A stretch of DNA of 64,000 nt from Longimicrobiales bacterium (GTDB lineage Bacteria; Gemmatimonadota; Gemmatimonadetes; Longimicrobiales; Gaopeijiaceae). The notes under the pieces are model-generated. The model saw only the letters and a list, made by a program, of their open reading frames with translations. It was not told where the DNA came from and made no database searches. Below are positions 1 through 64,000 of this stretch, piece after piece. Both the position numbers and the translations under genes were made by a program. The DNA is taken from contig CBDCNQ010000002.1 of assembly GCA_965219445.1 (NCBI GenBank), forward strand, positions 672,001-736,000, written 5' to 3'. Numbering within the stretch: position 1 is the stretch's first letter; each line of letters starts with the position of its first letter.

Positions 1-1374
1 GTCCGCTGGAGCCGACGCCGTAGGATCTGTGGGATCGGCGCCGGTCGCGCGCCGAGTGTAGATGGCGCCAATCGTCGATTCTTCGAGGAAGTTCCGATTC
101 ACGCGAGCCGCCGTGAATTGCTCCCCGGCGAAAACTCCGTTGTTTGCCGCCTCTGACTCGATGTCGGCTGTTGCCACATGAATGAAGCCCAGGTCGTAGC
201 GGCCTACCTTCCCACCCAATCGGCCCGCGTATTCGACCGGCACCTGCTCACCCTCGAGCAGGCCGATCCGGCGACTAAAATAGGGATCGACCTGATTGCC
301 GGAAGCGAAAGCGAAAACGCCCGCTCCCTCGAGAAAAAAGTCCCGCTGCTCCGGAAACCGGAGAGGGAAGCGGGTGAGGTTGACGCGCCGCTGATCGACC
401 TCCGCCTCGGCGAAGTCCGTGTTCACGCTCACGCCGGATCGCAGGCTCGGCGTGATGTTGTAGTTGATGTCCAACCCGACATCCGACGGATACGTGGTGG
501 GATCCGTCTGCCCCGGAACGTTCCTCCAGTTGGTGACCCCGTAGGGGACGGCTTCGAGCCCAAGGCCCTGTGAAATACCCTCGAGGCCGGTGAGCCGGCC
601 GGCGTGAACCGGCCGGAGGAGCCCCTGGTTGCGCCGGTATCCACGCCACACAAGCTCCTCGTTCTTGCGCCGGATCGTGCGCTGGAAGTTGATTCCCCAC
701 GTGTCGGACGCCGCATCGAAGTTCAGCGAGCGGAAGGGTATCCTGACCTCCAGCGACCATCCATCAGGTCGGATGAACGTCGCGACCTCCCAGATGCCAT
801 CCCAGGCTCGGTTGGTGCCGCCTCCTACTCCGCCGCCAAAGCTGAACCCGCTAACCCTACCTCCACCGCCACCGCCTCCGGTGATCAGGGCGTCGCCCAT
901 CATTCCGGCGGCGTTGACCTCGAAGAAGTATCCCGTGCGGCCGTCCCGGAACGTGTCGACAATCCACATGAAACGGTCGTCAGTGGTCAGGAACCCGTCC
1001 CGCCTCTTTTGGAAAGCCAGGATCCCGTTCGGATCGTCGTAGAGGATCGCACCGATGTAGAGTGCGTCCTCGTCGTAGAGGACGCGGATCTCCGTCGGCT
1101 CCGACGGGGTTCCGCCCTCGACCGGCTCCTGCTGCCTGAAGTCCGTAATCGGGATGGCCCGCTCCCATGCGGCCTCGTCGATACGGCCGTCCAGGTCGAC
1201 CCGATCATCGGGATCGAGGCGAAGGGCGAGGAGATCGACCGATTCTCCGCCAGCGGCATCGGTTTCTTCAGCGCCTTGCGCCACGTTCTGCGCCGCGACA
1301 GGATGACCGAGCCTGAGTACGGCTAGGCCCAGAAACGTCCCCCAAGTCACACGTCGAATAAGAATCCGCGCCAT
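1..1374 (-). CDS. DUF5916 / carbohydrate-binding family 9-like exported protein; runs off the window start
   Basis: Hand translation from ATG at 1374: signal-like MARILIRRVTWGTFLGLAVLRLGHPVAAQ, then LDGRIDEAAWERA..FRQQEPVEGG..SEPTEIRVLYDEDALYIG..DTFRDGRTGYFFEVNAAG. Missing from the ORF track, consistent with its stop lying outside the window. Confidence 0.8.
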   Translation of the reverse strand, partial: MARILIRRVTWGTFLGLAVLRLGHPVAAQNVAQGAEETDAAGGESVDLLALRLDPDDRVDLDGRIDEAAWERAIPITDFRQQEPVEGGTPSEPTEIRVLYDEDALYIGAILYDDPNGILAFQKRRDGFLTTDDRFMWIVDTFRDGRTGYFFEVNAAGMMGDALITGGGGGGGRVSGFSFGGGVGGGTNRAWDGIWEVATFIRPDGWSLEVRIPFRSLNFDAASDTWGINFQRTIRRKNEELVWRGYRRNQGLLRPVHAGRLTGLEGISQGLGLEAVPYGVTNWRNVPGQTDPTTYPSDVGLDINYNITPSLRSGVSVNTDFAEAEVDQRRVNLTRFPLRFPEQRDFFLEGAGVFAFASGNQVDPYFSRRIGLLEGEQVPVEYAGRLGGKVGRYDLGFIHVATADIESEAANNGVFAGEQFTAARVNRNFLEESTIGAIYTRRATGADPTDPTASAPAD

Positions 1375-1444
1375 CGATCCCTACGATTCTGAGTCAGGAC
1401 TGTCTTGAGTGCCCACCTCTGGAAGGCCCGTTCGCCTGGGCACC

Positions 1445-2227
1445 CTACTTGCCCTCGAATCGTGGGTCGCGCCGCTCCAGAAAAGCTTGGACGCCCTCCT
1501 GGTAGTCATCCGTCTCAAAGGCCTCGTAGGCCTCCTGTCGCTCATCATCCGTGAGCGGGCCCCCTCGGTCCGTGAGTCTACGCACGAATTTCTTGTGCCA
1601 GCGGTTCACGAGTGGAGCGCCCGCCGCGATGCGATGAGCGGTGGCCCGGGCGGCCTCCGCAACGTCCTCGTCAGGGACGACTCGGTTCACGAGACCCTTG
1701 TGGTACGCCCGTTCCGCGTCGAGGAGGCCACCCTCGAGCAGGACTTCGAGAGTACTCGAAACGCCAATCAGATCGACGAGCGGACCCAACTCGGTGTAGG
1801 ACATCGTGAGACCCAGACGGTTGATCGGCGCCCCGAAGCGGCTTGATTCGCTGCAGATCCTCAGATCGCAGGATGCGGCGATTTCCAACCCTCCACCCAC
1901 GCAGACACCGTCGATGAGGGCCACCGTCGGGTGGGGGCAGTTCAGAAGGGCGGAGAGCGCAGACTCGAGAGCTCGGGCATACACCTGAACCTGCTCGGGC
2001 GTCTGACGCTCCCCAGGAAATCCCCCGATGTCGGAGCCCGCGGAGAACGCCCGAGTCCCGGAACCCTCAATCACGACGCAGCGGACATCCTGGTCTTCTC
2101 CAAGATTCGTCATGATATCGGCGAGCGCCTCCCACCCATGCCGACCCAGAACATTCAACCGGTCTGGATGGTTCAGGGAGACGATGGCCAGATGGTCCTC
2201 ACGGCTGACCGTCACTCGGTCCGACAT
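1445..2227 (-). CDS. Enoyl-CoA hydratase/isomerase (crotonase family)
   Basis: AFSAGSDI, GVCVGGGLEIAASCDLRI, DYQEGVQAFLERRDPRFEG. Confidence 0.93.
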   Translation of the reverse strand: MSDRVTVSREDHLAIVSLNHPDRLNVLGRHGWEALADIMTNLGEDQDVRCVVIEGSGTRAFSAGSDIGGFPGERQTPEQVQVYARALESALSALLNCPHPTVALIDGVCVGGGLEIAASCDLRICSESSRFGAPINRLGLTMSYTELGPLVDLIGVSSTLEVLLEGGLLDAERAYHKGLVNRVVPDEDVAEAARATAHRIAAGAPLVNRWHKKFVRRLTDRGGPLTDDERQEAYEAFETDDYQEGVQAFLERRDPRFEGK

Positions 2228-2238
2228 TGCTCACGCCC

Positions 2239-2345
2239 TCAACGTTAAGACTGTTCGACGGGCCACATAGGAATCGCGGCAACGTAGGTGACCACGAGGG
2301 GCATGGCCACCGCCGTTTGAGCCCAACCCTCGAGAGCCGCCCCCT
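2239..2345 (-). pseudogene. Internally deleted relic of the dctM 3' end
   Basis: 2239-2310 matches 6291-6362 at 62/72 nt; 2301-2345 then matches dctM ~6733-6776. Translation LEGWAQTAVAMPLVVTYVAAIPMWPVEQS*. Confidence 0.8.
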
Positions 2346-2452
2346 TCTCGCCCTGAAGAACCCATCGGGGTATCATGGCTCGGTTCCGAACGTCAAAGCC
2401 CGCCGCTGGCTCGCGGTCGTGGCTCACCGGTCGTCAGGGCTGGAGGTACGAC

Positions 2453-3463
2453 ATGAGAATTCGGATTCTTGGTGGAGTGCTAGTGCTGACGGCGGCAGGC
2501 GCGGCGACCGTGTACGGTATTTCGATCCGATCGGTCGGCGCTCCGCAGAACGCTGAGGGAGCGAACGCGGTCCTGCCGTGGGCCTTCGTACTCAACGACC
2601 CGGCCCCCGATGATGCCGAGGCGCCCGACCCCGACGAAATGGTCACGGTGCCCGGCTCCGATGTGTCGATGCGGCGCTCGGACATCAACATCCGCAACGG
2701 GCCGCCCGACTGGCACCCGGGCGGCCATCCACCCATGCCGGCACTGGTGGCGAGCGGCGGCGGCGAGGAGGTCGTGGCGTGTGGCTACTGCCATCTGCCG
2801 AACGGTCAGGGCAAGCCCGAGAACGCCGGGCTGGCGGGGCAGCCGTACGAGTACATCGTCCAGCAGATGGAGGACTACCGGAACGGCCTGCGGAAGACCG
2901 GCGAGCCACGCATGGGTCCGCCCGCTCGTATGATGCGCATCGGCGCCGCAGCCACCGAAGAACAGGCTCGTGTGGCGGCCGAATACTTCTCGTCGATCGA
3001 TTTCAAGCCATGGATCCGCGTGGTCGAGACCGACATGGTGCCCGTGACGTACTTTTCGGGCTCGATCCACAAAGTGGTCGAAGGCGGCGGCATGGAGCCG
3101 ATCGGAATTCGGGTCGTGGAAACGCCCGAAGACCTCCACCGGACCGAATTGCGGGATGACGCCTCGAGTTTCATCGCCTACGTCCCGGAAGGCGCCACGG
3201 AGCGGGGGGCGAACCTCGTGAACACCGGTGATGGGGGTCGCACCGTGGCGTGCACCATCTGCCACGGACCCGACCTGCGCGGCATCGGCCCCGTGCCCGC
3301 GTTGGCCGGCCGCTCACCCAGCTACATGGCGCGTCAGCTCTATGACCTTCAGCAGGAAACCCGTGACGGTCCCTGGTCTGACTTGATGGACCGTGCCGTG
3401 ATGAACCTCACCGTGGAGGACATCGTCAACATTGTGGCCTACACGGCGAGCCTGGACCCGTAG
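2453..3463 (+). CDS. Exported di-heme cytochrome c (c4/c553-like)
   Basis: GGAGG RBS before ATG 2453; signal peptide; CGYCH and CTICH, each followed by LAGxxxxY..QxxD. Confidence 0.88.
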   Translation: MRIRILGGVLVLTAAGAATVYGISIRSVGAPQNAEGANAVLPWAFVLNDPAPDDAEAPDPDEMVTVPGSDVSMRRSDINIRNGPPDWHPGGHPPMPALVASGGGEEVVACGYCHLPNGQGKPENAGLAGQPYEYIVQQMEDYRNGLRKTGEPRMGPPARMMRIGAAATEEQARVAAEYFSSIDFKPWIRVVETDMVPVTYFSGSIHKVVEGGGMEPIGIRVVETPEDLHRTELRDDASSFIAYVPEGATERGANLVNTGDGGRTVACTICHGPDLRGIGPVPALAGRSPSYMARQLYDLQQETRDGPWSDLMDRAVMNLTVEDIVNIVAYTASLDP

Positions 3464-3530
3464 GGTGACGCGCCAGTAAGTCCAAAACTGTGTCCCGGAC
3501 TCGGGATCGATGTGACGAAATCGCTCGAGC

Positions 3531-4913
3531 CTACCTGTCGACAACCCCTATGCCATAAGGACCGTTGCCGACACCAGTGACGACACCCACTACGCTGCGG
3601 GAGCGAAGATCGATCACGTACACATGACCGAGAGCCTGCGAGAACGGTGGCGTTGGGGGTCCGGCGCTGATGACCGCATAGCTGCCATCCGACGTGACCG
3701 CCGAACCCTTCGGTCGGGCTGGGCGTCCATCTCTACGGGTGAGCGGGATGCGTGCGACTTCCGCCTCTGGATCACCGGCCAGCGCCATCTCGAGACTCAC
3801 GATCGACACGTTGTTTGCACGAAAATTCGGTACGATCACTTCCTGACCGTCGGGGGTGACGGACGGTATGAACGGACGTGTCTGCTCCTGGGGATCATCC
3901 GTACCTACCAGCACGCGTGCCACCTCGGCGTCTTCGGCACCGGCACTCGCCCGGTCGGCGTCGATAATCGAAATCGTGTTACCCTCGAACGCTGCCTGCT
4001 GGCTTTCCCGGCTCGCCGCGATGATGTAGCGCCCGTCAGGGGTGGCCGTGATGCCCCACGGGCCGGCCTGGGTCGGAACACGATGGATCTCGGCACGCCG
4101 GTCACCTTCGAGGGCACGCGCAAGGTCGATCACCGACACGTCCCTCGTGCCACCGTTCGCCGTAAACACATACGCGTTACCATCGCTGTCACGACCGAGC
4201 GCCAGTCCGTTGTTGTCGGGAAAGCAGCCCCAGCTGGGGTGAGGGGAGAGCACGGCCAGATTCGTGGGCGGCCCATGAGGCGAGACAAAGGGCACGGGGT
4301 ACTCCGGACAGTCGAAGCCCGGAGAACCCAGCGCCAACTCCACGGTGCCTCGCAGGCTCCCAGTCCGCCGATCGAGAAAGGTGACGCGATTACCGCCGTC
4401 TTCGGTCAGGTTATTTTCGGCGTTGGAGATGATAAGCATGTCCGGCAATAGCAAAACGCCCACCGCCCCGAAAGCGCCGGAGTCGAAGTGCCACCCAAGT
4501 GCGTTGGCCGTTTGGTCGTTCTCGGGCTTGATCATCTCGTCGATATCCAGAACCGCGATTTGCCCCCGTCCACCGTGTTGCGTGAACTCCGCGTTATCGA
4601 TGCCGCCGTGGTGATTCACTACGTACGCAGTGCCGCCGTCCTCGCTTACCACGAGGTTGGCGGGATCACCCAGCAGCTGACCGTCCAGACGGTCCAACGC
4701 CACCTTGTTGCGGCTGACGATGGCGTTCGGCGTGTTGTCGTTTGCTGGATCGAGAGCCTCGTCGAGCGAAATGGCATAGACGTACGGAAGTCGCCGTCCC
4801 GTTGCGAGGATATACGTCTGCTCGTCGACCGCCTCTTGCGAGACACACGCCGTCGCCAGAAACGCCATGGTCAGAGCCGTGACGCGTCCGAGCAATGATG
4901 GCCGGGAAGCCAT
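3531..4913 (-). CDS. YncE/YVTN-type beta-propeller lipoprotein
   Basis: Lipobox-like FLATAC; repeated blades (ANGGTRDVSVIDL, GPWGITATPDGRY, GNGPYGIGV). Start placed at ATG 4913 rather than the ORF-track 5051. Confidence 0.75.
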   Translation of the reverse strand: MASRPSLLGRVTALTMAFLATACVSQEAVDEQTYILATGRRLPYVYAISLDEALDPANDNTPNAIVSRNKVALDRLDGQLLGDPANLVVSEDGGTAYVVNHHGGIDNAEFTQHGGRGQIAVLDIDEMIKPENDQTANALGWHFDSGAFGAVGVLLLPDMLIISNAENNLTEDGGNRVTFLDRRTGSLRGTVELALGSPGFDCPEYPVPFVSPHGPPTNLAVLSPHPSWGCFPDNNGLALGRDSDGNAYVFTANGGTRDVSVIDLARALEGDRRAEIHRVPTQAGPWGITATPDGRYIIAASRESQQAAFEGNTISIIDADRASAGAEDAEVARVLVGTDDPQEQTRPFIPSVTPDGQEVIVPNFRANNVSIVSLEMALAGDPEAEVARIPLTRRDGRPARPKGSAVTSDGSYAVISAGPPTPPFSQALGHVYVIDLRSRSVVGVVTGVGNGPYGIGVVDR

Positions 4914-4918
4914 GGCGG

Positions 4919-6079
4919 CTAGGGTATCCAGCGAGGCGAGCGTGCCCCTTCGGAAAAGGTGATCGCGATGATGTCCGTACCGTCCGGGCGCATCATGAAC
5001 AGGTCGTAGAGTCCGTTCTGGATCATCAGTTCGCTGGCGATAACCATCCACTGGCCATCGGGGGACCAGCCGGCGTCTGTCGTACGGAAGGCCGGATTGT
5101 CGGTGAGTTGGGTGAGGCCGGTACCATCCGAATTGATCACGAAGAGCTCGAAGTCTGTTCCTCCCAGCGCGGGATCCAGGAAGCGCGTGAAAACGATCCG
5201 CTGGCCGTCAGGGGACCACTTCGCGCCCCTGTCTCCATTGCCATCCGTCAGTTGGACGACGTCACTCCCGTCCGACGCCATGGTATACAGATCGCCGACT
5301 CCAGTCCTGTCGCTTACAAAGACGATCCTGGTTCCATCGGGCGACCATTCGGGTTCGCCGTCGTCCCAATCGGGGGTACCGGGCGTCAGATTCGTGACTC
5401 CTGAGCCATCGTCGTTGATCACGAAGACGTCGAATGTACTTGCTCCGAACACACGTTGCTCATAAACGATCCGAGTGCCATCCGGAGACCAGCTGGGCTG
5501 CGCTTCCACAGCGCCCGTTGAATTCGTGAGGTTGATGGGACTGGACCCATCTATGTTCGCTACCCGGACGTCTCCATCGAAATCGAAGGCAAGCCGCGCC
5601 CCGTCCTGCGTCACTGAGGGGCTATTCCCCGGCGGGGATAATTCCTGCAGGTCGCCACCGAGCGCGTTTCGCGTGCGAATGGTCTCGACGATGGTGGAGT
5701 AGATGATTCGACCCGGTCCGGATTGAAGGCAGAACACGACGATTTCGACCTCCGTGCCGTTCCGAAGGTCGAGGAAACCGGAAACAGGGGCATTCGTCAG
5801 TCGACAGTTGGAGGCGATCCCAAGGATGTCGAAGGAATGAATGGCACCGGATAGGCCCAGAACCTCGGCCTGCCCGTTGGCTGGCAAGGCCACCCCAGGG
5901 GCGTCGTCGACTACGATGCTATAGCCATCGAGGTCCAGCTCATCGCCCACCGTTGTTACGTTGAACAGAAGGTCTACCGAGTCGAAATCGATCGAAGATG
6001 GCGAGCCGCAGCCGACAGGGATCGCCAGCGCAGTGACGATGATCCCCAGGCTTCTCAAGCGGGCGATCGTGTCGGTCAT
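4919..6079 (-). CDS. TolB-like PD40 beta-propeller lipoprotein
   Basis: Lipobox-like IPVGC; several WSPDG repeats. Confidence 0.85.
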   Translation of the reverse strand: MTDTIARLRSLGIIVTALAIPVGCGSPSSIDFDSVDLLFNVTTVGDELDLDGYSIVVDDAPGVALPANGQAEVLGLSGAIHSFDILGIASNCRLTNAPVSGFLDLRNGTEVEIVVFCLQSGPGRIIYSTIVETIRTRNALGGDLQELSPPGNSPSVTQDGARLAFDFDGDVRVANIDGSSPINLTNSTGAVEAQPSWSPDGTRIVYEQRVFGASTFDVFVINDDGSGVTNLTPGTPDWDDGEPEWSPDGTRIVFVSDRTGVGDLYTMASDGSDVVQLTDGNGDRGAKWSPDGQRIVFTRFLDPALGGTDFELFVINSDGTGLTQLTDNPAFRTTDAGWSPDGQWMVIASELMIQNGLYDLFMMRPDGTDIIAITFSEGARSPRWIP

Positions 6080-6165
6080 CGGAACTGCCGCTCCGGTGTA
6101 TTGCAGACATTGTCGAATACGGGAGTGGGACCAGTCGTTCCATAGGTGGCCGAGTCCGACACAAC

Positions 6166-6205
6166 TGCCTACATCTTAATCTTAGTGCCTACATTTTAAT
6201 CTTAG
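6166..6205. repeat. 2 x 20-bp AT-rich tandem repeat TGCCTACATYTTAATCTTAG
   Basis: 6166-6185 and 6186-6205, one mismatch; upstream of the PD40 gene. Confidence 0.85.
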
Positions 6206-6290
6206 CGGTCTGTGTGTCGTGCGTCACTCGAAGCGAAGCACCTAGCCCCACTGGTGCTTCTGGTGCTAGGAGCGAGCGGGGTGGCGGACC

Positions 6291-7574
6291 TCAACGGTAA
6301 AACAGTTCGACAGGCCACATGGGAAGCGCGGGCACGTAGGTGACCATGAGGAGCATGGCCACGAGCACCGCAACGAAGTAGAGGTTGACCTTACTCACCT
6401 CCCAGATATCCGCCTTGGCGATGGAGCAGGCCGTGACCAGTACGCTGGCCACGGGCGGTGTCTGCTGGCCGATGCCCAGGTTGAGCGTGACGACGAGTCC
6501 GAAGTGCACCGGGTCGATTCCGGCGGCCAGAACCAGCGGCATCACGATCGGCACGACCAGGATGATCGCCGCGGCAGAGTGCAGGAACAGCCCCACCATC
6601 AGGAAGAACACGTTGAGGAGCGCCAGTATCGCAAGACGGTTGTCGGTGAAATCCATGATCCCTTGGGCGACGCGCTGTGGCACCTGCACCTCGGTGAGGT
6701 AGTCGCCGAGCAGGGCCGACGTGGCCACGAGGAGCATGACCACCGCGGTTTGGATTCCACCCTCGAGCGTGGCCCTCCGAAGAGCCGCCAGGTCCAGCTC
6801 CCGGTAGATACCGCCCCCGATTACGATGGCCGCTACAACGGCCAATCCCGCCCCTTCGGTGGCGGTGACCCACCCGGTAAAGATGCCGCCCAAGATAATC
6901 ACTGGAAGGAGCAGAGCCCAACCCGCCTCGCGAAGAGCGATGGCGACCCTTCGGAGCTGAAACGCTGCTTCCACCGGAAACCCGTTCTTGAGTGCCAAGT
7001 AATACACCACCGTCATCATGAGCAGGCCGCCGAGCACCCCCGGAACGATGCCGGCAACGAAGAGCTCCACGACCGAACTCCCGGACATGACGCCATAGAG
7101 AATCATCGGGATGGAAGGAGGGATGATGACGGCGAGCGTGGCCGCGGACGACGTCACCGCCGCCGCGAACGGGTTCGGATAGCCCCGGCGCTTCATGGCG
7201 GGGATGAGAATGGAGCCCAGGGCGGCGACATCGGCCACGGCGGATCCGGAAATCTCCGCAAAGAAGAGGGACGCGCTCACCGTCACCATCGCGAGCCCGC
7301 CTCGAATGAACCCCACGAGCGCGCTGGCGAGATTGATCAAGCGCCTGGATATCCCCGACGCGTTCATGATGGCCCCCGCCAGGATGAACAGAGGGATCGC
7401 GATCAGCGCAAACTTCAGGGTACCGGAGTAGAGGACGAGCGCCGCGTTCGGGAGCCCCCCGAGCCCCGAGCTCATCGCCATCGCGAAGATGGCCACCACA
7501 CCGAGAGAGACCGCGATGGGGACGTTGACGAGGACCAACGCCACCAGAGCGAGAAACATGATGAGGAGAATCAC
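6291..7574 (-). CDS. dctM: TRAP transporter large permease
   Basis: AIPLFILAG, ISGSAVAD, IIPPSIP, IDPVHFG, TPPV; highly hydrophobic. Confidence 0.95.
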   Translation of the reverse strand: MILLIMFLALVALVLVNVPIAVSLGVVAIFAMAMSSGLGGLPNAALVLYSGTLKFALIAIPLFILAGAIMNASGISRRLINLASALVGFIRGGLAMVTVSASLFFAEISGSAVADVAALGSILIPAMKRRGYPNPFAAAVTSSAATLAVIIPPSIPMILYGVMSGSSVVELFVAGIVPGVLGGLLMMTVVYYLALKNGFPVEAAFQLRRVAIALREAGWALLLPVIILGGIFTGWVTATEGAGLAVVAAIVIGGGIYRELDLAALRRATLEGGIQTAVVMLLVATSALLGDYLTEVQVPQRVAQGIMDFTDNRLAILALLNVFFLMVGLFLHSAAAIILVVPIVMPLVLAAGIDPVHFGLVVTLNLGIGQQTPPVASVLVTACSIAKADIWEVSKVNLYFVAVLVAMLLMVTYVPALPMWPVELFYR

Positions 7575-8131
7575 GAAGGACTCCCCAGGCCTGCGGCCTC
7601 TCCCCCACTGGGCTCAGCTCCACCTTCACCCACCGGGTCTTTCTCATCGCTCCCTTTGGACTCCGGCGGCCCCTGCCACACCTCCGGCAACGTGACGAGT
7701 TCCGCAACGATGAACAGGACGGCACCGATGGGCACGACGGACTGGGCCAGGCGTTGGGGCACCCACGGAAGGCTCACGAGCGTATCGCCACCGAGAATCC
7801 CGAAGACCCGCCATCCCGCCCACGCGGTCACCATGAAAAACAAGAGGACGAACGCCTCTCCCAGCAGGATCAGCGGGCGACGGAAGCGGGGGGCGAGTCC
7901 GTCCACCAATTTCGGGAACCCGATGTGGGCGCGGTGGAGCGCGGCCAGCACCGCACCGTAGAAGGTGAGCCAGGCAAGGAGGATCGAGGCCACCTCGTCG
8001 TACCAAACGAGCGCGGCCCCGAGCCTCCTGAAGGCGACGCCGAGTACCACGACCAGGGCCAGCGCCACCATCAGAACCACGACGGCGAATTCGAGGGCTC
8101 GTTGGAGGCCCTGTCGGAATTCTCGGCGCAT
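7571..8131 (-). CDS. dctQ: TRAP transporter small permease
   Basis: 4 hydrophobic segments, WYDEVA..WLTFYGA..HIG; lies between dctP and dctM. Confidence 0.92.
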   Translation of the reverse strand: MRREFRQGLQRALEFAVVVLMVALALVVVLGVAFRRLGAALVWYDEVASILLAWLTFYGAVLAALHRAHIGFPKLVDGLAPRFRRPLILLGEAFVLLFFMVTAWAGWRVFGILGGDTLVSLPWVPQRLAQSVVPIGAVLFIVAELVTLPEVWQGPPESKGSDEKDPVGEGGAEPSGGEAAGLGSPS

Positions 8132-8152
8132 ATGGAGTCTCAGGGGCGAGCG

Positions 8153-9211
8153 CTACGCCCCTTCGGCAAGGGCCAACGCCGCCGTTACCAAGGCGTCCCC
8201 ACCCTCCACCGTGTTTCCAAACTCCTCGAAGATCTCCACGCTGGCTCGGACGAACTCGTCTCGGTCGGCCTCATTCACCTCGACGCCCGCTTCGCGAAGC
8301 TCGTCGAGGAAATCGGAATCCATCTGAGCGGCCGTCTCATGCACGAAGGATCGGGTTTCGGTCGCGATCCGTCGGAGGCTCACCTGGACATCCTCGGGCA
8401 GGCGATTCCAGCTCGCCCCCACAGTGAGGTACGCCGGCGTGTACACGTGGCCGGTGAGAGAGAGATACGTCTGCACTTCTTGGAACTTGGAGGCATGAAT
8501 CTGAGCCAAGGGGTTCTCTTGGCCGTCCATGACGCCTGTCTGAAGAGCCACGAAGACCTCGGAAAGGGGCATCGGCGTGGGGTTTGCTCCGAAGGCCTGA
8601 AAGAGCCTCACTCGCCATATCCCCCTCGGGGTTCGGAGCTTGATCCCCGAGAGATCCGAGGGCGTGACCACCGGCCTCGTGTTGTTCGTCACGTGGCGAA
8701 ACCCGTTTTCCCAGACGGCCAAGATGGTGTAGTCCCGCTCTTCCGCCTGCGGGACGAGCAGGGGCCAGACGATCTCTTCCTCGATACGTCTCATGTGGGC
8801 CCGGTCCTGGACCAAGTACGGCATTTCGAAGAGGCCGAATGCGTCCACCGTCGACGACATGATGGTGGAGGGAAGAGCGAAGTCGAGCGTGCCCAGCTTG
8901 AGCTTCTGGAGCATCACTTCGTCTCCGCCCAACTGGCTCGATCCGAAGACGTTCACCTGCACCCGACCGGCCAGCTCCGCGTTCGCCCTCCGCGCGAACT
9001 CTTCGGCGGAAGCGGCAAAGAGCGATCCGGGCGCGCCCACATGACCGAAGCTGAGATCGATGACGCTCCCCTCCCCCGCCTCACCGCCACAGCCGCCGGC
9101 GACGAAGACGATCAGAAAGGCGACCCCGATGACGCGACCAAGCCTCACGGACCACCCTATTTCCAACGTGCGCCTCCTCCCTTCCCTCATACGTCTCCTC
9201 CCTCTCCTCAT
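8153..9211 (-). CDS. dctP: TRAP solute-binding lipoprotein (start 9211, 9190 or 9148)
   Basis: SSQLGGD, WENGFRHVTN, GIKLRTP, EVFVALQTGVMDGQENP; lipobox-like VAGGC. Confidence 0.93.
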   Translation of the reverse strand: MRRGRRRMREGRRRTLEIGWSVRLGRVIGVAFLIVFVAGGCGGEAGEGSVIDLSFGHVGAPGSLFAASAEEFARRANAELAGRVQVNVFGSSQLGGDEVMLQKLKLGTLDFALPSTIMSSTVDAFGLFEMPYLVQDRAHMRRIEEEIVWPLLVPQAEERDYTILAVWENGFRHVTNNTRPVVTPSDLSGIKLRTPRGIWRVRLFQAFGANPTPMPLSEVFVALQTGVMDGQENPLAQIHASKFQEVQTYLSLTGHVYTPAYLTVGASWNRLPEDVQVSLRRIATETRSFVHETAAQMDSDFLDELREAGVEVNEADRDEFVRASVEIFEEFGNTVEGGDALVTAALALAEGA

Positions 9212-9224
9212 TCGTCTCCTCCTT
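9165..9224 (-). repeat. ~3 x 21-bp repeat, each with GGAGG plus an in-frame start codon
   Basis: Minus strand GGAGGAGACGAATGAGGAGAG GGAGGAGACGTATGAGGGAAG GGAGGAGGCGCACGTTG. Confidence 0.75.
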
Positions 9225-10386
9225 CGGTGGACCACACCTCCAGGGCCGCCCCAACGCCTCCCGGGCAATGTGGCACGCCTGCAAGCGCCAAACCCATCTC
9301 GATACCGCACAGCGTTCCCGCGACCGTCAGCTCGTTGATGTCGCCCAGGTGCCCGATCCGGAAAACATCACCCTTCAGCTTGCCCAGTCCACTACCCAGC
9401 GACATGTCAAAGCGCTCCAGGATGATCTTGCGAAGCGCGTCGGCGTCCGTCCCGTCCGGCATCTTGACCGTGGTCTGTGCGGAGCTGAACCCCGATTCTT
9501 CGAGGCAGAAATTCTCGAGGCCCCACGCGGCCACGGCGGCCCGAGTCGCCCTCGCCAATCGAGCGTGCCGCTTCAGGGTGTTCTCCCGGCCCTCCTCGTT
9601 CAGCATCGCGAGCGACTCGTCGAGCCCGTAGAGCAGATTCGTGGCGGGCGTGTAGGGAAAGTAACCATTCTCGTTGGCGTTCAGCATCGTGCTCCAGTCC
9701 CAATACGACCGCGGCAGGCCCGCGTTCTGGTGAGCCTGCAGCGCTTTTGGGCTCACGGCCGCGAAGCTCAGACCCGGGGGAAGCATGAGACCCTTCTGGG
9801 AGCCCGTGATGGTCACGTCGATGCCCCACTCGTCGTGGAGCAGCTCCATCGCGCACAGGGAAGACACCGCGTCGACCATGAGAAGCGCGGGATGGCCGGC
9901 CCGGTCGATGGCTGCCCGAATGCCCGGAACGTCGCTCTTCACCCCCGTGGACGTCTCGTTGTGGGTCATTAGAACCGCCTTGATCGCGCCCTCCTTATCG
10001 TCGCGCAGGTGCTCTTCCACCACGGCGGGGTCGACGGGCCTCCTCCAATCCCAGGGCAGAGTGTCGACCGTGAGCCCCACGGCGCAGGCCACCGCCCCCC
10101 AGGTCTCGCAGAAGTGTCCGTTGTCGTAGCGCACGACCCTGTCACCAGGCGACAGGGTGTTCACCAGCGCCGCCTCCCATGATCCGCTTCCCGACGCCGG
10201 ATACACGAAGACGTGTTCGGAGGCCCCGAAGACCTCCTTCAACCCCGCGAGAATCCGCTTGCCCAGCTCCGCGAACCCCGGTCCCCGGTGGTCGACCGGC
10301 GGCCGGTCCATCGCCCTCAGGATCCGGTCCGGAACATTCGTGGGTCCAGGGAGCTGAAGGAAATGTCGTCCAGACCGAAATTTCAT
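9208..10386 (-). CDS. Class V PLP aminotransferase (serine/alanine-glyoxylate aminotransferase type)
   Basis: GRHFLQLPGPTNVP, HNETSTG, VDAVSSL, GSQKGLMLPPGL, PYTP, FRIGHLG; start at ATG 10386. Confidence 0.93.
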   Translation of the reverse strand: MKFRSGRHFLQLPGPTNVPDRILRAMDRPPVDHRGPGFAELGKRILAGLKEVFGASEHVFVYPASGSGSWEAALVNTLSPGDRVVRYDNGHFCETWGAVACAVGLTVDTLPWDWRRPVDPAVVEEHLRDDKEGAIKAVLMTHNETSTGVKSDVPGIRAAIDRAGHPALLMVDAVSSLCAMELLHDEWGIDVTITGSQKGLMLPPGLSFAAVSPKALQAHQNAGLPRSYWDWSTMLNANENGYFPYTPATNLLYGLDESLAMLNEEGRENTLKRHARLARATRAAVAAWGLENFCLEESGFSSAQTTVKMPDGTDADALRKIILERFDMSLGSGLGKLKGDVFRIGHLGDINELTVAGTLCGIEMGLALAGVPHCPGGVGAALEVWSTEGGDE

Positions 10387-10503
10387 GCGGCTGCAATCTC
10401 GGATGAGGGTGACCTCGTGCGCGTACAGGCGGGGTGAGCCGAGTAGCGAGCGCGAGAACGGATCGCTGGGCGCAAATAATGGCACGGCGCTACCTTTCCC
10501 GCC

Positions 10504-13440
10504 ATGACAAGCAGAACAACATCCTCTTCCGATCCATCCCTCGCCTCTTCCGATCGGTCTCTCGCCACCCGTCTCGGGGGCGAATTGGAAGGCGAAGTGC
10601 TCTTCGATTCCTTCAGCAGAGGGCTCTACTCCACCGACGCGTCCATCTACCAGATCGAGCCGGTCGGCGTCGTCGTTCCGAGAACCACGGCAGACGTGCT
10701 CCGGACACTCGAGATCGCGAGCGAGGCCGGCCTCTCCGTGACACCGAGGGGTGCCGGCACCTCGCAGTCCGGTCAGGCCATCGGCGAGGGGCTCGTAATG
10801 GATACGAGCAAGTACCTGACCGGAATCGGGGAGCTCGACCGGGACGCCCAGACGATCCGGGTCCAGCCCGGCGTCGTCCTCGATCGCCTCAACCGGGAGC
10901 TGGCGCCCCACGGATTCTTCTTTCCGGTCGACGTGGCCACCGCGAGCCGCGCCACCCTGGGCGGGATGACCGCGAACAACAGCGCGGGTGCCCGCTCGGT
11001 CCGCTATGGGATGATGGTCGACAACGTGAAGCGCGTGAGTGGATCCCTCGCCGACGGGACGCCCGTGAGCTTCGGCCTCCAAGTCCCGCCCGGGGGGGTG
11101 GAGTCCGAGCTGGCCTCGACCCTCGGGGCGCTCCGGAGACGGGAACACGACGAGCTGGAGCGCAGGATCCCGAAGGTCATGCGCAGGGTCGCCGGTTATA
11201 ACCTCGATCGAATCTCCCCGGACGGCGGTGACATCGTGCGCCTTTTGGTCGGGTCCGAGGGCACCCTCGCGTTCTTCACCGAGCTGGAGCTTCAGCTCGA
11301 GCCGCTCCCATCGAAGACGGTTCTCGGAGTGTGTGCCTTCCCCGATCTGGCGTCTGCTCTGAACGCGGTCCCGCCGATCATGGAGCTCGAGCCCTCCGCC
11401 GTCGAGCTGGTCGACGGCACGCTGCTCGATCTGGCCCGGGAGATTCCGACGCTGGGCACCGCGGTACGGGAATTCGTCCGTGGAGATCCGCGCGCCTTAC
11501 TCATTGTCGAGTTCTCGGGACCGCACGGAGATCGGGTTTCCGACGATCTTCACAGGCTCGAGGAGTTGTTGGGGGATCTCGGACACCCCGACGCCCTCGT
11601 TCGTGCCGAAGCCGATGACTTTCAGCAAAGGATCTGGGCCGTAAGGAAGGCGTCGATGAACGTCGTCATGTCGATGAAGGGGGACCGAAAGCCGGTCTCC
11701 TTCATCGAAGACTGCACGATACCCCTCGAGCACCTGGCCGAGTACGGCGCGCTTCTGGAGGACGTGTTCCGCCGTCACGGCACCTCGGGCACTTGGTATG
11801 CGCACGCCTCCGTGGGCTGCTTGCACGTACGGCCGATCTTGAATCTCAAGCTGGACCAGGACCTACGGGCCATGCGCGCCATCGCGGAGGAAGCGCATGA
11901 GCTCGTCCGGAACTTCGGGGGATCGCACTCCGGCGAGCACGGTGACGGCATGGTGCGCTCCGAGTTCCTGGAGCCGATGTTGGGGAGTCGGATCGTCGAG
12001 GCGTTCAACGAGGTCAAGTCGGCGTTCGACCCGTCCGGCACGCTCAACCCCGGGAAGATCGTCGACCCTTCCCGCATGGACGACCGATCGCTGATGCGCT
12101 ACCGCAGTGGGTACGCTCCCCTGCCTGTGACCACAGCGCTGGACTGGTCGACGTGGGGTGGGTGGGCAGGCGCCACCGAGATGTGCAACAACAACGGAGC
12201 CTGCCGCAAGACCGACCCCGGTGTCATGTGCCCCTCGTTCCGCGCCACCGGAGACGAGCGCCACACCACGCGCGGCAGGGCCAACTCGCTGCGGCTGGCC
12301 CTCACGGGACAGCTGGGCGCCGACGCCCTCACGTCTTCCGAGATGTACGACACGCTCTCACTCTGTGTGGGGTGCAAGGCATGCGGGAAGGAGTGCCCCA
12401 CGGGCGTCGACATGGCCCGCATGAAGATCGAGTTCCTGCACCATTACCACCGGCGTCACGGACTCCCCCTTCGCGAGCGTCTCGTCGCATGGCTTCCCCG
12501 GTACGCGCGGTGGGCGGCCCGTTTCCCGAGGCTGATGAACCTGGGCCGCCCGAAGGGGCTCCTGGCGCGTGCGGGGGAGCGGCTGCTCGGCCTCACCGCA
12601 AGCCGCGAGCGTCCCCGTTGGCGGAGGGACGTGTTCCGGGCGAGGAACGCGGTCCGGCGGAGAGAAGGCCCCGGTGACGGGGACGGCCGGCCCGAGGTTC
12701 TCCTCTGGGTCGACACCTTCAACACGTACTTCGAGCCCGGGAACGCCCAAGCCGCGCTTCGGGTCCTCGACGCGGCAGGATTCCGGGTTCGCTTCCCGAC
12801 CCTGCCAGGACGACCGCCCTGCTGTGGCCGCACGTTCCTGAACGCGGGTTTGGTGGATCCCGCCCGCCAGGAGGCCCAACGTCTTCTGAGCGCCCTCTCT
12901 CCATGGGTCGAGAGGGGGGTTCCCGTCGTGGGGTTGGAGCCGTCGTGCCTCCTCACGCTCCGCGATGAGATCCCGACCCTCCTTCCCGGTGGGGCAAGCG
13001 AGAGCGTCGCGGACGCCTCGCTACTCCTCGACGAATTCCTGCTGCGGGAGACAGAGGCGGGCCGGGCGTCGCTCGATCTCGGCCCCGTGGAAGCCCAGAC
13101 GGCCCTGGTTCACACGCACTGCCATCAGAAGGCCCTCGGCCGGGAGGGCGCGACCGAAGCCGTGCTGCGGCGGATCCCCGGGCTCGACGTCCACACGCTG
13201 CGCTCGGGATGTTGCGGTATGGCCGGAGCGTTCGGTTATGAAGCCGAGCATTACGACGTGTCGATGGCCATGGGAGAGCTCGATCTACTTCCCGCGGTGC
13301 GAAACGCGGCCCCCGACACTTGGGTGCTCGCGGCCGGTGTGAGCTGTCGCCATCAGATCGCTCACGGAGCCGGGCGTTCGTCCCTCACGCTGGCGCAAGC
13401 GCTGGAGGCTTCTCTCGGTGGACACCTAGCCCAGCCCTGA
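10504..13440 (+). CDS. FAD-linked oxidase fused to Fe-S/CCG domains (GlcD-GlcF/YdiJ-like 2-hydroxyacid dehydrogenase)
   Basis: [51 protein letters not shown] motifs. Confidence 0.93.
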
Positions 13441-13444
13441 GCTC

Positions 13445-14448
13445 ATGCAAGCAGTCGTCTTAACCAGGACCGCACCGGTTGACGAGTCACCGCTCGAGTT
13501 GTGTGAGATCGACCTTCCCATGCCTGGCCCCGGAGAGGTACGCGTCCGAGTGAGGGCGTGCGGCGTGTGCCGGACAGATCTGCACATTATCGAGGGAGTT
13601 TAGCGCCCGAGGTGAAGCGGCCGGTGGTTCCCGGCCACCAGGTGGTAGGCGTGGTCGATCGGCTTGGTGAGGACTGCGAGCATTTCGTGGTAGGACAACG
13701 CATCGGTATCGCGTGGTTGCGGAGCACGGACGGCACCTGTCGGTTCTGTCGCACCGCGAGAGAGAACCTTTGTCCAGAATCGCGTTACACCGGCTACCAT
13801 TACGACGGGGGTTACGCGGAATATGCCGTGGTTCCTGAGTCGTTCGCTTACGCCTTACCGGATGAATTCGACGACGCGACCACAGCACCACTGCTGTGCG
13901 CCGGAATCATCGGCTACCGAGCCCTCGAGCGCGCACAAGTGCCGTCCGAGGGAAAGTTGCTCTTGGTTGGATTTGGCTCCTCTGCTCACGTTACCCTCCA
14001 AATCGCCCTGTACCGAGGTCACGAAGTGTTTGTCGTAACTCGCAGCGAGGGACATATGCAGACCGCACGCGAGATGGGCGCCGCCTGGGCCGGCGCGGAC
14101 ACTGCAGCGCCGCCGGCGAAGATGGACAGCGCGGTGTTGTTCGCCCCAGTGGGACATCTCGTGCCGCCGATCATGGGCGCGCTGGAACGAGGCGGCACGC
14201 TCTCGATCGCCGGAATTCACCTCACCGACATACCTCCACTGCGGTACCAAGAACACTTGTTCCATGACAAGCAGATTCGGTCGGTCGCCGCGAATACGCG
14301 TGAAGACGGACGCGGCATGTTGGCGGAGGCGGTTCAGGCTGACGTCAAGCCACAGGTGACCACCTATCGGCTCGCGGACGTAAACAGGGCGTTACAGGAC
14401 ATGAAGCATAGCAGAACACATGGAACGGGGGTGTTGATGATCGACTAG
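13445..14448 (+). pseudogene. Zn-dependent alcohol dehydrogenase with a 1-nt deletion near 13595
   Basis: Frame from ATG 13445 reads ..[15 protein letters not shown] (TAG 13601). The rest (PGHQVVG, CRFC..ENLC, PLLCAGIIGY) is in the -1 frame. Confidence 0.85.
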
Positions 14449-14471
14449 GGCTTCCTCACTCCCCTCAACGG

Positions 14472-14870
14472 TCAGTTGACAAAGATCTCCATGATCTCCA
14501 CGGCCGTGGAGCCGCCGTTGTGGAACCCGTGTTGGGTGCCTCCCGCGAGGAAATAGGGGTGCCACGGTTGGACGTCCACGGACTCTGCTCCCTCCAGGTT
14601 CAGCTGCATGGGGCCTGAGATAGGAACGAACAAATGGAACTGGACCGCGCTGTGCCCGTGGATCGGGCGCGTGCCGCCAGCCTCCACGACGACCCGCAGG
14701 GCGCGGACCTCGGACTGTTCGCGCAGGACGGCATTGCTGACTCCCACGTTGCCCTCGCCCGTGAGCGGGCGGAGAGGGGAGGAGTGATCGCCGGTGACCG
14801 GCGGTGTCTGTGCCACCAGGGCCACGGAGAGCATCGCGAGTCCAACGGCTGCCACGGCGTACCTGTACAT
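14472..14870 (-). CDS. Exported cupin-domain protein
   Basis: Signal peptide; PIHGH and GGTQHGFHN cupin motifs; AGGAGG RBS. Confidence 0.78.
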   Translation of the reverse strand: MYRYAVAAVGLAMLSVALVAQTPPVTGDHSSPLRPLTGEGNVGVSNAVLREQSEVRALRVVVEAGGTRPIHGHSAVQFHLFVPISGPMQLNLEGAESVDVQPWHPYFLAGGTQHGFHNGGSTAVEIMEIFVN

Positions 14871-14999
14871 TTGGTTTCCTCCTGGCTAGTTCGGAAAAAG
14901 GCGAGAGCCCAGCTAAGCTGGGATAATGTTGCGGGGCCAAACATCCGAGAGGGGGCCGGTAGACGCAAGATCTCCTGCCCTCTCACGGGCAGGGGTCTC

Positions 15000-15464
15000 C
15001 TACTCAACCATATTGTAGCGGATGTTCAGCCAGGTGATCGATTGGGTCTCCCTCATGCCGTGGAGAGTTCCGGCCGGGATGAAGATCACATCGCCTGCCG
15101 CGATCACCCGCTCGACTCCGCCGACATGCTCGCCGTTGACCATCTCGCCCCCGGTCGCCAGGACGCCCGAGCCCCTCCGCACGACCCAGACGTCGACCGT
15201 CTCCGGATGAGATCGCATCGTCGACGTCTCCCGCGTGACGTTTTCGTCGTGCCGAATGTTCACGTTGTGCGTCACGCCCTCGAGCAGCCGGACGGTCGAC
15301 ACCCCCTCGGCCTCCATCATGTCGATTTCGTTCACGAGGACCTGGACCGGAAGATCGGCCGCCCGATCCGTCGGCGCGTGGTCACGAACCAACAACTGCG
15401 CCGCTGCGGGCGCCGTGCCACCGAGGCTGACGGCGCCAACCAACACCAGAATGTGAGTGCGCAT
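15000..15464 (-). CDS. Exported cupin-domain protein
   Basis: Signal peptide ending AAAQ; SHPETVD..GSGVLATGG..AGDVIFIPAGTLHG. Confidence 0.8.
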   Translation of the reverse strand: MRTHILVLVGAVSLGGTAPAAAQLLVRDHAPTDRAADLPVQVLVNEIDMMEAEGVSTVRLLEGVTHNVNIRHDENVTRETSTMRSHPETVDVWVVRRGSGVLATGGEMVNGEHVGGVERVIAAGDVIFIPAGTLHGMRETQSITWLNIRYNMVE

Positions 15465-15513
15465 CTTGAACTCCTAGGAAATAGTCCGCTTACCGTGGCC
15501 ATGCCGCCCTCGC

Positions 15514-15804
15514 CTAGCTCAGATGTACGGCCACCTGACCCTCGGAGATCGAGGGCGGGCTCACCCCCAAATCCGATGCGTTCGCCTGTACCCAATCCCG
15601 TGCAATTTGGATGCTCTCATCTGTACCTGTCTTGTCTTCACAGACCGTCACGGTGACGCCGCCATCATCCGTGTGGATCAGCGAATAGGATACGAAGCCG
15701 CTAACGGGACGGATGAGATCCTCCACCTCCCCCCTTCGCTGCTCTATTAACTCGAAAAGCTCTTTCGCCCCTGGACCTGAATAGGTTCTCACCACTGCAT
15801 GCAT
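15514..15804 (-). CDS. Small dimeric alpha/beta-barrel (ABM-like) protein
   Basis: MHAVVRTY..GFVSYSLI..ARDWV; GGAGG upstream. Confidence 0.65.
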   Translation of the reverse strand: MHAVVRTYSGPGAKELFELIEQRRGEVEDLIRPVSGFVSYSLIHTDDGGVTVTVCEDKTGTDESIQIARDWVQANASDLGVSPPSISEGQVAVHLS

Positions 15805-15861
15805 GACCTCTACCTCCCCTTGCGCGGTTAATAAGAACGCGGGCCAAGTCTCCGGGCCGTT

Positions 15862-16800
15862 TCAGAACTGAAGGGGCACGGGGCACGTGCTGCCCCTATT
15901 CTCCCCTCTCACCCATGCAGCCAGCTCCTGCCATTCCGGATCGTCCTGGGATTCCCATCGCTTCCCACCACCATGCATGGGTGTCCCCCCTCCATCGGGA
16001 TGAAGAGTATTCTGCAGAAACAGGCTCTCCATCGGGTACCCAGGGGTAACAAACCGCATTACGACTTCGAAATTCCGACGCGATTCCTCTTCATTCCAAT
16101 ATGCGCGCCCTTCCGGAATGGGGGGAGCAAACCCCCTCGTCCCCCCTGTGTGGCAGGTAGCACAAGGAACGGCGCCTTCCCGCGGATTGAGAAACACCCG
16201 CTGCACGCAACTGCGGAAGAAGTCGAAATCGACCTCCGGCGGAGCCGGGCGGGCGGCCACTGGACGGGCCGACCCGGATTCCACCCATTCGGCCAGGAGC
16301 TGCCATTCCGGATGGTCCTGGGACTCCCAAAACTTGCCGCCGACGTGGTACTTGGTGCCTCCCGCCTCGGTCGCGAGCGGCTTCCGAAGAAGACGACTGT
16401 TCTGCGGGAAGCCGGGGCTGACCAAACGCGAAACGACCTCGAAGTTGTGGCGAGATCGCGCTTCGGTCCAATACGGATCACCGCCAGCATCATGTTGCAG
16501 CGGCTGGAGCTTAAAGGGAGTCCCAACCTGCCATGAATGACACATGACACACGCGCCCGGGACCAGCCCACCCTCTCCATGCCCTCTTAGGAAGATCGGC
16601 TCGATGTTTTCCCTATAGAACTCGAAACTCAGGACGTTCTGTGCCTCGCCGGGGGAGGTCCACGATCCGTCGAATGCGGCCTCTGCGGGCCCCGCGTGAC
16701 TTCCAAGCACGAAAGCACCAAGAGCCACGGCGGCAGCTGACACCCAGAAGGTCGCCAGGACTCTCCGAGGCCACTCCGCGGTGGGCGTCATCTTTCCCAT
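15862..16800 (-). CDS. Di-heme cytochrome c built from two ~115-aa internal repeats
   Basis: CVMCH and CATCH; both halves share YW.E..SR.NFEVV...V.PG.P..S....HxGGKxWESQDxPEWQxLAxWV; AGGAGG RBS. Confidence 0.82.
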   Translation of the reverse strand: MGKMTPTAEWPRRVLATFWVSAAAVALGAFVLGSHAGPAEAAFDGSWTSPGEAQNVLSFEFYRENIEPIFLRGHGEGGLVPGACVMCHSWQVGTPFKLQPLQHDAGGDPYWTEARSRHNFEVVSRLVSPGFPQNSRLLRKPLATEAGGTKYHVGGKFWESQDHPEWQLLAEWVESGSARPVAARPAPPEVDFDFFRSCVQRVFLNPREGAVPCATCHTGGTRGFAPPIPEGRAYWNEEESRRNFEVVMRFVTPGYPMESLFLQNTLHPDGGGTPMHGGGKRWESQDDPEWQELAAWVRGENRGSTCPVPLQF

Positions 16801-16802
16801 GG

Positions 16803-17912
16803 TCACCTCCTGCTCGCTGCGTGTTCCGTCATGCGAATCACATCGGCCGGGACAAAGAAGGTCCGCATCCTCTTCGGCGAGTCCCCGACTTTGATCCGGT
16901 CGACGACGGTCAGTGTTTCCAGGTCTACGACAGTGGTCTCGTCGCGCCCCGTTGAGGCGACATACAAGTATCGACTGTCCGGCGTGGACGTAAGCCAAGA
17001 TGAAACGCCGACGTCTACGCCCCCGATCCATTCGAGATCCGGAAGAGTCCATCCAGCAACCCTGCCGGACACACGGGAAACAACCCACACGGCCGACTGG
17101 TCAGCGAGCACTTCGACACCGTGAGCGAGAGAGTTCCGCACCCCGAGGAGGTTGTACTTCGACAACGGGGCACGCGGTGCCACGATCTTGTCCACAACCT
17201 CCCTCTTCTCGAAATCCACAACCACGAAGCCCTCGAGACTGGATATGTTCACGAAGATCCGCTTGGTCGAGCCGTCCGGATTCGTCTCGAAGCCCATGGG
17301 GCGCACTCCCTCGGTCATAGCTTCCGGCCCTAGCGACCACGCGATCTCATCCGTGCTCGTGTCAATCACCGAAAGCGTCCGCGCCCCAATCATGCCCGCG
17401 GTGATGTATCTGCCGTCGGGCGTAGCGAACGTGTTGTGTACCCCCCCCGCCGTGGGAATGGACTTCACGATCTCATCGGTATCCATGTCGATGACCTGGA
17501 CCATTGGGGCCGCGGAAATCGCGGCATATACCTTACGGGCCCGGCTGCTGGAGGCGATGTTGTTGGGCCGCGCAGCCAGGGGGATACGCTTGATAACTTG
17601 AAGGGTGCGGGCATCGACGACGTCAACGCTGATGTCGTGCTCGTTCGTCACGTAGTACTTGCTGCCTTCGGGGTTGACCGTAATTCCATGTGGCAGGCCC
17701 AAGCCTTCGATGATGCCGATGACCTTGTTCGATGCCGGATCGATCAGGTGAGTATCGGAGCCGCCGGAGCTCGTCTGTGCAATAAGTAGGGCCGTCCCAT
17801 TCTGGCCCGCCAGCGGCGAAGTCTGAATCTGGGCCGCCAGCGGTCCCGCGAGGAACAGCATCCCCGCGGCAAGCAGGCAACTTCTGCGATAGTTGCGGCG
17901 TGCATTCGACAT
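16803..17912 (-). CDS. Exported YVTN/YncE beta-propeller protein
   Basis: Signal peptide; [15 protein letters not shown]; repeated VxVID blades. Confidence 0.85.
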
Positions 17913-18090
17913 TCAAGCCTCCATGGTTGGTGATGGAAACTCAGCCCGGGATGAGGACACGCTCCTAACCTGGCCCAGCCGGAAGCAAACCGCCAGGCCA
18001 CCCCAGCGTACTATTGCCACCCAGCGGCTACGTCTCCAGTATGCTGGACCAGTTGAGAATCCTTATCACAGTCTTGCTGAGGGACTCGAG

Positions 18091-20304
18091 ATGGAAATCA
18101 CCCACCGAAGGGCCGGAGTGACCCGTGACGTAACAAGTGCGTTGGCCTGCATCCTCGCCACGGTGGCGTTTCCCGTGGCTGGCTCGGCCCAACAGGCCTC
18201 GTTTACCGCGGCGCAGGCCGAGGCGGGAGCCGCCGTCTACCAGAGCGCCTGCGCGGTGTGCCACTTGGCGAGCCTGCAGGGGTCCGGCGAGGCGCCACAG
18301 CTAGCGGGCATCGACTTTCGCACGTTTCGCGGAAACCAGCCCGCCGTGGAGCTGATGGACTACGTTCGCACCACGATGCCCCCCGGTGAGGAGGGGTCGC
18401 TCACCGACGAAGAGTACGCTGCGATCACGGCGTATATCATGCGCGAGAACGGTGTGGCCCAGGGCTCGACTCCGTTCAGCCTCGCCTCCCGGGGATCTCT
18501 CGTCCTCGGTGGGGGGGCCGTGGCTGGGCTTGTGCCGGGCCCAATCATCCCGCCCATTCCGGGACGACCGGGAACCGGACCCTCACCCAGGGGAGTGAAC
18601 TCACTGCCGGACGTCGGTTCCCTCTCTGAGAGCCGAACGGGAGCCACCCGAACGTATCGGCCGATCGCGAACTTCCTACCGGTTTCGGACGAGGAGCTCC
18701 GCAACCCGGACCCCGGTGATTGGCTCAGCCCGCGGGGCAATCTCGGGTCGTGGGGATACAGCTCGCTCGATCAGATCAACACCGACAACGTAGATCGGCT
18801 CGAGCTCGCGTGGGTCTGGGGGATGGAGGACGGGACCCGCAGCCAGCCCGCGCCGCTCGTCCACGCCGGAGTCATGTACCTGCCGAACTGGGGCAACACG
18901 ATCCAGGCGCTGGACGGTGCGACTGGCACCCTCCTGTGGGAGTACCGCAGGTCCTTCCCGGAGGGGATGTCGGGCGGTCGCGGACGGGCGCGTACGATCT
19001 CGCTCTGGGAGGACATGATCCTCGTGTCCACGAACGACGCGTACATGCTGGCCCTGGATGCGGCGACGGGCGAGATCCGATGGGAAACCCGCATAGCGAA
19101 CGAGCCCGGGCTCGGCTTCGAGAACTCGAGCGGTCCCGTGATCGCCAATGGCAAGGCGGTCAACGGGATCAACGGGTGCACTCGCCTGATCAATGAGAGC
19201 TGCTTCATCACGGCGCACGACGCCCGGACGGGGGATGAGCTCTGGCGAACCTTCACGATCGCACGCCCTGGGGAGCCTGGCGGTGATACGTGGGGTGATA
19301 TTCCCTTTGAGCTCCGTGGCGGTGGGGACGTCTGGAATACCGGGAGCTACGATCCCGACCTCGGCTTGGTCTATTTCGGCGTCGCCCAGGGCAAGCCGTG
19401 GGCTTCCGCGAGCCGGGGCCTGACCATGGCGGACTCGGTGCTCTACACGAGCTCGACGCTGGCGCTGGACGAGAATACTGGAGAGATCGTCTGGTATCGC
19501 CAGCACGTACCCGCGGAGTCACTCGACTTGGACGAGGCGATGGAGCAGGTGCTAATCGACGTCGATGGCGTTCCGGCGCTTATGACCAGCGGAAAACACG
19601 GGGTGCTCTGGAAGCTGGACCGGCGCGACGGGACCTTCCTGGGCATGAAAGAGGCCGTCTTTCAGAATGTCCTGGAGATCGACCCCGAGAGCGGCGCCGT
19701 CCAGTACCGGCCGGACATACGGGACGCCCAGGTGGGGGATTGGGTATCGGTCTGTCCCTCGACAGCGGGCGGGAAGAATTGGCACGCCATGGGCTATCAT
19801 CCGGGTGCGGGCGTCATCGTTGTCCCGTTGAGCCAGAGCTGCATGGACTACTCCGCGCGCGCAGTGGAAATGGTGGAAGGCGGCGGGAGCAGCGGAGGGA
19901 CCCGAGTCTGGTGGGAGATGCCCGGAACCGATGGCAACCTGGGCAAGCTAGGCGCTTACGATGTCAGAACGATGGAGGAAGTATGGAGTGTGCAGCAGCG
20001 GGCGCCCTTCCTCACCTCAGCCCTGACCACGGGTGGAGGGCTCGTCTTCATGGGCGATTACGATCGGTGGATTCGGGCGTACGACGTAACCAACGGTGAG
20101 CAGCTCTGGGAAACCCGACTGGCCACCGCGGTCCAGGGATATCCGATGACATACGAGGTCGATGGGGTGCAGTACGTGGCGATACCCGCGGGCGTCATCG
20201 GCGGCAGCCCCTGGAACGTCTCCCGGTTCCTGGCACCCGAGATCCGCATTCCTCCCGGAAACAGGCACAACGCCATGTACGTATTCCGGCTGAACGAACG
20301 GTAG
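18091..20304 (+). CDS. PQQ-dependent dehydrogenase with N-terminal cytochrome c domain
   Basis: Signal peptide, [31 protein letters not shown] repeats, [26 protein letters not shown]. Confidence 0.9.
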
Positions 20305-20336
20305 GCCCTGCGCCCGCCCGACATTGACTGGTCGCC

Positions 20337-20390
20337 GAGTGCGCTGAGCCAAGGAGTGCCCTGAGCAAAGGACGAGTGCCCTGAGCCAAG
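20337..20390. repeat. 3 x 17-bp direct repeat GAGTGCSCTGAGCMAAG
   Basis: 20337-20353, 20354-20370, 20374-20390; intergenic. Confidence 0.85.
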
Positions 20391-20412
20391 GAATGGAGAG
20401 GAGGGAATACAG

Positions 20413-21549
20413 ATGTCACGCTTCGGTCTCATGAGGTACGGGTTATGCAGCGGCGTTGCGGCGCTGCTTTGGATGGCTGGGCCGTTGTCAGCGCAGGCTG
20501 GCGGTGGCGAGGTATCGAGGGAGCGACAGGCAGAGCTTCAGAAGGCTTCGGAGTTGTCGCGGCGCCCGACGAGCACAATGCCCAGTCCGTACCGATTGGT
20601 GGAAAACTGGCCTACGCTACCGCCGGGAATGGAGTGGGGAGCTGCGATCGGCATCATACCAGATGATACGGGAGGCACATGGATGCTCTTCCGGTCGGAG
20701 ATTCCGATCCTGTACATCAACTCGAACGGGCAGGTCACGAAGAGCTTTGGCGAGGGGATGATCGTGCAGGCGCACGGGTTCTGCATGGACAGAGACGGGA
20801 ACCTGTGGGCCGGGGATAGTGGTCCCTTCAGGGACGACCCCTCCTCGAGGGGGCGCGGCTTCCAGATCCACAAATTCAGTCAAGATGGCGAGTTGCTGAT
20901 GAGCCTGGGTCGGGCGGGGTTCTCGAGGGCGGATAGAGCGAACACGTTCATCGGCCCAACGGCCTGCACGGTAGCGCCGGATGGGAACATCATCATAGCG
21001 GACGGACATTGGCCGCGACCCTCGACGGCACAACAGGACGGAGATCGTATTGTAGTGGTCACGCCGGAGGGAGCGTTCATCCGAGAGACGGGTCGTCTCG
21101 GCGCCGGTCCGGGTGAGTTCATGGGACCGCATTCGTTGGCGCTCGATGCGGACGGTCGCATCTTCGTGGCTGATCGATCGAACAATCGGATTCAGATTTT
21201 GGACCGGAACTTGAACTTCGTGGACGATTGGCGGCACTTCGGGCGGCCGAGCGGAGTCACGGTGCTGAGCGACGGTACTTTGGTCGTCTCCGACTCGGAA
21301 TCCGGCGCCACGATACCTGGGCCGGACACCGCGCTGGACGGGCTGGCGGGAGTTCGCAACCCAGGCTTTCAAGTCGGGATTCGGGTCGGAAGGGTAGACG
21401 GCTCACTGCGATACTTCATCCCTGGCACCCGGCCGGAGGGAATGGCGGCGGACAACCTGGGCAACATCTTTGCCGGCCTGACAGGCGGATGCGATGTGAG
21501 CCCCTCGGGCGGTTGCCTGCAGAAATGGGTACCCGTGGGACCCCGCTAA
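20413..21549 (+). CDS. Exported NHL-repeat protein (peptidyl-hydroxyglycine lyase-like)
   Basis: AHGFCMDRDGNLW, GEFMGPHSLALDADGRIFVADRSNNRIQI; signal peptide. Confidence 0.87.
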   Translation: MSRFGLMRYGLCSGVAALLWMAGPLSAQAGGGEVSRERQAELQKASELSRRPTSTMPSPYRLVENWPTLPPGMEWGAAIGIIPDDTGGTWMLFRSEIPILYINSNGQVTKSFGEGMIVQAHGFCMDRDGNLWAGDSGPFRDDPSSRGRGFQIHKFSQDGELLMSLGRAGFSRADRANTFIGPTACTVAPDGNIIIADGHWPRPSTAQQDGDRIVVVTPEGAFIRETGRLGAGPGEFMGPHSLALDADGRIFVADRSNNRIQILDRNLNFVDDWRHFGRPSGVTVLSDGTLVVSDSESGATIPGPDTALDGLAGVRNPGFQVGIRVGRVDGSLRYFIPGTRPEGMAADNLGNIFAGLTGGCDVSPSGGCLQKWVPVGPR

Positions 21550-22652
21550 TTCGCGGGTCGAGGGAAAACCGACATCTTTCCGAGGTCGTTCGAGGGCGTC
21601 AGCGCGCGAAAGTCGCCTGGTTAAGGCGGGCGATGGGGTCGGGCATACTAGTTCCCCATCCGCTGGCGAAGCTCCTCGAAGAAGTTGGTGACCACAAAGA
21701 ACCGTTCCTCTGACACCTCGCTCTCCAGGTCTGCGACTTGGCTGAGCATCTGTGGAACCACCAGGCGGTCCCCATCAGGATGGAGGTCTGAGGCGGGTCG
21801 GAAGTAGCCCGCCGTGAACAAGGAGTCCCTGGATAGCACCACCGGCACGGGATCTCGTTGGATGCGGGCGGCAAAGAAGGTGTCGTCGACTCTCCCAGCC
21901 TCCCTTGCGGTCCAGTAGTAGATGGTGTTGCCGTCTGGTGACCATCGGGGGAACTCACCTCCGCCCTCCGACACCAGTGTCCGTTCACCGGCTTCAGGAA
22001 AACTCCGAATGTAGATCTCCGGTGTACCCGTCTCGTCAGACCCATAAGCGGCCAGGGTCCCATCCGGTGAAACCACGATTTCGTGAAGGTTGGCCTCCTG
22101 CTCCAGGTAAGCCTCCGCCCTCGGGCTGTCCGGGTCCGAGAGATCGAGCATCCACAGATCGGTTGGCGGCGGCCCCCACTCGAACACGATCAGCGTGTCG
22201 CTCGGCCACTGCGTGGGGAGTTGAGCGCCGGGAAGTGTGATGAGGAGTTCCGCAGGCGTGTCGTTGTCCAACCTCTTCACGAACAGATCGGATCCGTCGG
22301 TTCCTTCCCGCTGGGAAGAAAACACGACACGGGTCCCATCCGATGAAGTCACAGGTCCGACATTGCTCCCTTGGAAAGTAAGCTGTCTCGGCGTCGCCCC
22401 CAGTTCTACGTCGAAGGCGAAAATGTGAGGGTCTGCTTCGCCGTCCGGGCGACTCTCATAGACCACCGACCGACCATCAGGAGACCACATCACGTCACGG
22501 AGGCTTCGTGGAGCTAGGACCAGAGGCTCTATATTACCCTCCAGATCCACGACGAGGAGCCGTTGTCCGCTACCCGTACCAGTGGTAGCAAGAGCGCCTG
22601 CTCCATACACCAGAGTCCCGTTCTGCGAGACCGCGAACCGGGCGTCGAAACC

Positions 22653-22698
22653 GTCCATAGACGAAACCGTCCATAGACGTCCATAGACGTCCATAGAC
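22653..22698. repeat. 4 copies of GTCCATAGAC (22653, 22669, 22679, 22689)
   Basis: Read directly; copies 1 and 2 are separated by GAAACC, a duplicate of the left target flank. Confidence 0.95.
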
Positions 22699-22699
22699 G

Positions 22700-22957
22700 A
22701 CCGGGGGCAAGCCGAGGCTTGGCAGAATATCGAAGATGGGTCAGCGCGATCTCAGGCGGCTCCTGATCACGGGCGCCATGACGATTGTCCACCACGCGAT
22801 CCGACGCGGCGAGACGACGGATCCGTGGCTAGCCAGGATGTTGGCACGCAAGCCCAGGATGCTGGTCGCGGTAGCGCTGGCGAACAGGATGGCGCGCATT
22901 GTCTGGGCGCTTACGACGAAGAAGGAGATCTATCGGGCTCACGCTGCCGCCGCCTGA
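22700..22957 (+). pseudogene. IS110/IS1111 transposase C-terminal fragment
   Basis: TGGKPRLGRISKMGQRDLRRLLITGA..WLARMLARKPRMLVAVALANRMARIVWAL; RuvC-like N-terminal domain absent. Confidence 0.9.
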
Positions 22958-23230
22958 CCGGGCGAAAGGAGGGAAGCCGAGAGGAGGACAGCTGTTGGGG
23001 ATGTGAGCAGGTCGGAGGACAGGTAAGGGCAAACGGTCAATGAGACGGGGTCGAGAAAACCAGCAACCGAACGGAGAGCACCGAAGCTCGCGTAACCGAT
23101 ATGGACTCGGCCCGCGTATCTCCATACAGGCCAGCGGCCAACTGAGTTGCCGCACCAACAGGCCGGATAGACGACAGCACCTGACCACATGCACCGAACC
23201 GTTCGAAGAAAAGCTTGCATCAAAGGGGGC
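22958..23230 (+). ncRNA. Putative bridge RNA/seekRNA region (boundaries approximate)
   Basis: Non-coding region downstream of tnp, as in the IS1111 subgroup; contains ACCGAACGG (target match) and ATAGACG (donor-end match). Confidence 0.65.
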
Positions 23231-23250
23231 GTCCATAGACGTCCATAGAC
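23231..23250. repeat. 2 tandem copies of GTCCATAGAC at the IS right end
   Basis: Read directly. Confidence 0.95.
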
Positions 23251-25018
23251 GTTCGGTATCGAAACTCCGTCGAATAGAGTGACGGGATCTCCGACGACTT
23301 CGCCCCGACGAGCGTCGAACGCTACGGCCCACAGGGTCCCTGAAACGTCGGCGTACAGCAGGTGCCCTGTCTCTATGTATGCGGCGTCGAGGGCGCCTGC
23401 CCGAACTACTCGCACCGAGTCCGTATCCAAGTCGAGGATCAGAGTTGAGAGAGCTACGGGGTCCGTGAAGATGACGGCCCCACCTCCGGGGAGAAGCCTC
23501 GGGTTACGAACTGATGTCGTAGGGTCTAGGAGAGGCTGGGGATCGCCCCCTGTTTCAGGAACGCGGTAGAGGCCCCGACCTCCGGCTCCGGTATGTGTGA
23601 AGACGACGGTTCCGTCGTCCCCCCAATGGAGACCAGCCACACGAGCCGCCGGGATGTCGGTCACGGTCTGCGGGGCACCTCCTGAGAGCGCCACTCTTTG
23701 AATGGACCCCTCGCCGGCGACGCCGAAGACCAATGACTCTCCGTCCGGTGAAAAAGAGGCGAAGGCGGTGCCTTCGGTTCCCGGTATAGGCCGAAAGCCT
23801 TCCTCATCGGCATTGCGCCAGTAGAGCGGCCCTCCACTGACCAGAGCGAACCGCAGGCCATCTGGGGATACCAGAATATCGCCAGAAGGGGTAAGCGAGA
23901 GGTCTCCGAGGTCAACCGACGCGAGCGTAACCGGAATTGCGGCGCGGGTCTGTTCCAGCCCCAGAGGGCGAGGGCCACGAAGAGGGCAGTGGTCGTCGCA
24001 AAGGCGACCGTCAGTCGATTCCAGGGGCCAGCCACCGTAGCAGGTCCTTGCGCGGCTACTGCCTCCGAGGTCGAGGCCGTTACGGATGTCCGAGCCCGAG
24101 CCTTGTACGTGAACCTCTCGTCCGCGAGCGCCGCAGCGAACTCAGCCGCGCTCGTGAAGCGGTCGGCGGGTAGCTTCTCCAGCGCCTGAGCGAGTGCATG
24201 GCCGACATGGGGTGGCACGGTCCTGCGCTCACTCGTGATCGACGGTGCATCCATCGTGAGGATCTTGACCAGCACGGCTTGGGCGGTTGTCGCCGAGAAG
24301 GGTGGCTGCCCGGAGAGCATCTCGTACAGCACACAGCCGAGCGCGTAGACATCAGACCGTGGGTCCACGTCCCTGTCGCCTGTGGCCTGCTCGGGACTCA
24401 TGTAGTGCGGTGTGCCCAGGCTGAGTCCGGTCTCTGTGATGCGCCCAGCACCCGCCTGAGCCACGGCCAACGCAATACCGAAGTCTGCTACGAGCGGCTC
24501 GCCCTGAGCACTCAGGAGGATGTTGCCCGGCTTGATGTCGCGGTGGACGACGCCGTTCTGGTGTGCGTAGTCGAGTGCGCCCGCCACCTTCTGCGTGATC
24601 GCCAGTGCGTCCTCCACACCGAGTTGCTTCTCGCGGTCGATCCGCTCCCTGAGTGATTCACCTTCGATGTGGGGCATCACGTAGAAGAGGAAGCCATCCG
24701 CTTCGCCCGAATCGAACAGTGGAAGGATATGCGGGTGAGTCAGGTTCGCGGTCGTCTTGATCTCGGCCAGGAACCGCTCGGCCCCTACCACCGCGGCCAA
24801 CTCGGGCTTCAGCACCTTGAGGGCTACGTTTCGGTTGTGTTTCAGATCCTTGGCGAGGAAGACCGTCGCCATCCCGCCTTCGCCGAGTTCACGCTCAATG
24901 GCGTAGCGGCCTTCGAGGGCTGCGTTGAGACGGGCGACGGGATCAGTCATGGCGGACAAGATGCGTCTAAGGGGTGTGGCGCGGCAAGGATCCTATCCTC
25001 ACCGATCTACTGAGGTGG

Positions 25019-25195
25019 CTATTCGTCCAGCCTGGCCTCGATCCGTCTCAGGCGCTCGTCGATCTCCTGCAGTTTGTGCAGGATCATGATGTGGGTCTTT
25101 TTCGCGTCGATCCCCACGGGGCTCGTCTCGCTGGAGATCTCACGCTCGATCGAAACGAAGATGTCGGGGGGCACGTCCAAGCCGCGGTCGTCCAT
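25019..25195 (-). CDS. 58-aa small protein with C-terminal coiled-coil-like segment
   Basis: GGAGG RBS, then MDDRGLDVPPDIFVSIEREISSETSPVGIDAKKTHIMILHKLQEIDERLRRIEARLDE*; shorter than any ORF in the track. Confidence 0.7.
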   Translation of the reverse strand: MDDRGLDVPPDIFVSIEREISSETSPVGIDAKKTHIMILHKLQEIDERLRRIEARLDE

Positions 25196-25266
25196 CGGAA
25201 CCTCCGTTGATGAGCGTCAGAGAACCTACGATGCCGATGAGCAGGTTGAGAGGCAAGCCGGAAGCC

Positions 25267-25304
25267 GGGGCGGGATTGACCTCCTCCGGTCGGTCGGCTC
25301 GTCG
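25267..25304. repeat. Degenerate tRNA-Ser 3'-end-linked repeat, copy 3
   Basis: GGGGCGGGATTGACCTCC..GGTCGGTCGGCTCGTCG; colinear with 29622-29660 and shares GGGGCGGGATTGACCT with 33920-33935. Confidence 0.7.
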
Positions 25305-25318
25305 CCGGCCGGAGATTA

Positions 25319-25420
25319 CCAGACGGCCAGATGCTCTACTACCGCAGTGGCTCACAGTTCTTGGCGGTCGAGGTTGCAACCGTGCCTACATTCGCCGTGT
25401 TGTCCGCTCCCGATGCTCTC
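25319..25420 (+). pseudogene. Fragment of the last PD40 blade of a kinase/TolB-type gene
   Basis: PDGQMLYYRSGSQFLAVEVATVPTFAVLS resembles PDGNTIYYW..FFAARIQRDPVPVVLS in the 21648-24950 gene. Confidence 0.55.
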
Positions 25421-25522
25421 GCTCATCCAAGAACAGGCCGTTATTATCACCGGCATCCGCGCCGGCACCGCCAGCGATTGCTACGCGTGTGCCGTCGGCC
25501 GGACCATGCCCACGGAGGACTG

Positions 25523-26554
25523 ATGACCAACGCACGTAGATGCGCTCCCCGCCTCGTTACGGCGCTTTCGCTGTTAGTGGCCTTACGGTTCATCCCCGCC
25601 GCGCTCGAGGCTCAGTCGCCGCCGGCCCAACCGCCCGCAGACTGGGGCCCCATCTCGATCAATATGGAGGAGATCTCCTACCCGCATCCGGTAGAGTTCC
25701 TGAACTTGCAGCTATTTGGTCAGGACGTCCGGATCGCGTACATGGACGTGTCACCGGTCGGGCCGCCGAACGGTCGGACTGTCGTACTCCTCCACGGAGG
25801 GAGCTACTACGGGTGGTACTGGAAGGAGCAGATCGAGGCTCTCCGCAGCGAAGGGTATCGAGTCGTCGTGAAGGACCGCCTCGGGTGGGGCAAGTCCTCC
25901 AAGCCCATCCTTCCGTACAGTATGAGCCTGCACGCTTCCAACACGGCGCGACTCCTAGAGCACCTGGGGACCTCCCAGGCAGCCATCGTCGGCCACTCGG
26001 TCGGCGGCCGGATGGCCACCCGCTTCGCCTTCCTATATCCGGAGATGACGACGCACCTCGTGACCGTCAACCAGACCGGCCTGACCGACCAACGCGCGGG
26101 ACGGGGGTATCGGCCCTTCACCGGGGAGATCGACGCGGAGCCGGACCTGCAGAGCGCCTACGAGGCCGCGGTTCGGACGGATATGCGCCGCTACGTGAAC
26201 TGGAAACCCAAGTTCCTCGAGCACCTCCGTATCCGGTACGGCCAACGCCTCAGCGGCGACTGGCCACGGCTGGCCTATGTACGGTCGCTCGGTGGCAACC
26301 TGCGTTCGATGGATACGATCGTGGACGACTGGCCCCACGTCCAGACGAAGACGCTGATCCTCGGCGGAGAGATCGACGGACCCGACTTTCCTGAGAACGC
26401 GCGACATGCGGTGGACGTTCTCCCCAACGCCGAAGTCTTCCTGATCCCCGGCGTCGGCCACAACCCGCACGAAGAGGTGCCAGAGATCGTGAACGCCGAG
26501 CTGATCCGCTTCCTCGGGTCGGACGCCCACGAGCCGGCGGGGCGTGGCGGCTAG
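25523..26554 (+). CDS. Exported alpha/beta hydrolase
   Basis: GGAGG RBS, signal peptide, LLHGG, GHSVGG nucleophile elbow, GVGHNPHEE. Confidence 0.9.
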   Translation: MTNARRCAPRLVTALSLLVALRFIPAALEAQSPPAQPPADWGPISINMEEISYPHPVEFLNLQLFGQDVRIAYMDVSPVGPPNGRTVVLLHGGSYYGWYWKEQIEALRSEGYRVVVKDRLGWGKSSKPILPYSMSLHASNTARLLEHLGTSQAAIVGHSVGGRMATRFAFLYPEMTTHLVTVNQTGLTDQRAGRGYRPFTGEIDAEPDLQSAYEAAVRTDMRRYVNWKPKFLEHLRIRYGQRLSGDWPRLAYVRSLGGNLRSMDTIVDDWPHVQTKTLILGGEIDGPDFPENARHAVDVLPNAEVFLIPGVGHNPHEEVPEIVNAELIRFLGSDAHEPAGRGG

Positions 26555-26585
26555 GCCGGAGCGTCCTTGTGGCTTAGAGGGCCAT

Positions 26586-26774
26586 CTAGCCTTGTCCGAT
26601 CCGCAGCGCGATCCACAACAGGCCGCCGCCGATTAGAGCCGTTACGATCCCGGCATAGGCCCATCCAATCTGGCCGGTCATGAACGAGCCGGGCAGGATG
26701 TTGATCCCCTGCAGAATCCAGACGGCCCCGGTGAGGAGGAGAAGAACTGAGATGACGATCAGTGTGATTCTCAT
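26586..26774 (-). CDS. Small two-TM membrane protein
   Basis: GAVWILQGINILPGSFMTG..W; GGAG RBS. Confidence 0.7.
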   Translation of the reverse strand: MRITLIVISVLLLLTGAVWILQGINILPGSFMTGQIGWAYAGIVTALIGGGLLWIALRIGQG

Positions 26775-26813
26775 GTCTCCCAGCGCGCGTTGAACTCACA
26801 GCTCAAAGCCCAC

Positions 26814-27464
26814 TCAGTTCATTCCCTCGCCCCGCTTCATGAGACCCATGTGCTGCTCGGCTTGAGCCAGCCCCCCCTCCCCTTCGCTCCAGCTGGTGCG
26901 ACCGTTTCCATCCGCGTCGGTCCCATCGACGATGGCTTGAATGGCCGTCTGAATTTCCTGCGTGAGTTCTGCGGCGGCGCCAGCCGACTCGGCGTTCTTG
27001 ACCTGCTCGCCGAGTTCCAGCACATGCTGGCCCCACGCCACAACGTTGTTCGCAGCCGTCGACACGTGGTTTGCGTGGGTCTTGATGTTGTCCGACGCGT
27101 CGTCGGAGTTGGCCGCGAGGCCGATGTGCCTCGCCGCGCCTTGGGCAGCCTGGACCAGACCGTACCCATTGCCCGGACCGGACTCCTCCACAGTGGGATC
27201 GATCGCATTCATGACATGCCCGATGTGCCGCTGAATCGCGCCCAGGTCGTCGGGGTTCCGCAGAGCCAGGCCCGCATGTGTGGCAGCGACCTGCGCCTCA
27301 GCGGCGGCAGTCGGAAGCAACCCCTGGCCCTCCGGAGTGCCTCGGAACCCATCCAAAACGTGTCCCATATGTCGGTGCGATGCGCTCTCCTGTGCAAGGG
27401 CTGGGTCGCTGGTCGCTACGACGCCAACTGCCACCAAAAGAGCCAGGCCAGTCGAGAATCTCAT
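26814..27464 (-). CDS. Exported His-patterned helical protein of unknown function
   Basis: GGAGG RBS, signal peptide ending ALAQ; HRHMGHV, HIGHV, HANHV; DADGNG loop. Confidence 0.75.
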   Translation of the reverse strand: MRFSTGLALLVAVGVVATSDPALAQESASHRHMGHVLDGFRGTPEGQGLLPTAAAEAQVAATHAGLALRNPDDLGAIQRHIGHVMNAIDPTVEESGPGNGYGLVQAAQGAARHIGLAANSDDASDNIKTHANHVSTAANNVVAWGQHVLELGEQVKNAESAGAAAELTQEIQTAIQAIVDGTDADGNGRTSWSEGEGGLAQAEQHMGLMKRGEGMN

Positions 27465-27840
27465 GACAACCTCCTGCCCGAGCGTCAAACTCAACTCAGT
27501 GCGTAAATGAGGAGCGAACCGTGGCCCGCCCGCCTGCGTCAGCAAAGATGTGACGAATTCTTTGTACGCGCTAGATGAGCTGTGAGCTATGGGCTACGAG
27601 CTGAGGGTTGGCGCCGCCCCCCGCCACCTGACCCACGTATCGGCGGCTAGGACCGGTGTTGGTGAAAGCATGGTGGGGACGGCATGAAGGCGCTTGAGGC
27701 CCTCGCTACAGGCATGGAGTGCGTACAGGCTCAGGAGATGCGAAACTGTCGTCGAGGTCCCACGAAGGCATTCCCCTGCGCTCAAGCTACGCGTGATGAT
27801 CGGGCGGTGCGATGGCTAGGCTCCCGAACGAGCCTTCCCG

Positions 27841-28317
27841 CTATGGCTCGATCCTAACATTGACCTGCAAATAGCTGACTGACCCATCAAGCTCACTGAA
27901 CCAATGCGGCGTACCCGGCGGCAGCACCACCACATCTCCAACAGCCACTCTCCGACTCTCGCCGTTGTCTATCCTAAAGCTCCTCATATTCGTTGCCGAT
28001 GAATCAGCCAGCGGCCGAGCCAGGGTCCCGCCAGTGACGAGCGTTCCGCTGCCATCCACAATCTGGAAGATCTCAATGCTTCGCCGGTGGATGATTGCGT
28101 ACTGAGTCGGCCCTCCCGCAGCACGTCTCCGCACCGACACGCCCTGATGTATCGAGACCGCAGCACCTGCGGAACCCGTCTCTAATCCGATGCTGTCGAG
28201 TCCCGCGGCAACCTCACCAGCACTCATGAAGATGCCAGGCGGGGAAACGGGAGTCTGCCCGCAAAGAACGCTGGGCAAAGCAGAAAGACCGATCAGCGTA
28301 AGTGACACGATCCGCAT
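27841..28317 (-). CDS. Exported cupin-domain protein
   Basis: Signal peptide; IH..IEIFQIVDGSGTLVTGG..GDVVVLPPGTPHWF. Confidence 0.82.
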   Translation of the reverse strand: MRIVSLTLIGLSALPSVLCGQTPVSPPGIFMSAGEVAAGLDSIGLETGSAGAAVSIHQGVSVRRRAAGGPTQYAIIHRRSIEIFQIVDGSGTLVTGGTLARPLADSSATNMRSFRIDNGESRRVAVGDVVVLPPGTPHWFSELDGSVSYLQVNVRIEP

Positions 28318-28568
28318 TGCTAGTCCCTCTCATGAAGGCGTTCACTTCGCCGGCTCCGATGGCGTGTCTCAATGTACCGACCGAGCCCAGAACACGCGAG
28401 CCAGAACACGCGAGCCGGAAGGAGAGCGCCTTCTCTCGGTAAGAGACTATCGTCTCGCTGCGAAACGGCACCGGCCACTCCCCAGCCCGATCCGTCTCCA
28501 CCTCGAACTCATCGTGCGGGGAGAACACGACGCCCATCACGCGCCGGGGCAACCGCTGTCCTGACCCG

Positions 28569-29453
28569 TCAGGCGAGGTCGAGGAAGTCGAGCATGCTCG
28601 CGTTGACGTCGTCGGCCACGTCCACCTGCACCCAGTGAGAGGCGTCGGGGAAGCGCATGAGGAGACAGTCGGGGACCCACTCCGCCGGCGGTTTGGCCAA
28701 GTGTGGTCCCAGGTAGGCGTCCTGCTCACCCCAGAGGACCAGCACCGGTCGCTCGATGACCTTCGGAGGGGGCGAGCGTCCCATGAGCGTGTCACGGAAC
28801 CCCGCACGATAGTAATTGACTGCGGCGGAGAGAGCACCGGGCTGCTGCAGCGCTTCCATGTAGCGGCGAATGTCCTCTTCGCTGAAGGCCATGGGGTTCA
28901 CCGGGTCGTTCCGGAAGATGCGGCGGAAGGCGTAGAAGCCGGTGATCTTGGTGACGAGCTCGACCATCCACGGGACCTGGAAGGCGAACACGTACCAGCT
29001 CTTGAGAAACTGCCACCCCTGGAAGAAGCGCGACCGGAAGGCCACCGGGTGGGGGACGTTCATGATCACGAGCTTGACGAGGAGCTCCGGGTACTCCTGG
29101 GCGAAGAGCCAGGCGACCACCGCGCCCCAGTCGTGCCCACCGACGACGGCGCTCTCGTGGCCCAGGTGGCGAATCAGCGCCGCTACGTCGCCGGTCAGCT
29201 TCGGGGTCCGGTAGGCGGGAACGCCGGCGGGCTTCTCCGAGAGGTTGTAGCCGCGCATATCCGGAGCCACGACCCGGTAGCCGGCGTCGGCCAGAGGACC
29301 CATCTGGTGACGCCAGGAATACCAGAACTCGGGGAAGCCGTGGAGCAGGACAACGAGGGGGCCGTCCTCCGGACCCATGGCCGCGTAGTGAAGGCGCACC
29401 TCCGGCAGCTTCGCCTCGTGGTGCTCGACCCGGCTCTCGTCCCAGTCGCTCAT
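28569..29453 (-). CDS. Alpha/beta hydrolase, epoxide-hydrolase type
   Basis: LLHGFPEFWYSWRHQ, PDMRGY, GHDWGA, NYYRA, ASHWVQ. Confidence 0.93.
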   Translation of the reverse strand: MSDWDESRVEHHEAKLPEVRLHYAAMGPEDGPLVVLLHGFPEFWYSWRHQMGPLADAGYRVVAPDMRGYNLSEKPAGVPAYRTPKLTGDVAALIRHLGHESAVVGGHDWGAVVAWLFAQEYPELLVKLVIMNVPHPVAFRSRFFQGWQFLKSWYVFAFQVPWMVELVTKITGFYAFRRIFRNDPVNPMAFSEEDIRRYMEALQQPGALSAAVNYYRAGFRDTLMGRSPPPKVIERPVLVLWGEQDAYLGPHLAKPPAEWVPDCLLMRFPDASHWVQVDVADDVNASMLDFLDLA

Positions 29454-29616
29454 GGCCCCATCATACCCGTATAGAACATCACGGCAACAAGGCGGCGTCG
29501 GCGTTCCTCGGTCATTTCCGGAAGATGCGGAACGATCCGGCAGACCGCGAGTCAGCTACGGGTTACCGCAAGCTCAAGCGTCTGGAAGCAGACGAAATCT
29601 CAGTACTGCAATCAAA

Positions 29617-29660
29617 CGGAGGGGGCGGGATTCACCTCCCTTTGGTCGGTGGGCTCGTCG
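29617..29660. repeat. tRNA-Ser 3'-end duplicate (att-like), copy 2
   Basis: 29617-29633 CGGAGGGGGCGGGATTC is identical to 34082-34098. Confidence 0.85.
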
Positions 29661-30045
29661 GTTCACCCGAAGGTCTTCGAGGACGACGTGCTCCTCGGCT
29701 GAGCTGCGGTCGGCGCTTCGCGGGGATGATCGCGAACACGGCGATTATCGGTCGCTGCCTTTGCAAAGTTAGACGTACCCCCTGCAAAGAGGATCTAGGG
29801 AGTCGGCGTTTCGGTCTCCCTAGAATCATCGACTTGATGTCCCGAACGGACCCCACCGGCAAGGCCTGCAGCGATAGTCTTCCTTGGCCCGCGGGTGGCA
29901 TTTGGCGCTGCAAGCAGCCCCGGACACTGACCGGACCCAGGGACGTACCCTGGACGTGGGTCGGCCTGGGCACCATTATGACGCCCCAAGCTCTGCACCG
30001 TTCATCGGGGCCGCCGCGCGGCCTCATGCCCTATGGAGGAAACTG

Positions 30046-31233
30046 ATGAAAGGGAAGCCCGTTTTCGCGATCACTCTGCTCGCATTCGTACTGGCGCTCG
30101 CCGTGGGCCAGATCCTCCTCCAGGAGAGAGTCGAGGCGGTGCAGCAGTACATGGTCGAAGCGCCCCTGTTCGAGGTCGATCCCTTCTGGCCCAAACCGCT
30201 TCCGAACCACTGGGTCCTGGGCAACGTGATTGGTGTGGGCATCGATTCGCGTGACCACGTCTTCATCGTCCACCGCCGGGACGCGCTGAATCCGGGGAAC
30301 GAGGGAAACGTGGGGCCGGATCAGCCGGACGCCATGTGTTGTGAAGCGGCTCCCAACGTGCTGGAGTTCGATGTGGAGGGGAATCTGGTGAATCACTTCG
30401 GTGGGCCGGGCGGCCAGTACACCTGGCCGGCATCGAATCACGGTCTTCAGGTGGACCCCATGGACAACATCTGGATCGGCGGGAACGGCCAGGGCGATTC
30501 CCACATTCTCAAGTTCACGCGGGACGGCCGTTTCCTGATGCAGGTGGGGGACCCCGGACAGGGAGTTGACTCCAACAGCAGGTCGCACTTCTCTCGGGTG
30601 ACGAAGGTCTCCTTCGACCAGAACGGCGACGAGGCCTTCGTCGGGGACGGATACGGAAACAAGCGAGTCGTCGTCCTGGACGCCGACACCGGCGAATTCC
30701 TGCGTTACTGGGGTGCCTATGGCAATAGGCCGGACGACGCGGATCTGGGCTCCTTCGATCCGGATGCGCGGCCGGCCCAGCAGTTCCGTGGACCGGTCCA
30801 CTGCGCGGAGCCCTCCCATGACGGCCTCGTCTACGTCTGCGACCGGACGAGCAATCGTCTCCAGGTCTTCCAACAGGACGGAACCTTCGTCGAGGAGGTC
30901 TTCATCGAGCCCAGGACGCTAGGCGCCGGCTCCACCTGGGAGATTGCCTTCTCGCGAGACGACGACCAGCGCTTCATGTACGTGGCCGACGGCCAGAACC
31001 GGAAGGTCCACGTGATGGACCGGGAGAGCCTCGAAGTGCTGTACACCTTCGGTGATGGTGGCCGCCAGCCAGGACAGTTTTACGGCGTGCATAGCATCGA
31101 GACGGACTCGCAAGGCAACCTATACACCACCGAGACCTGGGAAGGGAAGCGCCTCCAAAAGTTCGTCTACCGAGGGATGGGCAGGGTCGAAAGAGGGTCG
31201 GATCAGGGCGTGCCCTGGCCCACGGACCAGTGA
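30046..31233 (+). CDS. Exported NHL-repeat protein
   Basis: GGAGG RBS; FEVDPFWPKPLPNHW, DGYGNKRV, VYVCDR..RLQVF, GQFYGVHSI..DSQGNLYTTE. Confidence 0.88.
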   Translation: MKGKPVFAITLLAFVLALAVGQILLQERVEAVQQYMVEAPLFEVDPFWPKPLPNHWVLGNVIGVGIDSRDHVFIVHRRDALNPGNEGNVGPDQPDAMCCEAAPNVLEFDVEGNLVNHFGGPGGQYTWPASNHGLQVDPMDNIWIGGNGQGDSHILKFTRDGRFLMQVGDPGQGVDSNSRSHFSRVTKVSFDQNGDEAFVGDGYGNKRVVVLDADTGEFLRYWGAYGNRPDDADLGSFDPDARPAQQFRGPVHCAEPSHDGLVYVCDRTSNRLQVFQQDGTFVEEVFIEPRTLGAGSTWEIAFSRDDDQRFMYVADGQNRKVHVMDRESLEVLYTFGDGGRQPGQFYGVHSIETDSQGNLYTTETWEGKRLQKFVYRGMGRVERGSDQGVPWPTDQ

Positions 31234-31258
31234 CGGAAATCGGTTGACGGAAATCGGT
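31231..31258. repeat. 2 x 14-bp tandem repeat TGACGGAAATCGGT including the NHL stop codon
   Basis: 31231-31244 and 31245-31258. Confidence 0.85.
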
Positions 31259-31411
31259 TTGACCGGAACAGGCCTCAGCGGCTCCAAGGCGAACCGCATG
31301 CGGCGCTCGACCTCCGTCATGCCGGGCCATGGCGTTGCCCCTTGGGGGTGGGCCACGCCTTCGTAGCAGTCTCGACACGAGCCAGGGATCGAGCCTTGAA
31401 GGGAGGACCGC

Positions 31412-31610
31412 CACGTCTGTGTCATCGACGGCGTGTTCTGCGAGGATCCCCCGGGCTCCGTCCAGTTCTACGAGGCCACCCATCTCACCGCCTTCGACTG
31501 GGACCAGCTCCAGCACACCGTGGGCCACCGCGTGCTCCGTTACTTCCACCGCCACGGTCTGCTCGAACGCTACGTCACCGAGGACATGCGCACCTGGCAG
31601 GCCTCCGGCT
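31412..31610 (+). pseudogene. IS91/ISCR-type (HUH) transposase fragment
   Basis: HVCVIDGVF..V..RVLRYFHRHGLL..EDMRTWQASG resembles the segment after the HUH motif; no start and no ends. Confidence 0.65.
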
Positions 31611-31711
31611 CATCCGAGAGCGGACCGGTAGGCGCAAGCAGATGCCCAGAATCGTGTTCTAAGCGTCTTCGGGGTTTATGCGGTGTTCTGGGCTAGGGTG
31701 GAGCGTCCTCG

Positions 31712-31870
31712 TGGCCGGAGTCGTGGAGTGGAAGGATGTTGGGGTGCTGGAGGTTTGCAGTGGTCTTGATCTCGGCCAGGAAGCGTTCGGCTCCCACGAC
31801 TGCTGCGAGTTCCGGCTTCAGGACCTTCAGCGCGACCTTGGGCTCGTGCTTCAGTTCGTCGGCCAAGTAG
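31712..31870 (-). pseudogene. Ser/Thr kinase N-lobe fragment
   Basis: YLADELKHEPKVALKVLKPELAAVVGAERFLAEIKTTANLQHPNILPLHDSG; paralogous to ~24705-24860. Confidence 0.88.
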
Positions 31871-32067
31871 CAAGGAGACCCGGGAGGGGGAGGGGTCCCC
31901 CGGGGCGTGGTCCGCTGGTCCGGGAATCTCCGGGCCTGGCCAATGGTTGTGCGAGAACGGACGCCTTATGTTGAGCGGCGCGGGCACAACCTGTCGGAGC
32001 TCGGATCGCATCCGGCGGGTCTGCTCAGCGTGCAACGAGTCAACAGAATCACAGCGGAGGACGAATC

Positions 32068-33581
32068 ATGGTAACGCGATTTTGGCTGTCGCTGAGCCTC
32101 ACCGCGCTGATGGCAGGATCAGCCGCAGCGAGGATGTACGCAGCGTCTTGCAGACCGCCGCGACCGCCATGGGCGCGGCCAACATGGAGTCCATCCGCTA
32201 CTCCGGCACCGGCTGGCAAGGCATGGTCGGGCAGAATGTCGCGCCGGATCAGGATTGGCCGCGAGTGGACCTGACGAGTTATACGCGGACGATCGATTTT
32301 GAGACGATGTCCTCAAGAGAGGAATACGTCCGGGTACAAGGCAACAATGCGCGCCGAGGTGGCGGCCGCGGGTTCCCGTTCCTGACCGAACAGCGGGTCA
32401 TCAATCTCGTCAGCGGCAACTACGCTTGGACCTTGAACGCGCAGGGACAACCCGCTCCGCAGCCGGCCGCCGCTGAGCTGCGGCGGCTCGAAATCTTCCT
32501 TACGCCCTGGGGGTTCCTCAAGGGCGCCATGGCGCCGGGCGCCAACCCGACCATGGTCACTCGCAATGAGTATGGAGGCAGGGTGACCGTGGTCTCGTTT
32601 GTCGCCTTCGGGAAGTACCGGGTGAACGGAACGATCAATCCTCAGAATCTGGTCCAGCGAGTGCAAACCTGGATTCCCAATCCCGTCGCTGGCGACCTGT
32701 ACTATGAAAACGTATACACCAATTACCAGGATATGGGAGGTGTGAAGATTCCCCGGTTTCATCAGCATCAGGATTATGACGATGGCGGGAACGCGCCGAA
32801 TGTCAGCGGCGGCGACCATTCGTTTGGTCTGGAAACCGTCTCAGACGTCCGGTTGAATGTGGCGAACGCCGCACTCACGGTCCCGAACGAAGTACGGAGC
32901 GCCCGCATTGAGCCTGTCCGCGTGCAGTCACAAGAGTTGGGCGATGGCTTGTGGTTGATCGGAGGCGGCTCCCACAACAGCGTGGCCGTCGAGTTCCGCG
33001 ACCATGTGGCTGTTATCGAGGCACCATTGAATGAAGAACGGTCACTTGCGGTGATCGGCGAAGTGAACAGACTCATTCCAAACAAGCCGATCCGGTTTAT
33101 CGTGAATACGCACCATCACTGGGACCATATGGGTGGAATCCGCGCGTATGTCCATGAGGGCGCGACCGTCATCACCCATGAAGGCAACCACCCTTACTAC
33201 CAAGAAGTCTTGCGGGCGGGGCCGTGGATCTTGGAGCCCGACCGCTTTTCTCTGTATCCCCCGGAGGAGTGGTCGGAAGGCTACATCTTCGAGACAACGC
33301 GGGAGAAATACGTCCTCGCCGATGGCACGAGAACGGTCGAACTTCACCACGTCCGGGGCCTCGCCCATGCCGTGGGCATGCTGATCGCGTATATCCCGAG
33401 CGAGAAGATCGTCGTGCAGGCTGACCTCTACAATCCGCAAGCGCAAGCCCCCAACGCCAGCAGCCGGACGTTTTACCGAAACTTGGAGCGCTTGGAACTG
33501 GATGTGACAACCATCGTGGGTATCCACGGGAATCCAGTTCCGATGGCGCAGTTCGTTGAGTTCGCGAGCAGAGGGCAGTGA
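32068..33581 (+). pseudogene. Exported MBL-fold metallohydrolase with a 1-nt deletion near 32130
   Basis: GGAGG-ATG 32068 encodes signal peptide MVTRFWLSLSLTALMAGSAAA. The mature part (DVRSVLQ..NTHHHWDHMGG) is in the -1 frame. Confidence 0.82.
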
Positions 33582-33816
33582 TACGCGGAGGCCGGGGACT
33601 GAAATCTGGCCACGTCAGGCAAGCCCGGACGCGTCCCAGCGGCGTTTCGGGGGTGTTGGCCCTACTCCACGGAAACAGTTGGGCGCTCCCTCAGATTTGG
33701 AACGTGCTCACGATGCCGACGTTCTTGAGCCCACCGACTGTTTGGGACAGCCTGATCACGGTAGCGTCCAGACGGTCGGGACTCCTCCCCAGTTCCTTGC
33801 GGATCAAGTCCTATAT

Positions 33817-33910
33817 GCTATCGCGATAGCGTTGCCAAGAGCGTTGCCAAAAGGCCCGTCACCGGCTTTCCCAGTAACGGGCCTAATCCCGTAAGTCGTT
33901 GTCCTGTAAC
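33817..33910. other. att-arm-like cluster next to the tRNA duplicate
   Basis: Palindrome GCTATCGCGATAGC (33817-33830), direct repeat AGCGTTGCCAA (33828, 33840), inverted repeat AGGCCCGT..ACGGGCCT (~33852-33884). Confidence 0.5.
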
Positions 33911-33914
33911 GAAT

Positions 33915-34062
33915 CGGAGGGGGCGGGATTGACCTGCGGTCGCCTTCGGCGATCCTCGGTCGTCTCGCGGGAGATCGCGTGGCCCGCTAGCGCGGACAGC
34001 AGTGTTGACCGCTCGGCTCGAACCCGCGTTGCGCTCTTCTTTGAAGAGCGCGCGGGTTCGAA
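33915..34062. repeat. tRNA-linked structured repeat, copy 1
   Basis: 33915-33930 equals tRNA 34082-34097; ~87-nt insert; TCGAACCCGCGT (T-arm match) resumes at 34018 and opens a long hairpin to 34061. Confidence 0.85.
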
Positions 34063-34081
34063 CGTTATGATCTTTCGATAG

Positions 34082-34165
34082 CGGAGGGGGCGGGATTCGA
34101 ACCCGCGTGGGCTTGCGCCCGCCAGTTTTCAAGACTGGTGCATTGAACCGCTCTGCCACCCCTCC
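34082..34165 (-). tRNA. tRNA-Ser (anticodon UGA), CCA not encoded
   Basis: Acceptor GGAGGGG/CCCCTCC, anticodon arm CCAGT-CTTGAAA-ACTGG, long variable arm, GGTTCGAATCC. Confidence 0.97.
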
Positions 34166-34236
34166 AGGCGTTGGGCGCACAGCGCGCCCCAGGAAAGCTC
34201 AGGCCCGGGCATGTCCCCTGTAAAGAGGGGGTCCGA

Positions 34237-35922
34237 TCAGTGTCGGAAGAGGCGCTGGCCGGTGAAGAGCATGGCTATGCCGTGCGAGTTCGCGGCTTCG
34301 ATGATCTCTACGTCGCGGATCGAACCGCCGGGTTGGACGATGGCACGGGCGCCTGCCTCGGCGGCGGCGTCCACTCCGTCTCGGAAGGGGAAGTACGCAT
34401 CGGAGGCGAGAACTGCACCGTCGAGGTTCAGGCCTGCATCTGCGGCCTTCTGCACGGCGATGCGTGATGCGTCGACCCGGCTCATCTGTCCGGCGCCGAT
34501 GCCCAGGGTGGATCCGCCCCGCGCGAAGAGTATGGCGTTGGACTTCACGCCGAACACGGCGGCCCACGCGAATCGGAGGTCGTCCCACTCCTCCTCGCTC
34601 GGTGCTCGGCTCGTGGCCACGCTCCACTCCCCAGCGTCGCCACCGTAGAAGGGAGGTGGTGGCGGGCCCTGTACGAGCACGCCGCCGTATACGCTCCGAA
34701 TGACCCTGGCCTCCGGCCTCCGTCCGTGCTCTGCTAGGAAGCGCGCCGTGCGGCGCACCTCGTCGGAGGCGTCGACCCACGAGCCGGACTCGGGCTCTCC
34801 CGGCAGCGGTTCGTCGATTCCTCCGTAGACCACGAGCCGCACGTTCTTCTTATGGGTCAGGATCTCCAGAGCGGGCTCGTCGAAACTGGGCGCCACGAGG
34901 CATTCGATGAACAGGCTCGACATCGCTTTGGCCGCAGCCTCGTCAATGCGACGGTTCACCGAAATCACACAGCCGAACGCGCTCATGCTGTCGGTAGCCA
35001 ATGCTCGCTCGTATGCGGCGTCCACCGAGTCGCCAATGGCCAACCCGCACGGGGTCGTGTGCTTCACGATGCACACGGCGGCCTTCGGCGAGTACGCGAA
35101 GGGCGAGAGCGATAACAGGGCTCCGTCGAGATCTAGTAAATTATTGTACGACAGATCTTTACCGTGAATTTGTTCAAGTCCTGCTAGACCATCTTTTCGA
35201 CCCGACCAGCGGTATAACGCCGCCTTCTGCCCGGGGTTTTCGCCGTAGCGGAGTCCCTGAACGAGCTCCAGGTCCAGGGACAGAGCCGCGGCGGGCTGGT
35301 CGGTGTCTTCGCGCTCCGACGCATCCGGAGCGTTCTGCTCTTCCAAATAGCGGGCGATGGCGCCGTCGTACTCGCTCACGTGGCCGAACACCTTCGCGGC
35401 CAGCTCGCGTCGTAGGTCGGCCTCGGACGTCCCGTTGCCGCCCCCAGCGGTGATCTCCCCCAGCACGCGGCCGTAGTCCGCGGGATCCACGACAACCCAC
35501 ACGTCCTCGTGACTCTTGGCGGCGGCCCGAATCATGGTGGGCCCTCCGATATCCACCTTGCCCATCGCTTCATCCACCCGGACGTCCCCCCCGGCCACGG
35601 TCTCCCGGAACGGATACAGGTTCACCGCCACCAGATCGATGAGAGCGTACCCGTGCTCCGAAAGGGCATCCATATCCTCGGATCGGGCACGCCGCGCCAA
35701 CAGACCGGCGTGGATGGCGGGATGGAGTGTCTTCACCCGCCCGCCCATCATCTCCGGATGCCCGGTCACCTGCGCCACGTCGGTCACCTCGACGCCCGCC
35801 TCACGGATCGCGCGAGCCGTGCCCCCGGTGGACAGGATTTCCCAACCCGCGTCCACCAACGCCTTGGCGAAGTCCTCGATGCCCGATTTGTTCGACACAC
35901 TGAGAAGCGCACGTCGCTTCAT
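34237..35922 (-). CDS. purH: AICAR transformylase/IMP cyclohydrolase
   Basis: RALLSVSNK, STGGT, GRVKTLHP, DIGGPTM, LRYGENP, GAGQMSRV, QPGGSIRD, RLFRH. Confidence 0.98.
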   Translation of the reverse strand: MKRRALLSVSNKSGIEDFAKALVDAGWEILSTGGTARAIREAGVEVTDVAQVTGHPEMMGGRVKTLHPAIHAGLLARRARSEDMDALSEHGYALIDLVAVNLYPFRETVAGGDVRVDEAMGKVDIGGPTMIRAAAKSHEDVWVVVDPADYGRVLGEITAGGGNGTSEADLRRELAAKVFGHVSEYDGAIARYLEEQNAPDASEREDTDQPAAALSLDLELVQGLRYGENPGQKAALYRWSGRKDGLAGLEQIHGKDLSYNNLLDLDGALLSLSPFAYSPKAAVCIVKHTTPCGLAIGDSVDAAYERALATDSMSAFGCVISVNRRIDEAAAKAMSSLFIECLVAPSFDEPALEILTHKKNVRLVVYGGIDEPLPGEPESGSWVDASDEVRRTARFLAEHGRRPEARVIRSVYGGVLVQGPPPPPFYGGDAGEWSVATSRAPSEEEWDDLRFAWAAVFGVKSNAILFARGGSTLGIGAGQMSRVDASRIAVQKAADAGLNLDGAVLASDAYFPFRDGVDAAAEAGARAIVQPGGSIRDVEIIEAANSHGIAMLFTGQRLFRH

Positions 35923-35959
35923 GTCTATGTCATCTCCCCTTGGTTTCGATTTCCTTCGG

Positions 35960-36622
35960 CTATGATGCGTCCTGCGTGAGCTCGCCGTCCGCCTCCGCGG
36001 GTGAGAACGGGAAGGGATCCGGCTGTCGGCCCTCTGCCCACGCCTCGCAGACGTGGTCCGCTACGGCCGGATACAACAGGTGCTCGACGCTCAGGATCCT
36101 TGCCGCCAAGGCGGTGGGGTCGTCGCCGGGAAACACCCGAACGGACCACTGCCCCACGATGGGTCCGGTGTCATATTCCTCGTCCACGTAGTGGACGGTG
36201 GCACCCGACACCTCGGCTCCCGATGCGAGTACCGCCTCGTGCACACGCTCGCCGAACATGCCCTTGCCACCAAACGCGGGCAGCAGGGCGGGATGGATAT
36301 TCAGAATGCGGCGTCGATAGGCGGCCACGACCTCGCGCGGGATGAGCCGCAGGTACCCCGCGAGAAAAATAGCCCCTACGCCCAGACTCTCGAGCAGGGC
36401 GAGCGTCTCCGTGGCGACCTCTTCCGGGGGGCGTCCTCCTACCTCAATTACCCGGGTGACTCGGCCCGCCGCCTCAGCTCGCCCCAACGCCCCGGCGCCC
36501 TCGCGGTCCGAGATGACGAGGACGATCCGATACGCTCCGTTCGGTGTTTCGTGATCTAGGAGAGCCTGGAGGTTCGTTCCGCTACCGGACGCAAAAACGG
36601 CTGCGGGGACCGGTTGCGTCAC
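35960..36622 (-). CDS. purN: Phosphoribosylglycinamide formyltransferase
   Basis: FASGSGTNLQAL, LAGYLR, NIHPALLP, GATVHYVDEEYDTGPI; GTG start overlaps the upstream stop. Confidence 0.96.
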   Translation of the reverse strand: MTQPVPAAVFASGSGTNLQALLDHETPNGAYRIVLVISDREGAGALGRAEAAGRVTRVIEVGGRPPEEVATETLALLESLGVGAIFLAGYLRLIPREVVAAYRRRILNIHPALLPAFGGKGMFGERVHEAVLASGAEVSGATVHYVDEEYDTGPIVGQWSVRVFPGDDPTALAARILSVEHLLYPAVADHVCEAWAEGRQPDPFPFSPAEADGELTQDAS

Positions 36623-37275
36623 GCCAGCTCCCCTCCGTAGTTCGGGACCAGGAAGGGATTGGTCGTGCGCTCGCACTCGACGGTGGTAGCCGGCCCGTGT
36701 CCGGTGAAGAGTCGGGTCTCGCCTGGCATGGTCAAGACATGTTGGCGAATGCTCCGGAAGAGGGCTTGATAATTCCCGCCGGGAAGATCGGTCCGTCCTA
36801 TCGAACCTGCGAAAACCAGGTCTCCGACGAGCGCCAGGGCGTCGTCCTGGGCATGCAGAATCACGTGCCCGGGCGAGTGCCCTGGCGTGTGGATGACCTT
36901 GAAGACGCACTCACCGAAGTGGAACGTCTCGCCGTCCTCGAGCTCCAGCTCCGGCGGATCCAACTGGGGACTGCTGATACTCAGGCCCAACATCGCGGCC
37001 TGCTCCGGAAGGTTGTCGAACATCGCCCGATCGGCTGGATGCAAGTACGTGGGCGCGTCGGTGTGGTCCCGAATCACACAGAGACCCTCGACGTGGTCGA
37101 GGTGGGCGTGGGTCAGCAGGACGCCCTTCACCTCACCAGCCCCCGCCTTTACCGCGGCAATCATGTCGGGCGCTGCGGCGCCCGGATCAACGATCACGCA
37201 CTGGTCGGTGGCTTCGCACCACGCGACGTATCCGTTTTGGGCGAAGTCACCGCCCGTGAAGCACCGTACGTCCAT
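36619..37275 (-). CDS. MBL-fold hydrolase (glyoxalase II-like)
   Basis: LTHAHLDHV, HTPGHSPGH, GDLVFAGSIGRTDLPGG, GHG. Confidence 0.93.
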   Translation of the reverse strand: MDVRCFTGGDFAQNGYVAWCEATDQCVIVDPGAAAPDMIAAVKAGAGEVKGVLLTHAHLDHVEGLCVIRDHTDAPTYLHPADRAMFDNLPEQAAMLGLSISSPQLDPPELELEDGETFHFGECVFKVIHTPGHSPGHVILHAQDDALALVGDLVFAGSIGRTDLPGGNYQALFRSIRQHVLTMPGETRLFTGHGPATTVECERTTNPFLVPNYGGELA

Positions 37276-37297
37276 CCCTGATCTTTCCACTTCCCTC

Positions 37298-37335
37298 AAA
37301 ATAAAAAGCTCGTGGGGATTTCACCCACGAGCTTT
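37298..37335 (-). terminator. Rho-independent terminator after erpA
   Basis: Minus strand AAAGCTCGTGGG-loop-CCCACGAGCTTT followed by TTATTTT. Confidence 0.85.
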
Positions 37336-37357
37336 CCGTAGCAGAGCTAAGTGCGGT

Positions 37358-37702
37358 TCAGGTCGTGAAGGAGCTGCCGCACCCACATCCCCCCGTCGCA
37401 TTCGGGTTTCGGAACGTGAAGCCGGCTCCCATCATACTCGTCACGTAATCGATCTCGACGCCCTCCAGGTACTGCACGCTGAACGGATCGACAAAGATCC
37501 GAACACCCGAGAGCTCGAGAATCTCGTCGTCTGCTTCGGGTTCGTCCTCGATGTTGAGTCCGTACTGGAATCCGGAACATCCGCCTGGCAGAACGGCAAC
37601 TCGGAGGCCAGCGCCCTTCACGGCCCCATGCTCTTCTATAAAACTCTCGACCTTGTCCACCGCCGCGGGCGTCAGGCTCAGGATCGTTTCGGTGCTTTCC
37701 AT
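37358..37702 (-). CDS. erpA: A-type Fe-S cluster carrier (ErpA/IscA)
   Basis: GGCSGFQY, NPNA..CGCGSSF; could equally be labelled iscA. Confidence 0.9.
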   Translation of the reverse strand: MESTETILSLTPAAVDKVESFIEEHGAVKGAGLRVAVLPGGCSGFQYGLNIEDEPEADDEILELSGVRIFVDPFSVQYLEGVEIDYVTSMMGAGFTFRNPNATGGCGCGSSFTT

Positions 37703-37753
37703 GCCACTCCTCTCCATAACTCGGACTCCAGGAGCCCTTGAAACTTCTAAAAG

Positions 37754-38350
37754 CTACGCGAGCCTTCGAGGGGGGTCAACGCCTCTTCCCCGACCGCTCA
37801 AGTGCCACTCAAGGATGAGGCGAGCGGCCCCGCCCAGATCCTCCACTACGGCCGTGTCTGCCGGCACACGATCCGCCTCATCCGCACCGTATCCGGTCCG
37901 TACGAGCACGCCGACACCGCCCAACTCGAGGGCCGGAATCACGTCGCGGGCCTGGTCTCCCACGTAGTAGGAACGCTCTAGGTCGAGCCCGAGCTCGGCC
38001 GCGGCCTTTCGGTACATTCCGGTGGCCGGCTTTCGGCACTCGCACGCGGGGCCGAAGTCGGGATGGTGGGGACAATACAGGGTCGCATCCAGGGGCGAGC
38101 CGGCCTCGGCCAGGAGGTCCTCCAGCCGCCCAGCGACCGCGTGGTACTCGTTTTCGCCGTAGAGACCCCGTGCGATGCCGGATTGGTTGGTCAGCAGAAC
38201 GAGCGCGAATCCAGCGTCCCTGAGCTCCGAGAGGGCGGAGGCGGCGCCCGACAGGAGGACCACCCGTTCGGGGTCGGTGAGGTAGACCTTTTCCTCGATC
38301 AGGGTCCCGTCGCGATCCAGGAAGACCGCCCGTCCCAGACCCTCGCTCAT
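37754..38350 (-). CDS. gmhB: HAD-IIIA heptose-1,7-bisphosphate phosphatase-like
   Basis: FLDRDGT, TNQSGIARG, CPHHP..CECRKP, VGD. Confidence 0.88.
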   Translation of the reverse strand: MSEGLGRAVFLDRDGTLIEEKVYLTDPERVVLLSGAASALSELRDAGFALVLLTNQSGIARGLYGENEYHAVAGRLEDLLAEAGSPLDATLYCPHHPDFGPACECRKPATGMYRKAAAELGLDLERSYYVGDQARDVIPALELGGVGVLVRTGYGADEADRVPADTAVVEDLGGAARLILEWHLSGRGRGVDPPRRLA

Positions 38351-38389
38351 CGGGGCTCACCACGGCGGGTCACTTTCGGACCCCCTGCC

Positions 38390-39790
38390 TCACGGTCCGA
38401 CGTGCCGGGAGAGCAGGTCGAGCACCACGGCGTCCTGCCACGGCAGCAACGTGCGGAAATCTACCCAGAACGATCCGTCTTCCACTCGCCCCACGAGCGG
38501 TACGGACGCACTCCGCAGCCGGGCCGCCAACGGATCTGCCCCGCCATCCTCCGACTCCACGCGAAGCCCACAACTCTCGATTTCCACGCCGGGGAACGTA
38601 CCTCCCCCGACCACCGAAGACATCTCGACGGCTTCGCACGTCACACCCGCCGCCTCCAGTCTCGCGGCCACCGTTTCGGCTCGTTTCCTCAAGGCCTCCG
38701 GAGTGGCCGCAAGCATGGCCAGCACCGGGATCTCCTTCAGGGCGGCCTCAGGATCACGATACAGTTGAAGCGTAGCCTCGAGCCCGGCCAGGGCCGTCTT
38801 GTCGACTCGAACGGCCCGGCACAGGGGATTCTTACGCATCTGATCGACCCACTCGGCCTTGCCCAGGAGGATCCCGGCCTGGGGGCCGCCCAAGAGCTTG
38901 TCCCCTGAAAACGCCACGAGGTCCGCGCCGGCAGCCAGGCTTTCGGTGGGCCGGGGCTCGGGAGGAAGACCCAATCGCTCCGGATCAATCAAGAGGCCCG
39001 AGCCCTGATCGTGAACGACCGGCACTCCAAGTTCCGCTCCCAAGCCCACGAGTTCCTCGAGCGAAGCCTCCTCCGTGAATCCAGTAATGCGGAAGTTGGA
39101 GCGGTGTACCTTGAGGATCAGCGCGGGGTCACCCTTTGCTGCCGCGGCCCGATAGTCGTCGAGGCGGGTCCGGTTGGTGCTCCCCACCTCCACGAGCACA
39201 CCGCCCGCGCTCTCGAGGATTTCCGGGATGCGAAAACCCCCACCGATCTCGACGAGCTCTCCCCGTGATACGAGGACCGTACGCCCGAACGCCAAAGTCC
39301 GGAGGGCGAGGATGAGAGCGGCCGCACCGTTGTTGCTCACGAGCGCCCCACCGGCGCCGGTCAGCTCCTGGAGTAGAGCCGTGCAGTGGTCGTACCTCGA
39401 TCCCCGGCTCCCCGCCTCCAAATCGTACTCGAGGTTTGCGTACCCACGCGCGACGCTGGCCATCGCGTCGAGCGCGGAGGCCGCGAGAGCGGCTCGCCCC
39501 AGGTTCGTATGCAGAATCACTCCGGTTCCGTTGATGACCGCCCGAAGGGATGGTGTTGTGGACACGCGGAGCCGCGCCTTCACTCCAGCGGCATAGGTCC
39601 GCGGGTCCTCCACATCCCCCTCGAGAGCTCCAGGATCCCCGCCGTCGCCGAGCTCGCGACGAACCCGGTCGACCTCTGTCCGTAGGTGCTCGACTACGAG
39701 GCCTCTCGGGTGCATCTCCAAAAGGCCGAGGAGCGCCTCGGACTCGAGGAGCAGCTCGAGGGACGGAATCAGGCGGCGAGCGTCACTCAC
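38390..39790 (-). CDS. selA: L-seryl-tRNA(Sec) selenium transferase
   Basis: INGTGVILHTNLGRA, NLEYDL, SRGELVEIGGGFRIP, EVGSTNRT, FSGDKLLGGPQAG; start taken as GTG 39790. Confidence 0.96.
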   Translation of the reverse strand: MSDARRLIPSLELLLESEALLGLLEMHPRGLVVEHLRTEVDRVRRELGDGGDPGALEGDVEDPRTYAAGVKARLRVSTTPSLRAVINGTGVILHTNLGRAALAASALDAMASVARGYANLEYDLEAGSRGSRYDHCTALLQELTGAGGALVSNNGAAALILALRTLAFGRTVLVSRGELVEIGGGFRIPEILESAGGVLVEVGSTNRTRLDDYRAAAAKGDPALILKVHRSNFRITGFTEEASLEELVGLGAELGVPVVHDQGSGLLIDPERLGLPPEPRPTESLAAGADLVAFSGDKLLGGPQAGILLGKAEWVDQMRKNPLCRAVRVDKTALAGLEATLQLYRDPEAALKEIPVLAMLAATPEALRKRAETVAARLEAAGVTCEAVEMSSVVGGGTFPGVEIESCGLRVESEDGGADPLAARLRSASVPLVGRVEDGSFWVDFRTLLPWQDAVVLDLLSRHVGP

Positions 39791-41054
39791 GCTGCGGCGC
39801 CTCGCGAAGCACTTCGGCCGTGCCCCCACCATCGGGGACGCCATTGATGTTGGTCACACCCTGGACGGCCAGCTCATAGGGTTGATCCGTCGCTAGGGTG
39901 TCCGCCAGCAGAAGGTAAAGGACCTGCTTTGGGAGATCGCGGGCCTGCAGGGCGCTTTCGCCGGGCCGGGCCGGGGGCCGGGGGGGCCTCAACTCCGACT
40001 CGATCTCGTTCGCGGCGGCGGAGTCGCCCGCACTGCGGAGTGACTCGATCCGTTGCTGCTGCTCTTCAAATTGAATCGAGTCGGAGACGTGCAGAGAATC
40101 CTGAATCGCATCCCGTCGGTCCATATAGTCGCGCTCGTGCATGATCGTAACCACGTCGGCCGGGCCCACTGACTCGGGTCCCAACGATGCCGATACTCCG
40201 GTGAGCGCCGAGGCGGGGTCGAGAAAGTCATCGAATTCGACGCCCAGCGTCAAAGAGTCGACAACGTCGACGCTCGCGACCATGGCGGGCGTCGTGTCCG
40301 GAGCGAGCAGCGCGAAATTCGAGAACACGGTGTCGGCCAGATTCAACACCTCCAGACCCGTCCCGATCGGCTCGAGGCCACTCGGCTCCCCGTTGCGATC
40401 CTGGTCCACGAACGCGGTGATCTCATATCGGCCGGACGGAACATACCGGAGAGCGTAAACGCCCCCCTCGTCGGTGAGGGCGACGTAGGTCGGGACCATT
40501 TGGTCGTCAGACTCCTCCACCCCCGGAGGACGCTCCGCACGAGCCATCACTCGCGCACCCTCGATCGGCTGGTCGGTGATCCGGTCGACGATGGCGCCCG
40601 CGAGCACCGTGGGCGTCATCTGAGCGCCGGTCGAGAAGACAAACTCGAATGCGTCGGCCAGGCTGTTTCCAAAGAGGTCCTGAACCACTGGCTGCACCGT
40701 CACGCGGTAGACTTCGTCGGGCGGGAACCCTCCCGCCATCGTAACACGCAAGGCCCGACTGGAATGGCGCACTCTGATCTCACCCGACTCCGGAGAGATG
40801 ATCACCGCGCCATCCAGTGTGCCCCGCGCCCCGTTCTCGCTGATCCGTTCGTCGAAGACGATCCGGATCTCGTCGTCGAAGGCCGGGAGCACGGCAAAGG
40901 TGTCCGGAAACGTCTCCACCACTTGTGGCCCCGTCCGGTCCTGGAGGCCACCGGGAGGAGGACCCTGATTGGCGCACGAACAAATTGCAAAAAGCCCGAT
41001 CGTCCACCCCAGAGCCCGGGCCCCGCTGTGCCTCTTCAACGGCCTTCCCGTCAT
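39783..41054 (-). CDS. Ig-like (Big_5-type) lipoprotein
   Basis: SCANQGPPPGG..D..P, I.FDE, DLFGN, FVFSTG. Confidence 0.8.
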   Translation of the reverse strand: MTGRPLKRHSGARALGWTIGLFAICSCANQGPPPGGLQDRTGPQVVETFPDTFAVLPAFDDEIRIVFDERISENGARGTLDGAVIISPESGEIRVRHSSRALRVTMAGGFPPDEVYRVTVQPVVQDLFGNSLADAFEFVFSTGAQMTPTVLAGAIVDRITDQPIEGARVMARAERPPGVEESDDQMVPTYVALTDEGGVYALRYVPSGRYEITAFVDQDRNGEPSGLEPIGTGLEVLNLADTVFSNFALLAPDTTPAMVASVDVVDSLTLGVEFDDFLDPASALTGVSASLGPESVGPADVVTIMHERDYMDRRDAIQDSLHVSDSIQFEEQQQRIESLRSAGDSAAANEIESELRPPRPPARPGESALQARDLPKQVLYLLLADTLATDQPYELAVQGVTNINGVPDGGGTAEVLREAPQRE

Positions 41055-41076
41055 GGCCCGAATGATCTTCCCCTGC

Positions 41077-43881
41077 TCAATCGGCAGCGAGGGAGGAGAG
41101 CTTCCCTCGTAACTTGCCCAGCTGCTCCTCGAAGCTGCGCTGCTTCTCGCGCTCGCGGTCCACGATGTCCGGAGGCGCACCCCTCAAGAATCCGTCATTC
41201 GACAACTTGGTACGAGCGCCCTCGACCTGCGCATCGAGGCGTTCGATTTCTTCCTGTAGCCGCTCGCGTTCCCGCGCGACGTCGATCACGCCCTCCAGCG
41301 GAATGAACACCTCCACACCGTTCTTCAGAACCGCGTGCGCGCCCACCGCGTGTCCATTCCCCTCCCCGTTGAGCTCACACGTGTCGACCCTGGCCAGCCG
41401 TTGAAGCGTGGTCCCCTGCTCCTCGACCACCGCCCTGAACGGACCCTCGACGGCACTCAGCCTGAGCGTGACGCCACTCCCCTCGGGCACGGAGTACTCC
41501 TTGCGGAGACTGCGCACCTGCGTCACCAGCTCTTGAAGCTCGCTCAGGCGTCGCTCGGAGTCCTCATCGACCAGAGCGGGGTCCAGCTCCGGCCAGGGTG
41601 CCACGATCAAGGCCTCCGGCCGGTCCGCTCCGGCGGGCCAAGGCAGCCGCTCCCACAGGGCCGAGGTGACGAAGGGAGTGAGGGGGTGCAGCAACCGGAG
41701 GACGCCGTCGAGCACGGCCACGAGTGTGGCCCGCGCCGCCTGGAGGCTGTCGTCACCGGATTTCCCCAGCATTCTGGGCTTGATCAACTCCAAATACCAA
41801 TCGGCGAAATCTCCCCAAACGAAGTGATAGAGCCGGTCCGACACGTCGTGAAGGCGGAAGCGCTCGAGTCCCTCGCTCACCTCCTCCGTCGTCCGTTGCA
41901 GACGCGACAGAATCCAACGGTCCTCGAGCTCCAGTGAGTCGCTCACGTCGGCCACGGTGGGGACCGGATCGTCGCCGAGCGTCATCAGCGCGAAGCGGCC
42001 GGCGTTCCAAAGCTTGTTGGCGAAGTTGCGGCCCGGCGAGAAAGACGCCTCCAGATCCTCGTGATCGAGTTGGATGTCCGTCCCGACGCCCGCCGCCGAA
42101 AGGAGCGTAAAGCGGAGTGCATCCGCACCGTAAAGGTCGACGACCTCGAGGGGATCGACACCGTTGCCGAGGGACTTGGACATCTTCCGCCCCAGCTTGT
42201 CGCGGACCGTTCCGTGCAGATAGACCTGGGTGAACGGCGCCTCTCCCATGAACTCGTAACCGGCCATGATCATACGGGCCACCCAGAAGAACAGGATCTC
42301 GGGTGCGGTGACCATGTCGTGTGTCGGGTAGAAGGTCTCGAGGTCGTCGGTTTCCTCCGGCCACCCGAACACGGAGAACGGCCACAGCCACGAGGAGAAC
42401 CACGTGTCGAGCACGTCGGGATCCTGCTCGAGGCTCTCGCCGCCGCACGATGTGCAACGGTCGGGATCATCCCGGGCTACGATCGCGGCCCCGCATGACT
42501 CGCAGTACCACACCGGAATGCGGTGGCCCCACCAGAGCTGCCGAGAGATACACCAGTCACGAATGTTCTCCATCCAGGTCTCGTAGACCTTCTTCCAATG
42601 CGACGGCGTGAAGGAGATGGTCCCGTCCCTCGACGCCTCGAGCGCAGGCTCGGCGAGGGGCTTCATGCGCACGAACCACTGGAGACTCAAGCGCGGCTCC
42701 ACGACGGTGTGGCACCGATAACAATGCGGCATCGAGTGAGTGTGGACCTCCTCCCCGCCGTAGAGGCCGAGAGCTTCGAGTTCGGCGACGACTCTCTCGC
42801 GTGCCTCGAAGCGATCGAGCCCCCGGAAGGCCTCCGGCGCTTCCTCACTCATCGTTGCTTCGTCCGTCATCACGTCGAGTATCGGCAGGCCGTTCCTCTG
42901 AGCCATCTCGAAGTCGTTCGGATCATGCGCGGGCGTGACCTTTACCATCCCTGAGGCGAACCCTGGATCCACGAACTCATCCGAGATGATCGGGATGGAC
43001 CGGCCCGTCAGGGGGAGCTCGACATCCGCGCCGATCAGAGCGGTGTAGCGCTCGTCCTTCGGGCTCACCGCCACACCGGTGTCCCCCAGCATGGTCTCGG
43101 GCCGAGTCGTCGACACGGTGAGGTACCACCGTCCGTCTGGAAGTTGGCCGATGGCGGACTCCCCATCGGACGCCTTTGCCGCCGCCCGGGCCGCTTCCCC
43201 AGCTTGCGCGGCACTGTCCTCCCCCGCTGAAGCCACTGGGTACCGAAGGTGGTAGAGCCTGCCCTCGGTCTCCTCGGCCTCGGCCTCTTCGTTCGAGAGC
43301 GCCGTCAGGCAGCGCGGACACCAGTTGATGATGTACTCGCCCCTGTAGATGAGATCCTTTTCGTACAGGCGCACGAACACCTCGCGGACGGCCCGGCTGA
43401 GCCCCTCGTCCAGGGTGAAGCGTGTACGGTCGAAGTCGCAGCTCGACCCGATCGTCTTGAGCTGCTCCAGGATCTGGCCCCCCGTCCCGTTGACGTGCTC
43501 CCAAACCCGTTCGACGAAGGCTTCCCTGCCTATGTCGTGCCGTGTGGTTCCCTCGTCCACCAACGTCCTTTCAACGACGTTCTGCGTCGCGATCCCGGCG
43601 TGGTCGGTCCCGGGTACCCAGAGTGAGGCGCGGCCCTGCATTCGGCGCCATCGCACCATCACGTCTTGGATCGTGTTGTTGAGACCGTGACCCATGTGAA
43701 GTACGGCTGTCACGTTGGGGGGAGGGATCACGATGACGTACGGCTCGCGGCCGTCGGACTTCACCCACCGCGGCTCGATGTGGAAGTACCCAGCCTCAGT
43801 CCAGGAACGGTAGAGGGGCTCTTCGATGGTCTTGGGGTCCAAGCGCGGTGGCAACGCGTCGGCCACGGTCGCTCCTGTCAT
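41077..43881 (-). CDS. valS: Valine-tRNA ligase
   Basis: PPPNVT..HMGH, GTDHAGIATQ, TTRPET, DWCISRQLWWGH, KMSKS, C-terminal coiled coil. Confidence 0.98.
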   Translation of the reverse strand: MTGATVADALPPRLDPKTIEEPLYRSWTEAGYFHIEPRWVKSDGREPYVIVIPPPNVTAVLHMGHGLNNTIQDVMVRWRRMQGRASLWVPGTDHAGIATQNVVERTLVDEGTTRHDIGREAFVERVWEHVNGTGGQILEQLKTIGSSCDFDRTRFTLDEGLSRAVREVFVRLYEKDLIYRGEYIINWCPRCLTALSNEEAEAEETEGRLYHLRYPVASAGEDSAAQAGEAARAAAKASDGESAIGQLPDGRWYLTVSTTRPETMLGDTGVAVSPKDERYTALIGADVELPLTGRSIPIISDEFVDPGFASGMVKVTPAHDPNDFEMAQRNGLPILDVMTDEATMSEEAPEAFRGLDRFEARERVVAELEALGLYGGEEVHTHSMPHCYRCHTVVEPRLSLQWFVRMKPLAEPALEASRDGTISFTPSHWKKVYETWMENIRDWCISRQLWWGHRIPVWYCESCGAAIVARDDPDRCTSCGGESLEQDPDVLDTWFSSWLWPFSVFGWPEETDDLETFYPTHDMVTAPEILFFWVARMIMAGYEFMGEAPFTQVYLHGTVRDKLGRKMSKSLGNGVDPLEVVDLYGADALRFTLLSAAGVGTDIQLDHEDLEASFSPGRNFANKLWNAGRFALMTLGDDPVPTVADVSDSLELEDRWILSRLQRTTEEVSEGLERFRLHDVSDRLYHFVWGDFADWYLELIKPRMLGKSGDDSLQAARATLVAVLDGVLRLLHPLTPFVTSALWERLPWPAGADRPEALIVAPWPELDPALVDEDSERRLSELQELVTQVRSLRKEYSVPEGSGVTLRLSAVEGPFRAVVEEQGTTLQRLARVDTCELNGEGNGHAVGAHAVLKNGVEVFIPLEGVIDVARERERLQEEIERLDAQVEGARTKLSNDGFLRGAPPDIVDREREKQRSFEEQLGKLRGKLSSLAAD

Positions 43882-43892
43882 CTTGGGGAATC

Positions 43893-44774
43893 CTATCTGC
43901 CGGAAGTACCGGTCGTGTCGGACGCTTCAGAAGCTTCGGACGCTTCGGACGCTTCGGACTCTTGTGGCACTTCGGACGCTGGGCTGGTCCGGTCCCGATC
44001 GCGATCTCGCCGGCTGCGAATGGCTTCTGCGCGTTCCCTCCAACTCGATCTCAGGGCCTGGCCGTTGGCGCCGGTGAGGATGTCCTGATCCTCCCAGACG
44101 CGACGCCCCGCCTGTTCACGTTGCCAGGAGTTCCCGCGGAAGTAGAACGGCAACGGAAGCGTGATGTTGCCCAGGTGGAGCTGCCCTGGTGAGACGCCCC
44201 ACCTCCTCCCCTGGTCGTCAGTGGTAGTCCAGTCCGTGAGCGCATACTCCGCGGCGACGACCGCGGCTACCGAGTCCGCCCACTCCTCGAGTCGCCCGGC
44301 CAGCTCGAGCTCCATCCTCTCGGCTTCGGTGAGCTCGAAGAGTTCGGGCATCGCCTCACGCCAGAGGCGGGCGTCAGAGCTGCGCACCCTCAAGATGTCG
44401 GCGGCACGGCGCCTTCTCGGGGGCTCGTCGAGATCGACATCGGCGGCAACGGGCGGGCCGGCATCGGAAGCCTGTGGGGCTTCGGCGGTCGGCTCGGGAA
44501 GCGCGTCGGGGGGTTCGGCGGTCAAGTCGGGGGGCTCGATCTCCACCACCCGTACGACTCGCATGTCACTCGTAAACCGAGAAACCGACTCCACGGCCAG
44601 GACCGTCTCCGTAGGACCCCATTGGGTGACGACCACGGAATAGAGTAGGACGAACACGACGTGGAGAGCAGCCGACGCACCGATCCCTACGGCGAGGGCG
44701 CGCCTGTGCGCCCTGCCATGATCTCCTGGCACGTACCGCCCCGGCGAGCGGTCGGATTTCATCGGCGCTGTCAT
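43893..44774 (-). CDS. Membrane-anchored hypothetical protein with Pro-rich linker and SEA-repeat tail
   Basis: One TM segment; DWTTTDDQGRRWGVSPG; in operon with valS. Confidence 0.7.
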   Translation of the reverse strand: MTAPMKSDRSPGRYVPGDHGRAHRRALAVGIGASAALHVVFVLLYSVVVTQWGPTETVLAVESVSRFTSDMRVVRVVEIEPPDLTAEPPDALPEPTAEAPQASDAGPPVAADVDLDEPPRRRRAADILRVRSSDARLWREAMPELFELTEAERMELELAGRLEEWADSVAAVVAAEYALTDWTTTDDQGRRWGVSPGQLHLGNITLPLPFYFRGNSWQREQAGRRVWEDQDILTGANGQALRSSWRERAEAIRSRRDRDRDRTSPASEVPQESEASEASEASEASDTTGTSGR

Positions 44775-44807
44775 TTGCGTACTAACCCCCCTTAACTGGG
44801 CGGTTCC

Positions 44808-45977
44808 TCACCCCACCACCAGCCTTCCCAACCGTGCAGCTGCCTCCTTCATCCGCGTCTCGTCCACGGTGAGGGCGATCCTGAAAAAGCCCTCCCCACC
44901 CGCGCCGAGCGCGGCGCCCGGAAGTACGACGACCCCCTCTTCCTCCAGCGCCCGCCCTGCGAAGGCCCGCGAGGAACCACCCTCGGGCACCGGAACCCAC
45001 ACGTACATCGTGGCCTTCGGTTGGGTGACGGTGAATCCGGCTCGGCCCAATCCCTCGACCGCCACGTCACGGCGGGCCTGAAAGCGGGCCACGTTTCCCG
45101 GCACCCATTGCTCGTACGTCGCCAGCGCAGCGGTCCCCGCGGCCTGGACCGCCATGAAGGCCCCCGTGTCCATGAACGTCTTTACCCTAGTTAGGCTCTC
45201 GATCAGGTCCGCGTTCCCCGCAACCCACCCCAGCCGCCAGCCGGTCATGTTGTAGGTCTTGGAGAAAGAGTGAAACTCGAGCGCGACCCCGGACGCCCCC
45301 TCGACCTCCAAGATGCTCGGCGGACGGTAGCCGTCAAATGCGATCTCGCTGTAGGCGTGATCGTAGACCAACACCGCACCCTGCTCCCGGCAAAAATCCA
45401 CCACGTCGCCGAGGTATTCGAGTGGAGCCGTCGCCGTAGTCGGATTGTTCGGATAGTTGAGGTACATCAGTCGAAGCCGGGACCGCACATCGTTCGGGAT
45501 CTCGCTGAGTGGGATCAGGTAGTCGTTCTCCGAGCGCAACGGCACAAGATGAGGCTGCCCCCCGGCCAGGATGACGCCGCCCTGGTAGGCCTGGTATCCG
45601 GGATCGGGAATCACGGCGGCATCGCCGGGATCGAGGAAGGCCAGCGGTAGCTTGGCGATACCCTCCTTGGAGCCCATGAGCGGAAGGATTTCGGCGTAGG
45701 GGTCGAGGCCCACACCGAAGCGCTTGCTCATCCATGTTGCCACGGCTTCTCTGAAGTCCGACAAACCCGCCTGAAAAGCGTACCGGGACATGCTTCGTTC
45801 CGACGCAGCCTCACCCAACCTGCGGACGGCCTCGGGGGGTGGGTCCAGGTCGGCATCCCCGACTCCGAGATCGATGACGTCGACGCCGGCAGCCTCCAGC
45901 CGCTTCCTGGCCTCTGCAGTCCCGGTCAGCGGGTACCCGGGTAGGTTCTGAAACCGCCGGCTCCGCTCAGGAGCCAA
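44808..45977 (-). CDS. Class I/II PLP aminotransferase (DapL/DapC-like)
   Basis: GSKEG, PDPGY, LNYPNNPT, SFSKTYNMTGWRLG; start taken as TTG 45977. Confidence 0.92.
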   Translation of the reverse strand: MAPERSRRFQNLPGYPLTGTAEARKRLEAAGVDVIDLGVGDADLDPPPEAVRRLGEAASERSMSRYAFQAGLSDFREAVATWMSKRFGVGLDPYAEILPLMGSKEGIAKLPLAFLDPGDAAVIPDPGYQAYQGGVILAGGQPHLVPLRSENDYLIPLSEIPNDVRSRLRLMYLNYPNNPTTATAPLEYLGDVVDFCREQGAVLVYDHAYSEIAFDGYRPPSILEVEGASGVALEFHSFSKTYNMTGWRLGWVAGNADLIESLTRVKTFMDTGAFMAVQAAGTAALATYEQWVPGNVARFQARRDVAVEGLGRAGFTVTQPKATMYVWVPVPEGGSSRAFAGRALEEEGVVVLPGAALGAGGEGFFRIALTVDETRMKEAAARLGRLVVG

Positions 45978-46599
45978 CGTCCCCTTCTCCCTCGACCTGA
46001 TTTCGGAGGATATCGAGCCCCTCCAGCTCGACCTCCACATCATCCCCAGGCGAGAGCGAGCCCACGCCCTCGGGCGTGCCCGGCGACACGATGTCACCGG
46101 GCTCCAGCGTCATGATCCGTGTGATGTACGTGATAAGATCCGGTATCGAAAATACCATCTCGGATGCCTGAGCCCGCTGACGCTCCCCCCCATTCACCCG
46201 AGTGACCAGCGTGACCTCGGGAAAATCGTCGGGGGATACCGTAGACACCGTACCGGTCGGGCAAAACGTGTCGAATCCCTTGGCCCTCGACCACTGGTCG
46301 TCCGCAGCCTGGAGATCGCGCGCGGTCACGTCGTTCAACGGGAGGACCCCCTCGATCACGCTCCAGGCCTCAGCCTCCGAAACGTGTCGGGCCCTCGTGC
46401 GGATCCGTACGGCGATCTCCCCCTCGTAGTCGACCCGGCCGACGTCCCTCGGAATCACGATCACGTCACCCGACGCGATGATGCTCGACGGCGGTTTCAG
46501 GAAGATCAACGGCTCGGAGGGGACGGTACCACCAAGCTCGGCAGCGTGTGCACGGAAATTCTTGCCCACACACACGATTTTTGTGGGAGGAGGAGTCAT
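45967..46599 (-). CDS. Fumarylacetoacetate hydrolase family protein
   Basis: KIVCVGKN, FLKPPSS, DYEGE, NDVTARDLQ, AKGFDTF, GTPEGVG. Confidence 0.93.
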   Translation of the reverse strand: MTPPPTKIVCVGKNFRAHAAELGGTVPSEPLIFLKPPSSIIASGDVIVIPRDVGRVDYEGEIAVRIRTRARHVSEAEAWSVIEGVLPLNDVTARDLQAADDQWSRAKGFDTFCPTGTVSTVSPDDFPEVTLVTRVNGGERQRAQASEMVFSIPDLITYITRIMTLEPGDIVSPGTPEGVGSLSPGDDVEVELEGLDILRNQVEGEGDVGS

Positions 46600-46618
46600 G
46601 CCACCCGGGCCCCCACCA

Positions 46619-46819
46619 TCACTCCTCGACCGGCCGGGTATGCAACCATGTGCCGATCACTGCCCCCAGACCCCCTATGGTGAGAAACGTGGCGATTACA
46701 GCCCACCAGAAGCCGATATCGGAATGACCCGCAGACCAACCGGCCACAGAATCACCCCACGCGAAGCCCGCCAGGACAAGAATCCCGACGCCCACCGTGA
46801 TGCCCAAAACGCGAGTCAT
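46619..46819 (-). CDS. Small two-TM membrane protein
   Basis: 66 aa, two hydrophobic segments, co-oriented with the operon. Confidence 0.65.
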   Translation of the reverse strand: MTRVLGITVGVGILVLAGFAWGDSVAGWSAGHSDIGFWWAVIATFLTIGGLGAVIGTWLHTRPVEE

Positions 46820-46943
46820 ACGTCATCCGCCATGAAGGTACACAAGACCGGGGAAAACCCAGGCGACGGGCGGAATCTATGGTCGCAGGACTGGACCACA
46901 AGACCAGAACACCGCCATGTACCAGCGTCCCTGCGGGCTGCCC

Positions 46944-49517
46944 TCACTCCGGAAAATCGCCAGCCTCCACACCCTCGGCATAAAACTCCCTCAGGAACCG
47001 GACCACGTCGGTCCATGGCCCCTTCTTCACGGGAGCGGGGGGCAACGACTCCCGGAGATACGCCCCGTAGCTCTTACGGACGATGCGATCGTCGAGAAGG
47101 AGGATCGCGCCGCGATCCTCCTTCGATCGGACCAGCCGACCGAAGCCCTGCTTGAGCCTCAACGCCGCGAGGGGAAGCACCAGCTCACCGAACGAGCTCC
47201 CCCCCCGGCGCTCGATCGCCTCGATCCTTGCAGCCGTGATGGGCTCGGTCGGGACTTTGAACGGAAGTCGTTGGATGATGAGTCCCCTCAGAGCTCGCCC
47301 GGGTACGTCGACGCCCTCCCAGAAGGACGCCGTACCGAGCAAGATCCCCGACCCCGACTCGACGAATCGGTCCAGGAGGCGGTTTCGGGTGTCCTCACCC
47401 TGGACGAAGAGCGGCCATCGCACCGCCCCATCCTCACGCAGCAGCTCCGCGACCCGGCGGAGCGCGCGGTGGGACGTGAACAGAACGAAGGTCCCCCCAC
47501 CGGAGATCGTGCAAGTCTCTCTGATCACTTCGGCCGTCGCCTCTTCGAACACCCCCCCGGGCTCATTGGCATCGGGCAGGTCCGTGGGTACGACCAATAA
47601 CGTCTGTTCCTTGAAATCGAAGGGCGAGTGTATGATAGACTCAGTTACATCTAGTTTTACATCAGATTCCAATAGATCGTCTTCCTTCAATCCGATCCTG
47701 CTCCGAAGGAAGGCGAACGACTCCCTCGTCGCCAAGGTTGCGGAACATAGGGCCGCGGTTTCGACCCTCTCGAAGAGGTGCTCTCGGAGCAGGTCACCCA
47801 CCTCGATGGGCGCGGAGGCAATCACGAGATTCCGGTTCTTCCCCCGCGCCTTGCCCCGCCACTGGAGCCAGCGCACAAAGCGTTCTTCTCCCGGTTCTGC
47901 ATCGAGAACGGTACGCAGTGTGTGTGCGGAGTCCGTCAGGCGGTGTTCGCCGCTTCGTAGATCCAAGAGGCGTCCCGGAAATCCCTCTGCCAAGGTATCG
48001 TGGTCCTCCAGGCGCTCCCGCACATCGCGCAGCTCCCGTCCCAGTGCTCGAAAGGCTGACGTCAGCCCATCGAGGCGTTCCCGTACCCCGGGGTGGGACC
48101 CGGGCTCGGGCAGCTCGGCGGTGCCGATCCGCATGGCGCCCACCGCATCGAGCGGTAGAAGGGGCTCCAGCGCGTTGAGGAACAGCGTGAGCTGGGCCCT
48201 GGCCTCCTCGAGAGCCGGCCGTACCCGCTCTTCGATACGCGATCTCAGCTCCATGGCGGGCTCTCGCTCTGTCCTACCGGCCAGGGCCTCCTGCACCGCC
48301 GTGAGCACACCCCGTCCGCGTCGATCCAGGCGGGACAGCATCCGGAACATTCCCCGGCGCGTCACCTCCAGTCCCAGGTGGGAAGTGGCCGCGTCCTCGA
48401 TGTTGTGCGCCTCGTCGAGAACCAGATGCCGATAGGCGGGGAGCACGGCGGAGGCCTTGTAGTTCTGTGTCGCGATTCGTACCGAGAGATCGGTGAAAAG
48501 AAGGTGGTGGTTGGTGATCAGCAGGGTGGCCGACGCAGCCCTGCGCCGAGAGCGTTGATAGAAGCACGCTTGAAAATGAGGACAGCGCGTGCGAAGGCAG
48601 ATGTCGACGTCACTCTTCACCTCGTCCCAAACGTCCTCGTTAGGCACGAACGTGAGGTCCGCACGAGATCCGTCCTCCGTCCGGCCAATCCAGTCGAGCA
48701 GCCCATCCAACTCATCGGCCCGATCGTCCGGAAAAAGAAGAGGGGCGGACTCCGCCGCCAACATGGCCCTCCGAATGGAGATGTAGTTCCCCCTACCCTT
48801 CACGAGCTCCCAGTCGACGTCGTCCCCGACGAGCTTACGCACCAGAGGCAGGTCCTTGCCGTCCAATTGCTCCTGGAGGTTGATCGTGTTGGTCGAGATC
48901 ACGGTCCGCTCCGCGTTCTGTAGAGCCCACTCCGCGGAGGGGATGAGGTAGGCCAATGATTTGCCGGTGCCCGTGCCCGCCTCGACCAGCGTGACGCCAC
49001 CTCGGTTGTAAGTCTCTGCGACCTGACGGAGCATCGCGCGCTGCCCTGGCCGGTCCTCGTAGGCGGGATGCTCGCGGACGAGTGGGCCCACCGGGCCGAT
49101 CACGGCCTCGAGTCGATCGACCTCGAGCGGCTCGACGACTCTCGGTTTTGGGGGCTCGACGACCACAAAAAGCCCTTCGGCGTCGTTGTTGGTGATTGCA
49201 GTCCCGATGCCCGCCTCGTACAAGCGGGCGGCAACGCTCAAATCGGCGTCGGAGGGCTCCAGTTCACCGGAGGGGTGGTTATGGATCATGACCGAACCCT
49301 CCTCCGCATCGCGGGCTGCGGCCAGCACCGCCGCGTTGTTTCCTCGCGAGACGGCCCTGGGCTCCACCAGCACCCGATCGGGGTCGACTCGAACGAGGAA
49401 GCACACCTCCCGACCACCGGCCTTCCCCACCTCCGCTCGAATCTGTTCGGCGGCCGAGGGTGAGAGGCGTAGGTCGGACGCCGGTGCGGGCCGGAGGTCG
49501 GACGTGGGTGAAGACAC
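46944..49517 (-). CDS. dinG: DinG/YoaA-family helicase with N-terminal JAB/MPN-like domain
   Basis: EVCF..HNHPSG..PSDADL; EAGTGTGKS, LDEAHN, LFTS, FWEGVDVPG, QGFGRLVR. Confidence 0.9.
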   Translation of the reverse strand: MSSPTSDLRPAPASDLRLSPSAAEQIRAEVGKAGGREVCFLVRVDPDRVLVEPRAVSRGNNAAVLAAARDAEEGSVMIHNHPSGELEPSDADLSVAARLYEAGIGTAITNNDAEGLFVVVEPPKPRVVEPLEVDRLEAVIGPVGPLVREHPAYEDRPGQRAMLRQVAETYNRGGVTLVEAGTGTGKSLAYLIPSAEWALQNAERTVISTNTINLQEQLDGKDLPLVRKLVGDDVDWELVKGRGNYISIRRAMLAAESAPLLFPDDRADELDGLLDWIGRTEDGSRADLTFVPNEDVWDEVKSDVDICLRTRCPHFQACFYQRSRRRAASATLLITNHHLLFTDLSVRIATQNYKASAVLPAYRHLVLDEAHNIEDAATSHLGLEVTRRGMFRMLSRLDRRGRGVLTAVQEALAGRTEREPAMELRSRIEERVRPALEEARAQLTLFLNALEPLLPLDAVGAMRIGTAELPEPGSHPGVRERLDGLTSAFRALGRELRDVRERLEDHDTLAEGFPGRLLDLRSGEHRLTDSAHTLRTVLDAEPGEERFVRWLQWRGKARGKNRNLVIASAPIEVGDLLREHLFERVETAALCSATLATRESFAFLRSRIGLKEDDLLESDVKLDVTESIIHSPFDFKEQTLLVVPTDLPDANEPGGVFEEATAEVIRETCTISGGGTFVLFTSHRALRRVAELLREDGAVRWPLFVQGEDTRNRLLDRFVESGSGILLGTASFWEGVDVPGRALRGLIIQRLPFKVPTEPITAARIEAIERRGGSSFGELVLPLAALRLKQGFGRLVRSKEDRGAILLLDDRIVRKSYGAYLRESLPPAPVKKGPWTDVVRFLREFYAEGVEAGDFPE

Positions 49518-49528
49518 AACAGGCCTCA

Positions 49529-49865
49529 GAGGCCTGCTGAAGAAGTGGGGCGAGCCGCGTTAGGAGCGCCACGGGGCCAGATCCTAGGCGGAGCTCCGCA
49601 CGCATAGCCTAAGCTACGGGAAGGAGGTCCAACAACGGAGATGGCCCCGTGCCGCCCTAACCCGTAGGGCGAAGGGGGGTTGCGGGACCATACTGCGTCT
49701 CTCTTCCTCGCGGTAGCGGTGCTACCCCTCGTCATCGTTCGTTCTTCGCCTTCGGCTCAGGTGCCGCGATCAACACGGCAAGACGCCCAACATTCGGGTC
49801 GCGACGTTGTCTGATCTCCGCAAGACCCCTTCGCGCGGCCGCACCCCACTTCTTCAACAGGCCTC
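49529..49865. mobile_element. MITE-like non-coding element with 22-bp terminal inverted repeats
   Basis: GAGGCCTGCTGAAGAAGTGGGG (49529-49550) versus CCCCACTTCTTCAACAGGCCTC (49844-49865), 21/22 complementary; internal long stems; no credible ORF. Confidence 0.82.
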
Positions 49866-51117
49866 AGGTCTTGAGCTGCTGCTTCCTGGCCGCCGGGAAG
49901 AGAACGTTGTTCAGGATGAGCCGATATCCGGGAGAATCGCGGTGCAGATCGAGATCCGTGGGTGGGTCCCCGATCTGATGTTCCGGATCTTCGGGATCAT
50001 GCCCGCCGAAATAGGTCCAGGTCCCCTCTCCGAGGTTTCCGTGCACGTACTTCACGATCTCGCCGTCCCTCGCCAACACGATCGTGCCGGGTTTGAGCCG
50101 GTCCGTCCGGAAGGAGGTGGTGAGTCCGTAAAAGTCGGAAATCACCGCGACGTGGTTCTGAGTGAGCATCGTGGGCACGGGATCGAATTTTGCTGAAAAA
50201 TCGAAGAGGGTGAACGCCCCGAGCTCCAGACGCCACGGAGTGTTGACCTGGTGTGCGTCGATGTCGCTGAACGCGTTCACGGCCGGACGCGTCTGCACCA
50301 CGCCATCCCTGAACGCCATCGTGAGGTCCCATTCCATCTTGCTCGTGGCGTCCGGATCAGGCGGCGTCCCGTCCGAATACGAGGCCGCGATGTCGGCGTG
50401 CTCGGCGCCGAGCGCGAGCTCGAGCGTTTCAGTCGCGGAACACATGGCCAACAGGAATCCGCCATCTTCCACGTATTGGCGGAGCCGCCGGGCGACGCCC
50501 TTCTTGAGGTCGGGTACGGTGGCGAATCCGAGCCGCTCGGCCATCTCCTCGTTCCGGGACACCTCCTCCTGGAGCCAAGCGGACCCGGCGTAGGTGATGA
50601 AGAATTTGGAGTACTGCCCGGTGAAGTCCTCGTGATGAAGGTGGAGCCACTCGTACTCGTCCAGGTCCCCCTCGATGACGTCCTCGTCCCAAATCGTCTC
50701 GTAGGGAATTTGCGCGTACTGGAGCGCCATGGTGACGGCGTCGTCCCAAGGTGTGCTGTTGGGCGGAGTATAGATCGCCACCTTGGGCGCCTTCTCCAAG
50801 ACGACCGTCTCCATGTTCGAATCGGCGATCACGGCTCGGATCCCGGCGACGTCGGCGCCATTCACGGGCTCGGTAGTGACGCCTCGGAGGGCAGCCTGGC
50901 GGCGTAGACCCTCTATGTTGGGCAACAGGAAGGATCCACCCCGGTAGTTGAGCAGCCACTCCGCCTCTCCGTATTGTTCGAGAGCCCAATAGGTGAGGCC
51001 GTACGCCTTGAGATGGTTCTCCTGGGCGCGGTCCATGGGCACGAGCAACGACTGGGCGACCGTGGGTAACGGCCAGGCTAGGAAGGTCATGACCGACACG
51101 ACCCGCAACATCCTCAT
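49864..51117 (-). CDS. Conserved exported hypothetical protein
   Basis: Signal peptide; HLKAYG, WLLNYRGGSF, PWDDAVT, WLHLHHEDFTGQY, AMCSAT, SPGYRLILNN. Confidence 0.8.
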   Translation of the reverse strand: MRMLRVVSVMTFLAWPLPTVAQSLLVPMDRAQENHLKAYGLTYWALEQYGEAEWLLNYRGGSFLLPNIEGLRRQAALRGVTTEPVNGADVAGIRAVIADSNMETVVLEKAPKVAIYTPPNSTPWDDAVTMALQYAQIPYETIWDEDVIEGDLDEYEWLHLHHEDFTGQYSKFFITYAGSAWLQEEVSRNEEMAERLGFATVPDLKKGVARRLRQYVEDGGFLLAMCSATETLELALGAEHADIAASYSDGTPPDPDATSKMEWDLTMAFRDGVVQTRPAVNAFSDIDAHQVNTPWRLELGAFTLFDFSAKFDPVPTMLTQNHVAVISDFYGLTTSFRTDRLKPGTIVLARDGEIVKYVHGNLGEGTWTYFGGHDPEDPEHQIGDPPTDLDLHRDSPGYRLILNNVLFPAARKQQLKT

Positions 51118-52883
51118 GAATCTGCTCCTCTCTGGATCCGCTGCAGCTCACGGCGGGCCGTCGGTACGATCGCGCTGTTGGGCTGGCTCAGGATGAGGTC
51201 CTCCAAGAGCTGAATCGCCTCGTCCACACCGGCCGGGGTGGCTCCCTTGAAACGGGCGAGCTGGAGCGTGGCCTCAGCTACCTCCGCAGAGTACGGGTGA
51301 TCTCGGATGATCCGCCCCCTGAAATCGGCCGCCGTCTCGGGCGCACGCCCGCGGTCAGCGATCCGGGCGCCCATCGCGAGTAGCAGCGGTCTCTCGTCGT
51401 GAGACACGGCGTCGATGGCGACCTCCAACTCGGACAGCGCCCCATCGGTGCTCCCGTGATGCGCCAGGACGGCGCTCCGCATGAATGCGGCGAGAGACTC
51501 TCCTTCGAGCCGGTCGAGGAGGTCCAGGAGCGCGATGACTTCCGTAGCCACTCCGGCGGGGACACCGGAGAGGGCTTCCTGTAGGGCCCCCCGGCCCGCG
51601 ACGACCTCCCCGGCGGCAAGATAGAGGTAAGCACGCTCGAGAGCGCTCCTCGGGCCGGTCAAGCCCGCTAGAAGCGATCGGGCGCCCTCTCGGTCCCCTT
51701 CAGCATCGAGCTGCACGGCCAATGTAACCGCCAACTCATCCAGTTGGGGCGCGTCCGGGTACTCCTGGGCGAACGCCGCCAGCGACTCCCCCATGTCCTC
51801 ACGGCCCAATTCAATTCCGAGTCGGATGATCTCGGCGAGCGCCTGTCGCCGGCCGGTGGCGCCTTCGGGGAGATTGTCGGCAATCGCTTGCTGGGCCTCG
51901 AGAACTCGGACGGTGTCCCCGATCGCCAGGGCCGCAATCGTGATGCGCTGATCCAGCGCCCGGATCTCCACGTCGCCGCCGGCGCCCGCTCGGAGTGTCT
52001 CGTAGGCCCAAAGCGACACGCCCATGGCGGCGACCTCTTGAGCCTGTCGAGCGACGGCAGTCAGAAAGCCCTGACGCGGCCGGCCCACCAGGTCCTCCAG
52101 GGCGGCCTCAGCCAGGCTCCTCGCCTCCCCGAAGGCACCTGCGTCGAGGGCAATCTGGGCTCCGGCCCGAAGACGAAGCCCGGTCGTAGGTGGACTGCGC
52201 AACTGTTCGAGGAGGGATAGCAGGAGTGCCTCTCGATTTTCCTCGATCTCCCCCAATCTTCTCGCCACGTTCGGTATCCCGGACCCGTCATTTCCGATGA
52301 AGGCCGCCCACTCTAGGACCGCCTCCTCCATGCGGCCAAGGTCGCCCAGGAGATCGCCCACCTCCATGGCGAAAAGAGACGGCTGCCCGAGCTCGGTCCT
52401 GCCTCGTTGAAGGACGGAGAGGGCCTGCTCAGGCCCGAAGACCTGAGCAAACGCGGCTCCAGCCGCCCGGTAGGGCTCGACGGACGAGCTCCCAGTGGCC
52501 ATCCAATCCTCCGCCGCCGCCTGGAGCGCGTCCTTGTCGTCGAGCTCGGTAAGCACTCGCAGCTCGAGGAGCCTCGGAGCCAAGGCGTTCGGCTCCATGT
52601 CCACGTATTGCTCGGCGAAGGGCAGAATCTCGTGAATGCGGTTCTGGGCCCGAAGGATTTGCTCCAAGGCGAAGATGCCGCCCGAGGAGGTGGGTCGCTC
52701 GTCCATGAGGCGCCGCAGAGTCTCCTCCGCGGCCTCTAGGTCGCCAGAGGATTCTTCACCGGCCGCGGCCCGCAGGAGACGGGACTCCAAGAGCGGATCG
52801 TCTTCCTGCGCATGGACTGCGACGGGCCGAAGAAGGGCCAAGCAAAGCACACCTAAGCTCCATCTCCACTCAGCGATTCTCAT
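51114..52883 (-). CDS. Exported TPR-like helical repeat protein
   Basis: Signal peptide; Ala/Leu/Glu helical repeats; P.S....AR C-terminus. Confidence 0.78.
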   Translation of the reverse strand: MRIAEWRWSLGVLCLALLRPVAVHAQEDDPLLESRLLRAAAGEESSGDLEAAEETLRRLMDERPTSSGGIFALEQILRAQNRIHEILPFAEQYVDMEPNALAPRLLELRVLTELDDKDALQAAAEDWMATGSSSVEPYRAAGAAFAQVFGPEQALSVLQRGRTELGQPSLFAMEVGDLLGDLGRMEEAVLEWAAFIGNDGSGIPNVARRLGEIEENREALLLSLLEQLRSPPTTGLRLRAGAQIALDAGAFGEARSLAEAALEDLVGRPRQGFLTAVARQAQEVAAMGVSLWAYETLRAGAGGDVEIRALDQRITIAALAIGDTVRVLEAQQAIADNLPEGATGRRQALAEIIRLGIELGREDMGESLAAFAQEYPDAPQLDELAVTLAVQLDAEGDREGARSLLAGLTGPRSALERAYLYLAAGEVVAGRGALQEALSGVPAGVATEVIALLDLLDRLEGESLAAFMRSAVLAHHGSTDGALSELEVAIDAVSHDERPLLLAMGARIADRGRAPETAADFRGRIIRDHPYSAEVAEATLQLARFKGATPAGVDEAIQLLEDLILSQPNSAIVPTARRELQRIQRGADS

Positions 52884-55800
52884 CGGATCACGCCTTGCGT
52901 TCCACCGCGGCGCTCCGCCCGATTGAGCCGCTCGAAGTACTCCAGCACCATCTGGCGTTGAGCCGGGGAGAGCTGCTGCAGCTCTTCAGCCGGGGGGAGC
53001 TGAAAACGTAACGCCCCCATGTCCTCCGGCGAGAGCACTTCGACCTCATTTCTTTCGAACTGACCTGGTGCAGAGGACTCGCGCTCATCCGAAAACTCAT
53101 CCATCTCCAGGCTCCGGCCGGCGTCCAGAAGCCGGTGGAAGAGCCTTTCTTGTCGCTGAAGCGTTTCCACGTCTAGGGCCTCGCCTGCAAGCCGCTCGGC
53201 GAGTGCATGCGCCTCTTGGGCCAGAGCCTCGAGGTCACCCAGGGTTTGAGCTTGGTCCCGCGGCCGATTCGCGAGCTCACCGAGTTCCGCGGCGATCGTC
53301 TCTTGGCTGGCCGCCACGTCACTGAGTTGCTTCGCCTGCGCCTGTTGCCCGAGGCTCATGGGGGTGAGCTGCCCGGTCCGCTGATTCAGAGAGCCCTGTT
53401 GCTGGGCGATCTGCTGAAGCCGCTGGGTGACCTGTTCTCCGGACTGCCCTTGAGACCCTTGCCCCGGGACCTTGGCGGCCGCCGCCGCCATGACGGCAGC
53501 TTGATTGAGCGCTGCGACCGCCTGCTCCGCGGCACTGGAGGGAGAGAGCCTATCTCCTCCCTGACTTTCCAGCGCCTCGAGGGTCTCCTGAATGGCCTCC
53601 ATCGCCTGGCCCATTTGGCCAGCGACCTCATCGCTGGCCTGATCCCCCGCCGACTGCTCCGAAAGCTGGTTCGCCATGTTTTCGACGCCCTGGAGCAGCG
53701 CCGCCTCATCGCCACGCATTTCCGTGAGCTCTTCCGGAGTCGCACCACGCATTTGGTCCTGCAGGGCCGTCTGCTCGCGAGCGAGTGATAACGCGTCCGT
53801 GGCCGTCTGCTCCAGGGCTTCCTGATTGGCCTGCGCGTTCTGCTGGGACATCTGTTGCTGTCCCTGCTGAAGTTGATCGGACATCTGACTCATCTGGTCT
53901 GCTGCTTCTTGGGCGGTTTCGGACGCCTCCTGAGGTTCGCCGTTCCGTGCCTGTTGGGCAGCCTCAGACATCGACTGCTGCGCCTGTCGGCCCTGGTTTT
54001 GCGCCTGTTCTACCGCATCACGCGCCTCCTCTTCTCCCGCCTCAGCCAGCCGCTCCTGCAACCCGTCGAGCGACTCGTTCAGATCCTGAGTGCGGGCCTC
54101 CAACGCCTCCTGCTGTTCGGCCCTCAGCTCGGGGGAATCCCCCTCATTCATGGCGTCGGCCAACGCCTGTTCCTGCTGGGCGAGTTCTTCCGCCTCCTCG
54201 GCGGTGGCCCGGAAGTCCTGCTCCATTGCGGCCCGCTCGAACTGCTCGATTGCCGCCTCCAGCCGATCACGAAGAGCTTCCTGGTCCCCCGCCAACTCCC
54301 TGAGCAGCTCCTCTGCATCGTCGCCGGTCATCTCATTGAGCTGTTCAGCGACATCCTCCAGGAACTCCTCGAGACTCTCCGGTGCCAACTCGTCCATGAG
54401 TCTCTGGAGTTCCCTCAGCTGCTCCTGAAGCTCGGGATCAGCGAGTCCCGTCGTCTCCAGATCCCGATTGAGCTCGGCCAGCTCCATTTCGAGGGAGTCC
54501 AGGGCAGCCAGCAGCTCCTCCTGAGCCTCCAGGGCCTCCCGTACGTCCTCCTCTTGCTCGAAGTCCAGACGCTCTTCGTCTTCCTCTGTGCGGCTCTGGC
54601 TTTCTGGGTCACGCCGATTCGAGAGCTCACGCTCCAGCTCCTGCGTCTCCGCGGCACGCTCCTCAGCCCGGTTCGCCAACTCCTCCACACCGCGTGTCGC
54701 TTCATCCAGACGCTCTTGGGCTTCGCGTCTCAGATCAGCCGCGGTGGGCGGCCTGAGCACGTACTCGCGCGTCTCACTCACATTGGGGATCGGGGCGTTG
54801 TCCACCGCCCGCACGAAGTAGCGGATCGTGTCCCCGGGTAGCAGCTCCCAACTCGTGAGGTCGATGATGGGCCGTAGCAACGCCCCGCGAGTTCCCCCCA
54901 CCGTCATCGGCTGTTCGACGGGAGCCGTCCGGTCCCCGAAGGCGGTCACCCGATAGACGACCAGCTCCAGATGGTCCAACCCATAGTCGTCCGACGCCTC
55001 GAGAACGAGGGCCTGCCTGAGGGAAACCGGAAGTATCGTGTCACGCCCGGGGAGCAGCACGGAGATATCGGGGGCGGAGTCGGGCACCATGGTGAGTCCC
55101 AAGGGCGGCGGGAGGATTTCCGCCGGTTCGCCATCGACACCGATGAACCGCCATTCGTATAGGCCGCTCACCCGTGGCGTCCACCGCCCCTCGAAGTTGC
55201 GGCCATTCACACTCAGTTCCGCGTCCGCCTCCCTCCCTACCTCTTCCTCCCTCCCTACCTCTGCCCCTGCCTCTGCCCCTGCCGCTCCGTCGAGATACTC
55301 CAATCGGGCGGAAAGAAGGGGACGGCTGGCTTGTCCGTCGAAGGAAAACACGCTCCCCACCGGGATCTGAAGTGGGGGTACTACGACGCCATATTCCTCT
55401 GGGGGACGGCCCGTGTGCGGCGGGAAGGCAATCCGCACGATCAAATCGCCCACCAGGAGCGGATCCACAGGCTGGAGCTCGTAGCGGGGCGACATTGCTC
55501 CATCCGGAGCCTGCACCCAATAGTCGGTCCGGGCCGTGACGCGCCGGAGCACGAACGATCCCCGGTCTCCGTCCAGATCGATCATCTGCTCGAGCTCGAC
55601 GTCACCGGCGGCCTGCCAATGTACGGTCACCGTCATCCTTCCGGGCGCAGACACTTCCATCGGCACATCGGAGCCTCGTAGGACCTCGACGGTTCCGGGA
55701 GTCACCACGAGCGCCGGAAGGGTCGGTCCCGCCATCAGCTCGAACGGCCTCGCTAGCCCCGCCCACGCCATGAGAGACCGCGCTGGAGCTACGGCTGTAA

Positions 55801-56308
55801 GGACGATGACGAGCGGCAAGAGGACCATGAGCCCCAGGCCCCCGCGCCGCATCCACCGTCGAACCTCATGAGTCATCCGTCCAGCGAGGTCCCGACGCTC
55901 ACCGTGAAGGTATGCGAGGGCATTCTGGGCGGCCCGATCGGCCAGACTCGACGACACGCCGGACGGAAGCGTTCTGGCCAACTCCAAGGATCCTCTGAGG
56001 ATCCCCGGCGCCATCCCGACCTCCAGCTCGATATCGTTCGCGACGTTCCGCTCACGGAGCCACGATCCGGCCAGCCGCCGATACACCAGCCAGGAGGACA
56101 CGCACAGCCCCACGATCAGCGCGTCGATGAGCAGCGGAGCCAACGTCCCCTGTCGCCAACCCTCCGGAGCCATGGCCACCCATGCAAGAACCAACACACC
56201 GGCCAAAGCAGCGCCGAGCCACAGGCCGAGCGCCACGCGAGCGCTCCCGAGCAGGCGCGTCCTGACACCCTCGACGATCCGAACGATGCTGGCGGGCGCC
56301 GGGCTCAC
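52880..56308 (-). CDS. DUF4175-like membrane protein with long Gln/Glu coiled coil
   Basis: 3 N-terminal TMs, ASDDYGL, PGDTIRY..A.DN, extended coiled coil, EYFERL end. Confidence 0.82.
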   Translation of the reverse strand: MSPAPASIVRIVEGVRTRLLGSARVALGLWLGAALAGVLVLAWVAMAPEGWRQGTLAPLLIDALIVGLCVSSWLVYRRLAGSWLRERNVANDIELEVGMAPGILRGSLELARTLPSGVSSSLADRAAQNALAYLHGERRDLAGRMTHEVRRWMRRGGLGLMVLLPLVIVLTAVAPARSLMAWAGLARPFELMAGPTLPALVVTPGTVEVLRGSDVPMEVSAPGRMTVTVHWQAAGDVELEQMIDLDGDRGSFVLRRVTARTDYWVQAPDGAMSPRYELQPVDPLLVGDLIVRIAFPPHTGRPPEEYGVVVPPLQIPVGSVFSFDGQASRPLLSARLEYLDGAAGAEAGAEVGREEEVGREADAELSVNGRNFEGRWTPRVSGLYEWRFIGVDGEPAEILPPPLGLTMVPDSAPDISVLLPGRDTILPVSLRQALVLEASDDYGLDHLELVVYRVTAFGDRTAPVEQPMTVGGTRGALLRPIIDLTSWELLPGDTIRYFVRAVDNAPIPNVSETREYVLRPPTAADLRREAQERLDEATRGVEELANRAEERAAETQELERELSNRRDPESQSRTEEDEERLDFEQEEDVREALEAQEELLAALDSLEMELAELNRDLETTGLADPELQEQLRELQRLMDELAPESLEEFLEDVAEQLNEMTGDDAEELLRELAGDQEALRDRLEAAIEQFERAAMEQDFRATAEEAEELAQQEQALADAMNEGDSPELRAEQQEALEARTQDLNESLDGLQERLAEAGEEEARDAVEQAQNQGRQAQQSMSEAAQQARNGEPQEASETAQEAADQMSQMSDQLQQGQQQMSQQNAQANQEALEQTATDALSLAREQTALQDQMRGATPEELTEMRGDEAALLQGVENMANQLSEQSAGDQASDEVAGQMGQAMEAIQETLEALESQGGDRLSPSSAAEQAVAALNQAAVMAAAAAKVPGQGSQGQSGEQVTQRLQQIAQQQGSLNQRTGQLTPMSLGQQAQAKQLSDVAASQETIAAELGELANRPRDQAQTLGDLEALAQEAHALAERLAGEALDVETLQRQERLFHRLLDAGRSLEMDEFSDERESSAPGQFERNEVEVLSPEDMGALRFQLPPAEELQQLSPAQRQMVLEYFERLNRAERRGGTQGVIR

Positions 56309-56991
56309 GGGACCATCTGGCTGAGGACGTACAGATAGAGGTTCACACCCATGCGGAGCGCCGACTCGCGGACATCCGGAGCGTCATCGTGGACATCGGG
56401 ATCCTCCCAGCCATCACCGAGGTCCGACTCGTAGGTGTAGAAAACGACCAGCCGCCCACCATGGAAGATGCCGAAGGCCTGGGGCGGCCCTCCGTCGTGC
56501 TCGTGAATCTTGGGCAACCCCTCCGGAAAGTCGTACATCATCCGGAAGACGGCTTGGTCCGGCGGAATCTCGGCGAGTTCGTACTCCGGAAAAATCTCGG
56601 CGATTTCTTCCCGGAAAGACTCGTCCATCCCATAGTTGTCGTCGGCGTGGAGGAAGCCACCGGCTAACAGATACTCCCGAAGGGCCGTCCGTTCGTCGGG
56701 CGAGAAGCGCACGTTCCCGTGCCCGGTCATATACAGGTAGGGATGGTCCTTCAGCGACGGATCCAGAGGGCGTACCGTCTGTGGCTGGGCCGACACAGCC
56801 AATCCCGTTCGTTCCCGAATGGCCGTGAGAAGATTGGGCAGAGACGACGGGTTCGCATACCAATCTCCACCACCCTCGTATTGCAGCCGAGTGATGGTCA
56901 AAACCGAATCGGGCCGCACACCTGCGCCGGTATGGGACCGTACGTCCAGGCCGGCCGACGTAAGAGCTGCTAGAAGAAGAGCCAGCATCAC
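56305..56991 (-). CDS. DUF4159 domain protein
   Basis: GGGDWYANPSSL, YMTGHG, GGFLHADDNYG, DLGDGWE. Confidence 0.88.
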   Translation of the reverse strand: MMLALLLAALTSAGLDVRSHTGAGVRPDSVLTITRLQYEGGGDWYANPSSLPNLLTAIRERTGLAVSAQPQTVRPLDPSLKDHPYLYMTGHGNVRFSPDERTALREYLLAGGFLHADDNYGMDESFREEIAEIFPEYELAEIPPDQAVFRMMYDFPEGLPKIHEHDGGPPQAFGIFHGGRLVVFYTYESDLGDGWEDPDVHDDAPDVRESALRMGVNLYLYVLSQMVP

Positions 56992-57085
56992 GGTTGTATC
57001 CCGAGCGCTTCAGGCATCGAAACTTCCCGCCCGCGTGCTTCCTGCGCCTCGCTGGCGATCGCTGACTCCACCCCGACTCCTCTGC

Positions 57086-57940
57086 TCACCCCGACTCCTC
57101 TGAATCGTCCTCTAGAGCGTGGACGATTTCGTATGCTGCGTTCTTGGCAATTCCGAGGCGGGACGACACTTCTCGCGCGGCCCGACTGGGCGTGAGGCCC
57201 TCAGCGAAGAGGGCCCGCACCAACGCTCGGGCGGCCGCCTCGTCGACCCGTTCCCTCCCCTCAGCCGGGGACCGCGGGGAGACCACTACAGTCACTTCTC
57301 CCCGCGCCTTGTTCTCCGCGTAGTAGCGCGCAGCTTCCGCCGTTGTTCCCCGGTAAAATTCTTCATGAATCTTGGTCATTTCGCGTGCCACGACAACCTG
57401 GCGGTCGGCGGCCACGAGCGCCATGAGCTCCTTTAGAAGATCGGCCAGACGCTCGGGAGATTCGAACACGACGGAGGTGCGTGCTGCGGAGGCGATGTCC
57501 TCGAGAAGAGCCAGCCGGTCCTTGGCTTTACGCGGCACAAATCCGTAGAACGAGAAGGGGACAGCGGGAAACCCGGCTCCCATGAGGGCCGAAAGGATCG
57601 CCGACGGGCCGGGCACGGGAACCACCTCGTGTCCCGCGTCCAACACCGCCCGTACGAGCCGCTCACCTGGATCCGACAGCAGCGGCGTGCCGGCATCGGA
57701 GACCAGCGCGAGGTTGTCACCCGCATCCAAATGCGCCACGACCTGCGGGATCCGGGAGGCTTCGTTGTGTTCATGCAGTGACGTCAACGAGGTGCGTAGG
57801 TCGTAGCGGTCGAGGAGCTTCCGGGTTCGACGTGTGTCTTCAGCCAGAATGCCGTCTACAGTCCCGAGAACTTCGACCGACCGGGCGGAGGCGTCCGAGA
57901 GGTTGCCGATCGGGGTGGCTACGATGTAGAGGGTGCTCAT
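57086..57940 (-). CDS. rsmI: 16S rRNA C1402 2'-O-methyltransferase
   Basis: LYIVATPIGNL, AEDTR, LVSDAGTP.LSDPG, FESPERL, REMTKIHEE. Confidence 0.96.
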   Translation of the reverse strand: MSTLYIVATPIGNLSDASARSVEVLGTVDGILAEDTRRTRKLLDRYDLRTSLTSLHEHNEASRIPQVVAHLDAGDNLALVSDAGTPLLSDPGERLVRAVLDAGHEVVPVPGPSAILSALMGAGFPAVPFSFYGFVPRKAKDRLALLEDIASAARTSVVFESPERLADLLKELMALVAADRQVVVAREMTKIHEEFYRGTTAEAARYYAENKARGEVTVVVSPRSPAEGRERVDEAAARALVRALFAEGLTPSRAAREVSSRLGIAKNAAYEIVHALEDDSEESG

Positions 57941-58024
57941 GCGGGCAGTATAGCAGAAAAGGCGACGGCCCGGAGATTCACTCCTCCAGGCCGCCGCATG
58001 TCCTCAAAACGCCCAGCGCTCCCC

Positions 58025-58360
58025 CTACATGTGCTCCTTGATCTTGGCCTCGAGCGTCGGGCGCGGCACTGCTCCGACCACCGTGTCCACGTGCTCGCCG
58101 TCCTTGAAGAACAACACGCTCGGGATCGAACGTACGGCGAAACGGACGGTCACATCCGGATTTTGGTCGACGTCCAACTTTCCAACCGTGACGCCACCGT
58201 CGCTGTACTCGTCCGCCAATGCCTCGACGATCGGCGCCACCATGCGGCAGGGCCCGCACCACTCGGCCCAGAAATCGATCATCGTGAGACCGGTGGACCC
58301 CTCGATCGTCTCCGCAAAATTCTGATCCGTGATTTCCACGATCTTTCCGTTCACACCCAT
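58025..58360 (-). CDS. trxA: Thioredoxin
   Basis: DFWAEWCGPCR, VRSIPS. Confidence 0.97.
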   Translation of the reverse strand: MGVNGKIVEITDQNFAETIEGSTGLTMIDFWAEWCGPCRMVAPIVEALADEYSDGGVTVGKLDVDQNPDVTVRFAVRSIPSVLFFKDGEHVDTVVGAVPRPTLEAKIKEHM

Positions 58361-58380
58361 CACTCGATCTCCTTATACCT

Positions 58381-58484
58381 TAAACGGGTCGGGTACCTTA
58401 GACGGATCGGGTACCACAATCGGGCCTGAGGCACCATCCGGTCCCGGTGTGTCTACTTTCCACTGTACTAGCAAAACTTTTGCT
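58381..58484. promoter_or_regulatory. Candidate regulatory sites between divergent trxA and mce
   Basis: 18-bp tandem repeat 58381-58416 (15/18 identical) and palindrome AGCAAAA-C-TTTTGCT at 58470-58484. Confidence 0.45.
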
Positions 58485-58509
58485 GTACCAACAAAACGTG
58501 CACTAACCC

Positions 58510-58905
58510 ATGAACGGTTTTCCGCTCGACCACGTCGGCGTCGCAGTTCCGTCCATTCAAGAGTCCGCGGCGACCTTCGAACCCATCACCGGGGCCACTT
58601 GTTCCAGCGTCGAGCATCTGCCAGGAGAAGACGTCAATGTCGCCTTCGTCGGATCCATCGAACTCATCGAGCCGAGATCCAGCGCCGGCCCCATCGCACT
58701 CTTCCTCGCCAGTCGCGGACCCGGCCTTCACCACGTCGCCTACCGGGTGCCCGACCTTCGCGCGACCCTCCAAGATCTGAATACTCGAGGGTTCCAACTC
58801 ATCGACGAGGAACCCCGTACGGGCGCCCGGGGGCACCTGGTGGCCTTTATTCATCCCAAATCAACCGGCGGGACCTTGATCGAGCTGGTGCAACGCGGCC
58901 CCTGA
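58510..58905 (+). CDS. mce: Methylmalonyl-CoA epimerase (VOC family)
   Basis: LDHVGVAV, IELIEP, GPGLHHVAYRV, FIHPKSTGGTLIELV. Confidence 0.9.
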   Translation: MNGFPLDHVGVAVPSIQESAATFEPITGATCSSVEHLPGEDVNVAFVGSIELIEPRSSAGPIALFLASRGPGLHHVAYRVPDLRATLQDLNTRGFQLIDEEPRTGARGHLVAFIHPKSTGGTLIELVQRGP

Positions 58906-58921
58906 CCGTAAGAACTCAGCC

Positions 58922-59446
58922 CTACCCGCCTTCCGTGATCTTTACCAGCTCGATCACATTGACCAGCCACCGATTGGGTGATTCCAGCACCACTGTAAAC
59001 CCGACATCCCGCACCATGTTGCCCTGGGGCAACAATAGGTCCACACCGAGCCGGGTTCTAGGAACTTCCGACCCTGGCACCCTACGCTCCGAAACGATGT
59101 CATAATCGTCGTGCTGGAGGATTTCGGCGATCACATCCATTCGCAGTTCGACCTCCTCCCTGTTCCCCCTGTCTCCGATGGGTCCGTCGTCGGTCCCGAA
59201 CAGGCGCGACATCGTCTCGAGATCCCGAGTGTTGGCGGCCTGCAGGAACCGCTCCACCGTCAAGGACGGGGCGACCGGTAACTGGGGCTGATTCACAACC
59301 GTCTGACTGGTACATGCACCCGCCGACATGAGCAGGACGAACAAAACCGGGAGACGCTTCAGCGGTCGGACTCCGGATACGAGGCAGCTTCTCGGTGCTC
59401 GAACGTGATCGCTCACGAGGTTATCCGAGCGAGTGGAGAGCGTCAA
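58922..59446 (-). CDS. Hypothetical lipoprotein (true start probably downstream of 59446)
   Basis: Lipobox-like [22 protein letters not shown]. Confidence 0.65.
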
Positions 59447-62088
59447 GCGGATTGCAGAAATCCTTCCTCCACTCCCTCGTGTATGTGCTCGAACTCCACC
59501 TGCAACTCTTCGCCCGGCACCAGAGACACCCGAATCGTCGAGCCCTCCTCCACCTCTTCCTCGAGGAGATACATGGCCAGCGGGTCCTGGATTCGGCGCT
59601 GGATCACACGCTTGAGCGGGCGCGCACCGAACGCCGGATCGAAGCCCTCACGGGCCAAGGCGTCCTTGACCTCTTCGCCAATCGAGAGAGCCATGCCCAA
59701 CTCCGTTACCAACTCCTCCACACGCCGAAGCTGCAGCTCCACAATGGTCCGCAGACTTTCCGTCGAGAGCGGCGAATAGACGATCACGTCGTCGACACGG
59801 TTAAGAAACTCGGGACGGAAATGACCGTGCAAGGCCTTCTTCACCGCATCGACCGCAGAGTCCCACTCGGCCGTTCCTAACCTCTCCGTCCCCAAACTCT
59901 CCAGGATGATCTGACTTCCCAGATTGGAGGTCATGATGATTACGGTGCTGCGGAAGTCGACGGTCCGCCCTTGTGAATCCGTGAGTCGCCCGTCGTCCAG
60001 AATCTGGAGGAGCACGTTGAACACCTCCGGATGCGCCTTCTCGATCTCATCGAACAGGATGACCGCGTGCGGCCGACGTCGGACGGCCTCCGTGAGCTGG
60101 CCCCCTTCTTCGAACCCCACGTAGCCCGGAGGCGCTCCGATCAGGCGCGCCACGGCATGCTTCTCCATGTATTCCGACATGTCGATGCGGGTCATCGCAC
60201 GCTCGTCGTCGAAGAGGAAGTCCGCGAGTGCGCGTGCGGTCTCGGTTTTCCCGACGCCCGTGGGCCCGAGGAAAATGAATGAGCCAACGGGTCGGTCGGG
60301 GTCCTGGAGACCCGTGCGGGCCCGCCGGACGGCGTTCGACACCGCTTGGATCGCCTCCGACTGGCCAACGACCCGTTCGCCAAGGAGATCCTCCAGCTGG
60401 CGTAGACGCTCCCGTTCCGTCTCCATCAACCGGGTCACCGGGATGCCGGTCCACTCGGCGACTACCTCCGCGATGTCGTCGGCGTCGACTTCCTCCTTGA
60501 GGAACTTGCCCTCGCGCTGGAGTTCCGCGAGACGCTCCTCGGCGACCGCGGCGGCTTGCTCCGTGCCCGGAATCTCCGAGTACTGGACCTCTGCGGCACG
60601 CTCCAGATTGCCGGTGCGTGCGGCACGCTCGGCCTCGACCCGAAGCTCGTCGAGACGCTCCTTCAGCCCCTGTAGCCTCTCGATGGCTTCCTTCTCGGAC
60701 TGCCAGCGCGCTTTCATGCCGGCGCTCCGTTCCTTGAGGTCCGCAAGCTCGGCGTCCACGCCGGCCAAGCGGTCCTGGGCGCTCTTCTCCACTTCGGTGC
60801 TGAGCGCCTGCCTCTCGATTTCGAGCTGTGTGATGCGGCGCTCCACCTCGTCGATCTCCTGGGGCATCGAGTCGATTTCTATACGGAGCCGGCTCCCGGC
60901 CTCGTCCACGAGGTCGATCGCCTTGTCGGGGAGAAAGCGGCCACCGATGTAACGGTCCGAAAGCTTGGCCGCCGCGACGATGGCGTCGTCCGTGATCCGA
61001 ACCCCGTGATGAACCTCATAGCGCTCCTTGAGCCCGCGAAGAATCGCCACCGTGTCCTCGACCGAGGGCGGGGCGACGTAAACGGGCTGGAACCGGCGCT
61101 CGAGAGCCGCGTCCTTCTCGACGTGTTTGCGGTATTCACTCAGTGTGGTCGCCCCCACGACCCGCAACTCGCCGCGGGCTAAGGCGGGCTTCAGCATGTT
61201 ACCGGCGTCGACGGCACCCTCGGCGCCCCCCGCTCCGACGAGCGTATGGAGCTCGTCGATGAAGATGATGAAGCGCCCTTCTCCCTCGATGACCTCTTTG
61301 AGAACGGCCTTCATTCGCTCTTCGAACTCCCCACGGTACTTGGCACCTGCGACCATGGCGGAGATGTCGAGCGCGAGCAGGCGCTTGTCCGCGAGAGAGG
61401 TCGGCACGTCGCCATTCACGATTCTCTGAGCGAGGCCCTCGGCGATGGCTGTCTTTCCTACGCCGGGCTCCCCGATCAGGACCGGGTTGTTCTTGGTGCG
61501 ACGCGCGAGGACCTTCATGACCCGACGGACCTCTTCGTCACGACCGATCACGGGATCGAGCTTTCCTTGGCGGGCCAGTGCGGTCAGATCCCGGCTGTAG
61601 CGCTCGAGGGCCTGGTACTTGTCCTCGGGGTTCTGGTCCGTGACCCGGTGTCCACCCCGCACGGCGCTAAGGGCTTCGAGAACCCGTTCCTGGGTCGCGC
61701 CCGCCTCTCTGAGTGCCTCTCCCGCGTCTCCCTTCTCCACCGTGAGAGCGAGGAGGAAGTGTTCCGTCGACACGTACTCGTCGCCCAGTGCCAGGGCCTG
61801 TTTCTCGGCTTCATCCAGGACGTCGTCGAGATCCCGGCTCAGGGTTGGATCCGAGCCGCCGGAAACCCGGCCGCGGGCGTCGAGCGCCGCCTCGACTCGT
61901 TCGCGCACGCTCGGCACGGCCGCACCCAGCTTCTGGAGCACGGGCAGGACGATCCCTTCTTCCTGGTGGAGGAGCACATGGAGCAAATGGGCGCCATCGA
62001 TCTCCGGGGCCTCGCGGCGGCGGGCTTCCTGCGAAGCACCCTGGAGGGCCTCCCCGGCCTTGACCGTCAGTCTATCGAAGCTCAGCAT
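59443..62088 (-). CDS. clpB: ATP-dependent chaperone ClpB
   Basis: GEPGVGKT and GPTGVGKT Walker A motifs, long middle domain, FGARPLKR. Confidence 0.98.
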
Positions 62089-62111
62089 CTTCTAGTTCTC
62101 CCGAGTCGTCC

Positions 62112-62197
62112 TGCCATTTTGGCATTATCGGAGCGCGCCTTCCGTCGACTTGACAGCGGTGGCCGCCAAAGCGGCCGGCCCTTGCCGCCAAAGCGGC
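62112..62197. promoter_or_regulatory. Candidate operator sites upstream of clpB
   Basis: TGCCA-TTT-TGGCA (62112-62124); GCCGCCAAAGCGGC at 62162 and 62184. Confidence 0.5.
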
Positions 62198-62324
62198 TGA
62201 GGCAGCGCCTCCGACTGTTCGTAACGCCTGTAAGAGACTCAAGATCCGGGCCAAGATTGACCCGAGCTGGGGGCCGGCTCGGGGGCTAGACGGCCGTGGA
62301 AGAAGTCCAGTGGGCCGCGGCCTT

Positions 62325-63788
62325 CTAGGGCAGCCGCCCTCCCGCCACTCGCTTGAGCAGGGTTCCGCCGGCGATGGATTCGTCCAGCGTGCGGCGATTG
62401 ATCACGGCGACCTGCTCGTCGCTTACGGTGGACGGAAACCGGTCGATGAACTGCTGCAACGTCATTCTTGACTGAATCCGAACGATTTCGATGCGTGCCG
62501 GCTCGACCCCGAGGACGTCGGGGTCGCTCACGGGTCGGAAGCTCTCTAGGCTCCCGACCACCGTGCCCTCGTGGGAGCTCCATCGAGAAGCCGCGGCATA
62601 GCCCATCAGTCGGAAGACCGCCCCTCCGTGCTCCACAAAGAGGACCGCGCCCCGCAGTCCGCCCTGTTCGGTATCGGCCGCAAAGGACGCCTCCCACCCC
62701 GAGCGCCCGTTGACCGACGTCCGGCGAGAGTTGCCGCCGCGAATGCCGTCCTGCCTCAGGAAGGTCGAGAGCGCACTCTCCGCGTCGCTCTCCCCCGGCT
62801 CCACCGTCAGAACGATCAGGGCCGTCTCGTCAGAAGATATGGCCCCGACCTGCGATTTCTGGTTGACCGTCGTCCATCCCCTGGGGAAATCGAGCGCGAA
62901 CGCCATGTCGGGATGGTAGAAAATCTCCTCCTCGAAGTAGCCCTCCCTCGGGTCCGTACCGAAGGTCATGCCGTCGAGGCTCCGCAGGTACTCGTCGCCC
63001 CGTCGCGCATACTCCGAATAATCCTGCCCCGAGGCCGCGATGATCTCGCGGATGTCCCCCTCACGGTTTACGGGATCGGGGTGGGTGGTCGCCCACCCGG
63101 GAACGCTCCCCCCTCCACCCCCCGCTAACCCGAGCGTCTGGAAGACGCCCACCAGAGCGTTCGGATCGTATCCAGCCCGCGACATATAACGCACCCCGAG
63201 CTCGTCCGACTGGGACTCGTCTCCTCTGCTGTACCTCAGGTTGAGGAGTCCCAGGCCCACGGACAGCACCCCTGCTACGGAGGCCACGTCCGAGGAAAGG
63301 ATGGATCCGACGCCCAGACCGATCTGCTGGAGCTGCTGGCGGCTCATCTGGCTGGCGGAGTGGCGCGCCGTGACGTGCCCGATCTCGTGGCCGAGGACCC
63401 CGGCGAGCTCGGCCTCGGAGTTCAGGGCGGCCATGATCCCCCTCGTCACGAAGATGAATCCGCCCGGAAGCGCGAAGGCGTTCACCATCGGGTCGTCCAC
63501 CAGCTTGAAGGACCAGGGCAACTGGGGACGCTCCGAACGGGAAGCCAAGTCGGTCCCGATATTGGTGACCGCCGTTTGAAGCTCATCGGACTCGTATAGC
63601 CCGAGGGACTCGGTAATCGGCCCGTCGGCGTCGCGCCCCATCGCGATTTCCTCCGACTCGCTCATCAAGATGAACTGGCGCTGGCCCGTAGCCGGGTTCA
63701 CGGCGCACCCGGTTGCGGTCAACATTGGCGAAGCCAACAAGATCAATCCGACTACGAGATCCTGGACCCGATTCCGGATACGTGTCAT
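62325..63788 (-). CDS. M48 family Zn metalloprotease lipoprotein (BepA-like)
   Basis: GCAVNPATG, NAFALPGG, HEIGH, YSRGDE..D, THP. Confidence 0.93.
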   Translation of the reverse strand: MTRIRNRVQDLVVGLILLASPMLTATGCAVNPATGQRQFILMSESEEIAMGRDADGPITESLGLYESDELQTAVTNIGTDLASRSERPQLPWSFKLVDDPMVNAFALPGGFIFVTRGIMAALNSEAELAGVLGHEIGHVTARHSASQMSRQQLQQIGLGVGSILSSDVASVAGVLSVGLGLLNLRYSRGDESQSDELGVRYMSRAGYDPNALVGVFQTLGLAGGGGGSVPGWATTHPDPVNREGDIREIIAASGQDYSEYARRGDEYLRSLDGMTFGTDPREGYFEEEIFYHPDMAFALDFPRGWTTVNQKSQVGAISSDETALIVLTVEPGESDAESALSTFLRQDGIRGGNSRRTSVNGRSGWEASFAADTEQGGLRGAVLFVEHGGAVFRLMGYAAASRWSSHEGTVVGSLESFRPVSDPDVLGVEPARIEIVRIQSRMTLQQFIDRFPSTVSDEQVAVINRRTLDESIAGGTLLKRVAGGRLP

Positions 63789-64000
63789 GAGCCTCTTCCT
63801 CCGGCTGAATCAGTCTTGCCTGGGGTGCTCAAACATAAGGCTGATGTACGTTGGAGTGATACTGAAACGCGGGATCGTATCTTCTTGACGCGCGATGCGG
63901 GGCGCACGAGCTTCCGCTCACCAGAGCGCACCTACCCGCGTACCAACATGATTGTAGCGCCCAACATCGTTGGCAGCCCCCACCCTCTCCGAGTGCGTCT

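Follow-up and report, generated by a model that had tools for sequence, protein, structure and literature searches.

A CG-bounded array of right-end fragments around an IS1111-family remnant and its possible origin by duplication in place

The IS1111 family of insertion sequences (IS), represented by ISEc11, ISPa11, ISKpn4 and ISPst6, is described as having a DEDD transposase, 12-bp sub-terminal inverted repeats, extensions of 7 and 3 nt beyond them (counting one core), a non-coding region downstream of the transposase gene and a top-strand guide placed ahead of the bottom-strand guide; no added bases are expected at the ends, and the word "tandem" is absent from the main text of that description (PMC11187229). 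CazIS110-1 is reported to be copied out by chemistry on the top strand only, with the target left unjoined and not regenerated, and with transfer of the right junction to new sites; tandem repeats appear there as by-products (3 of 96), in the form of whole-cargo dimers joined at the true ends, which revert (10.1101/2025.10.25.684509). In ISPpu9 and MITEPpu9, alternative circles arise from alternative ends, small modules flanked by full end boxes occur in tandem and end mutants use unexpected core dinucleotides (PMC12288879). IS621 and ISCro4/IS622 combine a 2-nt CT core, an IS110-type RNA position and a serine nucleophile with side reactions that need the donor loop only, and we found no mention of end duplications in the available text of the papers describing them (PMC11208158, PMC13626964, 10.1101/2025.05.14.653916). 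Tandems of whole elements, alternative circles and side reactions of a donor-like kind have already been published. We found no published description of arrays of end fragments that start at bare internal cores in a search of main texts in mostly open literature, in agreement with the original prediction for this DNA, whose author knew of none.

The element studied here lies in the window, by which we mean the whole 64,000-nucleotide stretch of DNA that was analysed. It has the IS1111 features listed above but, unlike that family as described, its right end is repeated and its left end is lost. Tandem repetition recalls CazIS110-1, whereas the units here are partial, begin at internal CGs and persist; it also recalls the tandem small modules of ISPpu9 and MITEPpu9, whereas the starts here are bare CGs and the units go down to 10 bp. 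The transposase is homologous to those of IS621 and ISCro4 (E 4e-8 and 3e-10) and the core is likewise of 2 nt, but it is CG, the RNA position is not of the IS110 type, and a threonine, Thr257, aligns with their catalytic serine.

The last 10 nt of the element, GTCCATAGAC, occur six times without a mismatch, starting at 22653, 22669, 22679 and 22689 on the left and at 23231 and 23241 on the right, the copy at 23231 being the native end, and a 16-bp unit, CGAAACCGTCCATAGA, is present twice (22646-22661 and 22662-22677). Every junction carries a CG (22652, 22662, 22668, 22678, 22688, 22698, 23240 and 23250), so that with a standing for TCCATAGA the locus reads GAAAC CG a CG AAAC CG a CG a CG a CG (transposase tail, non-coding region, GGGGG CG a) CG a CG TTCGGT, with an insert length of 598 bp (Table 1). 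The original prediction had placed the array, its six 10-mers, the duplicated 16-bp unit and the C|G junctions at these same positions. With one mismatch allowed, at least six 10-mer matches were also reached in 5 of 100 shuffles of the whole window, which makes this a weak test, but the six real copies are exact and clustered; the 4.56-Mb genome (G000) contains 15 exact period-10 doubles and a single exact triple, the one in the present array.

Table 1. Features of the array, the inserted element and the interrupted host gene (positions in the window)
Feature	Position	Strand	Basis or remark
Interrupted host gene for a fusion of Ser/Thr kinase and PD40 beta-propeller repeats	21599..24959	-	also frameshifted near 23935
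Left half of insertion target and CG core (GAAAC-CG)	22647..22653	+	differs from the left target guide at one base; run X12 shows the site empty
End 10-mer, first copy, abutting the left target without the full element	22653..22662	+	
Second copy of the 16-bp unit: host target bases AAAC and end 10-mer	22662..22677	+	
End 10-mer, three copies in tandem	22669..22698	+	
CG junction of element end to internal CG of transposase gene (codon 256), 3-nt overlap ACG	22698..22699	+	
3' fragment of IS110/IS1111 transposase gene, residues 257-341 and stop	22700..22957	+	identical to full ORFs G000:C2:226182 and C2:609693
Right non-coding region, predicted seek/bridge RNA gene	22958..23241	+	
Right target guide	23066-23073	+	covariation with flanks, 37 end pairs
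Left target guide	23092-23098	+	covariation with flanks, 37 end pairs
Putative right donor guide	23120-23125	+	sequence match only
Putative left donor guide	23167-23173	+	sequence match only
Internal target-like site GAAC-CG-TTCG	23196..23205	+	breakpoint of inversion in the C2:610746 copy; begins no array unit
Native right end: sub-terminal inverted repeat GGGGGCGTCCAT (internal CG at 23230), 3-nt extension AGA, core CG	23225..23241	+	
Extra end 10-mer, single	23241..23250	+	
CG core and right target half (TTCGGT)	23250..23257	+	exact complement of right target guide

The array itself is real. Contigs of the Logan collection, whose graph uses k = 31, were compared for 4 of the 14 listed runs. 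One from run X9 (623 nt, 22104-22726) and one from run X10 (185 nt, 22542-22726) span the left array without any difference or gap, a second X9 contig (23213-23800) crosses the right array with no difference, and a contig of run X12 joins 22651 to 23250, which is the empty site. No 31-mer is repeated within 22561-23330, and therefore a graph of this k would not collapse the array. That the repeats are an artefact of assembly or sequencing is in our judgement very improbable: X9 and X10 come from one study, X9 may be the assembly's own sample, and the support is from assembled contigs rather than raw reads, separate ones for the left and right arrays with no single contig covering the whole compared stretch; but the arrays are reproduced exactly by separate contigs of two samples, and one of the duplication cases outside this genome (L107) is from a cultured isolate. 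Spanning sequence without the repeats, or an array that is a normal part of the ends, would have told against the original prediction; the spanning contigs of X9 and X10 carry the repeats, and 76 of the 79 right ends of relatives that we located without the duplication pattern (see below) lack an array and show no added bases. At the present locus the additions appear secondary.

By its sequence, the 598-bp insert is a 3' remnant of an IS1111-family element whose left end is absent; no left end, and no complete element with both ends, was found at this locus. The assignment to an IS1111-type element made in the original prediction fits the transposase domains, the sub-terminal repeats, their extensions and the downstream non-coding region. 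A 542-bp core shows no difference from the 3' part of two longer copies at C2:226078 and C2:609590 of the same genome, the first with its right end lost and the second with its right part inverted and the end lost, and both encode a 341-aa IS110-family transposase with the motifs D10, E53, D90 and D93; in the full-length identical copy at C2:226182 the DEDD (PF01548) and Tnp (PF02371) domains both score above cut-off, and the window copy corresponds to residues 257-341 of it. The left repeat known from other copies, GTGGACGCCCCC, is complementary to the right repeat at 11 of 12 positions, with extensions of CG-ATGGA on the left (7 nt counting the core) and AGA on the right (3 nt). The assembly, which is 92% complete, holds four loci of this element and neither a complete copy nor the circle junction TAGACGATGGAG. 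A MITE of the MITEPpu9 type was considered and rejected, the left end being absent and the 542-bp unit as such being found once, not as dispersed identical copies. Short non-coding elements with the same right end do occur in other genomes (L139, L142 and L145 in G045; L185 in G041) and are possible MITE-like derivatives.

At the loop around residue 257 (L001:2183-3208; window 22700-22702), the sequence TTGG, which has no serine, is found in 22 of 59 distinct contexts and STGG in another 22 of the 59. Enzymes with these loops are probably functional, as multi-copy elements carry them, and a threonine may possibly serve as the nucleophile. The 542-bp unit begins exactly at the Thr257 codon, probably by chance. 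Among the other copies, the longest (L001, G000:C2:225600-227600) lacks its final 48 bp and is flanked by pieces of an integrase-like region in which att-like sequences recur. Another (L002, G000:C2:610746-610963) has no right end and carries an inversion of the non-coding region, one side of which breaks at the target-like CG inside the element. A second IS1111 element, 68% identical and with both ends but no array, is present at G000:C5:441627-443142 (L005).

Comparison of 37 end pairs of related elements showed that two positions in the non-coding region covary with the flanks: a segment about 150 nt before the end tracks the left target and CG, and one about 175 nt before it is the complement of CG and the right target. 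Here ACCGAACG stands ahead of GTAACCG, the top-strand match coming first as in IS1111, and the target that they predict is GTAAC-CG-TTCGGT, against GAAAC-CG-TTCGGT at the actual site. We conclude that the element first arrived here by normal guided insertion. Folding of the non-coding region gave a z of -1.1 against shuffles, not significant alone. Across the clade, matches to the right-target guide are loose and those to the left-target guide tighter. Some members appear programmed to insert into their own family (L030; L133, L190, L248, L262, L269 and L277 in G041; L006, L007 and L062), at a site like the right inverted repeat (GGAGG-CG-TCCATA), at the transposase start (guide CATGGACG, several nested copies) or in the donor-loop gene of a sibling.

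The search of the same genome suggested by the original prediction recovered a second array of end units and neither solo 10-bp scars nor an intact parent IS. At G000:C3:77694-79468, three 68-bp end units of the same element lie in a proper target, and another IS interrupts one of them. The interrupting IS is a different multi-copy one (G000:C3:77790-79356 and about 15 other places) with ends CGGAACCTGTC and GCAGAGAGGG and a 4-5 bp duplication at C3; several of its copies follow an AGAGGG, the sequence with which its own other end finishes.

A degenerate duplication pattern, which by its design forces the right boundary, was run over 185,579 genomes. It matched 18 loci, of which 11 are IS right ends of the clade (7 with a transposase match, 4 by end sequence only) and seven are not IS ends (L108, L110, L113, L115, L118, L122 and L124). 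The units at these right ends are 10 bp long in six cases and 12, 15, 17, 17 and 22 bp in the others, the 22-bp unit being present in about nine copies, and the records are titled Paracoccus, Paracoccaceae, other Alphaproteobacteria, Accumulibacter, Longimicrobiales and Vicinamibacterales. The exact 22-nt doublet had 0 matches in the genome contigs collection and the degenerate pattern had 0 in the viral contigs collection. A further 79 right ends were found without the pattern, 72 by transposase, element and single-end searches and 7 in a sample of 400 genomes for the family; end-anchored duplications were present at 3 of the 79 (L029, 15 bp; L100, 30 bp; L146, 92 bp), a count to be read in the light of many of these ends coming from genomes chosen for one duplication and of related elements not being independent. 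None of the 7 new ends of the family sample was duplicated, too few for a rate, and the duplication of L100 has one substitution and is missed by an exact scan. Altogether, at least 14 related elements outside this genome have end-anchored duplications with units of 10-92 bp, 11 of the 14 from the boundary-forcing pattern, and the overall range of unit length is 10 to 542 bp. Of eight units elsewhere that differ from the 10-mer, seven start after CG and the eighth after GG.

Solo right-end remnants of the kind foreseen in the original prediction do exist in other genomes, in targets that match the guides (L179, L186 and L109), beside one further solo remnant, L136. Solo scars and duplications share CGs (L179 with L114, L136 with L116). 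At left ends there was no duplication among 55 and no clear mirror junction (internal CG joined to right target) among 53, a partly overlapping set, although the excess of right over left duplications (3/79 vs 0/55) is alone not significant (Fisher p=0.27). Several look-alikes were set aside: L030, L133 and L190 have guides that show programmed insertions, the flank of L046 is common to L063 and is target sequence, L185 and L129 are internal deletions, and 89-bp double left ends are nested insertions.

Tandem duplication by microhomology-mediated template switching, in which a 3' end re-pairs at a short upstream overlap and is extended, is a close known parallel. Here, unlike in that process, one boundary is fixed at the right end of the IS, pointing to a site-specific nick, and the anchoring of duplications at the right core points to involvement of the recombinase. 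We give about an even chance to a reading in which the right end was duplicated in place, through slip-back and re-extension of an end freed by the recombinase, and the full element was then excised. The cut made by IS621 falls on the top strand, 3' of the core, and leaves a 3'-OH on the core side and a 5'-phosphoserine-blocked end (PMC11208158), and from this chemistry the recombinase is predicted to free a DNA end directly behind the terminal CG. While a copy-out gap is being filled or an excision is aborted, a strand ending in ATAGACG-3'OH would meet the blocked end, its 3' end would re-pair at an upstream CG 10, 16, 68 or 542 nt back, and host polymerase would extend it. Ordinary slippage may add 10-mers once a doublet exists, and ordinary excision of the complete element would leave the spare ends as solo scars or arrays, a sequence of duplication and excision that fits the use of the same CGs by both. 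About six events after one insertion would suffice for the present locus, in an order that is not unique: the 10-mer doubled, the 552-bp tail doubled, two more 10-mers, excision and doubling of the 16-bp unit. Excision that reseals the site, which this reading requires, has been seen for IS621 (PMC13626964) but, in the available parts of the respective reports, not for ISEc11 (PMC11187229) or CazIS110 (10.1101/2025.10.25.684509).

The same duplications would arise without polymerase slippage if the recombinase joined the right junction of one copy, off-register, to an internal CG elsewhere, either on the sister chromosome or in another copy. Slip-back and such enzyme-catalysed transfer predict the same sequence, and we regard the transfer as a possible but rather doubtful origin. 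In its favour, a G precedes every duplication breakpoint and a CG all but one, the exceptional GG fitting the relaxed first core base of IS621 (PMC11208158); end mutants of ISPpu9 recombined at unexpected AG cores (PMC12288879); CazIS110 is reported to transfer its right junction directly to a new right target (10.1101/2025.10.25.684509); and the donor loop alone supports recombination in the IS621/ISCro4 bridge systems (PMC13626964). The left junctions of C3 and L109 fall on the donor-guide site, a perfect mimic of the left donor, which suggests that these two are guide-directed joins by the recombinase, and five duplications (L117, L121, L123, L100 and L146) have only the 2-nt CG in common, weak for priming, L146 having ignored a nearby 7-nt overlap. 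Against transfer, most partner sites match the guides little (of 11 bases, 3 at the inverted repeat IRR, 5 in the transposase, 3 at the donor guide and 1 at the upstream target), the best internal target (7/11) is not used in arrays, reciprocal products were not seen among the 53 left ends, and the units, mostly of 22 bp or less, fit local realignment. Slip-back is favoured because of this poor guide match and unused best target, because the units are mostly short, and because the programmed arm of all aberrant junctions is the left one, which is the 3'-OH arm.

The original prediction had read the array as a tally, in which repeated insertion at the left target, each time excised at an internal CG, left one unit per cycle. 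Its use of internal CGs as alternative joins stands, with every junction at a CG core, but one 10-mer per cycle is not supported. Solo scars and forms with the element plus one unit both occur; the tighter left-half and loose right-half target matches of the clade make re-use of a scarred site possible, and 2-3 bases at the start of the unit agree with the right target in several cases. The 16-bp unit, however, defeats the tally: no insertion and excision in cis can place AAAC on both sides of a 10-mer, for which a mis-cut circle or a sister exchange would be needed. It also takes about 13 events, in some six of which a complete element would have to re-insert; the genome has four loci of the element, and better targets in it are empty, among them two GTAACCGTTCG sites. 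The right half of a scarred site matches the guide at 2 of 6 bases, a circle cut at an internal CG would lack the left donor arm and would deliver no further 10-mer, and the spread of unit lengths makes the 10-mer merely the product of the nearest CG. We consider the tally unlikely.

Ordinary replication slippage with no part for the recombinase, tolerated in a pseudogene, is in our view also unlikely as a full account. Slippage agrees with the shortness of the units and their 2-7 nt of microhomology, with the host gene being dead and with two deletions in relatives, L187 and L129, whose overlaps are not CG, and it probably explains growth of the 10-mer doublet. However, only one other duplication lies within 400 bp of the pattern-independent right ends, so that three of four stop exactly at the element boundary (chance anchoring about 2e-7), and the four junction types at the locus are all CG, a dinucleotide with a frequency of 0.11 per position. 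The interrupted kinase-PD40 gene is a pseudogene, and therefore the array is probably unselected; no function of it is evident. The second frameshift of this gene (window 23900-23960) is independent of the insertion.

Returning to slip-back, we tentatively suggest a more specific form, itself less likely to hold than not, in which the gap-filling strand of copy-out stalls at the recombinase-blocked right junction and stutters to earlier CGs, so that up to nine units could arise in one or a few repair events. This would affect natural insertions at a rate of a few percent and add an unreported class of scar to bridge-recombinase editing. Published models differ as to whether the element leaves its site by excision or by copy-out. 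The right-end duplications, present at pattern-independent ends and in several bacterial groups, arise naturally as a by-product and lend themselves to counting by deep sequencing, and their strand bias and polymerase dependence would separate the cut-out from the copy-out model. As the IS110/IS1111 bridge recombinases are promoted as scarless editors, duplication of the right end would be an undescribed error mode of these enzymes, and the same measurements would indicate the error to seek in edited cells.

Follow-up and report, generated by a model that had tools for sequence, protein, structure and literature searches.

The non-coding region at positions 22958-23240 of the window, the 64,000-nucleotide stretch of a Longimicrobiales genome analyzed here, is with high confidence the predicted guide-RNA gene of an IS1111-group element, and the original prediction of a bridge RNA or seekRNA at this place was correct in substance. 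The arrangement of its ends suggests, with less certainty, that the copy in the window arose as a mis-joined, left-end-free partial circle; this appears probable.

The region forms the 3' non-coding end of an IS1111-group element that occupies 22699-23240. Stop codon and crossover are 283 bp apart, and this length is similar in homologues. The transposase gene (tnp) is present as a remnant that begins at a C^G (a caret marks a joint or crossover) inside the codon before Thr257, with the stop codon ending at 22957. The remnant is identical to full-length copies at C2:226182 and C2:609693 of the same genome. Over the shared part, identity is 100% for both copies, and each has the complete 341-aa gene and the left end. 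Full-length copies match PF01548 (DEDD RuvC, E 1.7e-13) and PF02371 (Tnp, E 1.3e-23), and D10, E53, D90 and D93 align with the DEDD tetrad of IS621. Thr257, in the motif GLVPRQHTTGG, aligns with the catalytic serine of IS621 and ISCro4 and is a threonine in 157 of 161 loci. The threonine was considered as something new and rejected as such, given that a TG variant of the S(t)G motif already appears in the covered portion of PMC11187229; a literature search found no test of a threonine nucleophile.

In the two C2 copies, the left end reads GATGGAGTGGACGCCCCC, or GATGGAG-TGGACGCCCCC (an 11-bp inverted repeat preceded by G). The left end predicted originally, ATGGACGCCCCC, was off by one base, the actual repeat being 11 bp. 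The window copy lacks this left repeat, which the two identical copies elsewhere retain. [quoted passage not shown] The right end is missing from the copy at C2:226k by deletion (C2:227444) and from the copy at C2:610k by inversion plus deletion, with an inverted truncated tail at C2:610746-610963. Because neither C2 copy keeps its right end, the 92%-complete assembly holds no intact element. The nearest homologues, at 85-88% protein identity, lie in metagenome-assembled genomes (MAGs) of Longimicrobiales and Gemmatimonadota, followed by Alphaproteobacteria MAGs at 76-80%. The genome also contains several other IS110/IS1111 families; the two IS110 Pfam domains are matched 38 and 40 times, one family gives about 25 near-identical scores, and a more distant IS1111 element with 62% protein identity lies at C5:441720.

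The remnant is part of a 598-bp insert (22653-23250) in a minus-strand gene for a Ser/Thr kinase-PD40 protein. Joining 22652 to 23251 gives GAAACC^GTTCGGT and restores the host reading (..GVSIPNGFDARF..). The rejoined site aligns without gaps to four loci, at three distinct places, in two genomes of the same genus. Because the rejoined flanks align gap-free to these uninterrupted relatives, the target is exact and carries no duplication, as is characteristic of IS1111 elements, and the rejoined target given in the original prediction is confirmed. The extra GAAACC in the locus is part of a 16-bp aberrant duplication. Elsewhere in the window, a 17-23-bp repeat occurs in three copies at 20336-20395, between two genes. 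The features of the locus are as follows.

21648-24959, minus strand: interrupted host gene, Ser/Thr kinase domain and PD40 beta-propeller, its frame shifted by the 598-bp insert.
22647-22652, plus strand: left target arm GAAACC (host DNA), crossover after 22652, 5/6 identical to the left-target guide GTAACC.
22653-22698, plus strand: scrambled left junction replacing the left end, with the 10-bp right-end unit GTCCATAGAC at 22653, 22669, 22679 and 22689 and a second GAAACC at 22663.
22699-22957, plus strand: final 86 codons of the IS110-family transposase gene, left as a 3' remnant, with a PF02371 match.
23225-23240, plus strand: right end, made up of the 11-bp subterminal inverted repeat GGGGGCGTCCA and TAGAC, with the crossover following 23240.
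23241-23250, plus strand: extra copy of the 10-bp right-end unit, supported by one contig of sequencing run X1.
23251-23257, plus strand: right target arm GTTCGGT (host DNA), 7/7 complementary to the right-target guide.

Guides were examined in 160 homologous loci, 112 of which have an inverted-repeat pair; removal of 3 mis-parsed loci and 8 with short flanks left 101 elements in 19 guide families. For covariation scoring, one element was drawn per family, and the right guide was taken as the best of three registers for cognate and non-cognate comparisons alike. The guides of the window element and a target-like string are listed below.

23066-23074, plus strand: right-target (top-strand) guide ACCGAACGG, complement of CC^GTTCGGT.
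23092-23098, plus strand: left-target (bottom-strand) guide GTAACCG, overlooked in the original prediction.
23120-23125, plus strand: candidate right-donor guide CTCCAT, complement of the left-end bases ATGGAG; only CCAT is consistent across homologues.
23167-23173, plus strand: left-donor guide ATAGACG, which at the DNA level also directly repeats the right end located 68 bp downstream and marks where the 68-bp mini-element on contig C3 begins.
23197-23205, plus strand: AACCGTTCG, target-like by coincidence and no guide, showing no covariation.

The left guide matches its own left flank at 4.50 of 5 positions, as compared to 1.25 for the flanks of other families, and the right guide matches its own right flank at 5.04 of 6, as compared to 2.47 for non-cognate flanks. 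Neither value was reached in any of 5000 shuffles, although the right guide matches at 5/6 or better in only 70 of the 101 elements. The top-strand match lies 5' of the bottom-strand match and covaries with the target. Both C2 copies are flanked by GGTGTAACC, which points to GTAACCG (23092-98) as a guide. Flanks within this genome read GTAACC (twice), GAAACC and GCAACC on the left and GTTCGGT and GTTCGTT on the right, and an empty paralogue of the C2:226k site reads GTGTAAAC^GTTCGGT. Another genome (G049) holds twelve copies (L066-L074, L077-L079) whose target guides are almost those of the window element; all of them match at 4-6 of 6 positions in the left arm and only 6 reach 5/7 or better in the right arm, so the bottom-strand guide dominates in these copies.

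The five strings quoted originally all stand where they were placed (ACCGAACGG at 23066-23074, TATGGAC at 23100, TCCATA at 23121, ATAGACG at 23167-23173 and AACCGTTCG at 23197), and they fared differently. Two covary with target or donor, CTCCAT (which overlaps TCCATA) is nearly invariant, and two are no guides. The 9-mer at 23066-74 changes with the target among homologues and is unpaired in the consensus fold, and thus withstands the test set for it at the outset. ATAGACG, noted as equal to the right end, is borne out as the left-donor guide: it equals the right end in 92 of 101 elements, across seven matched variants, C/T crossover base included. The reading of AACCGTTCG as a guide did not hold (4.71 of 9 positions for cognate pairs, 4.76 for shuffled ones). 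The string AACCGTTC occurs at that position in 0 of 15 homologues sharing the left guide of the window element, and it is carried by L006 and L187, which have other guides. TATGGAC, taken as an echo of the subterminal repeat, instead closes the stem of the target loop. CTCCAT at 23120-25 complements the first bases of the left end, ATGGAG; the match is 6/6 in the window element and in only 24 of 101 elements overall, and the ATGG core is found, invariant, in 98 of 101.

This poor covariation of the right-donor guide would suit a seekRNA that reads the target only, in which the donor matches are dispensable and protein recognizes the ends at their subterminal inverted repeats. Published work lends that idea some weight: in the portions covered, an 82-nt short RNA is enough for ISEc11 movement (PMC11187229), and a target-loop-only RNA is the main species for CazIS110-1 (10.1101/2025.10.25.684509). 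However, the left-donor guide follows the right end through all seven variants, and the stem of the donor loop is conserved, which makes a target-only RNA improbable and favors a guide RNA with both a target and a donor loop.

The predicted loops and the promoter element discussed below are as follows.

23048-23113, plus strand: predicted target-binding loop, with an 8-bp stem (23048-55/23106-13), CCA/TGG (23060-62/23102-04) and a hairpin (23076-79/23086-89).
23129-23164, plus strand: predicted donor-loop stem GGCC/GGCC with inner hairpin, from the consensus fold.
[quoted passage not shown]

Folding 47 sequences to a consensus gives the 8-bp stem and an inner hairpin as well as a second domain, and leaves the guide columns unpaired. 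Paired cells make up 98.5%, and 11 of 22 pairs show two-sided changes, among them 7 of the 8 pairs of the outer target-loop stem. Slid controls, in which relatedness is retained, are 20-46% paired. Folding of the single sequence is no better than that of shuffles (z -0.62 for 22958-23232 and z -1.31 for 23044-23185) and pairs three right-guide bases with the left guide; an Rfam scan returned nothing near threshold. Of the checks proposed originally, then, the covariance-model search yielded 3 weak matches far below gathering scores and the single-sequence fold was unexceptional, whereas the consensus fold supports the loops. The support for the predicted structure is comparative and does not come from single-sequence folding.

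These features allow a mechanism to be proposed by analogy with IS621 and ISEc11. A two-loop guide RNA would be transcribed from a circle-junction promoter and bound by the DEDD recombinase. It would pair with the target via 23066-74 and 23092-98 and with the ends of the element via 23167-73, probably also via 23120-25, and would steer the recombinase of the element to sites resembling GTAACC^GTTCGGT. Cleavage and exchange of the top strands would follow, with Thr257 at the position of the catalytic serine. A promoter spanning the joined ends is likely from comparative data, with TTG located 17 bp before a junction-spanning xAxGAT hexamer in 87 of 101 homologues. A promoter and terminator scan of the linear DNA at 22900-23300 returned none.

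The position of the crossover was assigned from the junctions. At the left junction, the sequence always continues with the G of the element, whereas the base after the right end varies (G in 91, A in 8 and C in 2 of 101 elements), which places the crossover between C (or T) and the next base. This assignment is in line with IS621, whose top strand is cleaved after the core according to the covered part of PMC11208158. The base before the crossover is C or T and follows the guides. The original proposal of a CG-core programmable recombinase stands as far as a guide-matching IS1111 system is concerned, but not in its fixed CG core: roughly a quarter of homologues have T in place of C, and in 10 of 101 a base other than G follows the right end. 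The right guide occupies more than one register relative to this point. Among confident cases, 29, 20 and 8 lie at offsets 3, 2 and 1, plus one at offset 0, and an alignment-free parse of loops of equal length places 20, 13 and 8 elements in the three registers, with 51 of 101 unclear or unparsed. Two registers occur among the sites of a single element (L067 and L072 versus L074-L079). From these sequence comparisons, we infer that the bottom-strand guide fixes the crossover.

The window copy departs from a complete element at both of its ends. With A for GAAACC and B for GTCCATAGAC, the order of the locus is A B A B B B, then the 3' part of tnp and the non-coding region, then B B and GTTCGGT, and every join in the array is a C^G. 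Assembly artefact could in principle produce such a pattern, given that short tandem repeats beside a multi-copy element assemble poorly. However, the left array is spanned with 0 differences and 0 gaps by one contig each of runs X1, X2 and X3 (one study, which may include the source), although these contigs extend only 28-29 letters past the last join, and one X1 contig covers 23213-23700, including the right duplication, with 0 differences. Artefact is therefore very improbable, all the more as a comparable array on contig C3, itself known from the assembly alone, is broken up by a 1.57-kb element that occurs in 17 near-identical copies, and as a pattern search for similar right-end duplications gave matches in 4 of 29 other genomes (one of them L039 again, one a nested insertion).

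Deletion alone cannot produce the window copy, because right-end units B lie upstream of the tnp piece; we infer that it is not a simple deletion. The order of the array can be explained by a left-end-free circle that carries an array of B units and is opened between two of them. In this scheme, the right end would have joined other C^G sites, one 10 bp upstream in its inverted repeat and one inside tnp, yielding a left-end-free partial circle with tandem right-end units. Recombinase supplied in trans would then have cut this circle open at the boundary of two units and placed it into a site matching the guides, and one further join would have duplicated 16 bp at the left junction.

Parallel products occur elsewhere. 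On contig C3, a left-end-free unit of 68 bp runs from the C^G of the donor-guide DNA to the right end and is present in three copies. This array (C3:77695-79468; L003, L193) is inserted between GCAACC and GTTCGTT, both of which match the guides, and its middle unit is split by the 1.57-kb element, with GAACC on either side. A parallel monomer in genome G058 (C39:37458-37536; L194/L178) begins at the donor-guide site with no transposase nearby. It follows GTAAGC, the left guide of related elements, and is succeeded by a 10-bp inverted-repeat duplication like that in the window; a parent element with matching left guide was not found in G058. A pattern search for monomers starting at donor-guide DNA, which misses cases with A two bases before the join, gave matches in 3 of 30 genomes, of which the present genome (G000) and G058 remain. 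The third, in G031, was rejected as a complete element with a mutated guide. Across 301 genomes of the order, the same pattern returned only G000 and a match identical in coordinates and sequence to the false one in G031. Tandem joins of right end to donor guide like those on C3 were found in 0 of 29 other genomes. Both the C3 mini-element and the G058 case fit the half-match recombination described in 2026 preprints.

Right-end duplications are seen in 3 of 102 complete homologues (15, 24 and 144 bp), and the 144-bp duplication (L085:2374-2660) joins the right end to the element's own left-target-guide DNA. Eight-base right-flank matches inside tnp of L037, L060, L061, L063 and L065 were taken as chance and not as duplications. 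The aberrant right-end joins with a visible partner number nine (three in the window, one on C3, and those of L039/L176, L177, L178, L085 and L114), and in 9 of 9 the partner is a Y^G that matches the crossover base of the element concerned, as compared to a CG frequency of 0.11; because the searches were anchored on the right end, the 3' arm of these joins is in part predetermined by the search design.

In a different account of the scrambled ends, the guide reading is right and the arrays come from replication slippage, or from microhomology repair at CG after a recombinase nick. CG is common here (frequency 0.11; C is followed by G in 36% of cases), a duplicated 10-bp unit can expand by slippage, and two partner sites in the window show no guide match beyond C^G. 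Moreover, the breaks that removed the right ends of the C2:226k and C2:610k copies fall at sites other than C^G and are left unaccounted for by the half-match model. Nevertheless, the tandem joins stop exactly at the crossover of the element with no flank included, and the partner becomes T^G in L114, a T-type element. The left-end-free pieces of the window and C3 sit in guide-matching targets with the correct arms on both sides, so an insertion step is needed. Slippage or repair is consequently rather unlikely, and the mis-joined partial circle is the explanation preferred for the window copy.

Two further groups of elements were observed with links to sites within related elements. One, a lineage with guides for GAGGCC^G(G/C)ACATAC (L086/L087 and L183; G031 C1:1922900-1924800), sits in the donor loop of the guide-RNA gene of a sister element; its own donor loop differs (CAGGCC^GGATAGAC), and other G031 copies occupy looser sites. 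The other (L110 and L179; G055) has guides for GGAGGC^GTCCATAG, the C^G that sister elements carry within their right inverted repeat, and L179 is inserted exactly at such a site.

A broader proposal, which we advance tentatively as possible though somewhat short of probable, is that IS1111-group elements carry, in the guide-RNA gene, an inherent substrate for their own enzyme. Because guide DNA copies the top strands of donor and target, the right end could recombine with donor- and target-guide DNA. Such recombination would yield left-end-free mini-elements of 67-144 bp with one repeat, which insert at guide-specified sites. The same proposal holds that the bottom-strand guide sets the crossover, that the top-strand guide may slide by up to 2 bases with respect to it, and that some sister lineages may have reprogrammed their guides to hit these weak points.

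With this guide RNA, a mechanism described in 2024 gains a further family, in which many natural reprogrammings can be read from genomes. The side results weigh more for builders of bridge-recombinase tools. The natural products point to one-sided joining in the IS1111 group, and a guide produced from DNA inside the same cell presents its own half-sites to the enzyme. A top-strand guide that tolerates a shift of 0-2 bases would widen the off-target space. These observations also bear on the need for the subterminal inverted repeats and the left end: if the guide gene is indeed a substrate of its enzyme, the left end and the repeat pair would be dispensable for integration.

Several of these products have counterparts in the literature, cited here for the portions of each source that were covered. 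One-sided (half-match) reactions have been shown for IS621 (bioRxiv 10.64898/2026.08.31.748434), left-donor-anchored tandem units and re-inserted partial circles have been reported in genomes (10.64898/2026.08.14.744561), partial circles and MITEPpu9 are described for ISPpu9 (PMC12288879), and copy-out by top-strand transfer has been proposed (10.1101/2025.10.25.684509). As in the half-match, tandem-unit and ISPpu9 reports, the right end is joined to other core dinucleotides, partial circles re-insert and tandem units are anchored at the left donor. Those reports, however, cover the IS110 group or IS110 at large, and the term IS1111 is absent from the main text of 10.64898/2026.08.14.744561. 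The units reported there are at least 50 bp, whereas units of 6-30 bp also occur here, and two of the partner sites found here are guide-coding DNA. In the portions of text covered, we found no report of guide-coding DNA as a partner site, nor of a sliding top-strand register or bulge.

The closest relatives by architecture are ISEc11, ISPa11, ISKpn4 and ISPst6, the IS1111 seekRNA elements of Siddiquee et al. 2024 (PMC11187229, covered in part). Shared with them are the non-coding region downstream of tnp, the 11-bp subterminal inverted repeats with unequal terminal extensions, the lack of target duplication, a top-strand match 5' of the bottom-strand match, overlapping matches and the TG variant of S(t)G. 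In contrast to those elements, the target here is GTAACC^GTTCGGT, the donor loop covaries, and the window copy has been truncated and lies between right-end arrays; that the top-strand guide uses three registers finds no mention in the portion of that text covered. The architecture is likewise shared with the IS1111-group bridge RNAs in the covered part of PMC11208160. Likeness to IS621 and ISCro4 (PMC11208160, PMC11208158 and PMC13626964, in part; PDB 8wt6, 9t56) extends to the DEDD RuvC and Tnp domains (E 4e-8 and 3e-10), the target and donor loops and a crossover beside a short core. Unlike in those two systems, the predicted RNA lies at the right end with the order of the guides reversed, Thr257 aligns with the catalytic Ser241, and only one base (C or T) is common across the crossover, the following G being a preference.
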